From Orbicella franksi (Eukaryota), in assembly GCA_964199315.1 (NCBI GenBank), contig OZ116703.1, forward strand, positions 3,844,001 to 3,908,000: a DNA stretch of 64,000 nucleotides. Reading direction: 5' to 3'. Shown here piece after piece: positions 1 through 64,000 of this stretch (within the stretch, counting starts at the first letter, position 1; each line of letters begins with the position of its first letter). Position numbers and translations under genes: made by a program. The notes beneath the pieces are model-generated. The model was not told the origin of the DNA. It ran no database searches and saw nothing but the letters and a program-made list of their open reading frames with translations.

Positions 1-2099
1 TCTCTATAGGAAGAAAAATTCCTTGACACGCGTCCCAGACGAGCCCATTTTTTTAGCCTCATATTTCGAATTTTCGTGCGTGTTCCTTCGCTCCTTGTTT
101 GGCAACCATCTATTTTTTAGGTGTTTCCTGTTTTTATTTGTATTTTAGGTTAATACCGCTACTGTCTATGCTAGTTTTATACCCCTGTCGTATCTGCCCG
201 TGGATCTTTTCCGTTTCTTCTCTACTGGTTTTCAGTTGGGTTTCCCGCTTAACATTTTGATGGTTTTTCGTGTAATACAAAAGTCAACGCTTTCTTTGAC
301 TGTTCTTAGTTTCATTACACTGGATTTTACATCCTTGCTTTTCACCTAGTGACATTGCTTGCTCTTAATAATGTAAATAAAACCACTTTAAAAGTGACAA
401 TTTGAAGAGAACGCTAATTTCCTTCCATCTCTGCTACCTGTCAAATAAGGGAAATTTTCTGCACGCTAAAGTAATGGACACATTGTATGTCAAGAGCATT
501 GTAACAGAACACTGATGCAGAACACTGTAATGGCTTCCAAATGTAAAGAATTGTGGATTGAAATCCCGAAACGTCGTTATTGCTGCGATATATGAATGGA
601 ACATTTGACACTCGCAAGACGCGAAATCGAGATTGTGAAGAATTAATAAAAAATATTTCAAGTATTTAGTAAATCATAGTCTACTGGAATGAACTTCGCC
701 TTTTCTTTCCTCCAGCTCTGCTAAAAATCATTCAATTGAGCGAATGAATTCTAGATTTGTGCCAATGATAGCGAAAGCGGATTTCGCGTGACTTCGAACT
801 GAAGAATAGAGATTGTTGCAAGTATACTTTTAACACAGCTTTCAGTGCGATATAGAGATAGTTTTAATGATCGATCTGCCATTCAATCCGATGAAAAACT
901 TCTTTGAATGACCCGATAAATGCGATTTTGAAAGGGGGGATTTTTAAAACCAACTTACCATCTGATTTTCAGTATATGTAGACAAAAAACATATGCCATG
1001 AATATTTCATTGCAATTTAAGCTAAATGGCAAAGATCACTTAAACGAAAACAACATGGAAATAAAGCTGAGGCAACTATTTAAGAGGCAATCAATCGGAT
1101 TAGTGACAGGCCAGCGAAGGAAAGACGTTTTTCTCTATACAATATAATTGCTTTCATCCTTTCAATCTTTGATCGTCTATCTTCTTACAGAATACTCGAC
1201 ATTCTTCGCAGTGCGAAGATTTTGTAAAACAATAATCATTACCATTTAGTCGGTGCGTTTTCTGAAAAACTCTCGACGTTCTTTCGCTTAAGATACCGCT
1301 CTGCAAAAACTTCGGCCATTCTTTCATCCTATTCGAATGAATGAGCGAACTAGTACCGATAAAAGCTTTGTTAAATGGAAAAACCAATTTAACTAATGAG
1401 TTTTCAAACCTTACATTAAACTCTTAACGTAGCTTGTTTAAAAGTTTTTAATAAAAAGCCAATTTCTTTGATCGCGGCCCGACAAAAGAACCTTTTTTCA
1501 GTAGGCGTTCACTTTTCTACATACCTTTCCGGCTCAATTAAACAGTCTGGAACCTCTTAGCTGTCCAAAAATCAACGAAAAAATTAAAATGTTCTTCGAG
1601 TTAACGATCTTCTAAAATAACCACTCTTTTCCGCCTCTTAACGGTGATTATCTAGAGTGTTTGCCCCTCTTAACTTAACTTTCAACGTATAATAATGGAT
1701 TGAATATTGAAAACACTGAGCGGAAACAACGCATTACGGTTAAAAGCGCCAGAAGGGCTTTGTTGTTTTACTGGATTTTTTCCTGGCAACATTTGCACAG
1801 CAGATTTCCTCGATTGACGAGGCTGAAAAGGTAAACCACAAAATTCCGCCGCTTCTCATTTATACTAATTAAACAAAAACAAATACACATGTTGTTTTAT
1901 GAGACGCTCGGGTTGTTGTTTTATGAAACGGTGAGGAAGTATGTTATATCATTCAGTTTGATGTCATTTACGTCGCTTGTTATTATTCGTGTTTACTATA
2001 ATAACAAACAAGAGGCTGCAAAAAGAAGTGTGAAGACCTTTGACATCATGGGAGTACAGTTCATTTCTGCAGTAGGAGCTGTTTTCAGTATGTTTTTCA

Positions 2100-2259
2100 A
2101 ATAGACCAATTTCGATGTATTAAATTTCAGCCTAAAAAAATAGGCCTCAGTACGAGGCTCTGGGGAATAACTACAGAGTTTGTGGGGTTTATTCCCCAGA
2201 GCCTCGTGCTCAGCTCTATTGTGTAAGGCTGAATTTTAATTCATCGAAATTGGTCCATT
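2100..2259. mobile_element. Palindromic MITE (~160 bp)
   Basis: Terminal inverted repeats AATAGACCAATTTCGATGTATTAAATTTCAGCCT ... AGGCTGAATTTTAATTCATCGAAATTGGTCCATT, plus an internal inverted pair CGAGGCTCTGGGGAATAA / TTATTCCCCAGAGCCTCG. No ORF. Confidence 0.75.
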
Positions 2260-3352
2260 CCTCTCTCATGGCCAACCTCGTTCCCAGTGTCTTATTTCTT
2301 CCTCCCTCGAGAAAATATTCGAGAAAATAGAATTTTTTTTCCGCGAGAAATTCGGGCGAGTTTCCACCCAAAAATTCCATACGGATGACGCAGCTTGACA
2401 GAGATCCGTGTCGCGTCTCTGATTGGCTGCTGCACAGTTTCGCATTTTCGCGCGCAAGTCATAACCAATCACAGTCACTGTGTGCATCTCCGTAAAGTTA
2501 CGTCTTTCACTCGTCATTTCGACCTCGTTCCCGCGCTCTACAGAAGGAAGAGGAGAGAAAGCTTGAGAACTTTCATGGAAAGGATAAAATGGGCACACGA
2601 AGATTGACGTTTGCTTTACAAATGAACAAATAAACATCAGTAGTTAGAAAATATGATTTATTAGTTTTTTTTTCCCTTGGTGTCTGAATAGATAAAGTTT
2701 AATCAAATTACTTACATCTGTAGCTGTAAACAAGATCAAGTGAAAATGTTGTGATTTGAAGTGCGAATCAGACTTTGTTTTTGAAAGTTTTTCAAAATGT
2801 TTTTCTCTTTATAGACTTCACTTCATGGACTATTTATTTACCGTTAGCTACGCTGTAGTTTGTTCAACAACGTTCACGAATAAAAAATGAAAAACAGGGC
2901 AATAAAGCCTTTTTGCAATACCATCTTTGATAGCTTTCTCTAATAATTTAAAAATCTTAAATTGCCTCTTTTATGGAATTCAAAGTCCTAAATTGTAAAG
3001 AGTAGTTTCCTTATGAAGATCATTGACAGGCTATCATAGAGCTGTTTTCTTTTAGGAAGTCGTGCCATAGACTGAGCGTAATCTTCAACAGAAAGCGCGG
3101 GAAAACTACTAAGCCAATCACGACTGGTTTTAGCTTGGACTTGATTGGCTAAAAGGTTCTCCATCCTTTCTTTCATTGGCTGAGTACGTTGCACGAACAG
3201 TAAACGAAGAAAACCAATTAAACAGCGAAAACAAAATTGTATTTCAATGGCATCAGAAAACCGCTTTTGTTGAAATCAATCAAATTCCTGGGGCTGATAA
3301 TTCAAACAAACTCCTATACCACGTCTTAACCGTAATCTACTCCTAACCTTTA

Positions 3353-3592
3353 CGTCTCGTCCACACTACGCCGAAGAAATTTGAAAACGCAGCTTTATTT
3401 CTACGGTTAGGCCTGCCGTCCACACTAATCCGTGACAAAAACAGAGCTTTCCTCAAACAAATCCAAAACGACTGGTGATTGTTGCGTTTTCACATTTCTC
3501 CCGACCAAGTGTGAACGGAAAACATTTGCTGCGTTTTCAGAGTGAAAACCCCGTTTTCAAATTTCTCCGGCGTAGTGTGGACTGGCGGGGCC
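3353..3592. mobile_element. PIF/Harbinger-type (Tourist-like) MITE
   Basis: TIRs GTCCACACTACGCCGAAGAAATTTGAAAAC / GTTTTCAAATTTCTCCGGCGTAGTGTGGAC. TTA on both flanks. Confidence 0.7.
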
Positions 3593-3847
3593 TTAAACAT
3601 AAACCTGATGGCCTCATCAAGGAAAAGTGCCCTTCTATTTAATGACGTTCTGGAATATTCGCAAAGAAAACAAAACTCTACCTACATACCTACATGCATG
3701 TCTACCTGCCTAAAGTTCTACTGAAAGAAAACTGACAAAATAAAAACCCAAACTAACTTCTCTGTGAACAAATAGACTGTCTCGTGTCTCTTAAAAAAAT
3801 CTTTTACCCCTCTACGTTCTCTTCCCATAAATCTTTAAAATTATCCG

Positions 3848-6800
3848 TTAGTTAAGCTTTAATATTGCCGCACCACTCCCTGGCTGAGTAACAAACAGAC
3901 TCTCCGATACTCGTTGAAGTTTCTCAGGGTCAGCGGCATAGTACCCGTCATGCACTTTTTTCATGAAATCATCGATGACGTCAACAGGTACCATTGATAC
4001 TGTGCAACCGCCCCATCCCGCTCCTGTGAGCCTGGAACCAACTGCGCCAGCTTGCCTGAAAAATACAGTGATTCATGTTGCAAAGACTTGTTTCTAAGTG
4101 GCCAGAAAGGTCTTTTATTTTCATGAGAAAAAAGATATTTGATGATTTCACGCAATTATGGCTTCAAATTCTAATAAGGTAAGAAAAACAGTTATTACCG
4201 TCCCTTTTGATGTTTATTTTAGAGTATGTTAGGTGGTAAGGACTATTTGAATGAATACCTGCAGAGATTCACCAACTGGTCGAGTTCCTCACAACTGCAC
4301 TCGTACATCTTACTACAGCTGTCGTGGCTCTCGTTCATCAGGCCTCCCAGAACCTAATCACAAACAAGACAACAACAACAAAAGTTTTCACGGAAAATAA
4401 CCGAAAACAAAGTCATCACATCTGGCCAATCACAGTAAACGCCGCGATAACGAAATGCACCACTGAATCAGAGCTCACAGCAAAAGCACGCAAACGGCAC
4501 CAAGCGCGAGAAAACATGCGACTGTTGCCATCCGCGGGAAAACATTCGACTGGTGGCACCCGCGGGAAAACAGCCACAAAACAAAATGCAACAACAACCA
4601 CCACCTTTAAGAGGAGGCTTTTCTAATTGAAGACTTTTTCTTGGTTTTCGTATCGGAAATCTTTGAAAACAGGGAAACCACCTATTGATTAAAACAGCCC
4701 CAAAAGCACAATCAGTGGCGACTATTTTAGGATTCGTTCCAATTTTCAGTAGTACTGTCCTTACCTGAACAGCGTTAGCAGGTTTTTCCTCGCAGACGTT
4801 TTTAAACTTGAGCACTCGAGACGCTTCAGAGTAGACATGCTTGGCTCGGTCGTGAAGTTTAAAGCTATTTACACCCGCAGTTGAGGGACTCATGCACTGG
4901 TTGATCAACTCTTCCTCCTGTAAAACAATGTAAAAGCAATGACTTGAGTTGTAACCAAGAGGCCGGGCGCACCTAATTCTAGCGAGGTTACAGCAAATAT
5001 TTATCTGCTCGTATTTACAAAGCTTGTTACCAGACTGTTACCACTTCAAAGTTTAGCCAAGCATTTGTTGCGGATGAAAATTTTATTTCAGCGTCTTTGC
5101 GCAAAACAAAAAAATGTTTTCCTTCCGTAACAAATTTGCACGCTAATGAAATAATTTTGGGAAACACAACTGGTTCCTGGGGCCTGTTTCTCGAAAGTCC
5201 CGGAAACTTTTCGGGCCCGAAAAGTCATTTTTAGCTCATCTGTATCTAAAAATGGAGAAGCGTATACGCTTGAAACTTCTTGAATGAAGAGAACCACTGA
5301 TCGTGTTAAGAATATGTGAATATGTGAATAAAACAGCTCTGTAATCCAGATATTGCTATGGCTTTCCGGGTGCGAAAAATTTTCGGGACCTTCAGAAACG
5401 GGCCCCTGGTTTGCTGGGGCCTTTTAAGAAAGGCTAGTTATTACTTTAGAAATCACAAGACCGGGAGACTAGGGCACAAATTGCACCTGGTTTTGTTCTA
5501 TCAACATACCGAGAGTTCAAAAAATTTGCAAAGCTCTTCCTTTGTGTAGGGCTCTGAATGAAGACACGAGTCGACCATCTGTACCCTGTATCAAACACGA
5601 ACAAAAAAACATACGTTACATTCTTACTCGAATCAGTTCTATCACAATAATAAATATTCCACATTTGATTTGAAAACACCTGTTCATTTGAGATCCATTT
5701 GAATTAAAACGACGCATTGTTAACTACGCACAGCTTACATTTCATCCAAGCTCTTTTCGTCGCCTTGCTGTACCTCACTCAAACGTCGCACACTTTTCCA
5801 ATCCAGGCCGCTTTCTTTAGCCAACACCTATGGGTGAAAAGAAGCGGAGGTAAATTCATAACCTTGGTTCCATAACAGTTTCTTTAATAACAATCCTCGC
5901 CGGGGACAGAAGAGTGTTTGAGAATTTATTCTGGCGTAATATTTCCTCTTCGGTGGAGTTTTCTTACTTATTTTATTTTATGCTGAGACCTTCTACAAGG
6001 TCTCTATCGGCCCTCAGATTTCAGCCGTCCTTTACGGAGTCGCACCTCAGGAGTGCTCGACTTCAGGAAGACACCCGAAACTCAAGCTTGGTCACTTACA
6101 ACATCGAGCTTCTTTTCCGTCTTTAGTCAAAGTTAGACAAACATACCTTGGCCGCTAACCGACACTCTACAACTCTGGCGTTAAAATGCGTCCCAGCTGT
6201 TGCAGATTTCTTCATTTCCACCTACATATAAACAACCTTAGTATCTATAACGGTCTTTTGATTCAGATTTAAATTAATCGCGTACTTTAAGTTAGTCAGA
6301 ACTTATTTAAGTGTCAATGTATTTAGCCCATGTGGGCTAATTGGGGACATTGTATTAACTCTACCTAAAAATTTTCATTAATAGTATTATGGGATTCTCT
6401 TAAAAAATTAAAATTGAAATATTGGCTAACAATGGAAGGAAATAAAAGAGTATATGTTGTCCTAAGAAACGCCTTAATTATAATGTTATATTAATTAAAG
6501 TTTAACATTCTAAAATTCTATATTAATGTACATTTAAAATTCTAAATATTCGTCCTCTCTTCTTAATAGATGAGCGAGGCCTCTTATTTCGGGCGAAAAA
6601 ATTTACTGTCCGCACAGGTTGCAGCAATTGCTGTTGTTACTTAGATAAGCCGAAAGGTCCAATTTTCTTATTTTATTCCTAAACGTTGCTACATTTGGCA
6701 ATTCTCTCAAGCCTTTTGGAAGCTTTGACCATAAAAGAGGACCCATGTATCACAAAATCGCGCGCTTTCCATGCATTTAGCATCCCCAATAGGGAAGATA

Positions 6801-9800
6801 AGTTAGTACTACAGAAAAGCCCAACTTTCTGCTAAAAATAAGAAGAACAATAGGGAGCAGACAAGTGTAACACTAGATGTTGCGATAAAAGTTGCGCGGA
6901 ACTTAACATCTGATAAAATGAAAGTCCTGAGTCGTTCGAAAAATGACGTGAGAATTTTAATAGCCGCAGGGATTGTGGCAATGCTTTGAAACAGTGAACA
7001 CATTTGGTTTGTCTGAGCTAGACTTCTCTGAAGTAAAAGAACTACATTATTTTGCATCAACGCTAGAAACTCAGCTTAAAATACATACCAAGCTATTTGC
7101 GATCACAAACACAATACCGTCTGGGAGAGTGACGTCATATGCCCTGATGGGATCAAACTCGATGTGCTTAGCCTATAAAGTCACAAACAAGCAAAAGAAA
7201 AACATCAAAGGAGAATTGGTATCAGGTCTTTGGCCCCCAAGTTGATTATCCCCTGACCGTTTAGTCCCCAACCAGAAATCGAAAACACTGTCTATTTCTC
7301 GCTCTTTAAGCGTGGATGGGGGCTAATCGACTTTTGGTTAGGGGCTAACCGGCTAGGGGGCTACTTGACTTGGGAGTTAAACGACCGGTAACTGGACAAT
7401 TACGTGTTAGGGAGAATTAACTCAGTGGCAAGTCAACTACTTGCATGTACATAAAGTTATCTTTCAGTGCTTCTTAGTGTCCACTGATACATAAATCACG
7501 TTAATTGGCATGAAAAGTTTGACGCATAGATGAACAATATTTTGAGTTACATTTAGTACTGAAGTATTTTTATACGTATAGTTTTATTGAGAAATTGTTT
7601 TACTTACCGTTCCTGGTTCAGCCAAAAATGAAATGGATTGGTCCATACTGTAAAACACAATAAAACGGTTACATCTTTATCAGCATCAACGACACTCTAC
7701 TTTAATATTTCATTCATTTCCTACCGCTCCCATGTGGACGCCATTCCTAATATTTTGCGGCTTTGCGTCCGAGCCCCAATGCCGCAAAACCTGTCTATGA
7801 CAATGAGTTTTAGACACGCCTAATTTCATTTAAATCAAACTGGGCTCGTTCAAAAACAAAAGAAAAAACGGTCTATGTGCCTCAAAGTCAAAACGTTTTT
7901 TCAGATGATCAAGTCATTCGGCAAACTATTGAACTTCACGGACTTGAGGCTAAATGAGTTTAAAAGTGATCCTTCACATGTAATCACTGCTTTGGCTGCC
8001 TTAATGTGGTTCATATATCAATTAAAAGTCCACAGTTCTCTCTCAGTTTTTGCTTATTTCAAACAGTTATTTTCTCAGCATGTTTCACATTCTTTTAGCT
8101 ACTTACCCTCCACCTTCAGTTCCAATATAACGTTCACATTTCGTGCAAACCTCTGCAAGTTCATGCTATGGGATTCAAAGAAAATAGCAAAAATATTATA
8201 ATTTCTATTATAAAACAAATTGTAATAGTTTGCAATTTAGATTGTAGCCAGCATCACCTGTTTCTTTTTTATTTTATTTTGTAATTTATTTAGTAATTTA
8301 TTTTTATATGTTTATTTTTTTTGTAAATATGCTGTACTATATTGTACATGTAAATTGTTATACAAATAAATATAATTAATTTAAAAAAAAATGTTTTGGA
8401 CAATGCATGGGTGCTGCAGTGCATGTACAGACACCAATGTGTGTGGATGTGCATTAATGTCAGTTCTCGGCTACTTTAAGTTGATGATGATGATGACGAT
8501 GATTTAACAGCTAATTAATGACATGAGTTAGTTTGACAAGGTAAATGCTCACAGCCTTCCAGATGGTTTATTTGATAGAAGGCAACTTCTGACTACGTGG
8601 TCTATGAGAATTTCTTTTCCCATGGGTGGCAAAGCAGAAGAAATCCTATTTATATAAGGACTTGGAAGAGAAAGTCAAAGCTGAATTCATTGCACCCCAA
8701 TCCTCCCACAGGCAAGCATAGTAAACTAACAAGAGTGAGGCTCATTGGCGACTGATTGCACAAAAAAGGCTATATCATATTTTTGAAGTGTTACAAACTG
8801 AATCTTAAGACAGCAACATCTAAGGGACTAGAGAAATGCAGGGGTTTTATTCCAGGCTGGACACCAGGCAAATTTGGGGATGATTTTATCTACCTGGTTT
8901 GACCATCTAGCAGAAATAATGTGAAGTATATATGAAATAATTCATATAGGAACTGCGGTTGTAGATGAAAGTGAAGAATTATCATCGCAGTAAATTTTCC
9001 AATTTAAGCAATTGGAAAGAAGAAGCCTGAAGAAATCAGGATTTCAACAGGATTCGAACCCATAACCTTCGCGAATACCGGTATTTGCGCAGGTCACGGG
9101 TTCGAATCCGGTTGAAGCCCTGATTTTTTCAGGCTTCTTCTTTCCAGTTGCTTGAATTGGAAAATTTACTGCAATGATCATTCTTCACTTTCATCTAGCA
9201 GAAAGTTGTTCTTATAAAGAAGATCAGTTCAAGTAGTTTTGCCCACCTGTGAAAGCAAGTTATAGTCCTGCTGAAAACATAAATGAAACCCCTGCAAATG
9301 ACGGCTGGGATTTCCCTAGCCAAAATTCACAAAGGAAGGAAGGGTTTAACTAAGCAATTTAAGTGAATGTTAGGGTAATGAAAAGTAAAATGGTTTCTGC
9401 CTTACTGACTTGTGTTGCATACCTTATTCAGTTCAAGTCCATTAGCACGAACTGTTGCCAGTCCTGAGCAGCAGACCAGAGCAGACGAACTAGACAACCC
9501 TGCACTCTTCGTCAAGATACATGTAAGTAAACAGAAAAAGAGCTAGGGGTTTAGAGAGCTTTGTAAAATAATGATACTTAGGAGAATTATTCATTAAAGC
9601 AATACGTGCACACAATAACAGCAACATAATCCACTGTGCCAAAAGTGCATTTTCTTATATCGCCAGCTCCATGAGCAGGCAAGATAAACCACATCCTGCA
9701 CTGTGATTGGCTACCTGATCAGGCAAGATGGAGCTATCCTACCCGTTTGGAACTACCTGCTATGTCCCAAAAGAAAGCCATATAATAAATTCTTTATTGA

Positions 9801-12800
9801 AGAAGCTTGTTCGGTCAGGATGGCTGGATATTGACCTCATTCTTTTTTTGTGAGTTTATGGACCTTGACTTTGTCTCATTCCATAAACACGCAAAAAAAA
9901 GAACTTGACCAATATCCAACCATCTTGACCTCACACTTGGTCAATAACCCATATGTCTGCACACATTGCACACATGTACCTACAATCCTAACAGTTGTTG
10001 CCTGCCTGTCATAAACACTGAAAAATTGTTTGCAGAAGATTTCAATAACAAGTCAGATTTGTTTATAAAAAGAAGATCCCAGGAATAAGATTTCAAACCT
10101 TTGGTACAGTTCCATCCACAACAAGGTTCAAGCCTACTGGAGATGTAATCTTCATGTGGTCCAGTAGTCCCTACAAGAATTAAAATAAATAAAACCTGAC
10201 AATGTCAAAACATTGTCCTGCTATGTTTTACCCCTCCTGGCTGGGTAGCCCAGTTACCAAGGGGACCCTGCCTCCATGCAAACAGGGTCTGCTATGAAGG
10301 AAAAAAAGCACACTTGAGTTCTAGGAGAACTGCCAGTATACACAAGCAGAACCAGAGTGAATCCAGCAGGTTTTCTAGACCTCAATCTGATTGCATAGTG
10401 AGAGGGTGTACTGGCTAGCTGAGAATATAGATGAAACTCTTTTAATATGACTTAGTGCCGTCCATTTTGATGTACCACAGAATTCTTGTAACTAATGGCA
10501 AACGAAATGCGTAGGATTCAGTGGTAAAGGTAGGTTAAGTCTGCATACAAGCCAAGTGGCTTATCAGGCCAGAGCTTATCCCAGTTTCTGTAGCATGAAA
10601 TGACTAGAAATATTTCTACTCCGCCCTGGATGCTAGTCCATTGCAGGGTTACTCCCAGCACTGAATTTGCCAGTACCCATTTCATATACATCTGGGTGGA
10701 GAGAGGCATTGTGAGAGTAAAGTGGCTTGCCCAAGAACACAACACAATGTCCCCAGCCAGGACTGCTCGATCCAGAGTCGAGTGCATTAACCATGAGGCC
10801 ACTGCGTTTCTCACTTAGCAATCAGTTGGAGGTGAATTAATATTTTTAGATTTCAGTTACCGGCAAGTGGAAATTACAAAATTTTATTTCACACAGGAAT
10901 ATGTTTGCTATAGAAAATACCCATTACCCACCCAAAGGAGGGTTATTGGAAATGGCAAGGAGGGAGAGGTCTCAAAAGCAAACTAAGACTTTTAAAGGAA
11001 AGTATGAACCAAATTTAGTATTTCTAATGGCATGGGAGGGTGGTTCAAACTAAAAAAAACCAGTAGGAGGGGTGTGGATATTTTCTGGAACAAGCCATTA
11101 TAAAGTAAACTGCTCTAAAAACATGTACATAAATCATAAATTTCTTCATACCTTATAACCACAGAGGAAATAGTGGTACCACTCTTTCCCATCAATTTTG
11201 TAATATTCACAGCTAGTACTAAAATCTCTGTCAAAATTAAAGCAAAATAATCAAACTTTTAAGTTACATCAATCTCATGGTTTATGTTTAATTTTGTAAG
11301 TTCTGACTCTTTCTCTCTCCTCTTGGCTTTCAACCTTCACAGAGATATCAGAGGAAAAGAAAATAATAATAAGTGTGATACATTTTTAGATCCTGTTTTG
11401 AGGCAGTGGTCACTTACTGAAAATCATTGAATGTATTGGATATATTGAGTGTTTTCTGATCATTAGGTGCTACGGCTATCACAATATCCTGTTCCACAGC
11501 CATTGGTAATACTCCATAGCCACAGTAATCTATATGTTCTCCTGCAAACAGTAATAATGATAATTAAGAGTTCTCAGTATAATCAAAGAAATGTACTACA
11601 GCCAGTAATAACAGCGAAATAAATTGGACAAGGGCTTTTGAGGAGGCAAAGGTTAATCAGCAGTAATTTATCATGGTATTACAATTAATCGCTGTTTACA
11701 AGGCTCGAAAAAACTTGAATTTCAGCTTGCCCTGGGGACAGGTTGCTCTCAAAATTTTGCTTGCCCTGGGAAAGTCTTAAATTGGCTGATAACTTGCCTG
11801 ATCCCTTACCCAACAGGCAAAAAAGAATAAAAAGTCGCTCAAATGCCCAGAAGGAAAATCAACTTGTCCTGGACAATGCGAGAGTGCTATTTTCTGCTGC
11901 CCTGCTGTAGCAAGTTTGTGAAGGTGATGTTTCCATTATGACATTATGCTCCACTTGCCTGCCAATGCAGCCTAACTGTTCCTTCAGAAACTAATAATTG
12001 TGTTAATCATCTCTGTCTGACAGTCTAAACAAGAGGCAGTTACTCATAGGATAGCAGAATAACCAACGCTTACCAATAATATTCACTCTCCCTGGAGCTC
12101 TGACATAGAATTCAGGAGGAGAACCATACTTGTTTAAAAATGTTCCTTTGATCTTTTCATATCTACAAAAATAAAGATAAAACCTTTACCGGTAACTAGT
12201 GAATAACATGACTAGCATCGAGTATAATCTGTCTTAAATAAGGCTACATTGTGTCCTGAAACCAAAATTTTATGAAGATTAAAACAATAGTGAATTTAAT
12301 ATCATGAGAAGTGAAATCTCAAAAGAAGACAACAACAGTGAGCTGGTCACTTAAAGACAACGAACCTAAGGCAGTTTATAGGGATTAAGTTTCCAGAGAA
12401 CAGGTAAAATGTGTGGTACATGAATAACGGAAAAATTTTAGAGCTGAGTACACGACCACACCCCCCATCTTGATAACCTCTCTTAAACAGCCACACATAA
12501 CAAAATGCCAATAAATAAACATGTACCCGCTGATAACAATTAACAAAGAAAAGAAAGAAACTGAATCAGCATTCAGCATCAGCAATCACAAATAATCCTA
12601 CCACTCTAGAATTGTCCTAGACATAAACCCACAACAGGCACAGCAACCTTGCAAAATCACTTGACTAACCCACAGCACAATAAGACAATTTGTCTCTTCA
12701 TCCAGGTTTTCGCCAACAACAGCTAACCATAAAAGTTCTTTAAAAAAATGCTCATCAATATTGAAAGATCTACTTGAGGCTTAAGTTAAATCATCACATG

Positions 12801-13203
12801 ATTTCACTTGATAACTAATGTAAAATTATAAAGCTCATAGCTTAAACAGAGCAGGAGGGCGACACGCGCGAGAATTAATTCACAATCAGCCATAATTTTC
12901 AGTGAAGAAAAACTCGTATCTTCTTTCTTGGAGAATTTAACTAATCAGCTTTCTCTAGCTACCCGTTCCTTCAACTAAAGGTCTTGGTCACCTGAAGCTG
13001 AAAACTGACCCGTAGCCGGAAGTAGTAAAATCTTATTGTTGCGCTGCTGGATTTATATCCAGGACGAAATGCATACCTCCGCAGTGACAAACGTAAACTC
13101 CGATCCCTTACCTTGAAGTTGCCTTTGTTGTAGAAGCGAAATAAACCTTTTCTAAGGAGGAAAACAATGGCGGGCTACAAACACCGCTCCCATTATCCGC
13201 CAT
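3848..13203 (-). CDS. GALK2: N-acetylgalactosamine kinase (galactokinase 2, GHMP kinase family), 15 exons, 471 aa
   Basis: Exons (minus): 13112-13203, 12074-12162, 11418-11541, 11152-11227, 10099-10170, 9423-9506, 8107-8165, 7608-7647, 7089-7172, 6147-6221, 5739-5827, 5510-5585, 4765-4917, 4259-4353, 3848-4055. All GT-AG, phases consistent, 1416 nt including stop. Motifs: [24 protein letters not shown] (galactokinase signature), [15 protein letters not shown] (GHMP ATP loop), [59 protein letters not shown]. Confidence 0.96.
4400..4580. repeat. Dispersed repeat with iterated CAAGCGCGGGAAAAC units (other copies near 3080-3260, 28040-28110, 37860-37930, 59650-59750)
   Basis: The motif (C)AAGCGCGGGAAAA(C) recurs, often 2-3 times at ~28-30 bp spacing, at several loci in both orientations. 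Confidence 0.6.
5180..5405. mobile_element. MITE with CWG target-site duplication (PHIS superfamily-like), copy 1
   Basis: TIR GGGCCTGTTTCTCGAAAGTCCC / GGGACCTTCAGAAACGGGCCC. CTG at 5177-5179 and 5406-5408. Homologous copies at 56396-56623 and 60345-60568. Confidence 0.8.
7218..7393. mobile_element. Old, diverged foldback MITE
   Basis: Imperfect ~65-bp inverted arms (...CCCCCAAGTTGATTATCCCCTGACCGTTTAGTCCCCAACCAGAAATCGA vs TCGACTTTTGGTTAGGGGCTAACCGGCTAGGGGGCTACTTGACTTGGGAG...) around a short spacer. Confidence 0.5.
8917..9197. mobile_element. Loop-less palindromic element with two tRNA-like B-boxes
   Basis: 8962-9197 is a near-perfect 236-bp palindrome centred on ACCGGT (9077-9082). B-box GGTTCGAATCC at 9099-9109 and its reverse complement at 9050-9060. 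Flanking 13-bp direct repeat CATCTAGCAGAAA at 8904-8916 and 9192-9204. Confidence 0.8.
9654..9954. repeat. Dispersed ~300-bp repeat (second, diverged copy at 33278-33645)
   Basis: Shared starts (GAGCAGGCAAGAT / GAGCGGGCAAGA) and ends (CTTGGTCAATAACCCATAT / CTTAGTCAACAACCCATAT) between the two loci. Confidence 0.6.
10523..10812 (-). mobile_element. tRNA-derived SINE (~290 bp), in GALK2 intron
   Basis: Reverse complement has an A-box-like head (GCAGTGGCCTCATGGTTAATGC), a central GTGTTCTTGGGCAAGCCACTTTACTCTCACAATGCCTCTCTCCACCCAG segment and a 3' end GGCCACTTGGCTTGTATGCAGACTT. At least 5 homologues in the window. Confidence 0.85.
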
Positions 13204-13459
13204 TTTGATTACTTGGCCCAATCGAAAAAGACTGGAACTTGAACCTTTGGCAGCGACCGCTGTTCCGGTTCGCATCTGAGGTCACGAAGCAGTTTCGTCG
13301 CGTTCCGTCACGATGGGTCACGACAAAAACATACCCTTGTGTTTTGGCTGATTTTGGCTGGTTTTGGCTCAATTTCAAGGACAATGATCCGAACTAGGAG
13401 GGGAACCTTGTGTTTTTTGGAAACCTCTGTTACGTTCGTCGTTGTGTGAAGCAATAGCT
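13204..13459. promoter_or_regulatory. Probable bidirectional promoter and 5' UTRs shared by GALK2 and the myotubularin gene
   Basis: Divergent ATGs at 13203 (minus) and 13460 (plus) are 256 bp apart. CpG-rich relative to flanks, three GTCACG motifs, three tandem TTTTGGCT units at ~13340-13369. Confidence 0.7.
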
Positions 13460-16400
13460 ATGTTTTATGTCCCAAGTGGTACCCCAAGCACGGGTAGCAG
13501 TGACAGTGGAGATGGCGCCCCCATCGCGAGCGCTTCCAGAAACCTTGCTAGCCTGTTGGACGAGCAGCGGAAGAGAGGGATCGGTGCTGCTTTACTTACA
13601 ATCACAGGTGCGAGTTCTATATGAATACTCTTAAAGACTTGCTAAGGTTCTGGGGACCTAACATTCCTCTTCTCAAACTACGAGAACTGAAGCTTTTAGC
13701 TTCTTGTTGAAGCGTTCTTCAGCACAGTGTTTATGGCGATGGGCGTTAAATAGTCATGGTTATCTTTATGGTGATGGTTAGAATTATCAAGTTGCGTCAC
13801 CTAAATGACGTTCTGTTTTCTTTCAAAAGAAGACACTTTTTCACCCACTGTTTGGAAAATAATGACGTTTTGTTTCCACAATGACACTTTAGAGTCAGAA
13901 TTCTATTGAATGTTTAGCCATCTGACAACAATACACTTTTAATTTACGTTTTTATACTTGCATAATAGAAAATACTTCTCGTAAGGACATATACGGTGCT
14001 GTGTTGACACCTCTGCATTTTTGTGTGTTGTTGTAACCATTTTTAGCCCTATATTCAAACTTACATGGCACATCCATCATGTGTGTAATTGATACTTACA
14101 ATTATTAAGCTTATTTTGAAATAAGTGGCCATTGGTATGAGGAATTTTTTTTTTTAACTTGATGGGTTATTATTTAAATTCTTGGTTGAATTTTACAATG
14201 CCTGGCAACTCTGAAAACATCACTTCAATTTGTGACACCATTAATATTGTCTACAGTCCAACAGTCAATGTCAATAAAAAACACAAGTGTATCATGGCAT
14301 TTTCAAATTATCCATCCCAGTGAAGGTTTGCATCCCATTTTTTCATGGTTAGATCTTAAGAATGATAATTGTAATGAGAATGAAATTGAAAGTTGGTAAC
14401 TCAATAATCCCACAATTACAGAGAATGAAACCACATAGCTATTTAAAAGAAAAAAAAAAACAAACAAACAGCACAAATTCCTCTCCACTGGGCTGAGGAA
14501 CGCAGTGGCAGGCAGTCTCAAACTTGTTCTTATTCATCCAATATCGGGGACCATGGGCCATGGTAGCAGGAAACTCATTCTTATTCATGCATTACGAGAC
14601 TATGGACCATTTTGTAGACTCAGTGTTACCAGTATTGTATCAATTTTGTTCCCAATTCTTCCTTTAATAATTTTGGCTATTCAGGACCTATATTCTGAAC
14701 AAACTGATTTTTTCCTGTATTGATATTTTCTTCCTTGCATTAATGAATGCTAACAGTTGTTTTATTTTAAGATACATGTAACTCTGGATATAAAAATAGG
14801 CCACGTTTGACACATCAATATTCTAAGATGGCTCCGAGGCTTTCAGGACAAACCTCTATATTTGGTGTTGTTTTCTTTGTATCCAAGTTTCTTTTGGGAA
14901 TTGAGGGAGATAAAAGAAACTTTAAAAAATTACAATTTTGACCCCAATGCCTCTGCGCCATGTATGAATATTGATATATCAAATGTGGCCTATTGATACT
15001 GTAGAGGTTGCCAAATTACAGAATGGTAAAAGTGTTTCATATGATATACATGTATGATTTAGCCTTTGAAGCACAAAGTGAAGTCTATTACAAGCAGGAT
15101 TCATGAAAGTAGGATAACATCACCTGTGATGAGGCCCTGTTAGGGGGGGGTAGCCATGTCCCCTGTCTGAAATTCGCCATCAGCCATGTCAGCATTTCGC
15201 AAGATTCCTATGTCACCTGTTGGAATTTTGTCTCAGAGGAGTTGTGTTGGGAAATTTGACCTTGTTCAATTAAAATGAAGCTACACCTATAACACATTGT
15301 AATACCTTTGTTTATTAAAAAAAACGGACACAGTGCTCTCAAGTCTCACACAGTGAGCATGAGGCTCACGCAAAGGAATTCAATCTTGCGCTCTCACGCT
15401 GAAACTATTTCTCATGCATTGAAGGTTCCTTGCTGTTTTAGTCAAGTACATATATAGCTAAGTATCTCTTTGGATATAATTTATTCCTTGTATGTTTTGC
15501 ACTTGCTTCGAACACTTTTCAGCAGTAGAATTCTTATGCAGAGCGAGGATTTCTCTGGTCAGTGGGTTTAATGATTACTTGATGGTTACTTTTAAAGCAT
15601 TACATTTTGACTCAGAATGAAGGAAAAGACTTCTTAGCTACTTCAATTTTTCAAAATTTTGTAAGGGGCTGGGGCATGCTGGGGGGCATATTGGGGGCAT
15701 GCTTTCTAAGGGCTTGGGCATACTTTTGAGGGCTCAAGTTGCTAACCTCCTAGGGGATGTGGGGGTATGGTCCCCCAGGAAATTTTGAAATTTAGACGCT
15801 TGGAATTACTATTTTCAGCCATTTTCCAGTCAGTATTTGGACTTAAAGTACAATCGAACCTATAACTATTTTTACCATGTTTATGTTTAACAACCGTTCT
15901 TTAACTCAAAATCTCAACGGCCTCAATCAGATAATCTCTCCTATCTATAATCTTCCTTTGAATTTGGTATAACCCTTATCTGCTGCTGAAGATGAGAAGA
16001 CCTTGGCAGCTTTCCCCTGTCTCTCTTTTCCTTCCGTAATGCCATTTGTTGATAATACAACTCCATATTCTTTTACTGGTGACCCACTAATAAAAGTATG
16101 AAGCAGACGGTTGAATATCTCTTTCCTTTTTCCTTAAGCGTGCTTTTAGGCGTTTCAGGGCACTGCTCACTCAGCTGAGAGTGAGAAAAAATATTCGGCA
16201 ATGATGGACTCGATTTATTTGACGTGGACGTTTCAGCATATATAAGAAAGCCTGGGTTTCACGACCCGTCGACATTGCTCGTGAGAGAGGAAAACACATT
16301 TAAAACTCTGGAAATGCATCTTCACTTTGACTCAGATGTTTAAAACAATCACTGCATTCTCAGTTCCGAAATTCGTTGTCGTTCTATCTTGCCATTGGTA

Positions 16401-19400
16401 TCGCTTTCTCAATTTTGCTGGAGTAGGCTGTTGTTTGTCGCCAATTCATAGCTCTCATGTCGCCGTTTCAAGGCCATGTCGCTTGTCAGAATTTACCCCT
16501 AACAGGGTCTCTGTGATGGACAAGTGTCCCATCCAGAGAAGGTACCATTAGCTGCAATTTTCCAAGCCATATCCTGATACTGCAGAATTTAACTGTTACC
16601 AGCACCAATCAATGATCAGATTCCTCATAACCCTAAGCCTGCAAATACAGCCATGTAACACTCATTGCTCTTGAATAGTTTAGACATATTCTGAGGTTGC
16701 TGATAAGACTTTGTTTTTTTGGAAAGAGAGAAGGAAAGGGAGAAGCGTCTCAAAATAGGGAGGTGTGTGTGTGTGTGTGTGGGGGGGGGGGGTTATTATT
16801 TCAGGTTATAATTCACCTTACCTATAGAAAAGCAACTTTGTTAGAGAGTACTGGTACTTGCTAACAAGTATGGCTTGTGCTGCAGTTGTTGAAGGGCGAA
16901 ACCTCCCTGTCATGGATTCAACAGGCAAGTCTGATCCATACTGTGTAGTGATTGTCGGAAATCAAGAACAGCGCACTGTTGTACAGTATAGCACTGTCTG
17001 CCCAACTTGGCATGAGACATTGCAGTTTGAAGTCAGTGGTGTGCCCCAACTGATGCAGAATGAACCTGGTAAATTATGACAATCTTTCTTTATAACTGTG
17101 CTTATTATTTGGTTACAATGTCGGTGAATGCACACTGTGGTAGTTAGTCCTCTAGCTTAAAAGCACAATGCTTGGAACCCAGCCAGTCTTGCTCCTGGTC
17201 TTCCCAGGGGATCCGTAATCCAACATACAGTATCAGCCAAGAGTGAGTTGGTAGTCATTGAAAATGACTGGACTTGCTAGGCAGTCCCCAAGTATCTTGA
17301 AACTGCTACTTGGAAACTGGAAACTCAAACTTTGAAACTCATTACAATTCTCAATTCTTGATAACATGCAGTATCAAAGAATAATAAATTTATTTTCAAG
17401 TTAAGGCTGTCAACTTACATTTGACCGGTACTATATCAACTAATGGTAACCACCAGGCCTGTAATCCGTACACGATTGTATCAAGTGTATTTACTATGTG
17501 TTCTAGACATGTTGTTTAAAATTAATATATGATTTATGTTATTTGCCAGCCAGGAGGTCTGTATTGGGAAAAACTATAACCGAGGTCTCGAGTACAGCTC
17601 TAGGCCACAGGCCAAGGGCTGTACTCAAGACTGAGCTACACAGTTTCTCCCAATACAGACTGACCAAGGCCAGCAAATAACATGTTTGATTTTGAATTTA
17701 ATTGAAGCTGTTCAGTTCAAATCTGGTGTACGAGTGTGTTTGACAAAAAGTGATTATTGCACTGTTTCCCTCACTCTGTCTTGAATGTTTACATTTTATG
17801 TTGTTTATGGTGTGACAAAAGGCTTGTCTTGAAACTTAGATGCCAAAGTTGGAAATTTCAGAACGGTCTATACTTGGGGTCTGGATGCGAATATCCAGAC
17901 CGCTGGAGTGCACGATTAGCCAATCAGATTCAATTATTTAGGATTTCAGATCGCTAAGAAGCTGAAGAAAAAAATAAATGTAATTATTATTTGTGTTATT
18001 TTTTTTAGTTGAGAATGCAATCAGCTGCTGCCTTCAGCACTATATACAGATTGATGTGTGGGATTATGACACACTGAATCGTGACGACTTCATGGGACGA
18101 GTTCAAATCCCACTCTCTCTCCTGTCAGAAGAAACCACTGCTCGTTGGTATCCCCTGGGAAGGGGATCAGCTAAAGACAATGTACATGGTGAAATCTTTT
18201 TGGAATTAACCCTAACGGCCTCACAGGTACAAATTAAAGTTAGTGTCTGTAGTACTAGTGGACAGCTGTTCCATCCTACCTGTAACTCATCTGTATTGCA
18301 CAAGCCAGTCTCAAGTATAGTGTAGAATGGAACAGCTGCCTACAGCTAGACTTGTGGGCACATGACTGTATTTTCTTGTCTGAAGTAAATACCTTTAGCT
18401 AAGTACATGTATGGAGCTTTTCCACTCATGTGGCAAGCAGCCATGCATATTTATTGCTCAGAACAAAAGATAGTGTTTACAGAAGAAAATAATTCAACTC
18501 CCAAAGTATTGGTTTGGGACGCCAACATGGCCACCTTTTTATTGTTTGGAGACACCAATATGGCTACGGTTATGTCATGTGAAAACACTCTATAGTAGTC
18601 TGGCGTCACCATGCATTTTAGATCAAATTTGTTCCTTGCTTTTGTAAGTCCTTTCTTTAAATATTGTTTCTCTACACCAGTGTCTGTTAGTCAAAGGTAG
18701 ACAATGCTTGGTTAAGAAGCAGGAATAGGATGTTTTCTTATATGTTTGTTGCAATCATTGTTTCCTTTTTAGCCTGTACCAAAATGGTGTGTAGACTATG
18801 AGCTGTATTCTCTTTGCAAGAAGAAACCTGGATTTGAGATCCCAGTTGCATTTGGAGATTCTGTGGTTGATTTGCCAGGTAGGGCAGCTTACCGTCAATA
18901 ATACATGTACAGTGTACCTGTTCTAGAAGTAGCATTAGGGTCCACAAATTTTAAGACAGTCACTATAATCTGTATTATTGTCTTTTGGTGACATTTTCCA
19001 AAATAACAGTACTTAAGTTCAAATGAGGCTTGAAACTACTGTAAAATTTAGAGTCCAAATCCAAGCTTTTGCCAATCGATGGCATCATCAGGGTGTATTG
19101 TTACTGTATGACAGTCACTACATGTTTGCATTTCTTTTAGGCGAGGCCGAAAGAGTAGAGATGGTGATTGATGATGTGGTAGTTGAAGTCAGTAAACACA
19201 GAGGTATTGGGAGAATGTACCTCACAAATTTTAGGTAAACAGCAACTTGAACTTTCTGTTATTTTCAGTAAAAAACTTAGATAAAGTTTAAAACATGTGT
19301 AATAATACAATGGGGAGCTTGAGAAACCATGACAGCGACGCCAAGGACAACGTCAATTAAAAAATAAGTTAATATTTTACCTACAAATCTCGCGGTACCC

Positions 19401-22400
19401 TAAAGTAATTTACTTTGTTTGTCACTGTCAAAGCTATCTTGCAACTGAATCTAGAACATGGCGATGAATTTGATATTAAAAATTAAAAAATTAGCAGTCG
19501 TCATTCATGTTCTCCAGACAGTGCAGAACTTGGTCATTTAATGTTGTTGTTTTGCAGAGGACGGCAAAGAAATGTACCAAGAACTATAACGCACATGCAC
19601 GGCCATTGTTATCCTCATTAAACCTTTTGTTTAGTGACGTTGCTGTTGGTTCTTAAGCTCCCCAATAAGACGCTCTCATGCTAGATAATTTTGCTATCTT
19701 CTCTATTACCTTGTGATAACAAAAAAGTATTATTTGCAAATCTGATTGTTTGTCTTTAGACTTGTCATTCTCTGTCACCTATCAGGTCTTACAGCAGCAG
19801 GCTATGCATATGTGAGTACCAAGCATTGAATTTACAGTATTGCGAGTCAATGTTTTTAATGAGAAAAATCATTTCATAATAAATGCAAGAGACTCAAGAG
19901 AGTGCAATAGCCTTGTTAAGGAAAACTCAAAGTTTGGATAAATCCAAGACAAATAGCAACTGAGAAGGGCACTGCATAGGTGTTGGTGAACAAGTCCTCT
20001 CTATTGTGTACAGAATTGTGTGAAAACATGAAATTAATATTTTACAAACTGTATTTAACCATGAGAAATACCCATTTATTTGGGAAGTGCTTCATATGAG
20101 AAAGTTGCTTTGTAGAGTATTGATTCTAGAATTATAGTGAAAAGATTTTGTCAAAATTTCTGTTTCCAAAAGTCTCTAGGTCACCCTCAAAACAACGTTC
20201 TAACATCAATTATTGTCTAATGATGACAATACAAGGCTACTTATATGTAAATCCTCCCTATCAAATTGAACATCAGTTGCTGGTAATAAACAACGCTTAA
20301 CGTTAATGTTTTGTATGAGTTTTTACATTCATTTCTACTACAGGATATGTCCATGTCAGTTGCACTCAACAATATTCAGTCAGTTGACAGAGGAGAAGAT
20401 GAAAAAGTAAGGTCCTACATTAAGAGATCTTTGAAAAAAAAGAAACAGGAAAAAATTTATTATGGCAGGGTCAAACTACCTCTCGTTTTGGAGTTGTTTT
20501 GCCTTAGGGGTGAAAGTGAATTTGCACCATGCCCACAGAACTAGCTTCTGGTACCTTTTAGGGGTTCTTTGATTTCCCCTGTCACATTTATGCGAGAGAA
20601 TTCCCCTGGCCACACCCCTGGGGCATGAACTGGCTGAACGAAGCTGACTAAGTTTAGACTGGCATCCTTACACGTGTATCCTGATGCAGAAACAACAAAC
20701 TAATTTTTTTTTTTGAAAACCACATTATAAGTGCATCTCAACATACATCGTATTTTCAAATTGTATGTCCTTCATTTTCTTGTAAACTCTAGGTTGTCTC
20801 CAGGACTGCAAGAGGCAATGCTGGCTTCTCTGATGTGAAGACTCTGACGGTGCGTTGTTGGGACTTCCGCACAATCCGCTTGATCTTCATGAACAAGCCT
20901 CAATATTTGCACAGCTTCTATATGCCACCTGATCCTGGGAGCATGCAGTCCAGTCCAGATTCCATTCTTGCTTCTCTGCAACCTGGCAGTCAGGATGGTA
21001 CAAAGGAACCAAGTCTGCAGTCAATAGGTTCTGAGGGGGATGGGGGTGAAGGTGAGTTTGTCAGAACTTTATCTGTGTAACGATAGTAGTTACTCGGCAT
21101 AACAAAATGTTATTGTCTATTTGTGCCTTTTACAGGAAGACAGCCTCTAAGCCAACCCCAGGTAACAGACCCTCCCTCTGCAAATGACTCCACAGATAAC
21201 ATCACACGTCAGAGCAGCTGCAGTAGTTTCCAGATTTTATCACGCAGCAGCAGCAGTAGCAGCGTTGCAGGTGTGAGCTCACACGGGTCAGATGGCCCCC
21301 AGCTTGTTCCCCAGGGTACTTCAGGAGTCCTTGGGGCAGGATTACTGGCTGCTTCATTTGGTGGAGGAGTGCCAATAAACAATGCCGTTGAGAGACTAAA
21401 GACTGAGCTGATACCAGCATCCATGTTAGTATTAGAATCAGTTATGGTTTTTTTGCTTACCATAATAGGGTCAGTCAGTGTGGGAGGGGGGGGGGGGCAT
21501 GTTGGATTTTGGTAGGCTTTTGTATTCAAACTACAGTTGGTTAAGGGGAAAACAATACTTCACTTAAAGTCAGTGTAAAATTATAATTTATTGTTAATTA
21601 ATCTTGTTATCAGTGACTGTTTGGTTAATTATGGGCTCTCATCTTTGGTGTAAGAAATTTCACTTTAATGCAACCAACTTCAATTTGTGTATTTTAAACT
21701 TAGAAAATGTCCTTTTGTTAAAAATTTGTTATGTTCTTCTTTCAGATTTTTGAATTTATACATCGGTGTGTTTTATCAGAGATTGGAATTCCTGGCCATG
21801 AATGCTGTTGATAATCCTCCATCTGTACACTTTGTAAGGTAAGTGATCGTTTGCTTCTCATAATTTCACACATGTCCAATAATTTTGCCCTTGGCTTCTT
21901 ATGCTTCGGGCTGCATGCATGCCAGATGTGGGCTTCTGTTACGTTAGGATCATTTGATATCGTTAACTTGAGATTGTTTCGTTTTGCTCAGAGCGTTGCC
22001 AAAGGACACTGAACTAAGTGGATGGAGTGTGTATGATTTTCATGAAGAGTTTGCCAGGCAACAGGTGATTTGGTGCAAAACAAAGTCATATTATAACAGA
22101 GTTTAATATAAATCTGCTAATGATCTATCACAAATGCTGTTCGTTTTGCCTTAACTACACAACCAAACGCACTCAAAGGTTGAGGCATTGTTCAGCCAAG
22201 CCCAAGATATGTTTTATTTGAGTCAATAAGCTTACAAAAAAGTGGATTACAAGAGATACATCAAACAGCATCCTACATGCGCCAAAGCCGGAGACATAAA
22301 CCCCAAAAACTTCTTATTAGGAAAAATAGGGACCGTGTACCCCCGACCAAATGCAGTGGCACCACCTTTGGGTTTTTAAGGTTGATATATAAATAACAGA

Positions 22401-24582
22401 ACGGAAGATAAATCAGATAATGTTATTTACACAATAAATATAAAACTTATGCGAAAGTGCTATTGGCAAGGCTGACCGTAGAATGTCACAAGTTTCTCAA
22501 CTGTCTCTTTATACAAATGTACTAACTTGTGTTAGCCTTCGCGTACTACTCTCGCTCCCAGTTCCCTGTTCCATGTGGGCAAAAGATTAATTTATGTCAA
22601 TACCGATTATCACAAATGATATTATCATGAGTGCCGTTCTCTAATCAGCTATGCTACTCACTATTTATTCTGTTTGAGATAGTGAGTGTGTGGTTCTTAA
22701 CAAAACAGTGGCCGCTTCTTCGTGTTTTCGAACTGTCTGTGAAGAGGATTTAGATAACGTGTAAATGAATAGTAGATTTGTAGTTACTGTAACAAAATTA
22801 CTGGATTTCTCTCGATTTCTATAAATGATAGATAGTTGACTCGGGCTGCACCCTTATCACCTATCGCTCATTAGAAATCTCGAGTTCATAGTCTAATTGT
22901 TTAATTAACAGTCACGGAAGACTATTCACGTTTTCTTTGGTCACAGTCCTTTCCAAGAGAATCGACTATTCCGGCCTGGAACATTTTTAACCGAGGGACA
23001 CACAGTGGCCACCTGGTTTGTTGTTTGTGTTTTGTACGTGTATGTCGTTCATGGGCAAGAAGACACTTTGCTCTCACAGTGCCCCTCTCAAGCAGGTGTA
23101 TTAATGATGGTAATAGGACTGATTGGAGTCCAGTTCGGTCTGTAATCATACGAGTGATCAACAAAATCGGACGACCGTGAAGCGGGAGTCCGATTTGTTA
23201 ATTTTCTGTCGCGTACGCAAATAGAGAGGCTGTGAACAATCTTTTTATATCATAGAGCTCCATAATCCCTGTTTTTGTTCCAGGTTTCTGACAAGTGGCG
23301 TGTGAGTATGATCAACCAGGCATTTCTTCTTTGTAGTTCCTACCCTCCACTGTTTTATGTTCCTGCTGAAATACAGGTAACAGTTCATTAGCGATATTTA
23401 AAAACTGAAAACAAAATAATCCTAGAACCAAAATCCTTGTTATAAAGTAGTCAAACTTTCAAAGGGAAAAGTGCATCGTAGTTCTGGAAAAATGGCATCT
23501 GCAATTAATGTAACCTTGATGGGCCCTTAGTTTTACACGTCATTAGCAGTTTTTAGGATTTTTTTTAATCGGTTGAGAGGGTATTCAGTGTATCCATTGC
23601 TAAGCTAATAACTTTTTTACAACAGAAAATGAAAACTTCGTCATGAGTGGCTCAGTACTATTCCATGTATCTCATCAAGCATTAATCAGAGCAGTGTTTG
23701 AAAATCGCAACAAATTTACAAGTGTCCAAAAAGTGGTTTTCGTGTCTGCAGTTGACTGAATTTCCGCTGATAAGCTGGAACATGTAAGAAGTTGAGAACT
23801 AGCGTTTGACTAGAGTTGCTATCGGTCAGTGCTCTCTTGTTTAAGGTAGTATCATTTCGTTTAAGGCCACATCCTGTGTTTACTAACTGTCTTGTATAAT
23901 GTCTACAGGACTCTACTTTAAAAGAGTGTGCTGCATTTAGAAGCAAGGTTAGTTGGTATTTTTGTTGATCGGGTGGTACATAGACGGATTCGTCCAACTT
24001 GTCTACATCCTTATTGCCACCGAATTCAGACCATGTGATGTTACAATTGTTCTGTTTGTACATACTCCCATGCAATCAGCTACGTGTGGCAAATTTCACA
24101 TTTGTAACCTCCCATGAATCATCAGGTGGTCTTAACTGGGTGATAAAAAGGATACAAGCACGTTTAATAGCCGAATCCATCTATTCTTTGATCGACTCCC
24201 TTTAAGTCCTTTACTTATGTCGATTCACCGCTTTCAGTGTTGCTTTCCTGTTTTCCAATGTTGTCTCCCTGTTTGTAAGTGGTGGCCCAATGCCAATGTT
24301 GGACCAATGTTGTCCCACTGCTTTCTGCCCTGCTTGCTTCTCTGTAACACTACGGATTTTCTTTACTGAAATCCTCCGCGCGAAGGACTGAATCAAAATT
24401 ATGCAAATTAGGGAAAGATCGCTCGGCATACGCTAGGAAAAAAAAGAGAGACAGTTCGCAGATTACTTTCCTGTTTACCAATGATCTGTCAATGCTTATC
24501 AGTAAGGCCCCACTTGTTCGAAGGCTGGATAAAAATCGCTATCCAGGGGATAAGTGTTAGCACAACAAACCGCGCTATCCGC

Positions 24583-24619
<37 letters not shown>

Positions 24620-27600
24620 TTTTGAAAAACGCGGGCCTGGTGAATTATTGTTTGTCAATAATATGGCGCAAGGCTTGCTTAATATGGTGTTTATGGTGTT
24701 ACAGGGTCGTCTTCCAGTCTTGTGCTGGTACAATGTCAAGAAAGAAAATTTCATCATGCGTTGTGCACAGCCAAAGACTGGTCCTGCTTTCAAGGTGAGT
24801 AGTACGTGTTTATTTGTGGTGTTCTTTTACAGGATTTTTCACCGACAGATTTTAAAAGCTGCATGAAAGAAATTTTCTTCATGTCTTATTGTCCATAAAA
24901 TTGATGGATCAGTCCATACGTGAAGTTCTGAGCAGAAAACATCAATACACACACCTAAAAAGAAGCAAAAATTACATTTGCCTTTAGTTATTAGCTACTG
25001 CGATGATTGGTAACGCAGCAACAACATTTCTTTCCTTAGAAAATGCACGCCGGGCTGCTGTTTGTTTAAGTTTTGACTGTTTTGCTTTATTCGTCATTTT
25101 TTATCCCTCTTCGGTGCACTAGAAATGTCAGTAGAACACTAACAGTCGGTCTGTGAACGTCCTCTTGTCTCTGCGTCCTCTTCATTAGTATGTTTTTCTG
25201 TTTACAGTGGACATCATCAATGTTTAAACAACATGTAGGTTGCACTGTTAGCAATGTCCTCATTAAACTATTGTAAGTAGCCCAGACAAGCAGGATATTA
25301 ACCCTTTGAATACCAAACTTTCGCCAAAAAATACCGTTTTTAACCGTTTAGTCAGGTTTTTTAGCTGCCATGACGCTAAATAAGTCTAAGTTTTGCTAAA
25401 AAAGCTTTTGTTTTACTAAAAGGAGAGATTTTTCGAGGATTAGGCACAAAATTGAGCAAAACTTCAATTCCGGGCATGAGCATAAGCCAATTTTTTTTTT
25501 TTTTTTTTTGCCATTAACCGTTCTCAATTTCGTTTGTTGGCCCTTTCCTTTCTGTTTTTCTCGGCCCTTTTACACTGGCTACCTTTTGCATTGTATGTTC
25601 TTTCTGGCTGCAGTGAAAAGTTGGATGTTAATTATGGGCGAAGCCTAGAAATGGACCTTGATCAATCATAGGCGTTGTGGACCATTTTACCACCGTTTTT
25701 GCACCAAAACTGATGATGTTGTTTTTCGATTTGCGACGTCGGAATGTCGTCGATATCTAAACCTGACCATTGTGCGGAAAGGGCTAGCCTAGCACTACTA
25801 TCTGCTTATCAAGAATATCTGATGACATTTAAATTGATGACGTCACGAGTGGTACAAAGAGTACGACCATTAATTACGCATATATGCGTAGTTGGTATTC
25901 AAAGGGTTAAGTAAACTGCCTACATACAAGTACATTCAAAAACTCATAACATTAAGAGCTATTCTCTGTATACTCGACCGAAGTGTTGGATTGTTTTCTG
26001 TGCCAGTGTAAATGTATATTTGCTTTGTTTTTCAGTCTGTGTGGTTTGTTCATTTTCAGAACTCTGTCGACGACGAATTTGTCATTAGCACTGCTAGGAA
26101 GTGTAATAAATGTACAGACAAGCTTGTTATTTTTGATGCAAGATCCATGTTTGCAGCAGGAGGAAATATGCTTAAGGTGCGTTACACCCTGTGATCTAGT
26201 TTGAGACTTTTTTTTCTAACTTCGTCTTCTTTGGTCCCTTCTCAGAAATGTTTCTCTCGAAGCGTTTCAAAGTGGTTTTCAGGGAGTCTCTTTCTTGCAA
26301 ACTCTACAAAATGCCTCCTGTTGTTTAGTTTCCAAACTTCTAAGCCGATCACAGATCCGACGGTCGTCTAGGCTTGATTTCCGCTCAATCTCCGCCGTTC
26401 TTTCGGGTCCGGTCGCATTTCTCCCCGAAAAGACACGGCTGTGAGTTCGGGGGAACAGCGTGGGCTCCTTTCCCGAACAGCGGCTAGTAATCGAGTCTAA
26501 CGGTCGTGCAGTTGATCGGCATATGTTTAAATTTGAAGCAGGGGATTGTAAAGTTTCTTGGGGGAATTGTTGTTTTGAGGGGTGTTTGCAATTAGAAAGG
26601 GAGGGAAAAGATTGTGTCCATTTCACCGTGTTGACCCTCGACTCCTACCAATTTTTTTTTTCTTTCAAATTTTGGAACACATCTCACAAGTTCATTGTCA
26701 ACGGGTGCCAATGTAGATGTAGAAAAACATGAACAGTTTTACTCGCTATAAAAACTTGATTCAACGTTCTAGCTGATGTCGAATTGGATGATCTCTTTCG
26801 TTTGTGGTCTTGTCGTTACAGGGCAAGGGAACAGAGGACACTATAAACCGTTACCAAGGTTGCCAGCTGTTGTTTCTCGATATTCCAAATATTCACGCTG
26901 TACGGGACAGCTTGTACAGACTGCAGGGCGTCTGTGAATCTTCAGCGCAGAAGAAATGGCTGTCACATCTAGAGTCGACCCAGTGGCTTGCGTACATCAC
27001 ATCTATCCTAAAGGTACCGTAATATCTTCATCCACTCAGGATCTTAAATTTCAGTAGGTGTTAGGAGCAGTGGTCCAACGATCGATACATTTCTATCCCC
27101 GATTCAAGCCCTGGCCGGGGTCATTGTGTTGTGTTCTTGAGCAAGACACTTTACTCTCACCACTCTCTCCACCCCTGAATGGTTACAGGGAAACTCGTAT
27201 TAATTAGGGCAACCTGACAGAAAGCTGGACAAGCATCCCATCTAGGGGGAATTGCAATACTCCTAGCCGCTTCACGGGGGAGATATGCGCCAGTGCGTTA
27301 TGTGTTATGCGTTATCCGTTATTATGTTATATGTGTGTGTATTTGCGCCATCGTCATTCTAATTATCACCTTCATTATACAGACGTCATCATGACGTTGT
27401 CAAGACATCTTCATTGTTTTTATTTTCGTGTTTGTTGGTTCCAGGGCGCTGTGACGATTGCTCGGTTTGTTGATAAAGGTGCCGCTGCCCTGGTGCACTG
27501 CAGTGACGGCTGGGATCGAACGTCACAGCTGACGTCACTAGTTCAGCTGCTGCTGGACCCGTTTTATAGAACGATAACAGGATTACAGGTAAATAACGCT

Positions 27601-30600
27601 AGGATCACATGCAAGTAACACTTATAGTGCATTTATATTCTGACGATAAACTGATATTAGGTGGAAAACATAATGATAACAGTTACTTTTACATAACATC
27701 TTCGCTGTTTAATTAAATTGTCACTCACAGCTATTTGCCACAGAACCAGGCGGACGCAAATCTTGATAATTTTTATTTTGTTGTAATCATTTCGTTAGGT
27801 TCTCATAGAAAAAGAGTGGATATCATTTGGTCATCGTTTCCGCGACAGACTGGGCCATCTGTCTTGTCCCAGTCAGCGGTCACCTGTGTTTTTACAGTTC
27901 TTGGACTGTGTGTGGCAGGTAAATTGATCAAACGTTCGGTTGTCATAACTGGCGCGACGTACTTTACTAATTGGACTGAAGCTATCTCCTTGATGGCCAA
28001 TCAGGAGGATAAACAAACCGGACATTACTTGGTTTACCTAATTTTTCCCGCGCTTGGCACCAGTGCACGTTTGCCGCTCCAAGTTTTTCCCGCGCTTTGC
28101 ACCGGGTGCATGTAGTTCCGTGCTTGGGACCAAATAAATGCTTTCTCAAGTTATTATAACAGCCCTTAAATTTTGCTCAGCTTGTCTCGTAGTCTGTTGA
28201 CACTATGGCTCTTTGACAGTGTCATTCTGTATTCTCTCTTTTTTCTCTTCTAATTAATTCATTTTTTTTCCACCTTCCAGATTGTACAACAGTTCCCTAG
28301 CGCTTTTGAATTTACTCCAGTATATTTAGTTAGAATAGCAGAACAAGTTAATTCGCAATGGTAAGTTGTTCTGTTTTTGTTTTTTAAATTAATTCTTTCC
28401 TTCCTCTCTTCCTCCTTCTCTCCCTCCTTCCCTTCCCCATTTGCTATCTACCTGTCTCCTCTCATTACGCAAATTGTGCGAGCTCTCGCGCAGTTCTGAA
28501 CTTTTTCCGTCACCGTGATGTCAATTTACGTCATATTATATTGTTGTTAGGCAACGTCTGACAAATACTGCAGGCTCGATCTGAATCTGTATATTTTATG
28601 TCTTTTGAACAAAGTGTCTCTCCGTTGCAGGTTTGGAAACTTTCTTTGTAATAACGTGAACGAGAGACAAAAGCATTCGGTTCCAACTCTGACCGTATCA
28701 CTGTGGGCTCACTTGAAAGCAGATGAAGAAAGCTTCAGGAATCCAACCTACAGAAAGTACACAGAGGTAGGCGGGCTGGCCTTAATGAATTTACGGACAA
28801 GACAGCTGGAGTTTGGGACGGACTTAATTGTGTATATGTAAAAGAAGTTAAAACCTGTTGTTTCCCATACCCTCTCCTTGGTACCCCTGTCCTTTTCCGG
28901 GAAAGGGGTTAGGGTACATTCTAGGTGATGCTAAGCTTTGTGTCAGAAGGTATTCAAGTCAAGTCAAGTTTATTGTGTATATACACTAAGCTTTTGTGAG
29001 GACAATCTCACCCGCTAGTTTGCAGGTATAACACAGAAAGTAAAATAAAAGAACTAAATTGAGACAATACCTTCAACAAATAACTAAGATAATACCAGGG
29101 ACGAGATATAACTTTTCATAAAAATGCGAGGGAAACCGTTCCTTTGTACTCTGTGCTGTAGGAGAAGCTGGCTCCATACTTGTTGTAGGTTATTTTAATC
29201 CTATAGCTCATCCCTTAAAACTTGTTTGTCTCTCCTGACTTTACAGACGTTATTTCCCGTGTCAAACCCAAGAAGGCTTCAGTTGTGGGTGGATTACTTC
29301 TTAAGATTCGACGAGACTGCTTGGTCAACTCAGGACTCCACCATTCAGGACGATGACGGCGATGCGGAGGTAAGTTGAGGGGGAAAGGAGAGGTGGGTGT
29401 CAAGATGTTTTCAATCGCACTAACTGTTGTTGTGGTGTTTGGTGTTTTCAGCCGGTGGTTACCAAGCCGCTGGATTCAGTTATTTGGGTCCCGGATGATA
29501 GAGCGCGGGAATGCGCGGACTGCAAACAGAGATTCACACAATTCAGAAGAAAGGTATTAAGGTCAACTTTCAAATTCTAATTACTGGACTCCATATATTT
29601 CTTATAAGATTATAAAATTTTTAGAATTTGACTACAGTGCGACTTCTCGAACCGAGCCACTTGGAAAAGAGTTCATGGTCAATCAACGTTACTAAAGAAC
29701 AAAGGATAGCGATCTTTTTCTGAAATAAACCAATAACATTGAAAAATACGAACAATAGTTCTTAACAAAATTGAAAATCTCTCAGTGTTGCGAACCTCTC
29801 AGGAAACTTTGCTTTTTGTTGCTTGGTTAGTTCGATCCTAAATTTTGTACGCTTTTCAACGGTTTTGTTTAGTTGTCGCAAAATTAGTTTTCAAGCTAAA
29901 TCTTTCGAGCGAGATTTATAATCATGATAATTCGCCTTCAAGGACTGAATCTCTAAGAGTGTATATGACGCAGAGGAGTCGATAGTGTTTATGTTTTCGC
30001 GTCAAACACACCGTTACTTGTTCTCGTCCACTGTACTCAGTATAAGTCTTCATTGGTTAGTTTTCTTCTAAGTGGCCTTATTCGAGTCGTCACACTGTAA
30101 TGTGTCCAGTAAATCCCTGCTGGTCCTGTTTTGAACCTTTAACTACCGTTGGTTCTGCCTGTAGTGCAAACGTTCCTCAGTAACTTTTTCCGAGTTCAAT
30201 ATTATGTGAGCTGTTGTGCGTCATTTTGTGACTTGGTCGTGTTAATGAGTGTAGGGGAGGGGAGGGTAAGCAGTGACAAACGCGAGGACTGCTACTTTGC
30301 GTGTGTTACTTTGCTATCAACATGTTTTGATTTTGAAAAGACACCTTGGGCGCGAGTCTGATAACTTAGGCCCAGTTCAGACGCCGAACTTTTCGTGAGC
30401 CGAACATAATTCGAATTTGGACCGACCCAAATTATCAAAAGTACTCCTGTTGATTCAGACGTCGAACTTAATTCACCGAACTAAATTTAGTTTGAACCAA
30501 AACACTGCGAAACATCAGCGATTTTCAGGCAAGGTGTATGCATTAGGTTCGGCACATGAAAAGTTCGACGTCTGAATCAAATCCGTTCGAAAGCCGAAAT

Positions 30601-31162
30601 TCCCGGCTGAGCTAGGCGGAAAGAACGGCTGAGCCGTTCCAAATTCAAATAGCCGTTTTTAACTGATTCAGACGCCTAACTTTTCATGTACTTAATTCAA
30701 CGTATTAGGTTCGGCTCATGAAAAGTTCGGCGTCTGAACTGGGCCTTAGTTGCGATGGCCTGATGATAATTCTGCTAACAAACTGGTTTTATTTTTTTTA
30801 CTTTCCTGATGTGATTTCCGCTGGACAGCATCATTGTAGGTGAGGAAATGTTACTTCGTACAAATACTGTTATTGTTCTTACCAATGAGGAAATTTCTTT
30901 TCTTTTTTTTTTTTTTTTTGCCTTTTCGTCCAAATTTTTCCGTTGATTCTTCATCCTATGTATTCGCTTTGATCTAAATAGACTCTTGTCGAATAATAAT
31001 TCTTGTATTTTCAGAGCGTGTGGTCAAGTGTTCTGCAGTGAATGTTCAAAACAGAGAATCCCTCTTCCTCAGTTTGGTTACATGAACCCTGAAAGAGTGT
31101 GCGAGAACTGCTTTCAACACAACAGCATCAGACAAGTCGACGAAGAGGTCAGTTACTGCTAA
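13460..31162 (+). CDS. Myotubularin-related phosphoinositide 3-phosphatase with N-terminal C2 domain, PH-GRAM domain and C-terminal FYVE finger, 24 exons, ~990 aa
   Basis: Exons: 13460-13607, 16886-17068, 18009-18226, 18773-18878, 19141-19234, 19760-19811, 20344-20406, 20793-21051, 21136-21424, 21746-21838, 21992-22064, 23284-23376, 23909-23947, 24705-24794, 26060-26176, 26822-27013, 27445-27588, 27799-27918, 28281-28360, 28631-28766, 29247-29369, 29452-29553, 30829-30839, 31015-31162. All GT-AG and in phase, 2973 nt. C2: [22 protein letters not shown]...[20 protein letters not shown]: [10 protein letters not shown]...LTVRCWDFR. Phosphatase: [88 protein letters not shown]: WVPD...CADC...[17 protein letters not shown]...RVCENC. 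Possible alternative last exon 32009-32056. Confidence 0.93.
14795..14994. mobile_element. MITE (~200 bp)
   Basis: TIR AATAGGCCACGTTTGACACATCAATATTC / GAATATTGATATATCAAATGTGGCCTATT. Termini resemble the 2100-2259 element. Confidence 0.75.
15132..16510. mobile_element. Non-autonomous DNA transposon, 1.38 kb, 8-bp TSD
   Basis: TIR AGGCCCTGTTAGGGG / CCCCTAACAGGGTCT (1 mismatch). Direct repeat CTGTGATG at 15124-15131 and 16511-16518. Repeated subterminal CATGTC motifs at both ends. Confidence 0.75.
16765..16792. repeat. (GT)n microsatellite followed by poly-G
   Basis: gtgtgtgtgtgtgtgtgtggggggggggg read directly from the sequence. Confidence 0.9.
17536..17683. mobile_element. Foldback MITE (~150 bp)
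   Basis: TIR ATGTTATTTGC / GCAAATAACAT, with internal inverted pairs GTCTGTATTGGGA / TCCCAATACAGAC and GAGTACAGC / GCTGTACTC. Confidence 0.7.
19312..19663. mobile_element. MITE with AAT target-site duplication
   Basis: TIR GGGGAGCTTGAGAA / TTCTTAAGCTCCCC. AAT at 19309-19311 and 19664-19666. Confidence 0.75.
24505..24640. mobile_element. Short MITE with iterated CTATCC/GGATAG motifs
   Basis: AGGCCCCACTTGTTCGAAGG ... CCTTTTGAAAAACGCGGGCCTG termini and several internal GCTATCC / GGATAG inverted units. Confidence 0.6.
25302..25906. mobile_element. Non-autonomous piggyBac-like element (605 bp)
   Basis: Perfect 15-bp TIR CCCTTTGAATACCAA / TTGGTATTCAAAGGG. TTAA at 25298-25301 and 25907-25910. Subterminal palindrome TACGCATATATGCGTA. 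No transposase ORF. Confidence 0.85.
26368..26496. mobile_element. Short MITE-like repeat (second copy at 31328-31398)
   Basis: Both loci begin CTAGGCT(T/C)GATTTCCGC and end GAACAGC..GGCT(A/G)GTAATCGAG(T/C)CT. Confidence 0.6.
27063..27273 (+). mobile_element. tRNA-derived SINE, degraded copy (further fragment at ~23040-23105)
   Basis: CCCTGGCCGGGGTCATTGTGTTGTGTTCTTGAGCAAGACACTTTACTCTCAC...AATACTCCTAGCCGCTTCA matches the 40741 copy. Confidence 0.75.
30369..30745. mobile_element. PIF/Harbinger-type MITE, TTA TSD
   Basis: TIR GGCCCAGTTCAGACGCCGAACTTTTC / GAAAAGTTCGGCGTCTGAACTGGGCC. TTA at 30366-30368 and 30746-30748. Related copy at 50765-51170. Confidence 0.9.
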
Positions 31163-31740
31163 CAAATGTGGCTATCTTGACGGCTACAACGCAGTCGTTT
31201 GCTAGCTTGCTTGCTTGTTTGTTTGTTTGTTTGTTGTCTTTGTGTTTTTGTTTGTTTGTTTGTTATATATAGTCTTCAAGAATGTACCAGACATCAGTCC
31301 CGGGAAGGGGAGCACTCCCATGTCCCCCTAGGCTCGATTTCCGCCGCTCACTTAAGTTATGCCTACGATGCCGAACAGCGCGGCTGGTAATCGAGCCTGA
31401 ATTAGTCTCCAATAGGAGAGAATAATTCTGGTCGTGGCTTGAGCTCCGTTGGACCCTTCAACCAAGAACACAACAGACAAATAAGCGTTATAGTGACTTA
31501 ATAATGATAAAAGCGTTGTCATCGAATGAGATCATCGCCGATTTAAACTCCCAACACACTGTGACGGTGTGAAATGTACCTTGGGTAAACATGGCTTGGG
31601 TAAACATGGCTTTCTGTCCCCAACACCTTAATCCGTAATTTAGACCCCTAACAGACATCGATCATTTACCTCACGTGGGACCTCCCTGCCACCCGGGGAG
31701 AGAGAAGTAGTAGAAAATATGGCCAGTTGGGTTGTTCGCC

Positions 31741-31968
31741 CTTAGCTACGTCACGGGTTGCACCTTTTGAAAAGTTTCCCCTAAATTTTTCAAGTTCGTC
31801 GTTTGCAATCCGTGTTAATCTTTTCCATCCTTAACCATCCTTGTTCCTTTATGGTTGATTATTATCTTTCTGGTGTTTTTCTATCTTAGTAAACTACTAT
31901 TTTCAGGTTTCCCTCAATTCAAAGGTAATTTTGCACATGGCCAAGATACCGTGACTGAACTCCTTTAA
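31741..31968. mobile_element. TTAA-associated (Kolobok-like) MITE; inverted copy at 38671-38913
   Basis: Ends AGCTACGTCACGG ... CCGTGACTGAACTCCTTTAA. The internal sequence is the reverse complement of 38671-38913. Confidence 0.7.
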
Positions 31969-34900
31969 GACAAGTAAAAATGCACGTCTTCATTGTTGTT
32001 TTCTTTAGGACGAAGATGAGTTTGAAGTGATCACGCTCCCGACTTTTTCAATGTAATGTTGAATTAAGGCGAAGACATTTTGCTCAAACAACGCTCCTGC
32101 AATAACCAAGATATTTCAAGGAAAGTATTCAACGCTTGTGCTACTGGCTGGAGAAGGCGAACAATCTTGACAAAAGAAAAAGTTCGAACAAGAAATGTTA
32201 TCATACAGCTTGGATTTGTCGGTGAAAGGTGTTCTTTAGTGGTTGCCAGTTATTTACCCGTGAAAAAGTTCCTCGTGGAACAATTTGCGTGGTCATGTAA
32301 GCAAAATTCTATGCTTTTACCAGAAAGGCTTGTGCAATTATTTTTAACAATGATAAATATACCGCGCGGTTTGATTAGTGTAAAGAAACATTGAATGGTT
32401 TTCTATTTTTGAGTTATTTTTTAAACGAAACAGAGTAAACCTTTGAACATTTTATCCGCGTTTCTTAAAGTAGAGATACGGTAACGAAAGTTTGGTAGAG
32501 CTGGAATCATCAGATAATGGAGTAATCACTCGTAGTATTTCGGTAGTTGTACGAGTCGCTCGCTATTTTGGCGTTAAAAATGACTTGTAGAAATGTGCAG
32601 CGATGCTAGCTATGCGCTAAAATGTTTTTCCTTAAAACAAACTTTAACTTCTAACCGTAACGCTACTTTGCTTAGTTCCTGGATCTTGATATTTCGTCTC
32701 GGTCAATCTTTCTCGGATCACGTGGTCCGGCCGTATGTCTCGGATACGTCACCGAAATCAATTGACCGTGAAGGCCTGGGAGAAGGCCGTACAGGAACTA
32801 GCCAAGTAGTCACTTATAGCTTGTCACGCACTCCTCAGGAAAGATTGCGTGACGAGCCTGAAGAGAGTCTGCGTAAGAGGAAAACTACAAGGACTGCAAC
32901 TGACCTGTTAAACCGGTTTCCAAGGGTACAAATATCGTGAGAAATTTGTACTCTGGAGAGTGGAGTTGGTTTATGATCCTTGTTCCCCCAAACCTCCACG
33001 TGTGTTGCTGTAACTCTATAAACGCACGAAAATTACGTTTTATTTCTCAGATGTAAAGTATTTATAAAATGTACCATTATTAAAGTGTGTAGAATTGTAA
33101 AATTTATTGTAAATGTATGATAGGAATATGTTTATTAGGGTTTGAATTAATTAAATCATGTACAGCATAAAATGTGTATGCGTTATTTTTTTGTTTTCCT
33201 TGTAGATCAGTGTACTATAACTGCTCGGTTGTTGTGTAGAGAGAAGACAAAGCAATGTTGCAAGAGCAATTTTTGCTTTATAGCTGGCTCGGCGAGTGGC
33301 CAAGATGAAGTACTTTCTGATACAAGAGCGGGCAAGAACAGATACATCTGATCCATCTTGCCTGCTCGGGTTACCTGATGCCCGTGCGCTAGACGCTGCT
33401 GGTCTTAACACGGGCCAAACAGTGCACAAAGGAACTTTATTCAAATGCACTAAGTCTTTTCAAGTATGTGAAAATTAAATAATCCCACTGGAAAAAAACA
33501 CTGAACCTCCAAGGTCTAAGATTCTTCAGGTAGTTCGTTGTCTTCCTAAGCTAAATAACAAGTCCTTAATTGAAGTTCCTTCTAGTGTTTTTTCGCGTGT
33601 AATCACAACAGTAGCTTGCCCTTACGCTTAGTCAACAACCCATATCTTCTCTCAATCATTCAATTTTAGGTGCTTCATATGGTTTTAAAAAAAGTTGCTA
33701 TGGAACATCTCTCTAAAGAAGTTATTTAGACAAACCAGACAGACCAAACTGGGTTTTTTCTGTCGTTTTTCCTTAGACTGAAACCTCTTAAATTTAATTG
33801 AGTAGCAACTTTACCACCTTTAAACCGGAAACACCAAAACCTTTTAGAATGGTGTATTAGATATTTATCTATATATTTTTTAAGTTGAGACAATAGGGGT
33901 TCTCTTTGGAATGGCGCCATAGATCATTCCGTGACACTTACTTGACGTGGGCTCCGCCTAAGGAACAAGAAAGCTCTCGATTTTGCTTCCCAGGTGAAGG
34001 AAGTCGTAAGCTGACGAAGCACGTACGAGTCATTAAAACACACAGGAACTTTATCTGTGTAACTAGAGTATTGCATTAGAAGTGCGAATATGGAAATTGT
34101 TCACACATTTGGAAAGAGTTCGAAAATGGTAATTTGTGGCACAAATTACCATTTTCCAACACGTACGGGGTTGGAGGAGGTTCACATAATTGAATAAAGT
34201 GCCTGGACTTGTGCTACAGACCTTTAAATTATGTCAACCTTTATTTCTTTTCTTTTATTTCCTCTTTTCTTTCCTATTTGACACTGGTGAAATAACGCTA
34301 ATGTCGATGAATGCGTGACTCGTAGGGAAAAGAGCATGTCTGTTTCATCCTAATGCACGCACGCGGTCAGGACCTACCGGCTAAACGACACTCGGTAACG
34401 GCAATCTTTAAAAACTTAGTTATTCGATCAAATACGATCAGTCGCCGAAAATTCTCCTTGATATACTTCACATGAACTTAATTAATGTCAAGGACTGAGT
34501 ACGCGACATAAAAAAAATATCCCTTCAAAGTGTAGGGCTTTGGAACATCTCGTGAAATTTTCGGAAGCTGTCGAGACTGAGAAAAAAACTGGATTAAGAT
34601 TTGGTTTTACAGACTTCTTTACAGACTTCCTTATCGTTTAACTCCAATTTTTTTGACACACGGTGGTTTTAAGAGTCACCTTTAGACGGTTTAACTTCGG
34701 CTATTTTATTGAAATTTATTATTTCCGAATTGGTTTCTGGAGCAAACCGTTAATATGTTCAAAACAGATAACAATAAAACACGTGCGGCGGCTGGAAAAA
34801 ACGTGCGACACAGTGAACAGCTGTGAATTTCGGTGACAATCTCCTGAAATTATCCGGTGAAATGTATGAGAAAGTGACAAACTGCTGATTAGTTGTTCTG

Positions 34901-35375
34901 GAAGCAAAGATCAAACGTCGCGTTAAAAGTTCAAACTTCAAAATGGCACGTTTACTTGTATCTTGAAGCCTATGACTAACAGTCTAAAAAACCATCTAGC
35001 TTTAAAGTAAATAAATCATATTTCGCAATTCTGAGAGCAAATTTTGGAACGTAATTTTTTACTCGAAGTTGTTTCCCCTGTCAATTTTTGTAGTAGAAAC
35101 GTTCTCTGATTGGTCAGCTTGGTGTTAATACGGCAATTTCATGTGTACCTGATAATTTGACTCTCTCTAATCCTCCAATCATGTTTTAGCATAGCTTTTA
35201 AATTACCTCTAAAATGAAATTGGAGATTTAAAAAGTTTCCGTTGCAGTTTTAGCCCTTAAAAGCTTCGGATACGTTAGATTCATAGCAAACCACATCCGT
35301 TTTGATTTCACCATGCCCAAAACGTGATCTGAAAATTTCACGCCAGTTTTGGAGTAGTTTTGCCTTCTATCGACC

Positions 35376-36452
35376 ATGGTTGTGCACAGAAATAGTTTAA
35401 GCGAAGACGCCGATATCTATGGAGGTATTACACCCTCAAACGAAGAGGAAAATTTTCTTCTTGTCTGTTTCTCTGTGATTGTTGTGTTCACCATTGTTGG
35501 AAGCCTTATGGTTTGCACGGTCAACATGAAGAACAAAGACATGCTCAGGAGTCCTTATAATGTGAACTTATTTCACCTCGCCATAACTGACTTGCTGGTT
35601 TCTACTGCGATCTTATTGACACCGGGATTTATCTTCCAAGAGATACCTTTCGCACCGGTGCTTGGCGGTGAGGTATTTTGCCGTGTCATTTCGTCGCATT
35701 TTTTAACTTTCAGCACCGCGACTACCTCAGTCTATATTACCGTCGCGCTCGCCACAGAACGCTGGTACGCGGTAGCGAGACCACTCGAGTACCGCGCAAA
35801 ATTCCACAAAAAACGTCTCGTATGCGAGACTTTTACGATATGGGTGCTATCGCTTGGTGCAAACTCTTTGTTGCCCTTAGAAGTGAAATATAACCCGGAA
35901 AAAAACTCGGCTTTGGAAAGCTGCGAAGTAGTCAAGATCCCGTTTGTCGATCCTCCAATTCACAAACTCCTTGGAATCGTTCAGTTGGCGTTCAAGTTTG
36001 TCATTCCGTTCGCGATAAATTGTAATTTGTACCTCCGAGTTTTGGCCGAAACCCGAAAGTCACGTGTACTAAGCCGCAGAATTGGCTCGCACATGCGCCA
36101 CAACATCAGTCGAATGGCAGCTGTCTCCACTCTGGTTTTAGCCTTTTGTTGGTTGCCAAATCAGGTTTTTTACGTGTGTTTCGCTTTCGACCTCGTGCAG
36201 CTTAATACGCCCGCTCACTTCACCACCATTGTCATAGCACTGATTAACCCGTGCTTAAACCCGTTTATTTTTGCTTTTCACTCCGTGCAGTACAGACGCG
36301 GATTTAGAAACTTGTTTTGTGGCGGATACGCAGACGAAAATGGAGATAAACTAAAACAGACCGAGAACAAGCGATTGCACAAGTTTCGCCACACGCAGCT
36401 AAGTCACTGTGGCCCTGAAAACCTCAGTCAAGCACCTTCGTCACCCGTTTAG
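35376..36452 (+). CDS. Class A (rhodopsin-like) GPCR, single coding exon, 358 aa, peptide-receptor-like orphan
   Basis: Seven hydrophobic segments. LAITDLL (TM2 D2.50), VFCR (C3.25), ERW (DRY site), IWVLS (W4.50), FVIPF (P5.50), CWLPNQ (TM6), NPCLNPFIF (TM7), helix 8 YRRGFRNLFC. Confidence 0.93.
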   Translation: MVVHRNSLSEDADIYGGITPSNEEENFLLVCFSVIVVFTIVGSLMVCTVNMKNKDMLRSPYNVNLFHLAITDLLVSTAILLTPGFIFQEIPFAPVLGGEVFCRVISSHFLTFSTATTSVYITVALATERWYAVARPLEYRAKFHKKRLVCETFTIWVLSLGANSLLPLEVKYNPEKNSALESCEVVKIPFVDPPIHKLLGIVQLAFKFVIPFAINCNLYLRVLAETRKSRVLSRRIGSHMRHNISRMAAVSTLVLAFCWLPNQVFYVCFAFDLVQLNTPAHFTTIVIALINPCLNPFIFAFHSVQYRRGFRNLFCGGYADENGDKLKQTENKRLHKFRHTQLSHCGPENLSQAPSSPV

Positions 36453-38670
36453 TGATCTGTGATCTATGTACAGCGTTGAATTTTAGTGGGAACGTTCCAC
36501 TTTTGAAGCCGCTTGGTACCAGATCTAATACGATAGTATTAACTATATGAAGACGGCAGCATAGTTTTAAACATTGAAGAAAATCTGAAAACACTATCTA
36601 TAAAGACTTTTAAAAACCTGGAGTTCGTTATTCCTGAATGGAAAGTTACAGTTGCTCTCAGCAACAAAATGGATTTGACCTTTGCACGTATGAGTTTCTA
36701 ACCCGGGAGGGGCAGAGGCACTTCCCAAACCTTTTTTTAGGTTGTTTCCGAGGCTGTAACAAACGATCTCTATCACGCGTTCAGCATCTACGGACATAGC
36801 GGAAAAAACAGAGCTCAAAAAAGCGTGTGCACTGGGAACAGGTGCAAATTTAATTGCCAACATCCTAGAAGTAGTGCACTAATAATTGATGGCAAGTGTG
36901 ATTATTAAGGTTTGTTTGCTCCAGTAGCAAAGATGAATATTATATCAATGCAAAGCCACTGAAAATGTCACGTTTACCTGTACAAGTGCGGTATAAATGT
37001 AAAAGTCCACACAAATCCCCCAAAAAATTGCGCCCTAAATTAAGATATTCCCCGTATTAAAGATATGAAAAGTACTTAACTTTAAAAAAGCATTGTATGA
37101 CAAAGCCATATTTATGGCTGAACAACAAAGATTGATTGATTGATGTCATGTTTAAGTCCATTTAAGCAGCTTTTAATTAATTTGAAGAATTGTCAATATT
37201 TATGATCACTTCTTACATACAGTATCTTAAAAAAGAATATTGAATGAGATCTGTAGGTTATTACTTTGACCGAGCAGTAAAGATTCATTGATGTCATGGT
37301 TTAGTCTTCTCTTTTAATTCTTTTGAGGAAAACGTTTGACCAATGAAAACGTAGTTTTGAAGTAGTCATTTCTCCATCAATTTTCTTATGAGAAAACCCT
37401 TCATAACTAGTGTGCATTTTACATGATCTTGGGCCAGCTTATTCCTTAAGAAAGTCGTACTAGCAAATTAACTTTCATTTTTTTTTTTAAATCTGGCCGA
37501 GCTCGTGTGGAACTCCGTGAATCCAGTCACTAAATACATCGGACCACTAAAACACGATGAACATGTACTTATATCGAGAAATGTCTGATCATCTCAGAAA
37601 CCATTATGCCTAGAAAGCGGTATATAAGAATCGCCTTAGACTGATGCAAGACAGCTTTGTTGACTTTGAACTAAAGCAAGAGCTTCAAGTTCAAATGAAC
37701 CGGAGAATTTCCTAAAATTTAAATCGTATTGTTTAAAAAATTTTAAATGGTGCAGAAAAACCGTTTCTTACTTCATGTGGCCGTTCATTTGAATTTAAAT
37801 CAGTTAAAACACAGTTCATTCTCATCTGGCCAAAAACAATGAAACAAAACTAAGTGGACCAAATAGAAATCGAAGCAAAATACACGTGACCAACACCAAG
37901 CGCGGAAAAAATACGCGTTTTTAGATTGGTTCAATAAACGGACCAATAGCAGAGCTGAGAAAACACGCAAACAAATAAACACAACTGAAATAAAAAAAAA
38001 AAACGCTCTAAATAAAAACATCAGCAAATTGTGCGCAATTCTGTTGAATAAAGCGGTTCAAATGTAACTAAAATATTGCTGAATTTGAATGAGATTAAAT
38101 TTCGATAAACATTTCAAAATAAAAATGAGCGATAGAAATAGAAATTTTACACGTTTATTAGTAAGACACCTAGCCTGAACAAGCAATCGGATTCCACCCA
38201 CGCGAAACTATTTGTTTAAACAAATATGTTAATGGACAATCACACCTCTCACCGCGTATATAACACCGTTGAACCGTTATTTTCTTGTCACTTGATAATG
38301 ATGTCATGACGACATCGAAACGTTGTGTAAAATTTCTATCGCTCATTTTTATTTTGAAATATTGCTGAATTATTTTCAAAATCCAGTACAAGTTTTCCGT
38401 GCCTAAAGCCAGTCATGGAAGTTCTCTATAAAATTAATAATGTAGAGAGGGAAGAGTTTGTTCAAACTTTCTTTACGAGGAAAAATATCCCAGGAGAGTC
38501 TCGATAGCGCCAGCTTGAATGCCCTTCATATGTTCTCGCTGACAACAAGCAGCCCCTTTTTCTTCTTATTCTGTTGAGCGTCTCGGAAAGAAATTGCACA
38601 AGAGGAAACACTCCACAGACAGAGCAGGGTGACAGAGGGCTTGCTCGTGGTCTGTCTCAGACACGAATCA

Positions 38671-38913
38671 CTTAAAGGAATTCAGTCACGGCATTTTGAG
38701 TTATTTTGTTCAAGTACAAAATTACCTTTAAATTGAAGGAAACCTGAAAATAGTAGTTTACTAGGATAGAGAAACTCCCAAGAGATAATAATAAACCATA
38801 AATGAACAAGGATGGTTAAGGATGGAGAAGATTTAACACGAATTACTAATGAGGAACTTGAATAATTTAGGCTAAACTTCTAAAGTTGCGGAAACCGTGA
38901 CGTAGCTCCTTAA
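38671..38913. mobile_element. TTAA-flanked (Kolobok-like) MITE
   Basis: TTAAAGGAATTCAGTCACGG ... CCGTGACGTAGCTCCTTAA. Homologous to 31741-31968 in opposite orientation. Confidence 0.75.
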
Positions 38914-40486
38914 ACAAAAGGACTTCCTATTTGGGAAACAGATTTCAACTGTAACTACGAACTCGAAGATAGAAAAGAGTAATTGAAGGGTGGAATACAA
39001 AGTTTGCACTGCCCTCATTGCCCTCACACAGTACATTGCACATCACACAGTACATTGATTCCTTTCAACACAGTTTTCATTTTATTTACTTTTTTTGTTT
39101 CAATCGACTGAACAAAATGTTCACTAACGTTTCGATAATGTATTAAATTAACAATTATGTACAATTGTCGGACACTTGTAATGATGTGTCAAAATAACAA
39201 TAAATTATTACCCATCTGGGCCTGCCAAATGGTAGACATGAATCTTCAACACAAAAATATTGATGATATCAGACTGGATGTTGTCCACTGACACGGCCAA
39301 GGAGAGATGTAAAGAAAAATAATACTCTAAAAACTTCTTTTGTTCTCTCGTGATGTTAGATAATGATAAAATAAGATACATATTTGAAATAACTATTAAA
39401 AAACCGTCACCCTCCCAAGATATAAAATTCAAGTAAATCTTTCTTATTTGGGTAAATAGATTGAGTTTCCATATAAATAATATGTACCAAAAATAATATT
39501 AAAATACCGACAGATTTGATTGAGATTCATAGTCTAGTTTTCACTGTCAATATTATTTAAAATATTGTTGGTTTTCAATATCATAAATAAATAGTGATGA
39601 CTTTGAATAGATGTTAGATTCAATTGGATCTCTTGCATTTTCTAGATATGGAGTTAGTGGGTGGCAAATTCAAGAGTTTGTGTGGCATATATTCAGTGAG
39701 CTCAAGACTTTCTCAGCCTTGCAATTTGAGACAGAAAAACTCATAAAATCTGACCAAAATTCTGCAAGACACATATTTTTGGCAGGACCATTCGCCACCT
39801 CTAATAACATCAATTGCACTTGGTGCAGTACAAAGTGACATGGTCACTACTAAATAACTGTGTAATACCCCTTTGATCCACTGTCTCAATAAACCCAGAA
39901 ACCCATGATAGTTCAAAATTCAGTGGTACATCTCATTGATTCATTAAGTACCACAAATGAAGGGTTGCCTGGAACAAAGCGCCAAGGGACTTCAGATAAA
40001 TCGCTAGATTCTCCTTCCCGATTGCCTTTTATTCCCTTGTGAAACACAAGGAGAGTTTGATGTTGCATCAACAGTCACTTGGGGCCTTATTCTGAGCACT
40101 CCTTCAAATAACAAGATTATATAAAGTTCAAGAAAGTTAAAAATGTTTTAGTGAAGCAAACTAAGAAAAGCAAATTATAAACTTAGTATGCCACTTCATG
40201 TATTGGTTCAAACATATTTTTTATATATATACAAATGTTTGGTCAAAACTATGTACAAAGTGCTTTGCTTACTTTAAATTTGCAAAAAAACAACAAAACA
40301 GATTAACACATTACACATAGACCTACAAATACTATAACCAGTCTAGCCGATAACAGCAATGTTCTGTTGGACAGAACTACATACAATTATTATTTCAACA
40401 TAATACATCTACACTACAACATTTTGACGTATACCATGTTGTTTAAAACTAGTTCAAGCTTAGCCACCAAACTGTGTCCAGAAAGT

Positions 40487-43400
40487 TCATTTTTCACACA
40501 CTGCTCCCTGGTCAAACCTGTAATATGCCATTTGGCAGATGCCATACAGATGGACAAAAGCCGCCATCACAACAAGCACATGGAATATTTGATGGCTCTG
40601 GAACTGATGGAAAAAAGAGAAACAGCCATATGTGAAAATTAGAAGTTACATAATTATTTTCAAAGTTGTGAGGGGTATGCTGACTTGATTGAAACAACCG
40701 TATTTGAGCTTGGCCAGTATCTTACTCTTGTGCTGGCCAAGGGAGGCGCAGTGGCCTCATGATTAGTGTGCTGGTCTCTGAATCGAGCTATGCGAGTTCA
40801 AGCACTGGTGGGGACATTGTGTTGTGTTCTTGGGCTAGACACTTAACTCTCACAGTGCCTCTCTCCACCCAGTTGTATAAATGGATACAGGGTTCAATTA
40901 AATGACGGGGGTAACCCTGCGATGGGCTAGCATCCCATCCAGGTGCAGTAGAAATACTCCTAGTTGTTTCATGCTACCAAAACCAGGATTAACTCCAGCC
41001 TGATGGGCCACTTGTAGAGAACTCTTATAGGACGTCACAAAGCAAATGAAGGAGACATACTCACCCAAATATCACACTTCCCGGGAAAGAACCTCTCGGG
41101 AATCCTGGTCGCATACATGATGGCGCCAAGAATGTACAAGAGACCCATGAGGGCCATCCATCCTACTGAGGCCTGACGATGAGCCAGGGTCACTCCATGT
41201 GCTACCATGAAGTGAATAGCAGGCACAATACCAGAACATCCAAATGTAAGGAAAAGACCTAACGAAAAACAAACAACAAACCTTAGTGACTCAGTTTACA
41301 CTTAGAGATTGCCCTGGCATTGCCAGACCTTATCATTAACACCACCTTTTACAACTTACAAGTAACACAGCTATAGTAAAAGTAAAACAATAGGTAAAAA
41401 AGTACGAAATAATGACTCAGTAGCTTTTGATAACATGGACATGCACTAGGGTTCTATCCATAGACTCAAAAGTTTGAACCATCTTATTTGTACATCACAA
41501 TATAGTACTGCTCAGTTAATTATTACCTTTATTTAAATAGTCATAATGAATACCATATAGAAGTGCTGCTCAGTAACCTTCATTTGAATGGTCAGATACT
41601 AGGGTTTAATTTAGCAAACTTAAAAGTTAGAGCCACCTTGTACAGCATAATAAACAATACCACATAAAACATATTGCTCAACTGGCTTTCATTTGAATGG
41701 CTCTACACCAGGGTCTCAATAATGCACACTAATATAATTCCTACTAAAAGCACTCACCTGCTCGCAGTACTCGGTACTTGGGTGTGTTGAACTTACTCCA
41801 CAACGAAACAATTATGCACAAGATGCCTAGAGTACAGATTATCGACATGTACACAATCTTTAGCACTCTTGAACAGTAGAATCCATAGTAAAGAGGAGGA
41901 ATGAATGAGCCCATGATCAACAGTGCTATGCCTGAGTAGTCAAGCCTGCAATAAGCAAAATTGCACAAAACTGTCAGTTTCTTTTTTACAATAACTGCAG
42001 AAATTCCTGTGTGCTTATTGGGTAATTTTCATTGTCAATACGCTGACAGACACATGAATTTAAAATTATGCAATGTTGCTATTCTTGTAAAACGCAAATT
42101 GACATTAGTTATTCATGCACCTGTCCTGTTATTGACAATGAATTTCGTCATAGCATTGTCAAAGTACTTTGCAGATCCACAGCTACTTTGACAATGTTAA
42201 GACAAAATTTTTGAAGAACTGACATCAATTTGTTAATTAGATCCAAATGTTGCTCTGACACACTGCATTTCAAGCCACATCTAACAATAGTTAAACCTTC
42301 CATGTACAGCACATGTTATACTGATGAAAGTACAAGTCTTCTACGCTGTAAATGTAATCCTCACTTTTAGGAAGCTTTGCGGTTACCAGTACCTAGAGGT
42401 TATTATTTCCAGGAGCAACTGAATTTGGTAGACCTTGGTATATGGTATGTGTGGCAGTAAGGTGGCCTAATGGTTAATCTGCTGGACTTTAGATTGAGCA
42501 GTCCAGGTTTGAACCCTAATTGGGTCACTGTTGAGTTACTGGGCAAGACACATTTTTTTGTCACAGTGCCTCTCTCCACCTAGGTATGTAAATGTGTGCC
42601 AGCAAATTTAATACTGGGAGGTAAACCTATGATGGACTAACATTCCCTCCGAGGGGGGAGTAAAAATACTCCTATTGTTTCATGCTGCAGAAACCACTGA
42701 GGATAAGCTCCAGCTGCATGGACCACTGCCCCGACACAGACTTTATATGTACATCGACTTTCTTTTACAAAACCTATTAGCTCACCTGCTAAATACCTTG
42801 GACACCGTGACAGAATGGCAGTAGACAGTGTGGAAGATCCACGAGAACCCTAAACACAAGATTGCACCAGCGAAGAATGCTCCGAACACAAGCTTTTCTT
42901 GCCAGTCTTTGGGAAAGGGATTGGCAGTGGTGATCGGCCGCAAGAACATGTAGATTGTGACGCAAATAAAGGCAAGGAAACCGATCAAATGAGTCCAGAT
43001 ATTGCCAGTTTCAGTGTGAATTTTAAAAATGCTTTTAAAGCAGGATTTAAATGATGGCATGGGGGGTCGGTGGTGGTGTGATAAAAAGTCATTATCGCGC
43101 AGCCATTCTGGAAGCTCAAAGTGTGAGAGGAGGTACCATCCTGAACGCGCTAATTCAATTGCCCTCTTGGAAATTCTCTCTGCTTTGTCAGCGGCATCAT
43201 GCATGCTTTCTTGCACATTGTCTTTTGCCGTTTTCAATATCACTTGAACCCTTTCCGCGGCATCAGACATGTTTTCTTTGGTCGACTTTATCATCACATG
43301 CATCCTCTCTGCAGCCTCATGCATATTGTCCTGCATTTTCTCAGCTGCGTCGTGCATGTTCCCCTTGATTTTAACTGCTCTATCTTGAACATTCCCCTTT

Positions 43401-46400
43401 ACAGTTTGGAACATCACATGCAGATTCTCTTCTCCTTTGACAATGAAGACCTAGCAAAACACAACAAGAAATTAACTCTCACTAAAAGAAAATAGAGTTC
43501 CTTTAACAATATTTATTTTTTACTAGAAAGCACAAGGAGCTAAAAGAAATGTTCTTAATAAGGATACTATACAGCTCCGATTGTAGAACAAACTAATGCA
43601 TCTGAATGCGTACAGTTGTACTATCATGTGTCAATGCAAACTAGATACTGTATACATTTCACTAGCAAATTCTATCTCAAGTGCTTCGCTCAAAACTACA
43701 GATACAATAAGAAAATTAAGAACTGCTGTGGGACTTTCTAGTGTCTTTGAATTAGAAACAAATTAAAGTAAAAGAGGACAAACCAGCTATGATTACTAGC
43801 TCCATTGGAGATTCCCAGTGATGCAACTCCTCTGAAAATTAAATTTTGTTACAAGATTCACTGATCATTTAATATGTGGGTGTTCTTTTTTTTTTTTTGG
43901 CTGCTTATAATTGATATAGTGTTGGAACTACAAGTGATGCTCAAGGGATCTGCAGGTAAGGAGTACAAAGGAACCACCAGAATAGTGTGTATAAAGATGC
44001 TACCAACTGATAATTTATTAATTGATTACAATTTGCATTCTAATTAGTTTCTGTGTAATTCAACAGGTACTCGTGAAGCTTAACACTTGATGATAATTTG
44101 CTATGGTACCACAGCTAGTTAGTAAATTGAACTATTTATTTGCCACTTTGTCCAAAGCATAACTACTGCAGCGGGAATGACAAGTTTTATCAAAAGCCAA
44201 ATTATACAGTTGACCTACATAGATATGTTCACGAGTTTCACATTCTCTGAACAGTATCTTCACGCATAAATAGTAAAGGTCCTCGTAAAAAATTCAAAAG
44301 GTTTATGTTTAGGCCTGAGGATTTTTAAATAGTAAAACGGTTTTATTAATACAATATAGCTGCCCGTGAAGCAATCTTTGTGGCGGCTTCTAGGTTTCAG
44401 GAGATTCTTGATAAAGATTCCAAGGTCATCACTAGGTGATCCCCTGAAAGGTCTTTCTTTGCAAGCAATATAATTCATGCACAGATGTAGTGCAATGAAC
44501 ACAGTGCCAGCAGGTTTACTCATAAAAAAGTAGTACCTCTATGAACTCATAAATAAGTCTCCTATGAACTATCCCAAATAACAATCCTGATTACTGCCAA
44601 GTCAAAATAGTTTTCTACACTACACTTTCTACAGTGCATTGTTTTCGCAATGTGGAAGTGCAGTGGCCTCATGATTATAGTGTTCAACTCCCGATCAAGC
44701 GGTGTGAGTTTGAGCCCTGGCTACGGGACATTGCCTAGTGTTCTTGGGCAAGACACTTAACTTTCACAGTGCCTCTTCCCCCCAGGTGTACAAATGGGTA
44801 CCAGCAAATTTAATGCTGGGGGTAGCCCTGCGATGGACTATATTCCTAGTCCCTTCATGCTACAGAAACGAGGAGAAGCTCCAGCCTGATAGACCACTTG
44901 GCTCATATGCAGACTATCTTTACCCTAGTTTTAGAAAAACTTGCAGTGTGAGAATTTGTTTCCTGAGAAATTTATAATTATTGCAGATGAGAAGAAAAGA
45001 TTCACTGATCAATAGTTCTTCTTTTTTAGGCTTGTATACATTTCTTAACATAATATACAAACAATGCAAAACAGCAATTTCAAGTTCCCTTGGCAATCTC
45101 TAAGTTGCCTTCTGTAGTTTTGCCTAATTAGTTTCGTAAAGCGCGCTGGAGCACAATCATTTGAGTTTGATTTGCATAACAATAATTTCTTTTTTCACAT
45201 GAAAGATTTAGCAACAGTTTTTTTTTAAAAAGAGGGTGAGTGATGAAAGACACTGTTTTTAAAACACTGTCTTTACGCAGGTGGCATAAAAGTAAAAATT
45301 TCAGATAACAACATAGCAAGTCATCAACTTCAGTTGACCACATTCTGTGTAAAAGCTGGATTGTGTACATGTTGTCATGGCATGAAGCAATTCTGATAAC
45401 TTTTATGACAACTTTTTTGAGTAAGCTTATGTTTTGGAAGATCTCCTCTTTTCTTATGAAATTGTTGATTATGAATGCAGAAGCAATATTGAACCTTGTA
45501 TAGTTGTAAATATACATGCACCCCTGTAATTCTCAGATGGTGAGCTCCGAATATAAAATATAGAAAAGATGAGGCATTGTTGAACCTCTTAGGCACCAAT
45601 TACAGCAAGATGTTTCGTAGTCTAAAAGACAAAGAGTTGGTCGCACCGCAAGATAAAGACCAGAAATAAGGTAGGGGAGCATCTTGAACAGCCGCAAGTA
45701 ATTTGCATTGTTGCAAAGCGTGGGGACAACTTTGGTGGTTGTTTATACTTTCTGAAGTCCACAGTTATAAATATATATCCACTGTTTGTGGTTTTTATTA
45801 CAGAACGTCCAGCTTGAGTGACGAATACAATATTACAGGCAGTCTAGGCGGTCAGGTCCTCGACGCCTACTTTCCGTATACTATAGCAGGTGAATTGATG
45901 AATATTTCATAAAAAAAGAAGCTCACTGAACTGCCTCGTAGTTGTTTAAGAAAGGCCATAGTCCACTTTGAATCTGAATTTAATTTGGTAGTTTTCGCCC
46001 GAAAAGTAAAAGTTGAAATTAAACATCCAGTGAAATAAACAAGAAATTTCGTGAAACTGACAATCTGTTCATCTGCGTTCTTATCTTTTCCTTTGTTTGT
46101 GCTTTCACTTTTCATCAGTCACAAATTTCGTTTTTACAATCGCGATCGACACATAAAATAGGTCTTTTATTTAGAAAATATCTAAAGCTAAGCACATGAA
46201 GCTTACCTTGGCCTGTTCAAGACCGAGCAGAGCACACGTCACTGTCCCGTCCTCGTTCAGGTCCTCGTCTTCTTCTTCGTTAGAGTCTTCATCGGAACCC
46301 TTGCCGATCGAACCATCGTTAATTTCTTCGCTGCTTCCCTCCGATGTTTGGCTTTTGCAACTCTCATATTCGGTGGTACTTGAACTTATACTTTCAGAGT

Positions 46401-46623
46401 CGTTGCTTTCCACTGTCACGTCGGCTGATTCTAATGTCGTTTCTCCTTCCTCAGTTTGTAATTCTAATGTCCTTTCTTCTTCCCCTTTGTTCTGTACGAC
46501 ATTGCCGGTACGTTCGCCGATACATTCAGAGCTTTCAACAATTGTGCCACTGCTTTCACAAAGTTCCGTCTCACTCGCAACAATTTCACTCATGTTGGTT
46601 CTTCTTCTCCGTAGCTCTGCCAT
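40487..46623 (-). CDS. ADIPOR: Adiponectin receptor (PAQR family, ADIPOR1/2 co-orthologue), 5 coding exons, 526 aa
   Basis: Exons (minus): 46207-46623, 42786-43450, 41758-41945, 41065-41258, 40487-40603. GT-AG, in phase, 1581 nt. Motifs LPEWLRDNDFL..HRPPMPSFKSCFKSIFKIHTETGNIWTH, FSWIFHTVYCHS, RLDYSGIALLIMGSF, RIPERFFPGKCDIWFQSHQIFHVLVV. The Zn-site His/Asp/His/His residues are intact. Confidence 0.96.
40741..41014 (+). mobile_element. tRNA-derived SINE in ADIPOR intron 4 (antisense to gene)
   Basis: GGGAGGCGCAGTGGCCTCATGATTAGTG (A-box-like), GAGTTCAAGC (B-box-like), central CTTGGGCTAGACACTTAACTCTCACAGTGCC segment. Confidence 0.85.
42141..42209. repeat. Hairpin core of a foldback repeat
   Basis: AATTTCGTCATAGCATTGTCAAAGTA / TACTTTGACAATGTTAAGACAAAATT inverted arms. 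Confidence 0.55.
42453..42745 (+). mobile_element. tRNA-derived SINE in ADIPOR intron 2 (antisense to gene)
   Basis: GGTGGCCTAATGGTTAATCTGC head, GGTTTGAACCC B-box-like motif, CACAGTGCCTCTCTCCACC core. Confidence 0.8.
44654..44924 (+). mobile_element. tRNA-derived SINE in ADIPOR intron 1 (antisense to gene)
   Basis: CAGTGGCCTCATGATTATAGTG...GTGTTCTTGGGCAAGACACTTAACTTTCACAGTGCC...CCACTTGGCTCATATGCAGACT. Confidence 0.85.
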
Positions 46624-48086
46624 GTATTGTAATTCGTAAAAGATCAAGGACAATATTTATATACGTTGCTGATCACGTTACTCACGCGGTTTACGTAACA
46701 AAATTATAAATTCCCGCGCAATCGAAAGAGTGCACTACTCGACGACAAAAGACCGTGATTTCTTCACAGGCTGTAGCCGCTCTCTGACTAGCAAGCGCTT
46801 CTAAGTAGACTCCCTCAGAACTCTATCTCAACCACCGTGGCTACACTCTTTCCGTGAGAAACTGAAATACAATGAAACTTTGAAATATATTTCTCAACAA
46901 CGAGGGTCGGGTCAATGGTTGGTCATAGTGGTCTGATCAATATTGACCAATCAAATAAAATTTTAGAAAAAAATCACAATCACCTAATTTGGAGTCCCCT
47001 CCCATTATCCAATCAGATTGGCCGATAGAGTGCATACGAAAAAAGATATTTTGGGGGGCAAAGTTCGCTTTTTGGGGGGCAAAAATAAATGAATCACATG
47101 ATTTCAATCCAATTTCAACTTCGATGGAAGAATGTTTGGCAGTTTCATGTATTTTAAGCTTATTAACATTTGTTGTCTGCAATGTTTTTCAAGGGCATTT
47201 TTTTTGTGAAATAAATAAATGGATCAGACTTAGTTGAGTTAATGATACTTACTATGTCTATTGCTAGTCTTCTGTTCAGTTCCTCAATCAAACTTAACTT
47301 GGTCAGTCATGATCAATCACTTGTTTTTATAATAGTAATCAATGAATGTACAATTCTTGAAACCTCAGAAAAAATATATTAAAATACAACTGTATATCTG
47401 AGTGCAGAGGGAGCATACAAGTACTTTTTTTGTTGGTGTTCTTAATCTCACTTTCCCAGGATCTTAGACACTAAGACTTCCTTTCATCACTCATCACTGG
47501 CTACTAATGTAGTATAGCTGATTCTGCCTTCAGGCTCATCAACTATCACTTCATACAAATCTCACAAGATCATAATTGTTACTGTTCAGATTATTTTAAG
47601 AAGTCAAATTTCTCAGGACCGAATTTGATAGTAAGATTTCTGCCTACAACCCATCCTGGGGACATTGCAAGGCCATAGCCAGTAAGAGGGAAACTGAGTC
47701 ACTTGCTTCGGTCATTTTTTTCATTTTTGTGTTGTTTTTTTTTTCCATTGATTTCTTTTTTTTGGCAGGGGGGGGGGGGGGGAATAAAACACTGCTAAAT
47801 ACCCAGAGAGAGAATTTAACCATACCTCAGTCATATTTTTTTCTGGTTACAGCCCTGACTTGCGTGAGACTTGATGGTTTGATTCAGCTGGTGCCGCAAA
47901 CATATTGCATGTGGCATTTGGAAGAAAAACATCTTCAACTAAACTGGCCCTAATACTGCGTACAATGACCTCAAAACAAATGTGGAATTCTTGAGCCTGC
48001 AGGAGGTCAAATTTATTTACTAACATTTAAGCCAAAAAAGCCAAAATAAATTTATCTCAGTCTAAAAGAAAATCGTTTTAGAATAT

Positions 48087-48803
48087 TCAGTCAGCATTAA
48101 TTATGCAAAATCCTCTAGGCAAGTGAGAAGAACTATCTTCTGGTGTCATAGCATCGAAGAGCTTCTCTGTCTTCACCCAACCAATTGGATTGTTTGGCCA
48201 AACATCCAACAGCAAGAACATGTCCTCTCCAAAATGATACCCCCCTAATGGACTAAAATGTCCCAAATTAACCCATTGATAAAAAGCTGCGAAGTGATAA
48301 TTCACCACCACGTGAGATCCTGCCTTTTCCAGGTTTTCTAAGACAGTAGATCGAAATTCGTCAACTGATGAAATCACTGGACAAGTTCTTGGCGTCGATT
48401 CATGTGATTGGAACACGTGATGAAAACGTCCATACAAACCTACGCTGTTGATGAGTTTCGCGAAGGTTTCGAGCGTAATTCCCTCTTTACCGACGTCTTC
48501 TTTCCTCAGAACTGATCTAGCTTCACCTAACTGGAGAATATCATCTTCTCGTATGGTTGTCTTCGTTTCTTTTAGTTGAACAAGTTCGTCAATTTTCTCC
48601 GTCACGCGAAAGTTGTTCAAGGATAGTCGCTTGTCAAGAATTTCATTCAGACAAATAGCAGCGCTGCAGAGTCCGCAGTACTTAGAATTTACTTGCTTAC
48701 AGAAATAAGGAAGTAAATGCCCAAATCGACTTTCTTCTAGCAGTTTTTGTCCTTCAGCAGTTTCCAGAGAAACAAGAAACGGGGAAGATTTCGTGACGGC
48801 CAT
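48087..48803 (-). CDS. PCS: Phytochelatin synthase (glutathione gamma-glutamylcysteinyltransferase), catalytic domain only, uninterrupted CDS, 238 aa from the first in-frame ATG
   Basis: Papain-like triad in PCS context: KQVNSKYCGLCSAAICLN (Cys), LGHFSPLGGYH (His), LLLDVW (Asp). Also LETAEGQKLL, GITLETF, VVVNY, GWVKTEKLFDAM and D..SHLPRGF. First in-frame ATG at 48803; the ORF-track start at 48830 is not an ATG. Confidence 0.92.
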   Translation of the reverse strand: MAVTKSSPFLVSLETAEGQKLLEESRFGHLLPYFCKQVNSKYCGLCSAAICLNEILDKRLSLNNFRVTEKIDELVQLKETKTTIREDDILQLGEARSVLRKEDVGKEGITLETFAKLINSVGLYGRFHHVFQSHESTPRTCPVISSVDEFRSTVLENLEKAGSHVVVNYHFAAFYQWVNLGHFSPLGGYHFGEDMFLLLDVWPNNPIGWVKTEKLFDAMTPEDSSSHLPRGFCIINAD

Positions 48804-49238
48804 CGCACCACCGAACACGCGCCGCAACACGAAACATCTTGAGAGGGGAGAGGGGACAGAGGAGAGGGGAGAGGAGTGAAATTACCATGTTATTGATCTT
48901 TCTTTTCTTATTTAATTTGTTTCTTTTTTCATTTAGAAAAAAAATTTCTTAGAAAATAAACACAAATAAATAAAATATTATAATTTACCCCCTAAAGATA
49001 AAGAAACCTGGAGTATACATAATTTCCCACCCCCACCCTACTCAGTCTTATGTCATTTGACAACCCAGTCATGCCAGCGGAAATTTACTAGTGACAAAAA
49101 CTTTTGAATGCATTCTCGGCCCGCGAGGGACTCATTTTGTTTCACACATTTTTGGAATTCTTTGTGTCTGTTGGGCGATATAATGCCTCGAAGCCTTCGT
49201 CAAGAAGGTAGAGGAAATAATGTTTCACCCTGTTCACT
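48804..49238. promoter_or_regulatory. Probable shared divergent promoter region between PCS and the LRRC74-like gene
   Basis: ATGs at 48803 (minus) and 49239 (plus) are 435 bp apart. Contains a purine tract at 48841-48876. Confidence 0.5.
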
Positions 49239-52200
49239 ATGAAATCGTCGAAAGATGTAAAATCGCCCGGGTTAAATGCACATGGAGACAAGCTCATCTC
49301 GTCGACGCAAAGAACGGTGAGATTGTTGGTTCTTTGTATCGGGATTTGTTTATATATAAATACAAAAAAAAAGGCTTTGAAAATGTCCTGAGTGAGAAGC
49401 TAAAGCATTCTCGAAGAGTGTCCTTTAACTGTGTTGCATTCATTGCAATAATTTTTAATTGGTCCTTCATCAAAGCTAGCGCGGCAAGCGCGCAGTGCTC
49501 ATAAATAAGTTAATTTCACACTCATTAGCTTTAGAAGATGATTCTTTGTTTAGCGACGAACACAGGTTTTTTGTTGTTTTACTTGGCTTCTTTCTTTGAA
49601 CATTTCCATTTTTATGGTAACAGGAGAGCTAGCTCTCAGACTATCAGGAATCCAGAAGTTTTTCAAGCGCTAGTTTAGAAGCCAACGCTAATTAACAGAA
49701 CAAATTTTAATAAAGCAGATTAAAGAGTTATGATAGCGTCATTATTGGTATGCAAAACTAATGAAGCATCACCAGATGAAGCTAACAAAAGCAGTAAACT
49801 TTTCTATCTCAGTGAGATTCTTGTATTACAAATGGCTTCCTCTATTGATCTCTCTGTTTTTTTTGCTGTGTTAGAATAGACCCCTTGGAAACTTTCAGGT
49901 TTAGAGTTCTCATCATCACAGAATCAGCTTGCCCAAATTGGCTTTCCCTCACACACACACACACACAAAAATAAACTACAAAAAATAAACTGTAGTGAAA
50001 ACCGTACATTTATTACTGTGGAGTCAACTTTCTATTTTGGATTTACTTTTCTGGCACTCATGTTCCCAAGACGACTCCTGACAAGGTCTGAGAATTGTGG
50101 CTTGCTTTTTGGGTGGATAATTTTTCCGTTAGGATATGGTATTGGCCAGCAAAATGATTTATCAACAAAAGACTTCAACAAAGCAATGCCAACACAAAAC
50201 AGCCATTAACTGAACAGGAAGGAATACAGAGATCTTTCCAGTTCTAATGCAGATCAGCAGGTACTGTCATGAGATGTGAACTCTAAAACACACACTTCTT
50301 TGCCTGCCTCCAGAATGCACCTCCTCTATCCTCACAAGGTCATGGGTCACTTATTTATAGTTATATTTTTTCTTTTTCTTCTAGGTTGGAAAGGGCACTA
50401 TTTCGCCCCGGAAACAAGCGGCAGAGAGGTCTTATCGTAGAGCAATAACACCATTACCTTCTAAACCAGTCTCCGGCATTGGTCATGCTTCGAGACCCCA
50501 GACTTCTTTGGGTCTTTATAATGAAAAGGATGGTATCTTTGACATTGCATCAAATATTTCCAGACCAAACTCTGCATTTGGAAATAACACTTCTCCAAAT
50601 GTCTATAAAATTTCCAGGTACCGTGGTCATTACATTGATGCATTATTTCCATATTTACATAAGAATATTAGTCACGTTGATCTTTTTGTGAAGTGATAAG
50701 ACTCTTTGTTTCCGTAACATATTAGATACTTGATTTTATACTCTGTAGTCCTAAATAATGTTAAGGCCCAGTTCAGACGTCGTGCTTCTGCTGTGCCAAA
50801 CATAATTGCAATTTGGTTCCACTGTAGCACGGCAAAGAAACAACTCTGATTTAGATGTCATGCCAGAGTCGAACCAAATTCAGCATTTAGCGATGCCTCA
50901 TAGCAATTCTCCTCCTAACTCCCCGTGGGAATGCAATCTCACCAAAATACATTAATATAATTTATGAATTTTGTTTAGTATGGCAAAAGCACGACGTCTG
51001 AATCACAGCCGTGCCAGAGTCGTGTAGCACGACAGAGCTTGTCGAACTTAATTGCTTGCCGAACTTAATGCAAAAGTTTGATTCAGATGCTGTGCTTCTG
51101 CCGTGCTTTTGTCGAACTTAAATCCTGAATTTAGTTTGGCACAGCAAAAGCACGACGTCTGAACTGGGCCTAAGTGAGTAATATTTCATTTGAACAAGTG
51201 GCTGCATAAAGTCACCCAAGCCAGTTTTCACCCCATTTTACTTTCAATTGATCATACATATCTAGGTTCTCCCAAAGGAGACAGGTGTTCACCTGAACCC
51301 TTAAAAAATTTTTTTCGATCTCATTGTCTGCTACATTGTTCTTTTAATAGAATAGCCCTTTAATTCTTCCTTGAAATAATTTATAAATGATCATTTTCCC
51401 CTATACCCCCAAACCCCCAGGAGGCCACCATTGTCGGCTGCCTTTTTTTGCATCACACAGCTACTCATAGCGGTTGTTGTGGTGTTCTGATTTTAATACA
51501 TCATTAATGCATTAGAGCAAAGACTCCATCAAAGGGTAAAAGCACTACCAAGTCCAACAAGAGCTTGCAGAAATCAAAGAAAGCACCTAAAGCTAGAGCT
51601 GTTTGGGAGGACAACACGCCACAGAATGTGCAGTCAACTGATGGTGACACTTTAAGCACAAATGCAACAGATTTGAATGAGCGAAATGACCCTACAAGTA
51701 AGCTTTATTTATGTTATAAAAATCCTGAAGTACAGGTTGTTACATATTTATTCAGTATTGGTTTTACAAAATATAGAGTTTTGGGTTTCATGCGATAAAA
51801 TTGAAAGAGGACTGTGTCAGAAATTTGTACTTGCTTGGTGTTTAAAATGTCTACCCTGGCATAGCCAGTAGTCAGTGGTAAGGATGAATGAGACGGAAGG
51901 TTGAGAATCCAAGAGAATAGGGGAATGTTTAGGAATTGACGTGAAGCAGGATTCCAAAGGGGGCAGGCCAGGAACTGTGAAATATTATAACCACTGGAAA
52001 AATACATCACTATAACTTCAAGAATTAGTAGTCAAGAGTGTCATGCATAGATTGCAAAGTCAAATGCAGGCTTTCATATCCAGGCTCCCACCAATTCCAT
52101 ACAGGTTCAGGAGTCCATTGATGCTCCTGCCAGGTTTTATTCCAGAGTCCTGCGCACTAAGTTTCTTGCCCGTTCTCGTCTTGCTACAAGAATTCAAAAT

Positions 52201-55200
52201 TTCAATCTTGTTCCAGAATATTTTGAGGGCCATGGGTTATGTCAGACAGAATGTTACTTATGCTTGTCAGGCAATTAACCATAATAATTAATATATTATG
52301 AAGTATTATAGGTTTGCAATATTATTGATGCGTGCTAAGAAACAGATTGTATCTCGCATAGATATAGAATGTGTGCTTGTTTCCCATCACATTAATTTTT
52401 GGTATGTGATTTATTGCTCACAAGGTGAGGGTTCTATATCTCAAACCCGGACAACGAGTTCAGTGGACAGAGAGAGATCAACACTACCTCGTCGACGCAC
52501 AGGCTTCAATGCTGGTGCTCTCATTCCTGGCTCTGTTTCTACTATGGTGTCTCTTCCAGAATCAGATGAGGATCAAACTGTGACTACGCTTGCCTCCCCT
52601 TCATTCCAAAGCATGTTAGACGGTGATGCAAGCTCAGAATATGAAACAGATTTGGAGGAAGATTTTCCAGGTAAATCAGAATACATGGATAAACATTTTG
52701 TTGTCTGCTTCCCTCTCCACTCCTTAGCCAAAAGTAGAACAGACCTTGCAGGGGTTTCGTTAATGTGTTTAGCAGGAGGACAACTGGCTTTTGCAGGTAG
52801 GCAAAACTATTTGAACTAAACTTCTTTATCAGAAAAACTTTCCGCCAGATGGTCAAACCAGACAGGCCAAATCGTCCTCACAGTCTGTCAATTCACCCGG
52901 TACTCGGCCCTTAATGAAACCCCTGCCTTGACTGGATCTTTATACGATGCATGGCCAGACTACAGAATTGTGAAAATCAAAATTGTCAATCCACATGTTC
53001 CTGTCAAATGTTATGTCATGCCTCATTTTGTTTTAAACATTGGGGCCATTTATCTTTCCTTGTTAAATTTAACAGTAATATGTTTTTAATTTTTAGTGAC
53101 CAAAAAGGTGTTTGACCCATCAGGAAGAAACGTTTACCACAAGTTGTGCAAAGAGGAAGGTAAGAAACTTGAACTGTAGCAATTAAGACTTAGTAGAAAA
53201 GTGGTATTCACATGATTTTCTTGTGGTGATAATATATTTCTAAAATAATGCTCGTAGCCTTTTATGTAATATATACAATGTCATATACATTCAGTCTTAA
53301 TTAATGTTCACAAGACAAAGAGAACATCTGAGAACCCAACCGGAGTCAAATCCACATGTTGTCCCCATCTAAGGGATTGAACTCATGTGGCATTATCAGT
53401 GTTGATGCTCATCTCTGGTATTGGTACCCTCTCTGGACGTGATGCGAACAAAAAGTTTGAAACAATAATTGTCCTTGGAACACTTGAAAAATGTTGTACC
53501 AAGTGACAATCCCCCATTTGTCGAATATGTCCCCCCCCCTCCCACCCCCTCCACTTCTAACGACAATTATCAGAGTGTGCAGGTCAGACAACTGTCATTT
53601 TCTGGCAAAACAGTGAGGTACCCCAAGACTTAAATTGCCTTGGATTTTTAGGTTATGTGTTTTGACGTAAATGAGAATTTTATTATTTTTGTAAGAATGC
53701 AAAGTCTATTGGTTTTTCCCGACAGATCTTGTTCCAGTTTCGTTTCTGTCAGACCGGTTTAGTTGCAAAGAAGTTATCATGAGGCATCATGGTCTGGGAT
53801 CTCATGGGACATATCCTATTGCCAGAGCTCTTATTGTATGTGCATCATTTGGCGTCCAGTTTTCTTTAATTTTCTCATGTTATGTTCTGACACATGTATG
53901 TAGAAAATTAAAATGTATAATCCTGGATTACACTTTTAAGACATGGAGTACTAGTACCAAGAGTGTTTGCAAATGTAGGGATGGAGTTGAGGCAAGCATA
54001 AAAAAATCACGAACTCGGAAAAAGGGAAGGGCTCTGCGGGAACTGTTTCACTCACTTTCCCCTTTTCAATCTTTCTGTTCACCCTTTCTCAGTGCCACCT
54101 AAGCTACCCTTTGCTCCTCCCCGGGTGTTGCTCATATTAATTCTTGCAATTCCAGAACTACATTTACCTGTAGCAACCTTCTTCCCTTCATTTTTTTTGC
54201 TAGAAAAATACCTTCACAGAGAAGCTAGATTTGACAGACAATTACATAGAAGCAGGTGGGGGAGTGGCACTTGCAAGAATGTTGCTGGATAACTGCTTCA
54301 TCACTGAAATAGTAAGCTTCTACACAGTGCACAGTAAAATAACTCTTACATGAAGCAGCTGCACAGTTACTAGTACATGGTACACGTTGCAGTAAAAGTG
54401 CTATTAATAATGCTGTACTGTAAAACTAGAAGTGCCAGTCGTGTCTTGTTGTGTGAGGTTAACTTCTATGCATGCTCACCCCCTCTAGTAACTCAAGAAG
54501 AAGCCTTAGGAACCACGTGCAGTGTATAGTATCATTGGTAAATTAGTTGGTGAGACACATGCAGTTAGAAGGTTAATGAGAACTGAGATCTATCTGTAGA
54601 TGACAAGAAAAAGTTTGCTGCAGATGTGGATGACCATATACATGGTGATCCATGTGCCTTGATGGTGTACTGATGCACTTCTTGTGATTCCCAATTTTAC
54701 ATTTCTAAGGGGAATTTAATGTAATATATCAAACACGAAAGACCGTGTTTGACCACATTTCCAAACATAGTGAAGAGAGTTGAACATATGATGCGTAGCA
54801 GAGTACATGTGTTTTTGACAAACTTCATGGTGTTTGGAAATGTGGTCAAGTACTGTCTTGAGTGATATATCTTCTCAAATTGAAACTAACACTAAGGGAG
54901 AAAACAGAGAAATAAAATAGTAAAAATTCCATGCTGAATAAGATCAGACATCCAAACACCTTCACAGTCATGATTTCCTTTGTTTAAGCATGATGAATTA
55001 TTAATGAGTTTGAGAAAAGTTTTTGATGGATGGCTTCATTGTTTTGTGTACAGTCTCTAGGAAGGTCTTTCTTACATATGCATGAAAGCATTTCCTCTGC
55101 TCGTTAGACAGCCAGTTGCTTAGGAGGGAGATACAGTATAGCACTTTCTGAAAGAGATGTAAAGACTAGGCAATTGCAGGTAAAGAATAGCGCTGTTCAT

Positions 55201-58200
55201 GTTAATTAAGAGAAGTGGTATGAATTTATATATTCTAAGGTCCTGAAGTAATTTAGCTGGTAGTTGATAAAGCCAGTTGTAATTTCACTGTAAAACATTT
55301 ACTAACTGTCTCAGCTTGTGGTAAGATAGAGAAAAAGATCAAGATGGGAGAACAACTTTTTTTGCATCTTCATACCTTAAATGTTCATTCCTCATAAATT
55401 AATTAATTAATTAATTACTTGATAGCAATAACTGCGTGAAAGAACCTCTGTTAAAAATTATGTTTTAAAATGTAATATACAGTTGTAAGATATGTGTAAA
55501 AATCTTTGTCAGTACATCAGTATTTTAAAAGATAAAATGAAGTTAACAATTATTATGTAACACTTCGTTTATTTCCTTAGTAGCCTAGTATTTAAGGTGA
55601 TTATCAAGTGTATGCAAGGAGCATATTATTTTAGGCTATTAAACTGAATCTCTGTCAATATTTCCTGACAGTTGTTACTGAAATCATGAGTGTTAACAAA
55701 AAGAACTAGCTGGTGAGTTCTATTTAACGTTTTGTCAAGAATACAGTAACTTCTGTTTATTAACTGTTTCATTCATGTTTTAACTTTTAAAAAGTCAAAT
55801 TCACTTGCAGGGCTAAAAAATTATGATTTTGTAAAAATAAATAAATAAACAGCAAATTGTTTATAAAAGATAAAAAATATATTCTTTTTTGTATTCTGAT
55901 AATTTCGGTGAAACATTGCTTTTAGAACACTCCAGAAGATGGAGAAATTTATCTGAGTGCAATTAAGTTAAACATGATAAAGTGATTAAAGAGTTATCTT
56001 AAAGACAAAAAGCGAGATGCTTGGTTAAATTCTTAGAGAGAGGTGAGATAACAATAGGTTTAAATTTTTGGGAACCAGGGTTTGTCAAAGACTTTGATTT
56101 TAAATTTTAATTGTCAATATTTGTTGCGCTTCTCAAACGTGTCATCCCTTACAACTAATTACTTATTTCTTTGCTAGAATTTGTCAGAGAACTTCCTGCG
56201 ATCAGAGGGCGGGATGGCTTTTGCAAGCATGTTACTGAAGAATCAGTCATTAACGAAGCTGGTGTTAAGATGTAAGTAGAAGATAACCAAACCCTAGTAC
56301 AGTTGAACCCCTATTAAATGGCCAGCCCTATTAGGCGGCCAGTAATCGAAGTCATGGGGGCTTTTCTATTGTTTTTACCCCTATTAAACGGCCAGGGGCC
56401 TGTTTCTCGAAAGCCCTGGAAACTTTTCCGGCCCAGAGAGCCATTTTTTACTAGCCTGTATCTAAAAACAGGGAGGAGTATACGCCTGAAACTTTTTGTA
56501 TGAAGAGAACCTCTCGTCATATTAAGAATATGTGAATAAAACAGTTCTGTAATCATAAGGTTTGATATTTTGCTATGGCTTTCCGGGTGCAAAGACTTTT
56601 GAGGACCTTCGAGAAACGAGCCCCAGCCCCCTTTAAGCGGGCACTATCCATTTCCCTGAGGGTTGCCGTTTAATAGGGTTGAACTGTAGTTACGGTTAAT
56701 CTTTTCAGTGCCAAGCTCAAAACGCGGATTCTCATTACCCTTTGCCATGCATAAGCGTCATGCCAATTTTGAGAATTTGGCCCTGATCCCTGCCCTACCT
56801 CTTCTTTTCTTCAATATTTAGTCCAGGTGAACAAATAAGTTACTTAGTTGACTTTATTTTATTTGCTCCCTACTAGCAAATCACTTGACTGACAAAGATG
56901 CCAGAGCATTTGCAGACGCGCTGAAAGAAAATCGCACTCTGACATACTTAGACCTGAGTCATAATGACATTGGGGAGATGGGAGGAATCTATCTAGGAGC
57001 AGGACTGGTAAGAGGAAGTCACCACAGCTGTTATCTAAACCAGCAAAAGTTCCGTACACACTAGAGACGCGTACATCACTTGTAAAAGATTTCCGACGTT
57101 TAATTTTCGCATGATTTTTATATCATTTCGGACAAAAATTTCGGACACTTTGTTGAAACGTACCTAAAGTAAATCTGTGGCAAACAAAAAAACACGAATT
57201 AGATTGAAAAACATCATTGAAAATAATAGTTTTACTGCACCCTAATGGTGTTACAGATACCCCGACGAGAAAATAGCCCAAATTCTATCAAATCGTTACA
57301 CATCTCAAGCAGTGTCTCAACTAGAGATCCCTCCATAAAAGTAACCTAAGAGTTTTGGAGCTATTTAAAAATTTATACTGTACTGTAAATATGTCGGACG
57401 CTTACAACTTAGGACGCTTAAAAATCGGACGGTTTTACTTTCGGACACTTTTTGTGTCCGAAATTAAAATCGTTCGAAATTTTTTGCAAGTATTGTCATC
57501 CATCCAGACAAATTATGCGTCTGCTGTTTTATGTATCTAATTTAAAAACGAGATGAACTATTAGACGCAGGAAGCCCTCAGTTTGCCAGTCAACAAGTAC
57601 AAAAGCAGATAGTTTCTCTTGACAAATTATCACCGCTGCTTCTGCCCGACTAATTGCTAGCACCCATAACCATCAGGAAACAAAAGTCGTCTGATGCTCT
57701 TCCTTATACGCGCCGACAGATTTTCCACGGCAGCCAAGTTCTCTTAGTTCGTCGTTCTTGATGTGTAATCCATGAACATCCCTAATCTATCAGAGCCACT
57801 GACCTCAGTTTGTTTATTTTCTAGGGTATGAACTATGGATTAAAACATCTGGATGTCAGCTGGAATTGTATTAGATTTAAGGGTGCTGTAGGCATGGCAC
57901 AGGGTTTAAAGGTTAGCAAGCCGTTTGTACCACTATCTATTTAGCTCTTTACGGACTTTCATTCATACCCTACAAGAAAAATTTCGAAGAGCCCAAAGGT
58001 TCTTAACCATGAAATCCTGGGTGCCCAGTGCTAAATCTATGAAAAAAGTAAGTTTTTCCAGTCTCTCAAAGTCAAAAGTTAGTCGCCTGTGGCACCCGGC
58101 ACTTCTAGAGCACCACCCTGATCTCATGATATTTCTTAGATTCTAGTGTTTCGTTCAGATGAATCAATCAATCAATCAATCAATTTATTAAAGTCATTGC

Positions 58201-61039
58201 GTGGGATTGAGGTTGCCCTCAGTATCCGAGCCAGAGGCTCATGTATAAAACGCATAACTGAAATAAAAGAGATAAAATTAAATAAATAATAACAAAGTTT
58301 GAATAGTTTTCTTTGTCGACCCGATGTTTATATTTCAGACAAATGATTGTCTGGCTCATCTCAACATATCCTGGAATGGCTTATCTTTGTTGGGCTGTGT
58401 TGCTTTGGGACGATTTTTGAAGAAGAATGAAGCTCTAGAATCACTCGACATCAGGTACTATCAATCATAAGCCCACGAGAGAACTGCAAAAAACTGACAA
58501 TTATTTCATTACTTTTGACAATATTCTCAATTAGTGATTGTGCTGAGAGCTGCAAATGGTTACTCTTTATAGTTTTTGGTTGCAATTCATGAAATTGGAA
58601 GTGCTAGACACCAAGATGTTCATTGATCTGATGTTAACTACATTACTTGCGAAAAATTTCCGACGTTTAATTTTCGGACACTTTTTATCTCATTTTGGAC
58701 AAATTTCGGGCAAAAACTTCGAACACTTTTGGTAAACTTAGCTACTACAATTAAATTTACGTGGAAAGAAGAAAGAGAAAACAAGAAAGAGACTAAGAGA
58801 ACAGCTGTGAAAATGATAGCTAAACTGCTCCCAACGAGCAGAGAGAAAACACCGACGAGAAAATGGTACAAATTATATCAAGTCATTACGTATCTAAAGC
58901 ATGGGGCCCAACTAGAGTTCCTTCCAAAAAGGAAACTAATAGCTTTGGAGTTACTTAAAAGCTTAACACTGTACTGGAAATATTTCGGACGCTTAAAAAT
59001 TTTGTACTGTTTTATTTTCGGACACTTTTTTGTCCGAAATTAAAATCGTCCGAAATTTTTAGCAGGTAATTTATTCTGCACACTCTTTTTTGTCTATTTA
59101 TTTTTTCGTTCCTCCATTCCTCTAACCTCTGTCTTTTCTAGTTTGCGATCTTTTTTTTGTCAAATCACGGATTCGCAATTATCATTATTTGTAATGATAA
59201 CATTGTATCTTCATTTAGTAACAATCGTATTGGATTGCTCGCAACTCAGAAGCTTGCCCTTGGAATAGCTTCTCATCCAAATCTCAAGGTCCTGAAGGTG
59301 AGAAAAATTTTCAATTTCTTCAAACAACGCCATATTTAAGTAAGCTTATTCAGCTGAACAGCTTTCGTTTGAATGGTGGCATTGTAGGGCTGTCACTAAG
59401 GGTCGAAACCCGTAATACCTGTTAAGGTTTAGTATGCTTGATAGGCCCTTGATGTTACGGGTGAACTTGTCTGTTTTTGATACAGCTATCCCACAGTTTA
59501 AGTTTGTTTTTACAGGTGTGAAGATTAAGGCAATAGGTGACTCAAAACATAATGGGAGTCTGACATTGTAGCCTAGGGGGAAGCCTAGGGTTTAATCCAC
59601 ACACTTAAAAGCTCGAACCATCTTTTAGGATATTGAGGCAACATTTTGTCAAGCGCGGGAAAATATGCACCCAGTGTCAAGCGCGGGAAAACGCGTTTCT
59701 ACCCTGATTGGTCGAAAAAACACTATGTCTCCTCTGATTGGCTACAGCTCTGTTGCGGTATTCTGCAAAACATAGGCGAAAACAGATATCAGTGTCGCTT
59801 TAAAAAGTCTTCTTTTTCCAAGTGAGTAAACATGTTACTTTTGATTTTCATTGAAGATAGGGAAGAATCCAATAGGTGATGGAGGTGTAGAAACACTATT
59901 GAATGTCGTCAAAGCACATCGAACCATCAAGTTCTTGTCTCTTGAGGTATGTTTATGAAAAAAAAAAAAAATTGAGATTCTGAGCATTCTGAAACTGTTA
60001 TAAAACTAGTAACGAATATTGTACGTAAGGATCAAAATAAATTTGCATCTGTCCTCGTTCCTGATAAGTTTCTGGATTTCTGTTTTCAAAAATTGACAAA
60101 GCACGCGGATTGGGACAGGCGTTGCCTAGTAAAATAACGTATCGCCATGACTACAAGCTAACGGGACAAGCTAACGACCCATTAATTTTCCTTGGCCCAG
60201 AAAATTGAAACTGAATTTTTCCGCTGTAACAATTGGCGAAGGAATAAACACAAGTCGGACAAGGTCGCGCAGCAGCCCTCGGGGGCAGAAATTTAAGAAT
60301 TTTTTTTTCTGGATATCGAGGATCTGCGGACTGCGCACAGACCAGGGCCCGTTTCTCGAAGGTCCCAAATGTTTTTGCACTCGGAAACTGAGCCATAGTA
60401 AAATCTTCCACTCTTATGATTACAGAGCTGTTTTATTCACATATTTTTAATATGAACAGATGTTCTCTTCATACAAGAAGTTGCAGGCGTATACAACTCT
60501 CTGTTTTTAGATTCAGGTTAATTAGAAAATGGTCCGAAATTTTCCGGAGCTTTCGAGAAATAGGCCCCCAGCTGCAGACCTTCTTCTGCCTTTCAAATGT
60601 AAAAGTTAGGTTGTCAGTGCATGATATATCCAGGAAAGGTTGGCTCACTCTATTTAGTTAAGCAAGCAGCTGAAAAAAGTTATCAGATATTGCGAAATTA
60701 CACACGTCGTTATTATCAATCAAACTTACTATTTTGACAGAAGATAAATTATCCATAATTGATCAAGACAGCCATTTCCAATGGCAATTTAGCGTTTCAG
60801 TTTAAAAGAAAAGGTTTTTGGACTATTTATTCTTGCAGTGAGATTTTTTTCGGTGTAATTTAGCTTTTCGCGCTTTTTTCGCGTAATTTAGCTTTTATTT
60901 TTAAGAAAACTTACTATTCTTAGCGATTTTTACTTTTTATTACTTTCTTAAATGCACATTTTTATTTATTAAGATTAGTACAGCTCATTTTGGCGAATTG
61001 TACAGCGCCTAGAGCAGGCATGGATAGGCGCTATATAAA

Positions 61040-61090
<51 letters not shown>

Positions 61091-63612
61091 ATAAATTGGC
61101 ATCATCCCTTTTTTTGATTTCCTTTGTAGGACATTACTGTATCTCCTAAGATATTTGATGAAATCAAGGAGATTGAGAAGGAAAAAGGTGTCACCATAGT
61201 AACAGGTGGAATTGGTGGCTATAAGAGACCAAAGGTGAGTGTTTTTCCTCAATAAACGTCTACCAAGTAAAGAAAATCACTTGCAAGAACAAATAGATGG
61301 ACCATTTTTTTAAAGGGGGGTGTGGGGGGAGCTGGGCAATTTTCTGGGAACTTTTTCGCACCTTTAAGTTTTGCATAGTTGTTTTTCGGTGGGTAATAGC
61401 TTGTGCAAGAATTCTTTTAACATCAAAAAACGAACTTGGATAGGAGGCAGCACTTGCTCGATTTTGTTTTCTCCATGGCTTCCCTTGCTTGCTTGCTTGC
61501 TTGCAGGAATTTTTTTGGTAATTGCTGAACTCCCCGTGAAAAAAACCAAGTGGTTGCTTAACTAGTGATGTCACTACCGAATGAACGTTCAAAACATGTG
61601 TTAACTGCGGGAAACTATGACCAAGAGCACGGGGAGCCTGGATCCCAGTGTAGCCTCGTTCTTAATCTGTGTCAAAATATGTAAACAACATCAAAACAAT
61701 GGTCTAACCTCGATTTTTGAACATTTTGACTTGCGCTTTAGAGCTCTAAGCTCAGAGATTTGCAGATAGGCTCAGGAGCTAGTAAATGAAACAATATCAC
61801 GTAAATACGATGTATGAATATCATCTGCGTAGTAAAAGACGTAAATGAGCTTTGCGTGTTTAAGAAACCAATTGAAAGATAGAAAGTATTTTTTTCGTCG
61901 CCACTCGCGTCACTAACTACTTGCGCAAATGGCGTGTGCATTCTAAGTACCCTTCTGATATAAAACTTGTAACAAACCTATATTGAAATAATTTGATATC
62001 AGCTGGAAACGTTCAATATAACTTAAGAGTTTTTTGAAGGCTTACGTCTTTTGCGTCAGCCCTTCATTTTCAGCTCTGTCAGCTTCACGGTCCGAGCTGA
62101 GGGCAAACTTGAAAGTGTTCGTTAAAACCAAAGCAATGGTAGCTGATTATTTTCTTCTAAAACCCAGTATGAGTTCTTTTTCAAACCGACATTCTAATAT
62201 CTGGATATTAAACCGTATTAAAACCGTAACAAATGTAAAGCAACTGGTGCTTTCCATTGTGCGTCATTATAAAGCTTCCTCCCACAAAGAAGTGCTTCCT
62301 ACAAGTTTTAGCGCCAATACAAGGATTTGCTTTGGAGATAAGGCTTAAGAAATTTCGACAACTCTTTATTTTCAGCCATACGTCTATTTTTAATCTCTCA
62401 AATACGAAAGTAACTTTGAAATGGTAGGAAAAAACGTCGCTCGAAAGATAAAAGTGATGATGTTACTGGAAACGTTGTCTTTCCCTCAGCTGTGTGTTAC
62501 GTAACATGCCGGTCGTTTTAAACATGGCGTTGGCATAATGTGAACTGCAATTTACTAAATATTACTTCTCTAATAGCACGGAAATGGCAGGTGCTATATA
62601 TTTAAGGCTTGAGCAGATGCTATTTTTCCAAAGTATAAACGTAAAGTGAATATCCGTCAATTTTCTGTATTGTTAACTGATAAAACTTGTCGGCAGTTAT
62701 ACGTTTTGCCGTTATATTTCCCCGTGGTGCCGGAGTGACACTCAGTTAATATATTTTACTATTTTTCATAGGATTTCTGCCTTGAAAGTCTAAATTTCTC
62801 CGCCTTCAACTTTTTCTTATTAAATGAGAGTGGTTCTAGTGAACAACATCACATATGGTAACTTTCAGACAATGAAATTTAATGTGTCGTTGATTTATAA
62901 TCGTTGTGTCGAGATTTCTTGCACGACGAACAACTGGGAATGTACTTCCAGGATAAAAAGACTGTTAAGTTTCAGTACGCTAAGTAAAATATTGAGAGTA
63001 ATATATGGGTATAGTTTTAAATCGTCAAATTTAAGGGTTGGCAAGAGCCCCCAAAACCAACATCTTGAATTTCGCGATTAAAAATGCTCTCAGATCACCC
63101 CCTCAATTTTGCTCCGAAAGTGTTAAAATGTTGCGGTGACAATAATTTTAACATGTCCTTTACATTCTGTAAAAGGATTCTGCTTGAGTGCTCGCACTTT
63201 TAGGATGCCCCTGACGTCATCATACACGTGCTCAATTCATGATTTTTACGTTTTTTCTCGTTTCAGGAAATGCCTCCAGGCATGCGAATACTGCTCACTT
63301 TCATCCAGGATAACCGGCTTCGCCTGGTTGACTGGTTCAACCAGTTTGACAAGGATCACAGTGGCGGGATATCCCGCGAGGAATTCAAAACGGGTCTTAA
63401 AGAAACCGGGCTTGTAATGACACAGGTACATGTATATTACTACATTTGCTATTTCCTTTGGATTTTGTTGTTGTTTTTGTTGTTGTCGTGGATGTCGTTG
63501 ATGGTGCTGTTTCTTCATTCATGACCGTTTCTTTTCCTTTTTCAATTCAGCGTCAACTTGATCGTTTAATGGACTTCATAGACATCAATGACGATGGCGA
63601 AATAGAATTCAG
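49239..63612 (+). CDS. LRRC74: LRRC74-like leucine-rich repeat protein with C-terminal EF-hand pair; 16 exons in window, 3' end beyond the window
   Basis: Exons: 49239-49316, 50385-50617, 51516-51697, 52425-52670, 53097-53159, 53726-53835, 54204-54311, 56178-56271, 56877-57007, 57825-57911, 58339-58454, 59219-59297, 59857-59946, 61130-61234, 63267-63425, 63551-63612. GT-AG and in phase. YETDLEE..., YHKLCKEEDLVPVSF, MRHHGLG, RNI-like LRRs (LDLTDNYI, LDLSHNDIGEMGG, LDVSWNCI, LNISWNGL, LDISNNRI), EF loops DKDHSGGISREE and DINDDGEIEF. The first exon and the family symbol are less certain than the LRR core. Confidence 0.85.
49949..49966. repeat. (CA)n microsatellite
   Basis: cacacacacacacacaca read directly from the sequence. 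Confidence 0.85.
50765..51170. mobile_element. PIF/Harbinger-type MITE, TAA TSD
   Basis: TIR GGCCCAGTTCAGACGTCGTGCTT / AAGCACGACGTCTGAACTGGGCC. TAA at 50762-50764 and 51171-51173. Confidence 0.9.
54720..55017. repeat. Dispersed repeat with internal hairpin
   Basis: GACCACATTTCCAAACA (54751-54767) / TGTTTGGAAATGTGGTC (54831-54847) inverted pair. Boundaries approximate. Confidence 0.5.
56300..56686. mobile_element. Tc1/mariner-type MITE (TA TSD) carrying a nested CWG-type MITE
   Basis: TIR CAGTTGAACCCTATTAAATGGC / GCCGTTTAATAGGGTTGAACTG. TA at 56298-56299 and 56687-56688. Confidence 0.85.
56396..56623. mobile_element. CWG-TSD MITE, copy 2 (nested)
   Basis: GGGCCTGTTTCTCGAAAG ... CCTTCGAGAAACGAGCCC. 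CAG at 56393-56395 and 56624-56626. Confidence 0.85.
57079..57490. mobile_element. ~410-bp MITE with iterated TTCGGACA motifs, copy 1
   Basis: Termini AAAAGATTTCCGACGTTTAATTTTCG / TGTCCGAAATTAAAATCGTTCGAAATTTTTTGCAAG. Homologous to 58646-59066. Confidence 0.7.
58646..59066. mobile_element. ~420-bp TA-flanked MITE with iterated TTCGGACA motifs, copy 2
   Basis: CTTGCGAAAAATTTCCGACGTTTAATTTTCGGACA / TGTCCGAAATTAAAATCGTCCGAAATTTTTAGCAGG. TA on both flanks. Confidence 0.75.
60345..60568. mobile_element. CWG-TSD MITE, copy 3 (opposite orientation)
   Basis: GGGCCCGTTTCTCGAAGGTCCC ... CTTTCGAGAAATAGGCCCC, flanked by CAG. The internal sequence is the reverse complement of 5180-5405. Confidence 0.8.
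60999..61090 (+). mobile_element. 3' end of an L2/CR1-type non-LTR retroelement with (TAT)n tail
   Basis: Stem-loop AGCGCCT...AGGCGCT followed by ATATAAAT and a (TAT)n tail at ~61043-61090. This layout is typical of L2-clade LINE/SINE 3' ends. Confidence 0.55.
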
Positions 63613-64000
63613 GTAAAGGTTTTAGTTTTTTAAAAGATGCAACCAAAAACTTAAGTCAAGGCTTTGCGACATGCTAGCGACTTGTTGAATTCTCATCGCC
63701 AAACTTGAAACCCCGCTTCAAAATTCAAATTTGTTCTGCAAGTTAAGGTGTCCTTTTTCAATTTGAAAGTGTGGTTTTCAATTTGGCAAGGTGAAAGTTC
63801 TCTACACCTGCTATGATAGGCGGCTTTAATGGAGTTTGTTTTTCTCTCCCTCTCTGGCACAGAAGTGGTATTGTCTCAGTTTATGCCAGAAAAATGACAA
63901 CAAAACTTGTCAACGCTCAATCGGAACTTGGCCGAGAAAATTTGAATTGAATTTACAAGTTGCTCCGGCAAACTGCCAGTCATAACTGAAACATTGTGTC

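Follow-up and report, generated by a model that had tools for sequence, protein, structure and literature searches.

Does a coral genome code for a single myotubularin that begins with a C2 domain, and if so, to which subfamily does the protein belong? Myotubularins are human disease genes that control the identity of endosomes and autophagosomes. In a 64,000-nucleotide stretch of Orbicella franksi DNA (the window), a first-pass annotation proposed that C2, PH-GRAM, an active phosphatase (PTP), and a complete FYVE finger lie in one chain. That chain is borne out by Pfam, an open 3006-nt coding sequence, and RNA joints, with PH-GRAM recovered by hhalign and fold search. The gene is very probably the Orbicella ortholog of an ancient C2-bearing "new clade" of myotubularins, organized as C2, PH-GRAM, disordered linker, active PTP, FYVE, and acidic tail, and predicted to be a calcium- and PI3P-targeted 3-phosphatase.

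Spliced in silico, the gene (window 13460-32056, + strand) has 25 coding exons, with all 24 introns bounded by GT and AG, and codes for a protein of 1001 aa with C2 at residues 44-181, PH-GRAM at 184-322, a Ser-rich linker, an active myotubularin phosphatase, and FYVE. The product differs from database protein P0034 at 6 positions over 1001 aa, and it has 99.4% identity to the NCBI entry "uncharacterized protein LOC110061862" of Orbicella faveolata. There is an in-frame stop 5' of the start codon (13385-13387), and ortholog N termini begin MFY(V/I)PS, like the exon 1 product MFYVPSG. Intron 1 is 3.3 kb long and contains strongly transcribed repeats, as seen in the depth table. The 24-exon ORF originally described is indeed one in-phase chain, but it does not end at 31162, as its stop (31160-31162) is reached by reading through a donor GT at 31148; in the annotated and conserved form, splicing of 31147 to 32009 adds a 25th exon and restores the P0034 C terminus exactly. 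Junctions 29553/30829, 30839/31015, and 31147/32009 are based on splice signals and the match to P0034 or orthologs, with reads covering the 5' exons. The coding exons are as follows.

Exon 1, 13460..13607, +: start codon, aa 1-49 (MFYVPSG...), ending in the first C2 strand (LLTIT); upstream stop, ortholog starts, RNA joint 13607/16886.
Exon 2, 16886..17068, +: C2 first half, aa 50-110, with loop-1 Asp60 and Asp66; Pfam C2 E 4e-14, RNA joints on both sides.
Exon 3, 18009..18226, +: C2 second half, aa 111-183, with loop-3 Asp129, Asp131, Asp136, and Asp137; Pfam C2 E 5e-8, RNA joints 17068/18009 and 18226/18773.
Exon 4, 18773..18878, +: PH-GRAM start, aa 184-218; joined to the C2 exon by RNA contigs and raw reads, domain from AF2 and hhalign.
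Exon 5, 19141..19234, +: PH-GRAM core (PGEAERVE...GRMYLTNFR), aa 219-249; RNA joint 18878/19141, loose end after 19234 running into exon 6, hhalign to M1 PH-GRAM.
Exon 6, 19760..19811, +: PH-GRAM, aa 250-267; exact peptide match to P0034, GT-AG.
Exon 7, 20344..20406, +: PH-GRAM, aa 268-288; gene model, GT-AG.
Exon 8, 20793..21051, +: PH-GRAM end and start of the Ser/Gly/Pro-rich linker, aa 289-374; gene model, GT-AG.
Exon 9, 21136..21424, +: low-complexity linker, aa 375-470; gene model, GT-AG, linker length differing between orthologs.
Exon 10, 21746..21838, +: linker end, aa 471-501; gene model, GT-AG.
Exon 11, 21992..22064, +: myotubularin phosphatase domain start, aa 502-526; gene model, GT-AG.
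Exon 12, 23284..23376, +: phosphatase domain, aa 527-557; gene model, GT-AG.
Exon 13, 23909..23947, +: phosphatase domain, aa 558-570; gene model, GT-AG.
Exon 14, 24705..24794, +: phosphatase domain, aa 571-600; gene model, GT-AG.
Exon 15, 26060..26176, +: phosphatase domain, aa 601-639; gene model, GT-AG.
Exon 16, 26822..27013, +: phosphatase domain, aa 640-703; Pfam Myotub-related E 5e-15.
Exon 17, 27445..27588, +: catalytic loop (Cys722), aa 704-751; Pfam E 8e-19, motif located.
Exon 18, 27799..27918, +: phosphatase domain, aa 752-791; Pfam E 2e-17.
Exon 19, 28281..28360, +: phosphatase domain, aa 792-817; gene model, GT-AG.
Exon 20, 28631..28766, +: phosphatase domain, aa 818-863; gene model, GT-AG.
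Exon 21, 29247..29369, +: phosphatase domain end, aa 864-904; MTMR2 alignment reaches residue 888.
Exon 22, 29452..29553, +: FYVE N-terminal part (WVPD, CADC, ...RRK), aa 905-938; Pfam FYVE E 4e-4, motifs.
Exon 23, 30829..30839, +: 11-nt micro-exon, HHC of the R(R/K)HHCR motif; AG/GT flanks, required for RKHHCRACG as in P0034 and transcript-derived orthologs.
Exon 24, 31015..31147, +: FYVE C-terminal part (RACGQVFC...RVCENC), aa 942-986; Pfam FYVE E 1e-10, donor GT at 31148.
Exon 25, 32009..32056, +: acidic tail DEDEFEVITLPTFSM and stop, with LIR-like EDEFEVI (aa 988-994); P0034 C-terminus match, motif conservation.

Pfam identifies C2 in single-exon translations at 16828-17076 (E 4e-14) and 17984-18322 (E 5e-8), Myotub-related at 26792-27019, 27208-27615 (with HCSDGWDR), and 27799-27924, and FYVE at 29374-29577 and 30947-31159. 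On whole P0034 the values are 8e-24 for C2, 3.6e-124 for Myotub-related (PF06602, residues 507-831), and 1.9e-21 for FYVE (residues 916-977), with no Pfam GRAM detection. The PTP aligns to the MTMR2 structure 1zsq (E 9e-114), and its CX5R loop, C(S)DGWDR, is intact (motif at aa 720-729, window 27445-27588). PH-GRAM is matched by profile-profile comparison (hhalign) with that of the M1 group (95.6%, E 1e-8). A Foldseek search of PDB and AlphaFold clusters with a two-domain N-terminal model returned C2 proteins and plant-type C2-GRAM proteins only, so a separate PH-GRAM model was needed; an AF2 model of residues 184-335 matched Vps36 GLUE, BBS5, and the PH-GRAM domains of MTMR2, MTMR6, and MTMR1. 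An ESM Atlas search gave a weak plant C2-GRAM lead only (score 0.78).

The closest fold to the C2 domain is calcium-bound Munc13-1 C2B. At the ligand positions of loops 1 and 3, D60, D66, D129, D131, and D136 are invariant in the clade alignment and D137 is at least 90% conserved; these positions are conserved from coral to Capsaspora and align with Asp positions of synaptotagmin-3 C2A, such that a predicted calcium-binding ligand set of the synaptotagmin/PKC type is present. The FYVE finger has the full PI3P-binding signature (WVPD 916-919, RKHHCR 937-942, and RVC 969-971) together with the zinc-binding cysteines, conserved clade-wide, and lipid binding is predicted, although some myotubularin FYVE fingers, such as that of human MTMR3, bind PI3P poorly despite looking intact. 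PTP and FYVE are ∼15 residues apart, and the Ser/Gly/Pro-rich, low-complexity linker between PH-GRAM and PTP is ∼170 residues long. The C-terminal EDEFEVI (aa 988-994) is a short pattern, represented in other members by EYEII, DYEII, EFEVI, GYVVV, and GFLLV, and an acidic, LIR-like F/Y-x-x-I/V motif is conserved at the C terminus in corals, a hydrozoan-like set, and sponges.

A separate myotubularin "new clade" with an N-terminal C2 domain was reported for Trichoplax and Monosiga by Kerk and Moorhead in 2010, with Tad51955 (TRIADDRAFT_51955) and M01745983C as founders; the available text of that survey gives the two proteins a C2 domain and mentions no FYVE (PMC2927912). In a phosphatase-domain tree the coral gene and TRIADDRAFT_51955 form one clade (99/96* against M1), and the same clade is recovered in a larger tree (100/99* against M1 and seven other coral myotubularin loci); in the first tree it also includes EukProt protein P0221, which has the same layout. 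These phosphatase-domain sequences place the coral gene apart from the M1 group, of which the coral's own ortholog is L007, and from the seven further myotubularin loci of this coral. When an inactive paralog was used to root the second tree, the root fell within vertebrate MTMR1; this was treated as a long-branch artifact, and therefore only unrooted splits were used. The trees use coral paralogs as stand-ins for human R3 and R6 sequences, and the trees and clade comparison were made without the Monosiga M01745983C sequence.

The order of PTP then FYVE is common to MTMR3/4, and with the trees lacking an authentic R3 sequence, the gene could be read as a cnidarian ortholog of this FYVE-bearing R3 group that has gained a C2 domain. 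We regard this as very unlikely, however. Two active, FYVE-linked coral loci, L002 and L004 (the latter nearest MTMR8/6), fall outside the C2 clade, PTP and FYVE are closely spaced, and the nearest named relatives by score among the matches listed are M1-group proteins. The clade also includes Tad51955, which the available survey text separates from the R3 member of Trichoplax (posterior probability 0.998, bootstrap 97.5%; PMC2927912). It is these coral FYVE-bearing paralogs and the published Tad51955 placement that separate the gene from the R3 group.

The distribution of the C2-clade orthologs is drawn from the best 120 of 2006 matches, among which the same architecture is present in more than 20 species, including other corals, anemones, octocorals, a hydrozoan, Trichoplax, sponges, and Capsaspora. 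The predicted layout is thus old, being common to sponges, placozoans, and single-celled animal relatives. Among the matches listed, FYVE is also found in coral, Nematostella, Trichoplax sp. H2, sponge, and Capsaspora members, and for this reason it seems to belong to the layout common to the clade; the T. adhaerens model is without FYVE in precomputed domains. This placement of FYVE is new here, as are the conserved five predicted C2 calcium-ligand aspartates and the conserved C-terminal acidic motif. A third, word-indexed search with a 12-species alignment added no new taxa, its words apparently coming mainly from the C2 region, and a 66-aa C2 exon used as query gave matches dominated by multi-C2 proteins, recovering P0034 and a few C2-only fragments.

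Lineage restriction, as first proposed, holds in that no bilaterian member was seen among the best 120 of 2006 matches, but family members occur in Cnidaria, Placozoa, Porifera, and Filasterea. Because the architecture occurs elsewhere, a RefSeq model (LOC110061862) exists, and the phosphatase domain is placed with TRIADDRAFT_51955 in the C2 clade in the literature since 2010 (PMC2927912, available text), the gene is neither cnidarian-specific nor the undescribed system it was taken for, and the discovery is modest. Apart from the 2010 survey, literature searches on myotubularins in symbiosomes, with an N-terminal C2, or in Capsaspora or Trichoplax turned up nothing.

The first-pass annotation had also suggested action on symbiont vacuoles, and a cnidarian innovation controlling the maturation of symbiont-containing vacuoles would fit both the RNA source, which is the coral holobiont, and the general governance of phagosome maturation by PI3P turnover. 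We nonetheless judge it highly improbable, as orthologs are present in Nematostella, Trichoplax, and Capsaspora, which we take to be non-symbiotic, as well as in sponges, and the literature search found no link between myotubularins and cnidarian symbiosomes. With non-symbiotic species in the family, a symbiosome-specific role has no distribution support, and any symbiosome role of the coral C2 myotubularin is speculation.

RNA contigs from two polyA runs extend from exon 1 across the two C2 exons into the first exons of PH-GRAM, with joints exactly as predicted. Joint 13607/16886 and the three put forward for testing at the outset (17068/18009, 18226/18773, and 18878/19141) are found in contigs X12 record 1 (1846 nt) and X14 record 10; joint 18226/18773 is also crossed by three raw polyA reads. 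Another coral provides an intronless 4.9-kb RNA contig with the whole architecture, in one ORF from C2 to FYVE, and in Orbicella a C2 strand is completed in phase where exon 1 joins exon 2. The locus is one spliced, expressed mRNA with all four domains, and the RNA joints connect exons 1-5. That the C2 exons are instead a separate upstream gene, their fusion being an artifact of reading frames or gene prediction, draws on the long first intron with its transcribed repeats and on several database entries holding the C2 part only (P0038, P0042, and P0163), but it is refuted by X12 record 1, which runs from exon 1 through the C2 to the PH-GRAM exons in agreement with an independent run and raw reads, as well as by the second coral's contig, the in-phase junction, and recurrence of the architecture across species among the matches listed, and its probability is negligible.

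As a C2-clade ortholog, the coral enzyme would, like MTM1 and MTMR2, remove the 3-phosphate from PI3P and PI(3,5)P2. Its FYVE finger would recruit it to endosomal, phagosomal, or autophagic membranes that contain PI3P, and the C2 domain would add calcium-dependent binding to acidic lipids; activity would therefore be limited to membranes on which PI3P is present together with a calcium signal. The earlier idea of a coincidence detector with three membrane-binding modules is a reasonable inference. Because it uses up the lipid that targets it, the enzyme would be self-limiting, and the acidic F/Y-x-x-I/V motif at its C terminus may serve as a tether to ATG8-family proteins. We infer calcium dependence, ATG8 binding, and the target compartment from motifs. 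Canonical myotubularins are paired by a coiled coil, for which the short PTP-FYVE interval leaves no room, and thus the enzyme probably acts without a dead-phosphatase partner.

A broader scenario, which we consider doubtful, makes the clade an ancestral holozoan PI3P phosphatase, gated by calcium, that would dock through FYVE and a C-terminal LIR on vacuoles decorated with ATG8 or positive for PI3P and end PI3P signaling in phagosome or autophagosome maturation; it would have been lost in bilaterians, with its tasks spread over MTMR3/4/6/14, and in symbiotic cnidarians it could have been recruited to govern the fate of symbiont vacuoles. Early animals and their unicellular relatives appear to have had a further myotubularin, predicted to be active, with two extra membrane-targeting modules, and the usual model organisms seem not to have kept this subfamily, judging from the best 120 of 2006 matches. 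Nematostella LOC5520963 is a clear ortholog, making the subfamily tractable, and work on it could reveal how PI3P turnover and calcium signals were linked before bilaterians, and whether the fate of phagosomes or symbiosomes in cnidarians depends on the removal of PI3P.

Among known systems, Munc13-1 C2B and synaptotagmin C2A resemble the coral C2 domain in fold and in the five-Asp calcium site, a single-domain likeness, and plant C2-GRAM proteins have the same C2-then-GRAM order; none of these has a phosphatase or FYVE, and the likeness is not whole-protein. MTMR3 and MTMR4 (R3 group) share an active PTP followed by a FYVE finger but have no C2 domain, and in R3 proteins a long spacer with a coiled coil precedes FYVE, unlike in the coral protein; the coral genome has other FYVE-linked paralogs outside the C2 clade. 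MTM1, MTMR1, and MTMR2 (M1 group) are the closest named phosphatase-domain relatives among the matches listed (∼47% identity), with an identical catalytic loop (CSDGWDR) and PH-GRAM preceding the PTP. However, M1 proteins, including the vertebrate entries among the matches listed, have neither C2 nor FYVE in precomputed Pfam, consistent with the initial statement that no human myotubularin has an N-terminal C2; they form a separate clade (99/96*) and carry a C-terminal coiled coil and PDZ-binding end, and the long linker between PH-GRAM and PTP is a feature of the coral protein. The new clade of Kerk and Moorhead shares the N-terminal C2, PH-GRAM, and active PTP, and its member TRIADDRAFT_51955 groups with the coral gene with starred support; the 2010 proteins have C2 and no FYVE in the available text (PMC2927912), whereas the coral protein has both.

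The gene under study encodes a C2 domain, a PH-GRAM domain, a linker, an active phosphatase domain, a FYVE finger and an acidic tail. The window is stony-coral DNA, and its sequence occurs in RNA and DNA runs from corals. On the forward strand from 13460 to 31162, stop-free stretches yield, on translation, recognisable fragments of these domains, which Pfam identifies exon by exon, and the FYVE finger includes an additional 11-nt micro-exon.

Domain-coding pieces of the gene (E-values from Pfam on the exon translation)
16828-17076, forward strand: C2, first piece (E 4e-14)
17984-18322, forward strand: C2, second piece (E 5e-8)
26792-27019, 27208-27615 (with HCSDGWDR) and 27799-27924, forward strand: myotubularin-related pieces
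29374-29577 and 30947-31159, forward strand: FYVE pieces
30829-30839, forward strand: 11-nt micro-exon whose HHC forms the middle of the lipid-binding R(R/K)HHCR motif of FYVE (RKHHCR here)

Searched against the library, the C2 exon retrieved P0034, the uncharacterized protein LOC110061862 of Orbicella faveolata (1001 aa), in which Pfam places C2 at residues 46-160 (E 8e-24), the myotubularin-related domain at 507-831 (E 3.6e-124) and FYVE at 916-977 (E 1.9e-21). Its peptides map back to 25 coding exons in the window, with GT..AG ends at all 24 introns and a coding sequence of 3006 nt, whose product shares all but 6 of the 1001 residues of P0034 (99.4% identity). The phase is kept between exon 1 (13460-13607) and exon 2 (16886-17068), and their junction completes the first C2 strand, LLTIT/VVEGRNL. 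A transcript that skipped the micro-exon would be frameshifted and lose its FYVE finger. The first-pass annotation describes a real gene correctly, and its 24 exons are right, but its end at 31162 is a read-through of the donor at 31148; in the annotated form this donor is spliced to exon 32009-32056, encoding DEDEFEVITLPTFSM, and the 25-exon form is taken as the main one because this tail is conserved in transcript-derived orthologs.

RNA reads were aligned to 13450-19449, and exons further 3' are placed by the mapped P0034 peptides and their GT..AG ends. A 1846-nt contig from the polyA run X12 aligns as 13450-13607, 16886-17068, 18009-18226, 18773-18878 and 19141 onward, with every skipped part bounded by GT..AG and a loose end behind 19234 that continues into exon 6; the same joints are present in an X14 contig, from a second run labelled as a different organism. 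The C2-to-GRAM junction 18226/18773 is also spanned by three raw polyA reads, and a 4900-nt RNA-run contig from another coral (L008) has an uninterrupted ORF for a 1007-aa C2-myotubularin-FYVE protein. Together these rule out that the C2 exons are a separate upstream gene; C2 and the phosphatase therefore belong to one gene, and the RNA contigs bear out the prediction that junctions 17068/18009, 18226/18773 and 18878/19141 place C2 and GRAM on one mRNA.

Two further features of the RNA concern the 5' region. Within intron 1, two polyA runs give an RNA contig depth of several hundred up to over 3000 across 14650-15250 and 15850-16650, with many loose ends, and exon depth (~13-170) is far below these peaks; the stretches most likely represent transcribed repeats or fragments of transposons rather than gene sequence. 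Upstream of 13450, the X12 contig extends 256 nt, and a 1697-nt X14 contig ending exactly at the exon 1 donor extends 1539 nt; either the 5' UTR is long or spliced, or a transcript from upstream overlaps the gene. Provided that the UTR is collinear, the ATG at 13460 remains the start, since a stop codon lies in frame at 13385-13387.

All structure models were built on P0034, from which the window product departs at those six residues. The AlphaFold2 model of residues 1-335 (pLDDT 74.5, pTM 0.71) contains a confidently predicted C2 sandwich, whose top fold match is calcium-bound Munc13-1 C2B (TM by target 0.84). Aspartates D60, D66, D129, D131 and D136 do not vary among 20 sequences ranging from coral to Capsaspora, D137 shows at least 90% conservation, and the C2 aspartates align with those of synaptotagmin-3 C2A LPxxDxxGxSDPY and DxDxxxxxD. 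These positions are the calcium ligands in synaptotagmin and PKC C2 domains, and in the coral C2 they are putative ligands.

Pfam GRAM has no match in the gene product, and phmmer alignments to the PDB begin no earlier than residue 508. For residues 184-335, a profile built from 20 clade members matches the PH-GRAM region profile of the MTM1/MTMR1/MTMR2 group (95.6% probability, E 1e-8), with the GRxYLTNFRL core and C-x-DFR strand aligned, and these residues are modelled as a beta-rich PH-like domain (pLDDT 75.6) closest in a fold search to Vps36 GLUE, BBS5 and the PH-GRAM domains of MTMR2, MTMR6 and MTMR1. A Ser/Gly/Pro-rich linker of ~170 residues follows, its length differing between orthologs. 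The FYVE finger starts only ~15 residues after the phosphatase domain ends, leaving no space there for a coiled coil, and the FYVE motifs WVPD, RKHHCR and RVC are all present and conserved across the clade. C-terminal to FYVE, most members have an acidic run and then F/Y-x-x-I/V (DEDEFEVI in corals; EYEII or DYEII in hydrozoan-like sequences; GYVVV, EYVVV or GFLLV in sponges), a short pattern matching the LIR consensus and, as such, a candidate motif only.

Among the best 120 of 2006 matches to residues 184-835, the same domain set occurs in several scleractinians, Nematostella (LOC5520963), Actinia, Dendronephthya, Paramuricea, Clytia, Trichoplax sp. H2, T. adhaerens (TRIADDRAFT_51955), the sponges Dysidea, Oopsacas, Corticium and Ephydatia, Capsaspora, and unnamed EukProt and metagenome proteins; no bilaterian was seen among the named C2-carrying proteins in these 120. 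The next best matches listed are vertebrate MTM1, MTMR1 and MTMR2 (~47% identity). Clade members without C2 do not cluster together and are for the most part short, suggesting that their gene models are truncated. A 47-row maximum-likelihood tree of the phosphatase domain splits the C2/FYVE proteins from the MTM1/MTMR1/MTMR2 group (99/96), on whose side an Actinia MTMR2-like protein sits; neither this tree nor the one with paralog fragments includes a Monosiga member or authentic MTMR3/MTMR4 or MTMR6/8-group sequences.

The coral genome has eight myotubularin loci, with the CSDGWDR loop intact in four and degenerate in four, the latter presumably dead-phosphatase partners.

Coral paralogs by active-site loop
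L004, C9:19406562-19414666: active loop, FYVE exon ~3 kb downstream, nearest to MTMR8/6
L002, C12:19767325-19773475: active loop, FYVE exon ~3 kb downstream
L001 (C15), L003 (C6:0.87 Mb), L005 (C4) and L006 (C8): inactive loops, e.g., CFEDGWDT, SYEDGIDR and HGDAGTDA

Adding fragments of all seven paralogs to the tree still leaves the C2/FYVE clade as one side of a branch (100/99) with none of the seven inside, and L007 groups with MTM1/MTMR1/MTMR2. The affinity of L004 to MTMR8/6 suggests that this coral has an MTMR6/8-type myotubularin with FYVE; Kerk and Moorhead (PMC2927912) describe one in Nematostella, where they suspected a possible assembly error.

Because the myotubularin active site is intact, the enzyme is predicted to be, most likely, a 3-phosphatase on PI3P and PI(3,5)P2. 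Judging from the motifs, FYVE would target it to PI3P membranes, C2 would target it to acidic lipids on a calcium rise, and the tail may dock it on ATG8. In literature searches nothing connected myotubularins with cnidarian symbiosomes, and the occurrence of the family in non-symbiotic animals and a unicellular relative speaks against an origin specific to symbiosis. These searches also found no later work on the C2-bearing "new clade" to which Kerk and Moorhead 2010 (PMC2927912) assigned Tad51955 and one Monosiga protein (0.998 posterior probability, 97.5% bootstrap). TRIADDRAFT_51955 falls inside the C2/FYVE clade of the coral gene, which is a member of this known but unstudied subfamily.

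Follow-up and report, generated by a model that had tools for sequence, protein, structure and literature searches.

The window analysed here, a 64,000-nt stretch of the Orbicella franksi genome, carries on its minus strand a short gene of the phytochelatin synthase (PCS) family. The open frame extends over 48087..48830, and from the first ATG at 48803 it encodes 238 amino acids followed by a TGA stop. The coding sequence is a single exon at 48087..48803 (minus strand, like all features given below), supported by translation, an NCBI gene model and contig colinearity. The gene model, on assembly GCA_002042975.1, has exactly 717 nt for the 238 residues, and therefore contains no coding intron. 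The RefSeq protein XP_020624368.1 of Orbicella faveolata, named glutathione gamma-glutamylcysteinyltransferase 3-like, differs from the window protein by one amino acid. The flanking genes are an LRR/EF-hand gene and an HlyIII (AdipoR) gene. An acidic ORF at 46171..46653, ∼1.46 kb downstream, corresponds to the beginning of the AdipoR model at NCBI and marks the conserved syntenic neighbour; synteny comparison identifies a large AdipoR exon at 42782..43417. The initial annotation had described a catalytic-domain-only PCS-like protein of ∼240 amino acids, free of coding introns and flanked by ADIPOR and LRR-type genes, and on each of these points the present analysis agrees with it.

A JGI contig of 1068 nt (L020) is colinear with window positions 48829-47774 and continues without interruption past the stop codon. 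It covers a short 5′ leader (48804..48829), which is the contig-covered stretch only and not a mapped transcription start, and a 3′ UTR that can be followed to the end of colinearity (47774..48086), with an AATAAA at 48012-48017. The contig terminates at a genomic A-run, and an interrupted A-rich tract lies at ∼47700-47775, the end of the 3′ UTR. Contigs from polyA RNA-seq contain 0.92-0.95 of the words of the coding sequence, so the gene is transcribed, and 0.51-0.63 of the surrounding 1.8 kb is present in 14 RNA runs, a coverage that fits an unspliced mRNA of ∼1.05 kb. Logan contigs with the Orbicella protein match the genomic flanks and are therefore uninformative on splicing. Comparison with four orthologues gives dN/dS values of 0.17-0.29, which indicates purifying selection, and the base composition is host-like (GC 42% in the coding sequence vs 38.8% in the window).

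The protein matches the Pfam family PF05023 (Phytochelatin) at 109.3 bits, well above the cut-off of 24.9, residues 10-232 covering profile positions 10-210 of 210. Because the stop comes six residues past the end of this domain, there is no room for a C-terminal domain: neither Phytochelatin_C nor a Cys-rich tail is present in the window protein, Pfam gives no second match and an NCBIfam search gives none at all. The closest solved structure by sequence is the Nostoc enzyme Alr0975, or NsPCS (E 4e-21), whose catalytic Cys, His and Asp align with those of the coral protein. An AF2 model of the window protein (pLDDT 91.5, pTM 0.91) predicts the same fold: with the model as query, the nine top fold matches in the PDB are all Alr0975, with E ∼1e-18 and TM 0.73-0.85.

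All elements needed to form an acyl-enzyme are recognisable, with residue positions confirmed by translation. The nucleophile Cys43 lies in a C43-G-L-C46 motif (48666..48677), the catalytic His182 at 48258..48260, and the catalytic Asp200 opens the segment D-V-W-P-N-N-P (48186..48206). Towards the C-terminus, Asp223 and Arg230 bracket the segment D-S-S-S-H-L-P-R (48114..48137); both residues are invariant or nearly so across all PCS groups, and we take them to be contacts to the gamma-Glu of the donor substrate. The oxyanion-hole Gln37 (48693..48695) corresponds to Gln64 of NsPCS and Gln50 of AtPCS1 (PMC3855540). Gln37, Cys43, His182 and Asp200 are each conserved in at least 94 of the 95 members of the clade to which the protein belongs (see below). 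Tyr42, the equivalent of AtPCS1 Tyr55 that precedes the catalytic Cys, is also retained, and three further cysteines, C35, C46 and C50, lie near the active site.

In its sequence type the coral protein resembles NsPCS (Nostoc sp. PCC 7120 Alr0975; PDB 2BTW, 2BU3, 6TH5, 6THO, 6TJL), the ‘primitive’ half PCS, as the initial annotation had supposed. Both consist of the catalytic domain only and are of similar size, share the Gln/Cys/His/Asp set, have Asn four residues ahead of the catalytic Cys (Asn39 in the coral protein, the ‘N’ type), and lack the four N-domain cysteines that are conserved in plant PCS; the CC and CxxxC motifs that hold these cysteines in canonical PCS are missing from the matching stretch of the window protein. 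The two proteins nevertheless have only ∼30% identity. In NsPCS, a chain of 254 residues, the matching part begins at residue 40; the coral protein is without an N-terminal extension ahead of the domain, and has additional helical inserts at residues ∼55-85 and 134-146 as well as the CxxC at its nucleophile. Canonical PCS (AtPCS1, C. elegans PCS-1 and the Orbicella C12 and C3 proteins) belongs to the same Pfam family and has the same triad, but is distinguished by Glu at position −4 of the Cys, the CC and CxxxC motifs, the segment D-[VT]-A-R-[FY]-K-Y-P-P and the equivalent of Arg152, none of which is found in the short coral protein. It also usually has a Cys-rich C-terminal region (∼70 amino acids in coral C12) that the short protein does not have.

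The position of the gene within the family was examined with FastTree (260 domains) and with IQ-TREE (72 rows, LG+C20 by PMSF), without the algal group 1 proteins of PMC11314372; the bacterial comparison set comprised 79 GTDB loci. In the FastTree phylogeny, the gene falls inside a 95-tip clade (SH 98) with zero GTDB bacterial loci and zero canonical PCS. IQ-TREE recovers the same clade with support 100/99, places the coral group as sister to Oscarella at 97/87, and separates canonical PCS as a clade of its own (100/100). The clade members, with a median length of 244 amino acids, are mostly metagenomic or transcriptomic proteins, so that ‘eukaryote-only’ describes the named members and the distribution of the clade signature: all members bearing an organism or database name are eukaryotic, among them Oscarella, Didymoeca, Amphiura, Antedon, S. 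purpuratus, stony corals and EukProt entries. A profile search from an alignment brought in mainly proteins of bacteria and archaea, with zero new named cnidarians; the clade signature is missing in the 79 GTDB loci and in 86 of 87 further profile matches. The clade is an old short PCS-like lineage, apart from canonical eukaryotic PCS and from the bacterial proteins sampled.

Five named relatives show how far this lineage extends among holozoans. They are the echinoderm proteins XP_003730583.1 of S. purpuratus (‘glutathione gamma-glutamylcysteinyltransferase 2’), XP_072044957.1 of Amphiura filiformis and XP_071964499.1 of Antedon mediterranea, the sponge protein XP_065827017.1 of Oscarella lobularis and the choanoflagellate protein EP00039_P016973 of Didymoeca costata. 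At 210-220 amino acids, they have likewise lost the Arg152 equivalent and mostly share the D[VT]W motif, whereas their identity to the coral protein is 30-37% and they are without the CxxC at the catalytic Cys. The echinoderm genes are single-exon like that of the coral. Within the clade, they belong to the half that does not contain the coral gene. A characterised member was not found among these five in the searchable literature.

These trees bear directly on the origin of the gene, for which the initial annotation had offered two explanations: a retrocopy, or the horizontal acquisition of a bacterial-type PCS. A recent acquisition, by corals, of an NsPCS-like gene from bacteria would account for the lack of introns, the single domain and the bacterial-like size, and would fit with a cyanobacterial enzyme being the best solved structure. 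Yet the best bacterial identity to the window protein is only 32-33%, none of the 79 bacterial loci lies within the clade, and the AU test rejects a grouping of the coral proteins with those of Parabeggiatoa, the best bacterial matches (delta lnL 57.8, p 0.003). The coral protein branches away from all sampled bacteria, unlike the bacterial NsPCS-like half PCS, and bacteria do not have the clade signature. The host-like composition, the syntenic orthologues in other corals (see below) and a spliceosomal intron in the sponge relative also stand against it. Tree placement, AU test, synteny, signature and composition together largely refute a recent transfer, which we regard as very improbable. 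A bacterial transfer in the deep past, at the base of the clade, may nevertheless have occurred. In a language-model feature space, the nearest neighbours of the protein are bacterial PCS clusters; such neighbours would go with a bacterial source, but they are no evidence of origin and are contradicted by the tree.

A retrocopy or recent duplicate of a canonical coral PCS would likewise explain an intronless coding sequence within an intron-rich locus. The Orbicella genome has seven PF05023 loci, of which the gene on C12 and the cluster on C3 are canonical PCS, and the search of this genome for an intron-containing parent found all seven uninterrupted; there is therefore no such parent, and the C12 and C3 paralogues are themselves single open frames. 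The residues of the substrate pocket differ systematically from those of C12 and C3, and a common clade of the coral group and canonical cnidarian PCS is rejected by the AU test (delta lnL 125.6, p 1e-5). The IQ-TREE placement and this test refute such a copying event, which is barely conceivable. Even where an animal locus is rich in introns, a gene that has none and looks bacterial is thus not necessarily a recent import.

Comparison with other corals places the gene at its present locus for a long time. Orthologues are found as single ORFs of 234-256 amino acids in Oculina, Pocillopora and further corals. The Pocillopora gene and the gene for P0024 (56% identical) each lie ∼4.5-5 kb upstream of an HlyIII gene on the same strand, repeating the order and orientation of the PCS-like and HlyIII genes in the window. 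At locus L105, which belongs to the cnidarian-like relative that branches deepest (P0028/P0087), the ORFs downstream gave no Pfam or BLASTP matches that would identify an AdipoR neighbour. The gene has been at the AdipoR-adjacent locus since before the divergence of the sampled stony corals, and was inherited vertically there. For a recent transfer or retroposition, single-ORF syntenic orthologues in corals together with a clade that takes in sponge, choanoflagellate and echinoderm proteins are essentially the refuting outcome that the initial annotation had itself named.

An older retroposition within the subfamily is a separate alternative. Here, an intron-bearing, Oscarella-like ancestor would have given rise to a retrocopy, at the latest in an early cnidarian, and the copy would have replaced its parent. 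The Oscarella gene indeed has one 99-nt GT..AG spliceosomal intron that the coral, sea-urchin and brittle-star genes of the clade do not have, and the A-rich tract ends the 3′ UTR. However, this A-run is short and interrupted, no target-site duplication is found around the gene (the longest direct repeat, with 48841-48876 left out, is an 11-mer T-run), and the distribution is explained equally well by simple intron loss or by an intron gained in the sponge lineage. The AdipoR synteny dates any such event only to before the stony-coral divergence, and because it would be that old, the marks of retroposition would be gone anyway. We consider such an ancient retrogene improbable; in a gene of only 0.7 kb, the intronless state is in itself unremarkable.

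A consistent difference from known PCS lies in the second-substrate cavity. In AtPCS1, this cavity is lined by Arg152, Lys185 and Tyr186; mutagenesis shows that R152 and K185 are essential for phytochelatin synthesis, and even the conservative changes R152K and K185R abolish activity (PMC3855540). At these positions the window protein has F171 (48291..48293; Arg173 in NsPCS), N204 and N205, and one residue is deleted. The replacement of the usual segment after the catalytic Asp by D-V-W-P-N-N-P, to which the initial annotation had drawn attention, is real and is located in the second-substrate loop: it supplants D-[VT]-A-R-[FY]-K-Y and removes the equivalents of Lys185 and Tyr186. The change is not peculiar to the coral, as D[VT]-W-P is the signature that marks the entire clade. 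In the Arg152-equivalent column, 75/79 sequences from bacteria and 20/20 of the canonical type have Arg. The corresponding count for the clade is 0/95, its members having Met, Leu or Phe instead. The Lys185 and Tyr186 equivalents are found in 17/95 and 3/95 of the clade, respectively, compared with 20/20 each in canonical PCS. Such a changed acceptor pocket suggests an enzyme that cuts glutathione and does not build phytochelatins.

A working phytochelatin synthase is the main alternative on the functional side, with an acceptor pocket rebuilt around Trp and Pro that would still transfer gamma-Glu-Cys to a second glutathione and serve metal detoxification. The complete catalytic set, the PCS fold, the RefSeq name and the retained Tyr42 are all compatible with this, and C35, C46 and C50 near the active site could bind metal. 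According to the mutagenesis study, R152 of AtPCS1 may in addition stabilise His162, Asp180 and Tyr186, and the mutants examined could perturb the first site (PMC3855540); the changes in the clade could then be a compensated swap that leaves a differently shaped acceptor site. Against it, no equivalent of Arg152, Lys185 or Tyr186 is left, and two of these residues do not tolerate even conservative replacement in AtPCS1. Two further features of canonical PCS, the metal-sensing domain at the C-terminus and the four cysteines of the N-domain, are missing from the coral protein, and canonical PCS genes are already present in the same genome. Phytochelatin synthesis by the short protein therefore seems unlikely.

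Our preferred reading, to which we assign a probability of about 0.7, is that the gene is a conserved and transcribed single-exon Orbicella orthologue, vertically inherited within an old short PCS-like clade, and encodes a putative glycine-releasing peptidase. Judging from the sequence, the likely function is that of a peptidase releasing gamma-Glu-Cys from glutathione or glutathione conjugates. The protein would act as a cytosolic, catalytic-domain-only enzyme with a papain-like PCS fold, its acylation set of Gln37 as oxyanion hole, Cys43, His182 and Asp200, plus Asp223 and Arg230, being intact. It would attack the Cys-Gly bond, either in glutathione or in one of its S-conjugates, and form a gamma-Glu-Cys thioester. 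Because the equivalents of Arg152, Lys185 and Tyr186 are replaced throughout the clade, water rather than a second glutathione would probably resolve this thioester, so that the enzyme would release Gly in glutathione or conjugate turnover and would have no role as a polymerase. For NsPCS, the main reaction reported is the conversion of GSH to gamma-Glu-Cys, according to the citation of Harada 2004 in PMC11314372. NsPCS has Arg173, Lys206 and Tyr207 in place (PMC3855540), where Phe171 and W-P-(gap)-N-N are found in the coral protein; since NsPCS retains all three residues and is yet a poor phytochelatin synthase, the Arg/Lys/Tyr set alone does not predict activity.

The coral proteins have a further peculiarity at the nucleophile itself. 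A CxxC at the catalytic Cys is found in 23/95 clade members, all coral orthologues among them, and in 0/79 bacterial and 0/20 canonical sequences. Speculatively, this motif could make the activity of the cnidarian enzymes redox- or metal-sensitive. More tentatively than the preferred reading itself, one might imagine a second, holozoan enzyme of the PCS family, with its pocket rebuilt for a dedicated gamma-Glu-Cys-releasing peptidase acting on GSH and hydrophobic S-conjugates, in which a thioredoxin-like C-G-x-C serves cnidarians as an off-switch responding to oxidation or soft metals. This extension is possible but doubtful. If it were true, these animals would have a PCS-type route for the breakdown of conjugates and GSH, a route whose discussion to date has, to our knowledge, centred on plants, and the cnidarian C-G-x-C switch would couple glutathione breakdown to the redox or metal state.

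Animal ‘PCS genes’ are commonly treated as one family and taken to be metal-detoxification genes. A second, deeply separate lineage of the PCS family is present in stony corals and, as the tree indicates, in sponges, in echinoderms and in a choanoflagellate. It is a lineage in which the acylation machinery is kept and the residues that bind the acceptor glutathione are systematically lost. If the functional assignment holds, part of animal glutathione catabolism would still have to be assigned, and counts of PCS among coral stress genes would mix true phytochelatin synthases with a glutathione or conjugate peptidase. A coral survey has found the PCS family enriched in Robusta and merulinid corals (PMC11639872). 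Outside animals, the algal ‘half PCS-like’ group 1 proteins, described in a study covering algae and cyanobacteria only, resemble the coral gene in being eukaryotic, of the NsPCS-like ‘N’ type and without a C-terminal domain; they are discussed as candidates for GSH metabolism rather than phytochelatin synthesis (PMC11314372).

The minus strand carries a single open frame at 48087-48830, in which the first ATG (48803) opens 238 codons closed by a TGA stop. The product belongs to Pfam family PF05023 (Phytochelatin), with a score of 109.3 bits (cut-off 24.9) and an alignment of residues 10-232 to profile positions 10-210 of 210; the frame ends six residues past this domain, and the protein therefore lacks a C-terminal domain. 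The solved structures nearest by sequence are all of Nostoc Alr0975 (NsPCS; E 4e-21), whose Cys nucleophile, His and Asp line up with those of the window protein. A confident AlphaFold2 model built on a 23-sequence alignment (pLDDT 91.5, pTM 0.91) again has Alr0975 as all nine of its best PDB matches, with TM scores of 0.73-0.85. The initial annotation of a phytochelatin synthase (PCS) reduced to its catalytic domain, with an intact Cys/His/Asp triad, is thus upheld. The residues read from exact codons are Q37, N39, C43-G-L-C46, F171, H182, D200-V-W-P-N-N-P, D223 and R230.

The coding sequence (48087-48803) is identical at 716 of 717 bases to assembly GCA_002042975.1, where the NCBI gene model is exactly 717 nt long, so that it has no coding intron, as first proposed, and is flanked by LRR/EF-hand and HlyIII (AdipoR) genes; the protein differs from Orbicella faveolata RefSeq XP_020624368.1 at one residue (G105/D105). 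A 1068-nt JGI contig (L020) is colinear with 48829-47774, through the stop codon and ∼310 nt of 3′ UTR. Of words sampled across 47600-49400, a fraction of 0.51-0.63 is present in fourteen RNA runs, which equals the length of L020, and 0.92-0.95 of CDS-only words are present in polyA RNA-seq runs. The dN/dS ratio against four orthologues is 0.17-0.29. Exactly at the end of L020, 15 G in a row (C on the gene strand) precede broken runs of A (47700-47790); this is either the site of polyadenylation, an artefact of how L020 was assembled or primed, or simple low-complexity DNA.

An exhaustive HMMER search over 1.84 billion representatives gave 1478 matches. The 185,579 species genomes scanned from Bacteria and Archaea contain 163 relatives, the best in Candidatus Parabeggiatoa (32-33% identity). 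In a FastTree phylogeny of 260 domains the window protein sits within a 95-tip clade of short PCS-like proteins (SH 98, stem 0.25) that excludes all 79 bacterial loci as well as every canonical (AtPCS1-type) PCS in the tree. IQ-TREE (LG+C20 by PMSF, 72 rows) recovers this short clade at 100/99, places the coral group as sister to the sponge Oscarella lobularis (97/87), and groups canonical eukaryotic PCS apart, together with group 2 cyanobacteria, at 100/100. Those short-clade members that carry a name are Oscarella, the choanoflagellate Didymoeca costata, Amphiura, Antedon, Strongylocentrotus purpuratus and EukProt entries. By sequence type the window gene resembles the NsPCS-like ‘N’ half-enzymes of bacteria and algae (PMC11314372), but it branches apart from the bacterial ones.

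The unusual DVWPNNP segment after the catalytic Asp, noted in the initial annotation, is real by codon translation, yet it is no coral oddity and marks the whole short clade: D[VT]-W is found in 83/95 members and the next Pro in 73/95, with a one-residue deletion. At the same two positions, bacteria have Ala (70/79) and Arg (65/79), and canonical PCS has Ala (19/20) and Arg (20/20). The equivalent of AtPCS1 Arg152 is Arg in 75/79 bacterial and 20/20 canonical sequences and in 0/95 of the short clade (Met 49, Leu 31, Phe 4); for Lys185, Lys is kept in 72/79, 20/20 and 17/95, respectively, and for Tyr186, Tyr in 64/79, 20/20 and 3/95. Across 87 further profile matches, mostly bacterial or archaeal, the Arg is kept in 81 and the signature appears in one, probably a member of the short clade because it scores directly after the coral proteins. 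Gln37, Cys43, His182, Asp200, Asp223 and Arg230 vary little or not at all in any group; in the acyl-enzyme structure of NsPCS, the positions of the last two presumably contact the gamma-Glu of the donor. The second-substrate cavity of AtPCS1 is shaped by Gln50, Arg152, Lys185 and Tyr186 (NsPCS Gln64, Arg173, Lys206 and Tyr207), and either R152K or K185R almost abolishes PC synthesis; the authors caution that R152 may additionally support the triad (PMC3855540). A few short-clade proteins are far longer than the 244-aa median (P0196, 1231 aa; P0213, 659; P0161, 550; P0163, 406; P0122, 362; P0129, 344), so the W-P-type PCS-like domain is also fused to other regions in some organisms.

The window protein is a papain-fold enzyme with its acylation machinery intact and its acceptor loop systematically rebuilt and more hydrophobic. 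Three features expected of a true PC synthase were examined, and it lacks each of them: the acceptor residues, the N-domain cysteines that are otherwise conserved, and a C-terminal region. The enzyme is predicted to form a gamma-Glu-Cys thioester from glutathione or a glutathione S-conjugate, which would be released by hydrolysis and not polymerised into phytochelatins. The reaction would match what is reported for NsPCS, the peptidase half-reaction (Harada 2004), and for plant PCS, the turnover of conjugates (Beck 2003), both as cited in PMC11314372. The protein begins at the domain without a leader sequence and is therefore predicted to be cytosolic. RefSeq labels the window orthologue and its sea-urchin relative gamma-glutamylcysteinyltransferase-like.

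In the window protein the nucleophile lies in C43-G-L-C46; a cysteine at this +3 position occurs in 23/95 short-clade members, including every coral orthologue, and in 0/79 bacterial, 0/20 canonical and 0/66 other sequences. In three members of the clade (P0099, P0111 and P0248; EukProt Seg7933.2 / Seg459.4) the motif is C-G-P-C, exactly that of thioredoxin, and its first Cys is the PCS nucleophile. As in thioredoxin, the nucleophile of a papain fold forms a helix cap, and by this analogy a disulfide or metal switch at C43/C46 is geometrically plausible, if speculative. PCS-family annotation and PCS genes in Cnidaria and Echinodermata (listed in reviews; PMC3838358) are known already; among the papers searched, none describes the short clade rich in holozoans, the signature of its pocket or the CxxC.

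The more striking suggestion, that the gene was recently acquired from bacteria or is a retrocopy, does not hold. The AU test rejects grouping the corals with Parabeggiatoa (delta lnL 57.8, p 0.003), and the GC content of the CDS (42%) is near that of the window (38.8%). Orthologues of 234-256 aa and 53-99% identity occur in many coral data sets, among them Orbicella, Oculina patagonica (78%) and Pocillopora verrucosa (61%). On the contigs of Pocillopora and of a 56%-identical relative (P0024), a single-ORF gene lies ∼4.5-5 kb upstream of a HlyIII gene on the same strand, the arrangement seen here with AdipoR exons at 46171-46653 and 42782-43417 (minus strand); its presence at this locus therefore predates the divergence of these lineages. 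The first of these exons, at the start of the NCBI AdipoR model and ∼1.46 kb downstream of the PCS-like stop, is an acidic Ser/Glu-rich ORF without a Pfam match, whose conservation with the Pocillopora ORF at the same position is limited to the last ∼22 residues (73% identity).

Retroposition from a canonical gene fares no better. Grouping the corals with cnidarian canonical PCS is rejected (AU test, delta lnL 125.6, p 1e-5). No target-site duplication is visible around the gene with 48841-48876 masked, a tract rich in purines (GA) immediately upstream of the ORF; at this age such a trace would have been lost. Translated in all six frames, the 497-Mb assembly shows seven PF05023 loci, the window gene scoring 108 bits; the catalytic domain is uninterrupted at every one, leaving no intron-containing parent and making the lack of a coding intron a trait of every PCS gene in this coral. 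The sea urchin and brittle star genes of the short clade are likewise single-exon, and that of Oscarella (L102 4001-4756, OX382151.1; between Cep192-like and pyrophosphatase genes) has one 99-nt GT..AG phase-2 intron after codon 95. Taken together, the tree clades, AU tests, introns and GC do not support recent horizontal transfer or retroposition from the canonical gene, a verdict from unrooted trees that covers recent transfer and a canonical parent; an ancient transfer or an ancient retroposition at the clade base may have occurred. Oscarella has a second copy (218 aa, XP_065826216.1) on the same 4.1-Mb contig.

The canonical-type coral PCS (262 bits; G000:C12:23947038-23947703, minus strand; L001 1312-2256) is an uninterrupted ORF of ∼301 aa that matches a 301-aa protein end to end. 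A short Cys-rich tail of ∼70 aa, with several cysteines, stands in place of the long plant-type C-terminal domain, and orthologues in Pocillopora, Acropora, Nematostella and Exaiptasia have 274-330 aa. A tandem cluster of canonical-type paralogues (G000:C3:24399147-24422476; L002, L003, L004, L006 and L007) holds three to four copies of ∼240-250 aa, catalytic domain only (159-213 bits), and one broken copy. It may be the ‘phytochelatin’ family expansion described in merulinid and Robusta corals (PMC11639872). Within the cluster, L003 has its catalytic Cys replaced by Ser (T-Y-S-G-L-N), L004 lacks the N-terminal part including the catalytic Cys, and one copy is split by a TAA.
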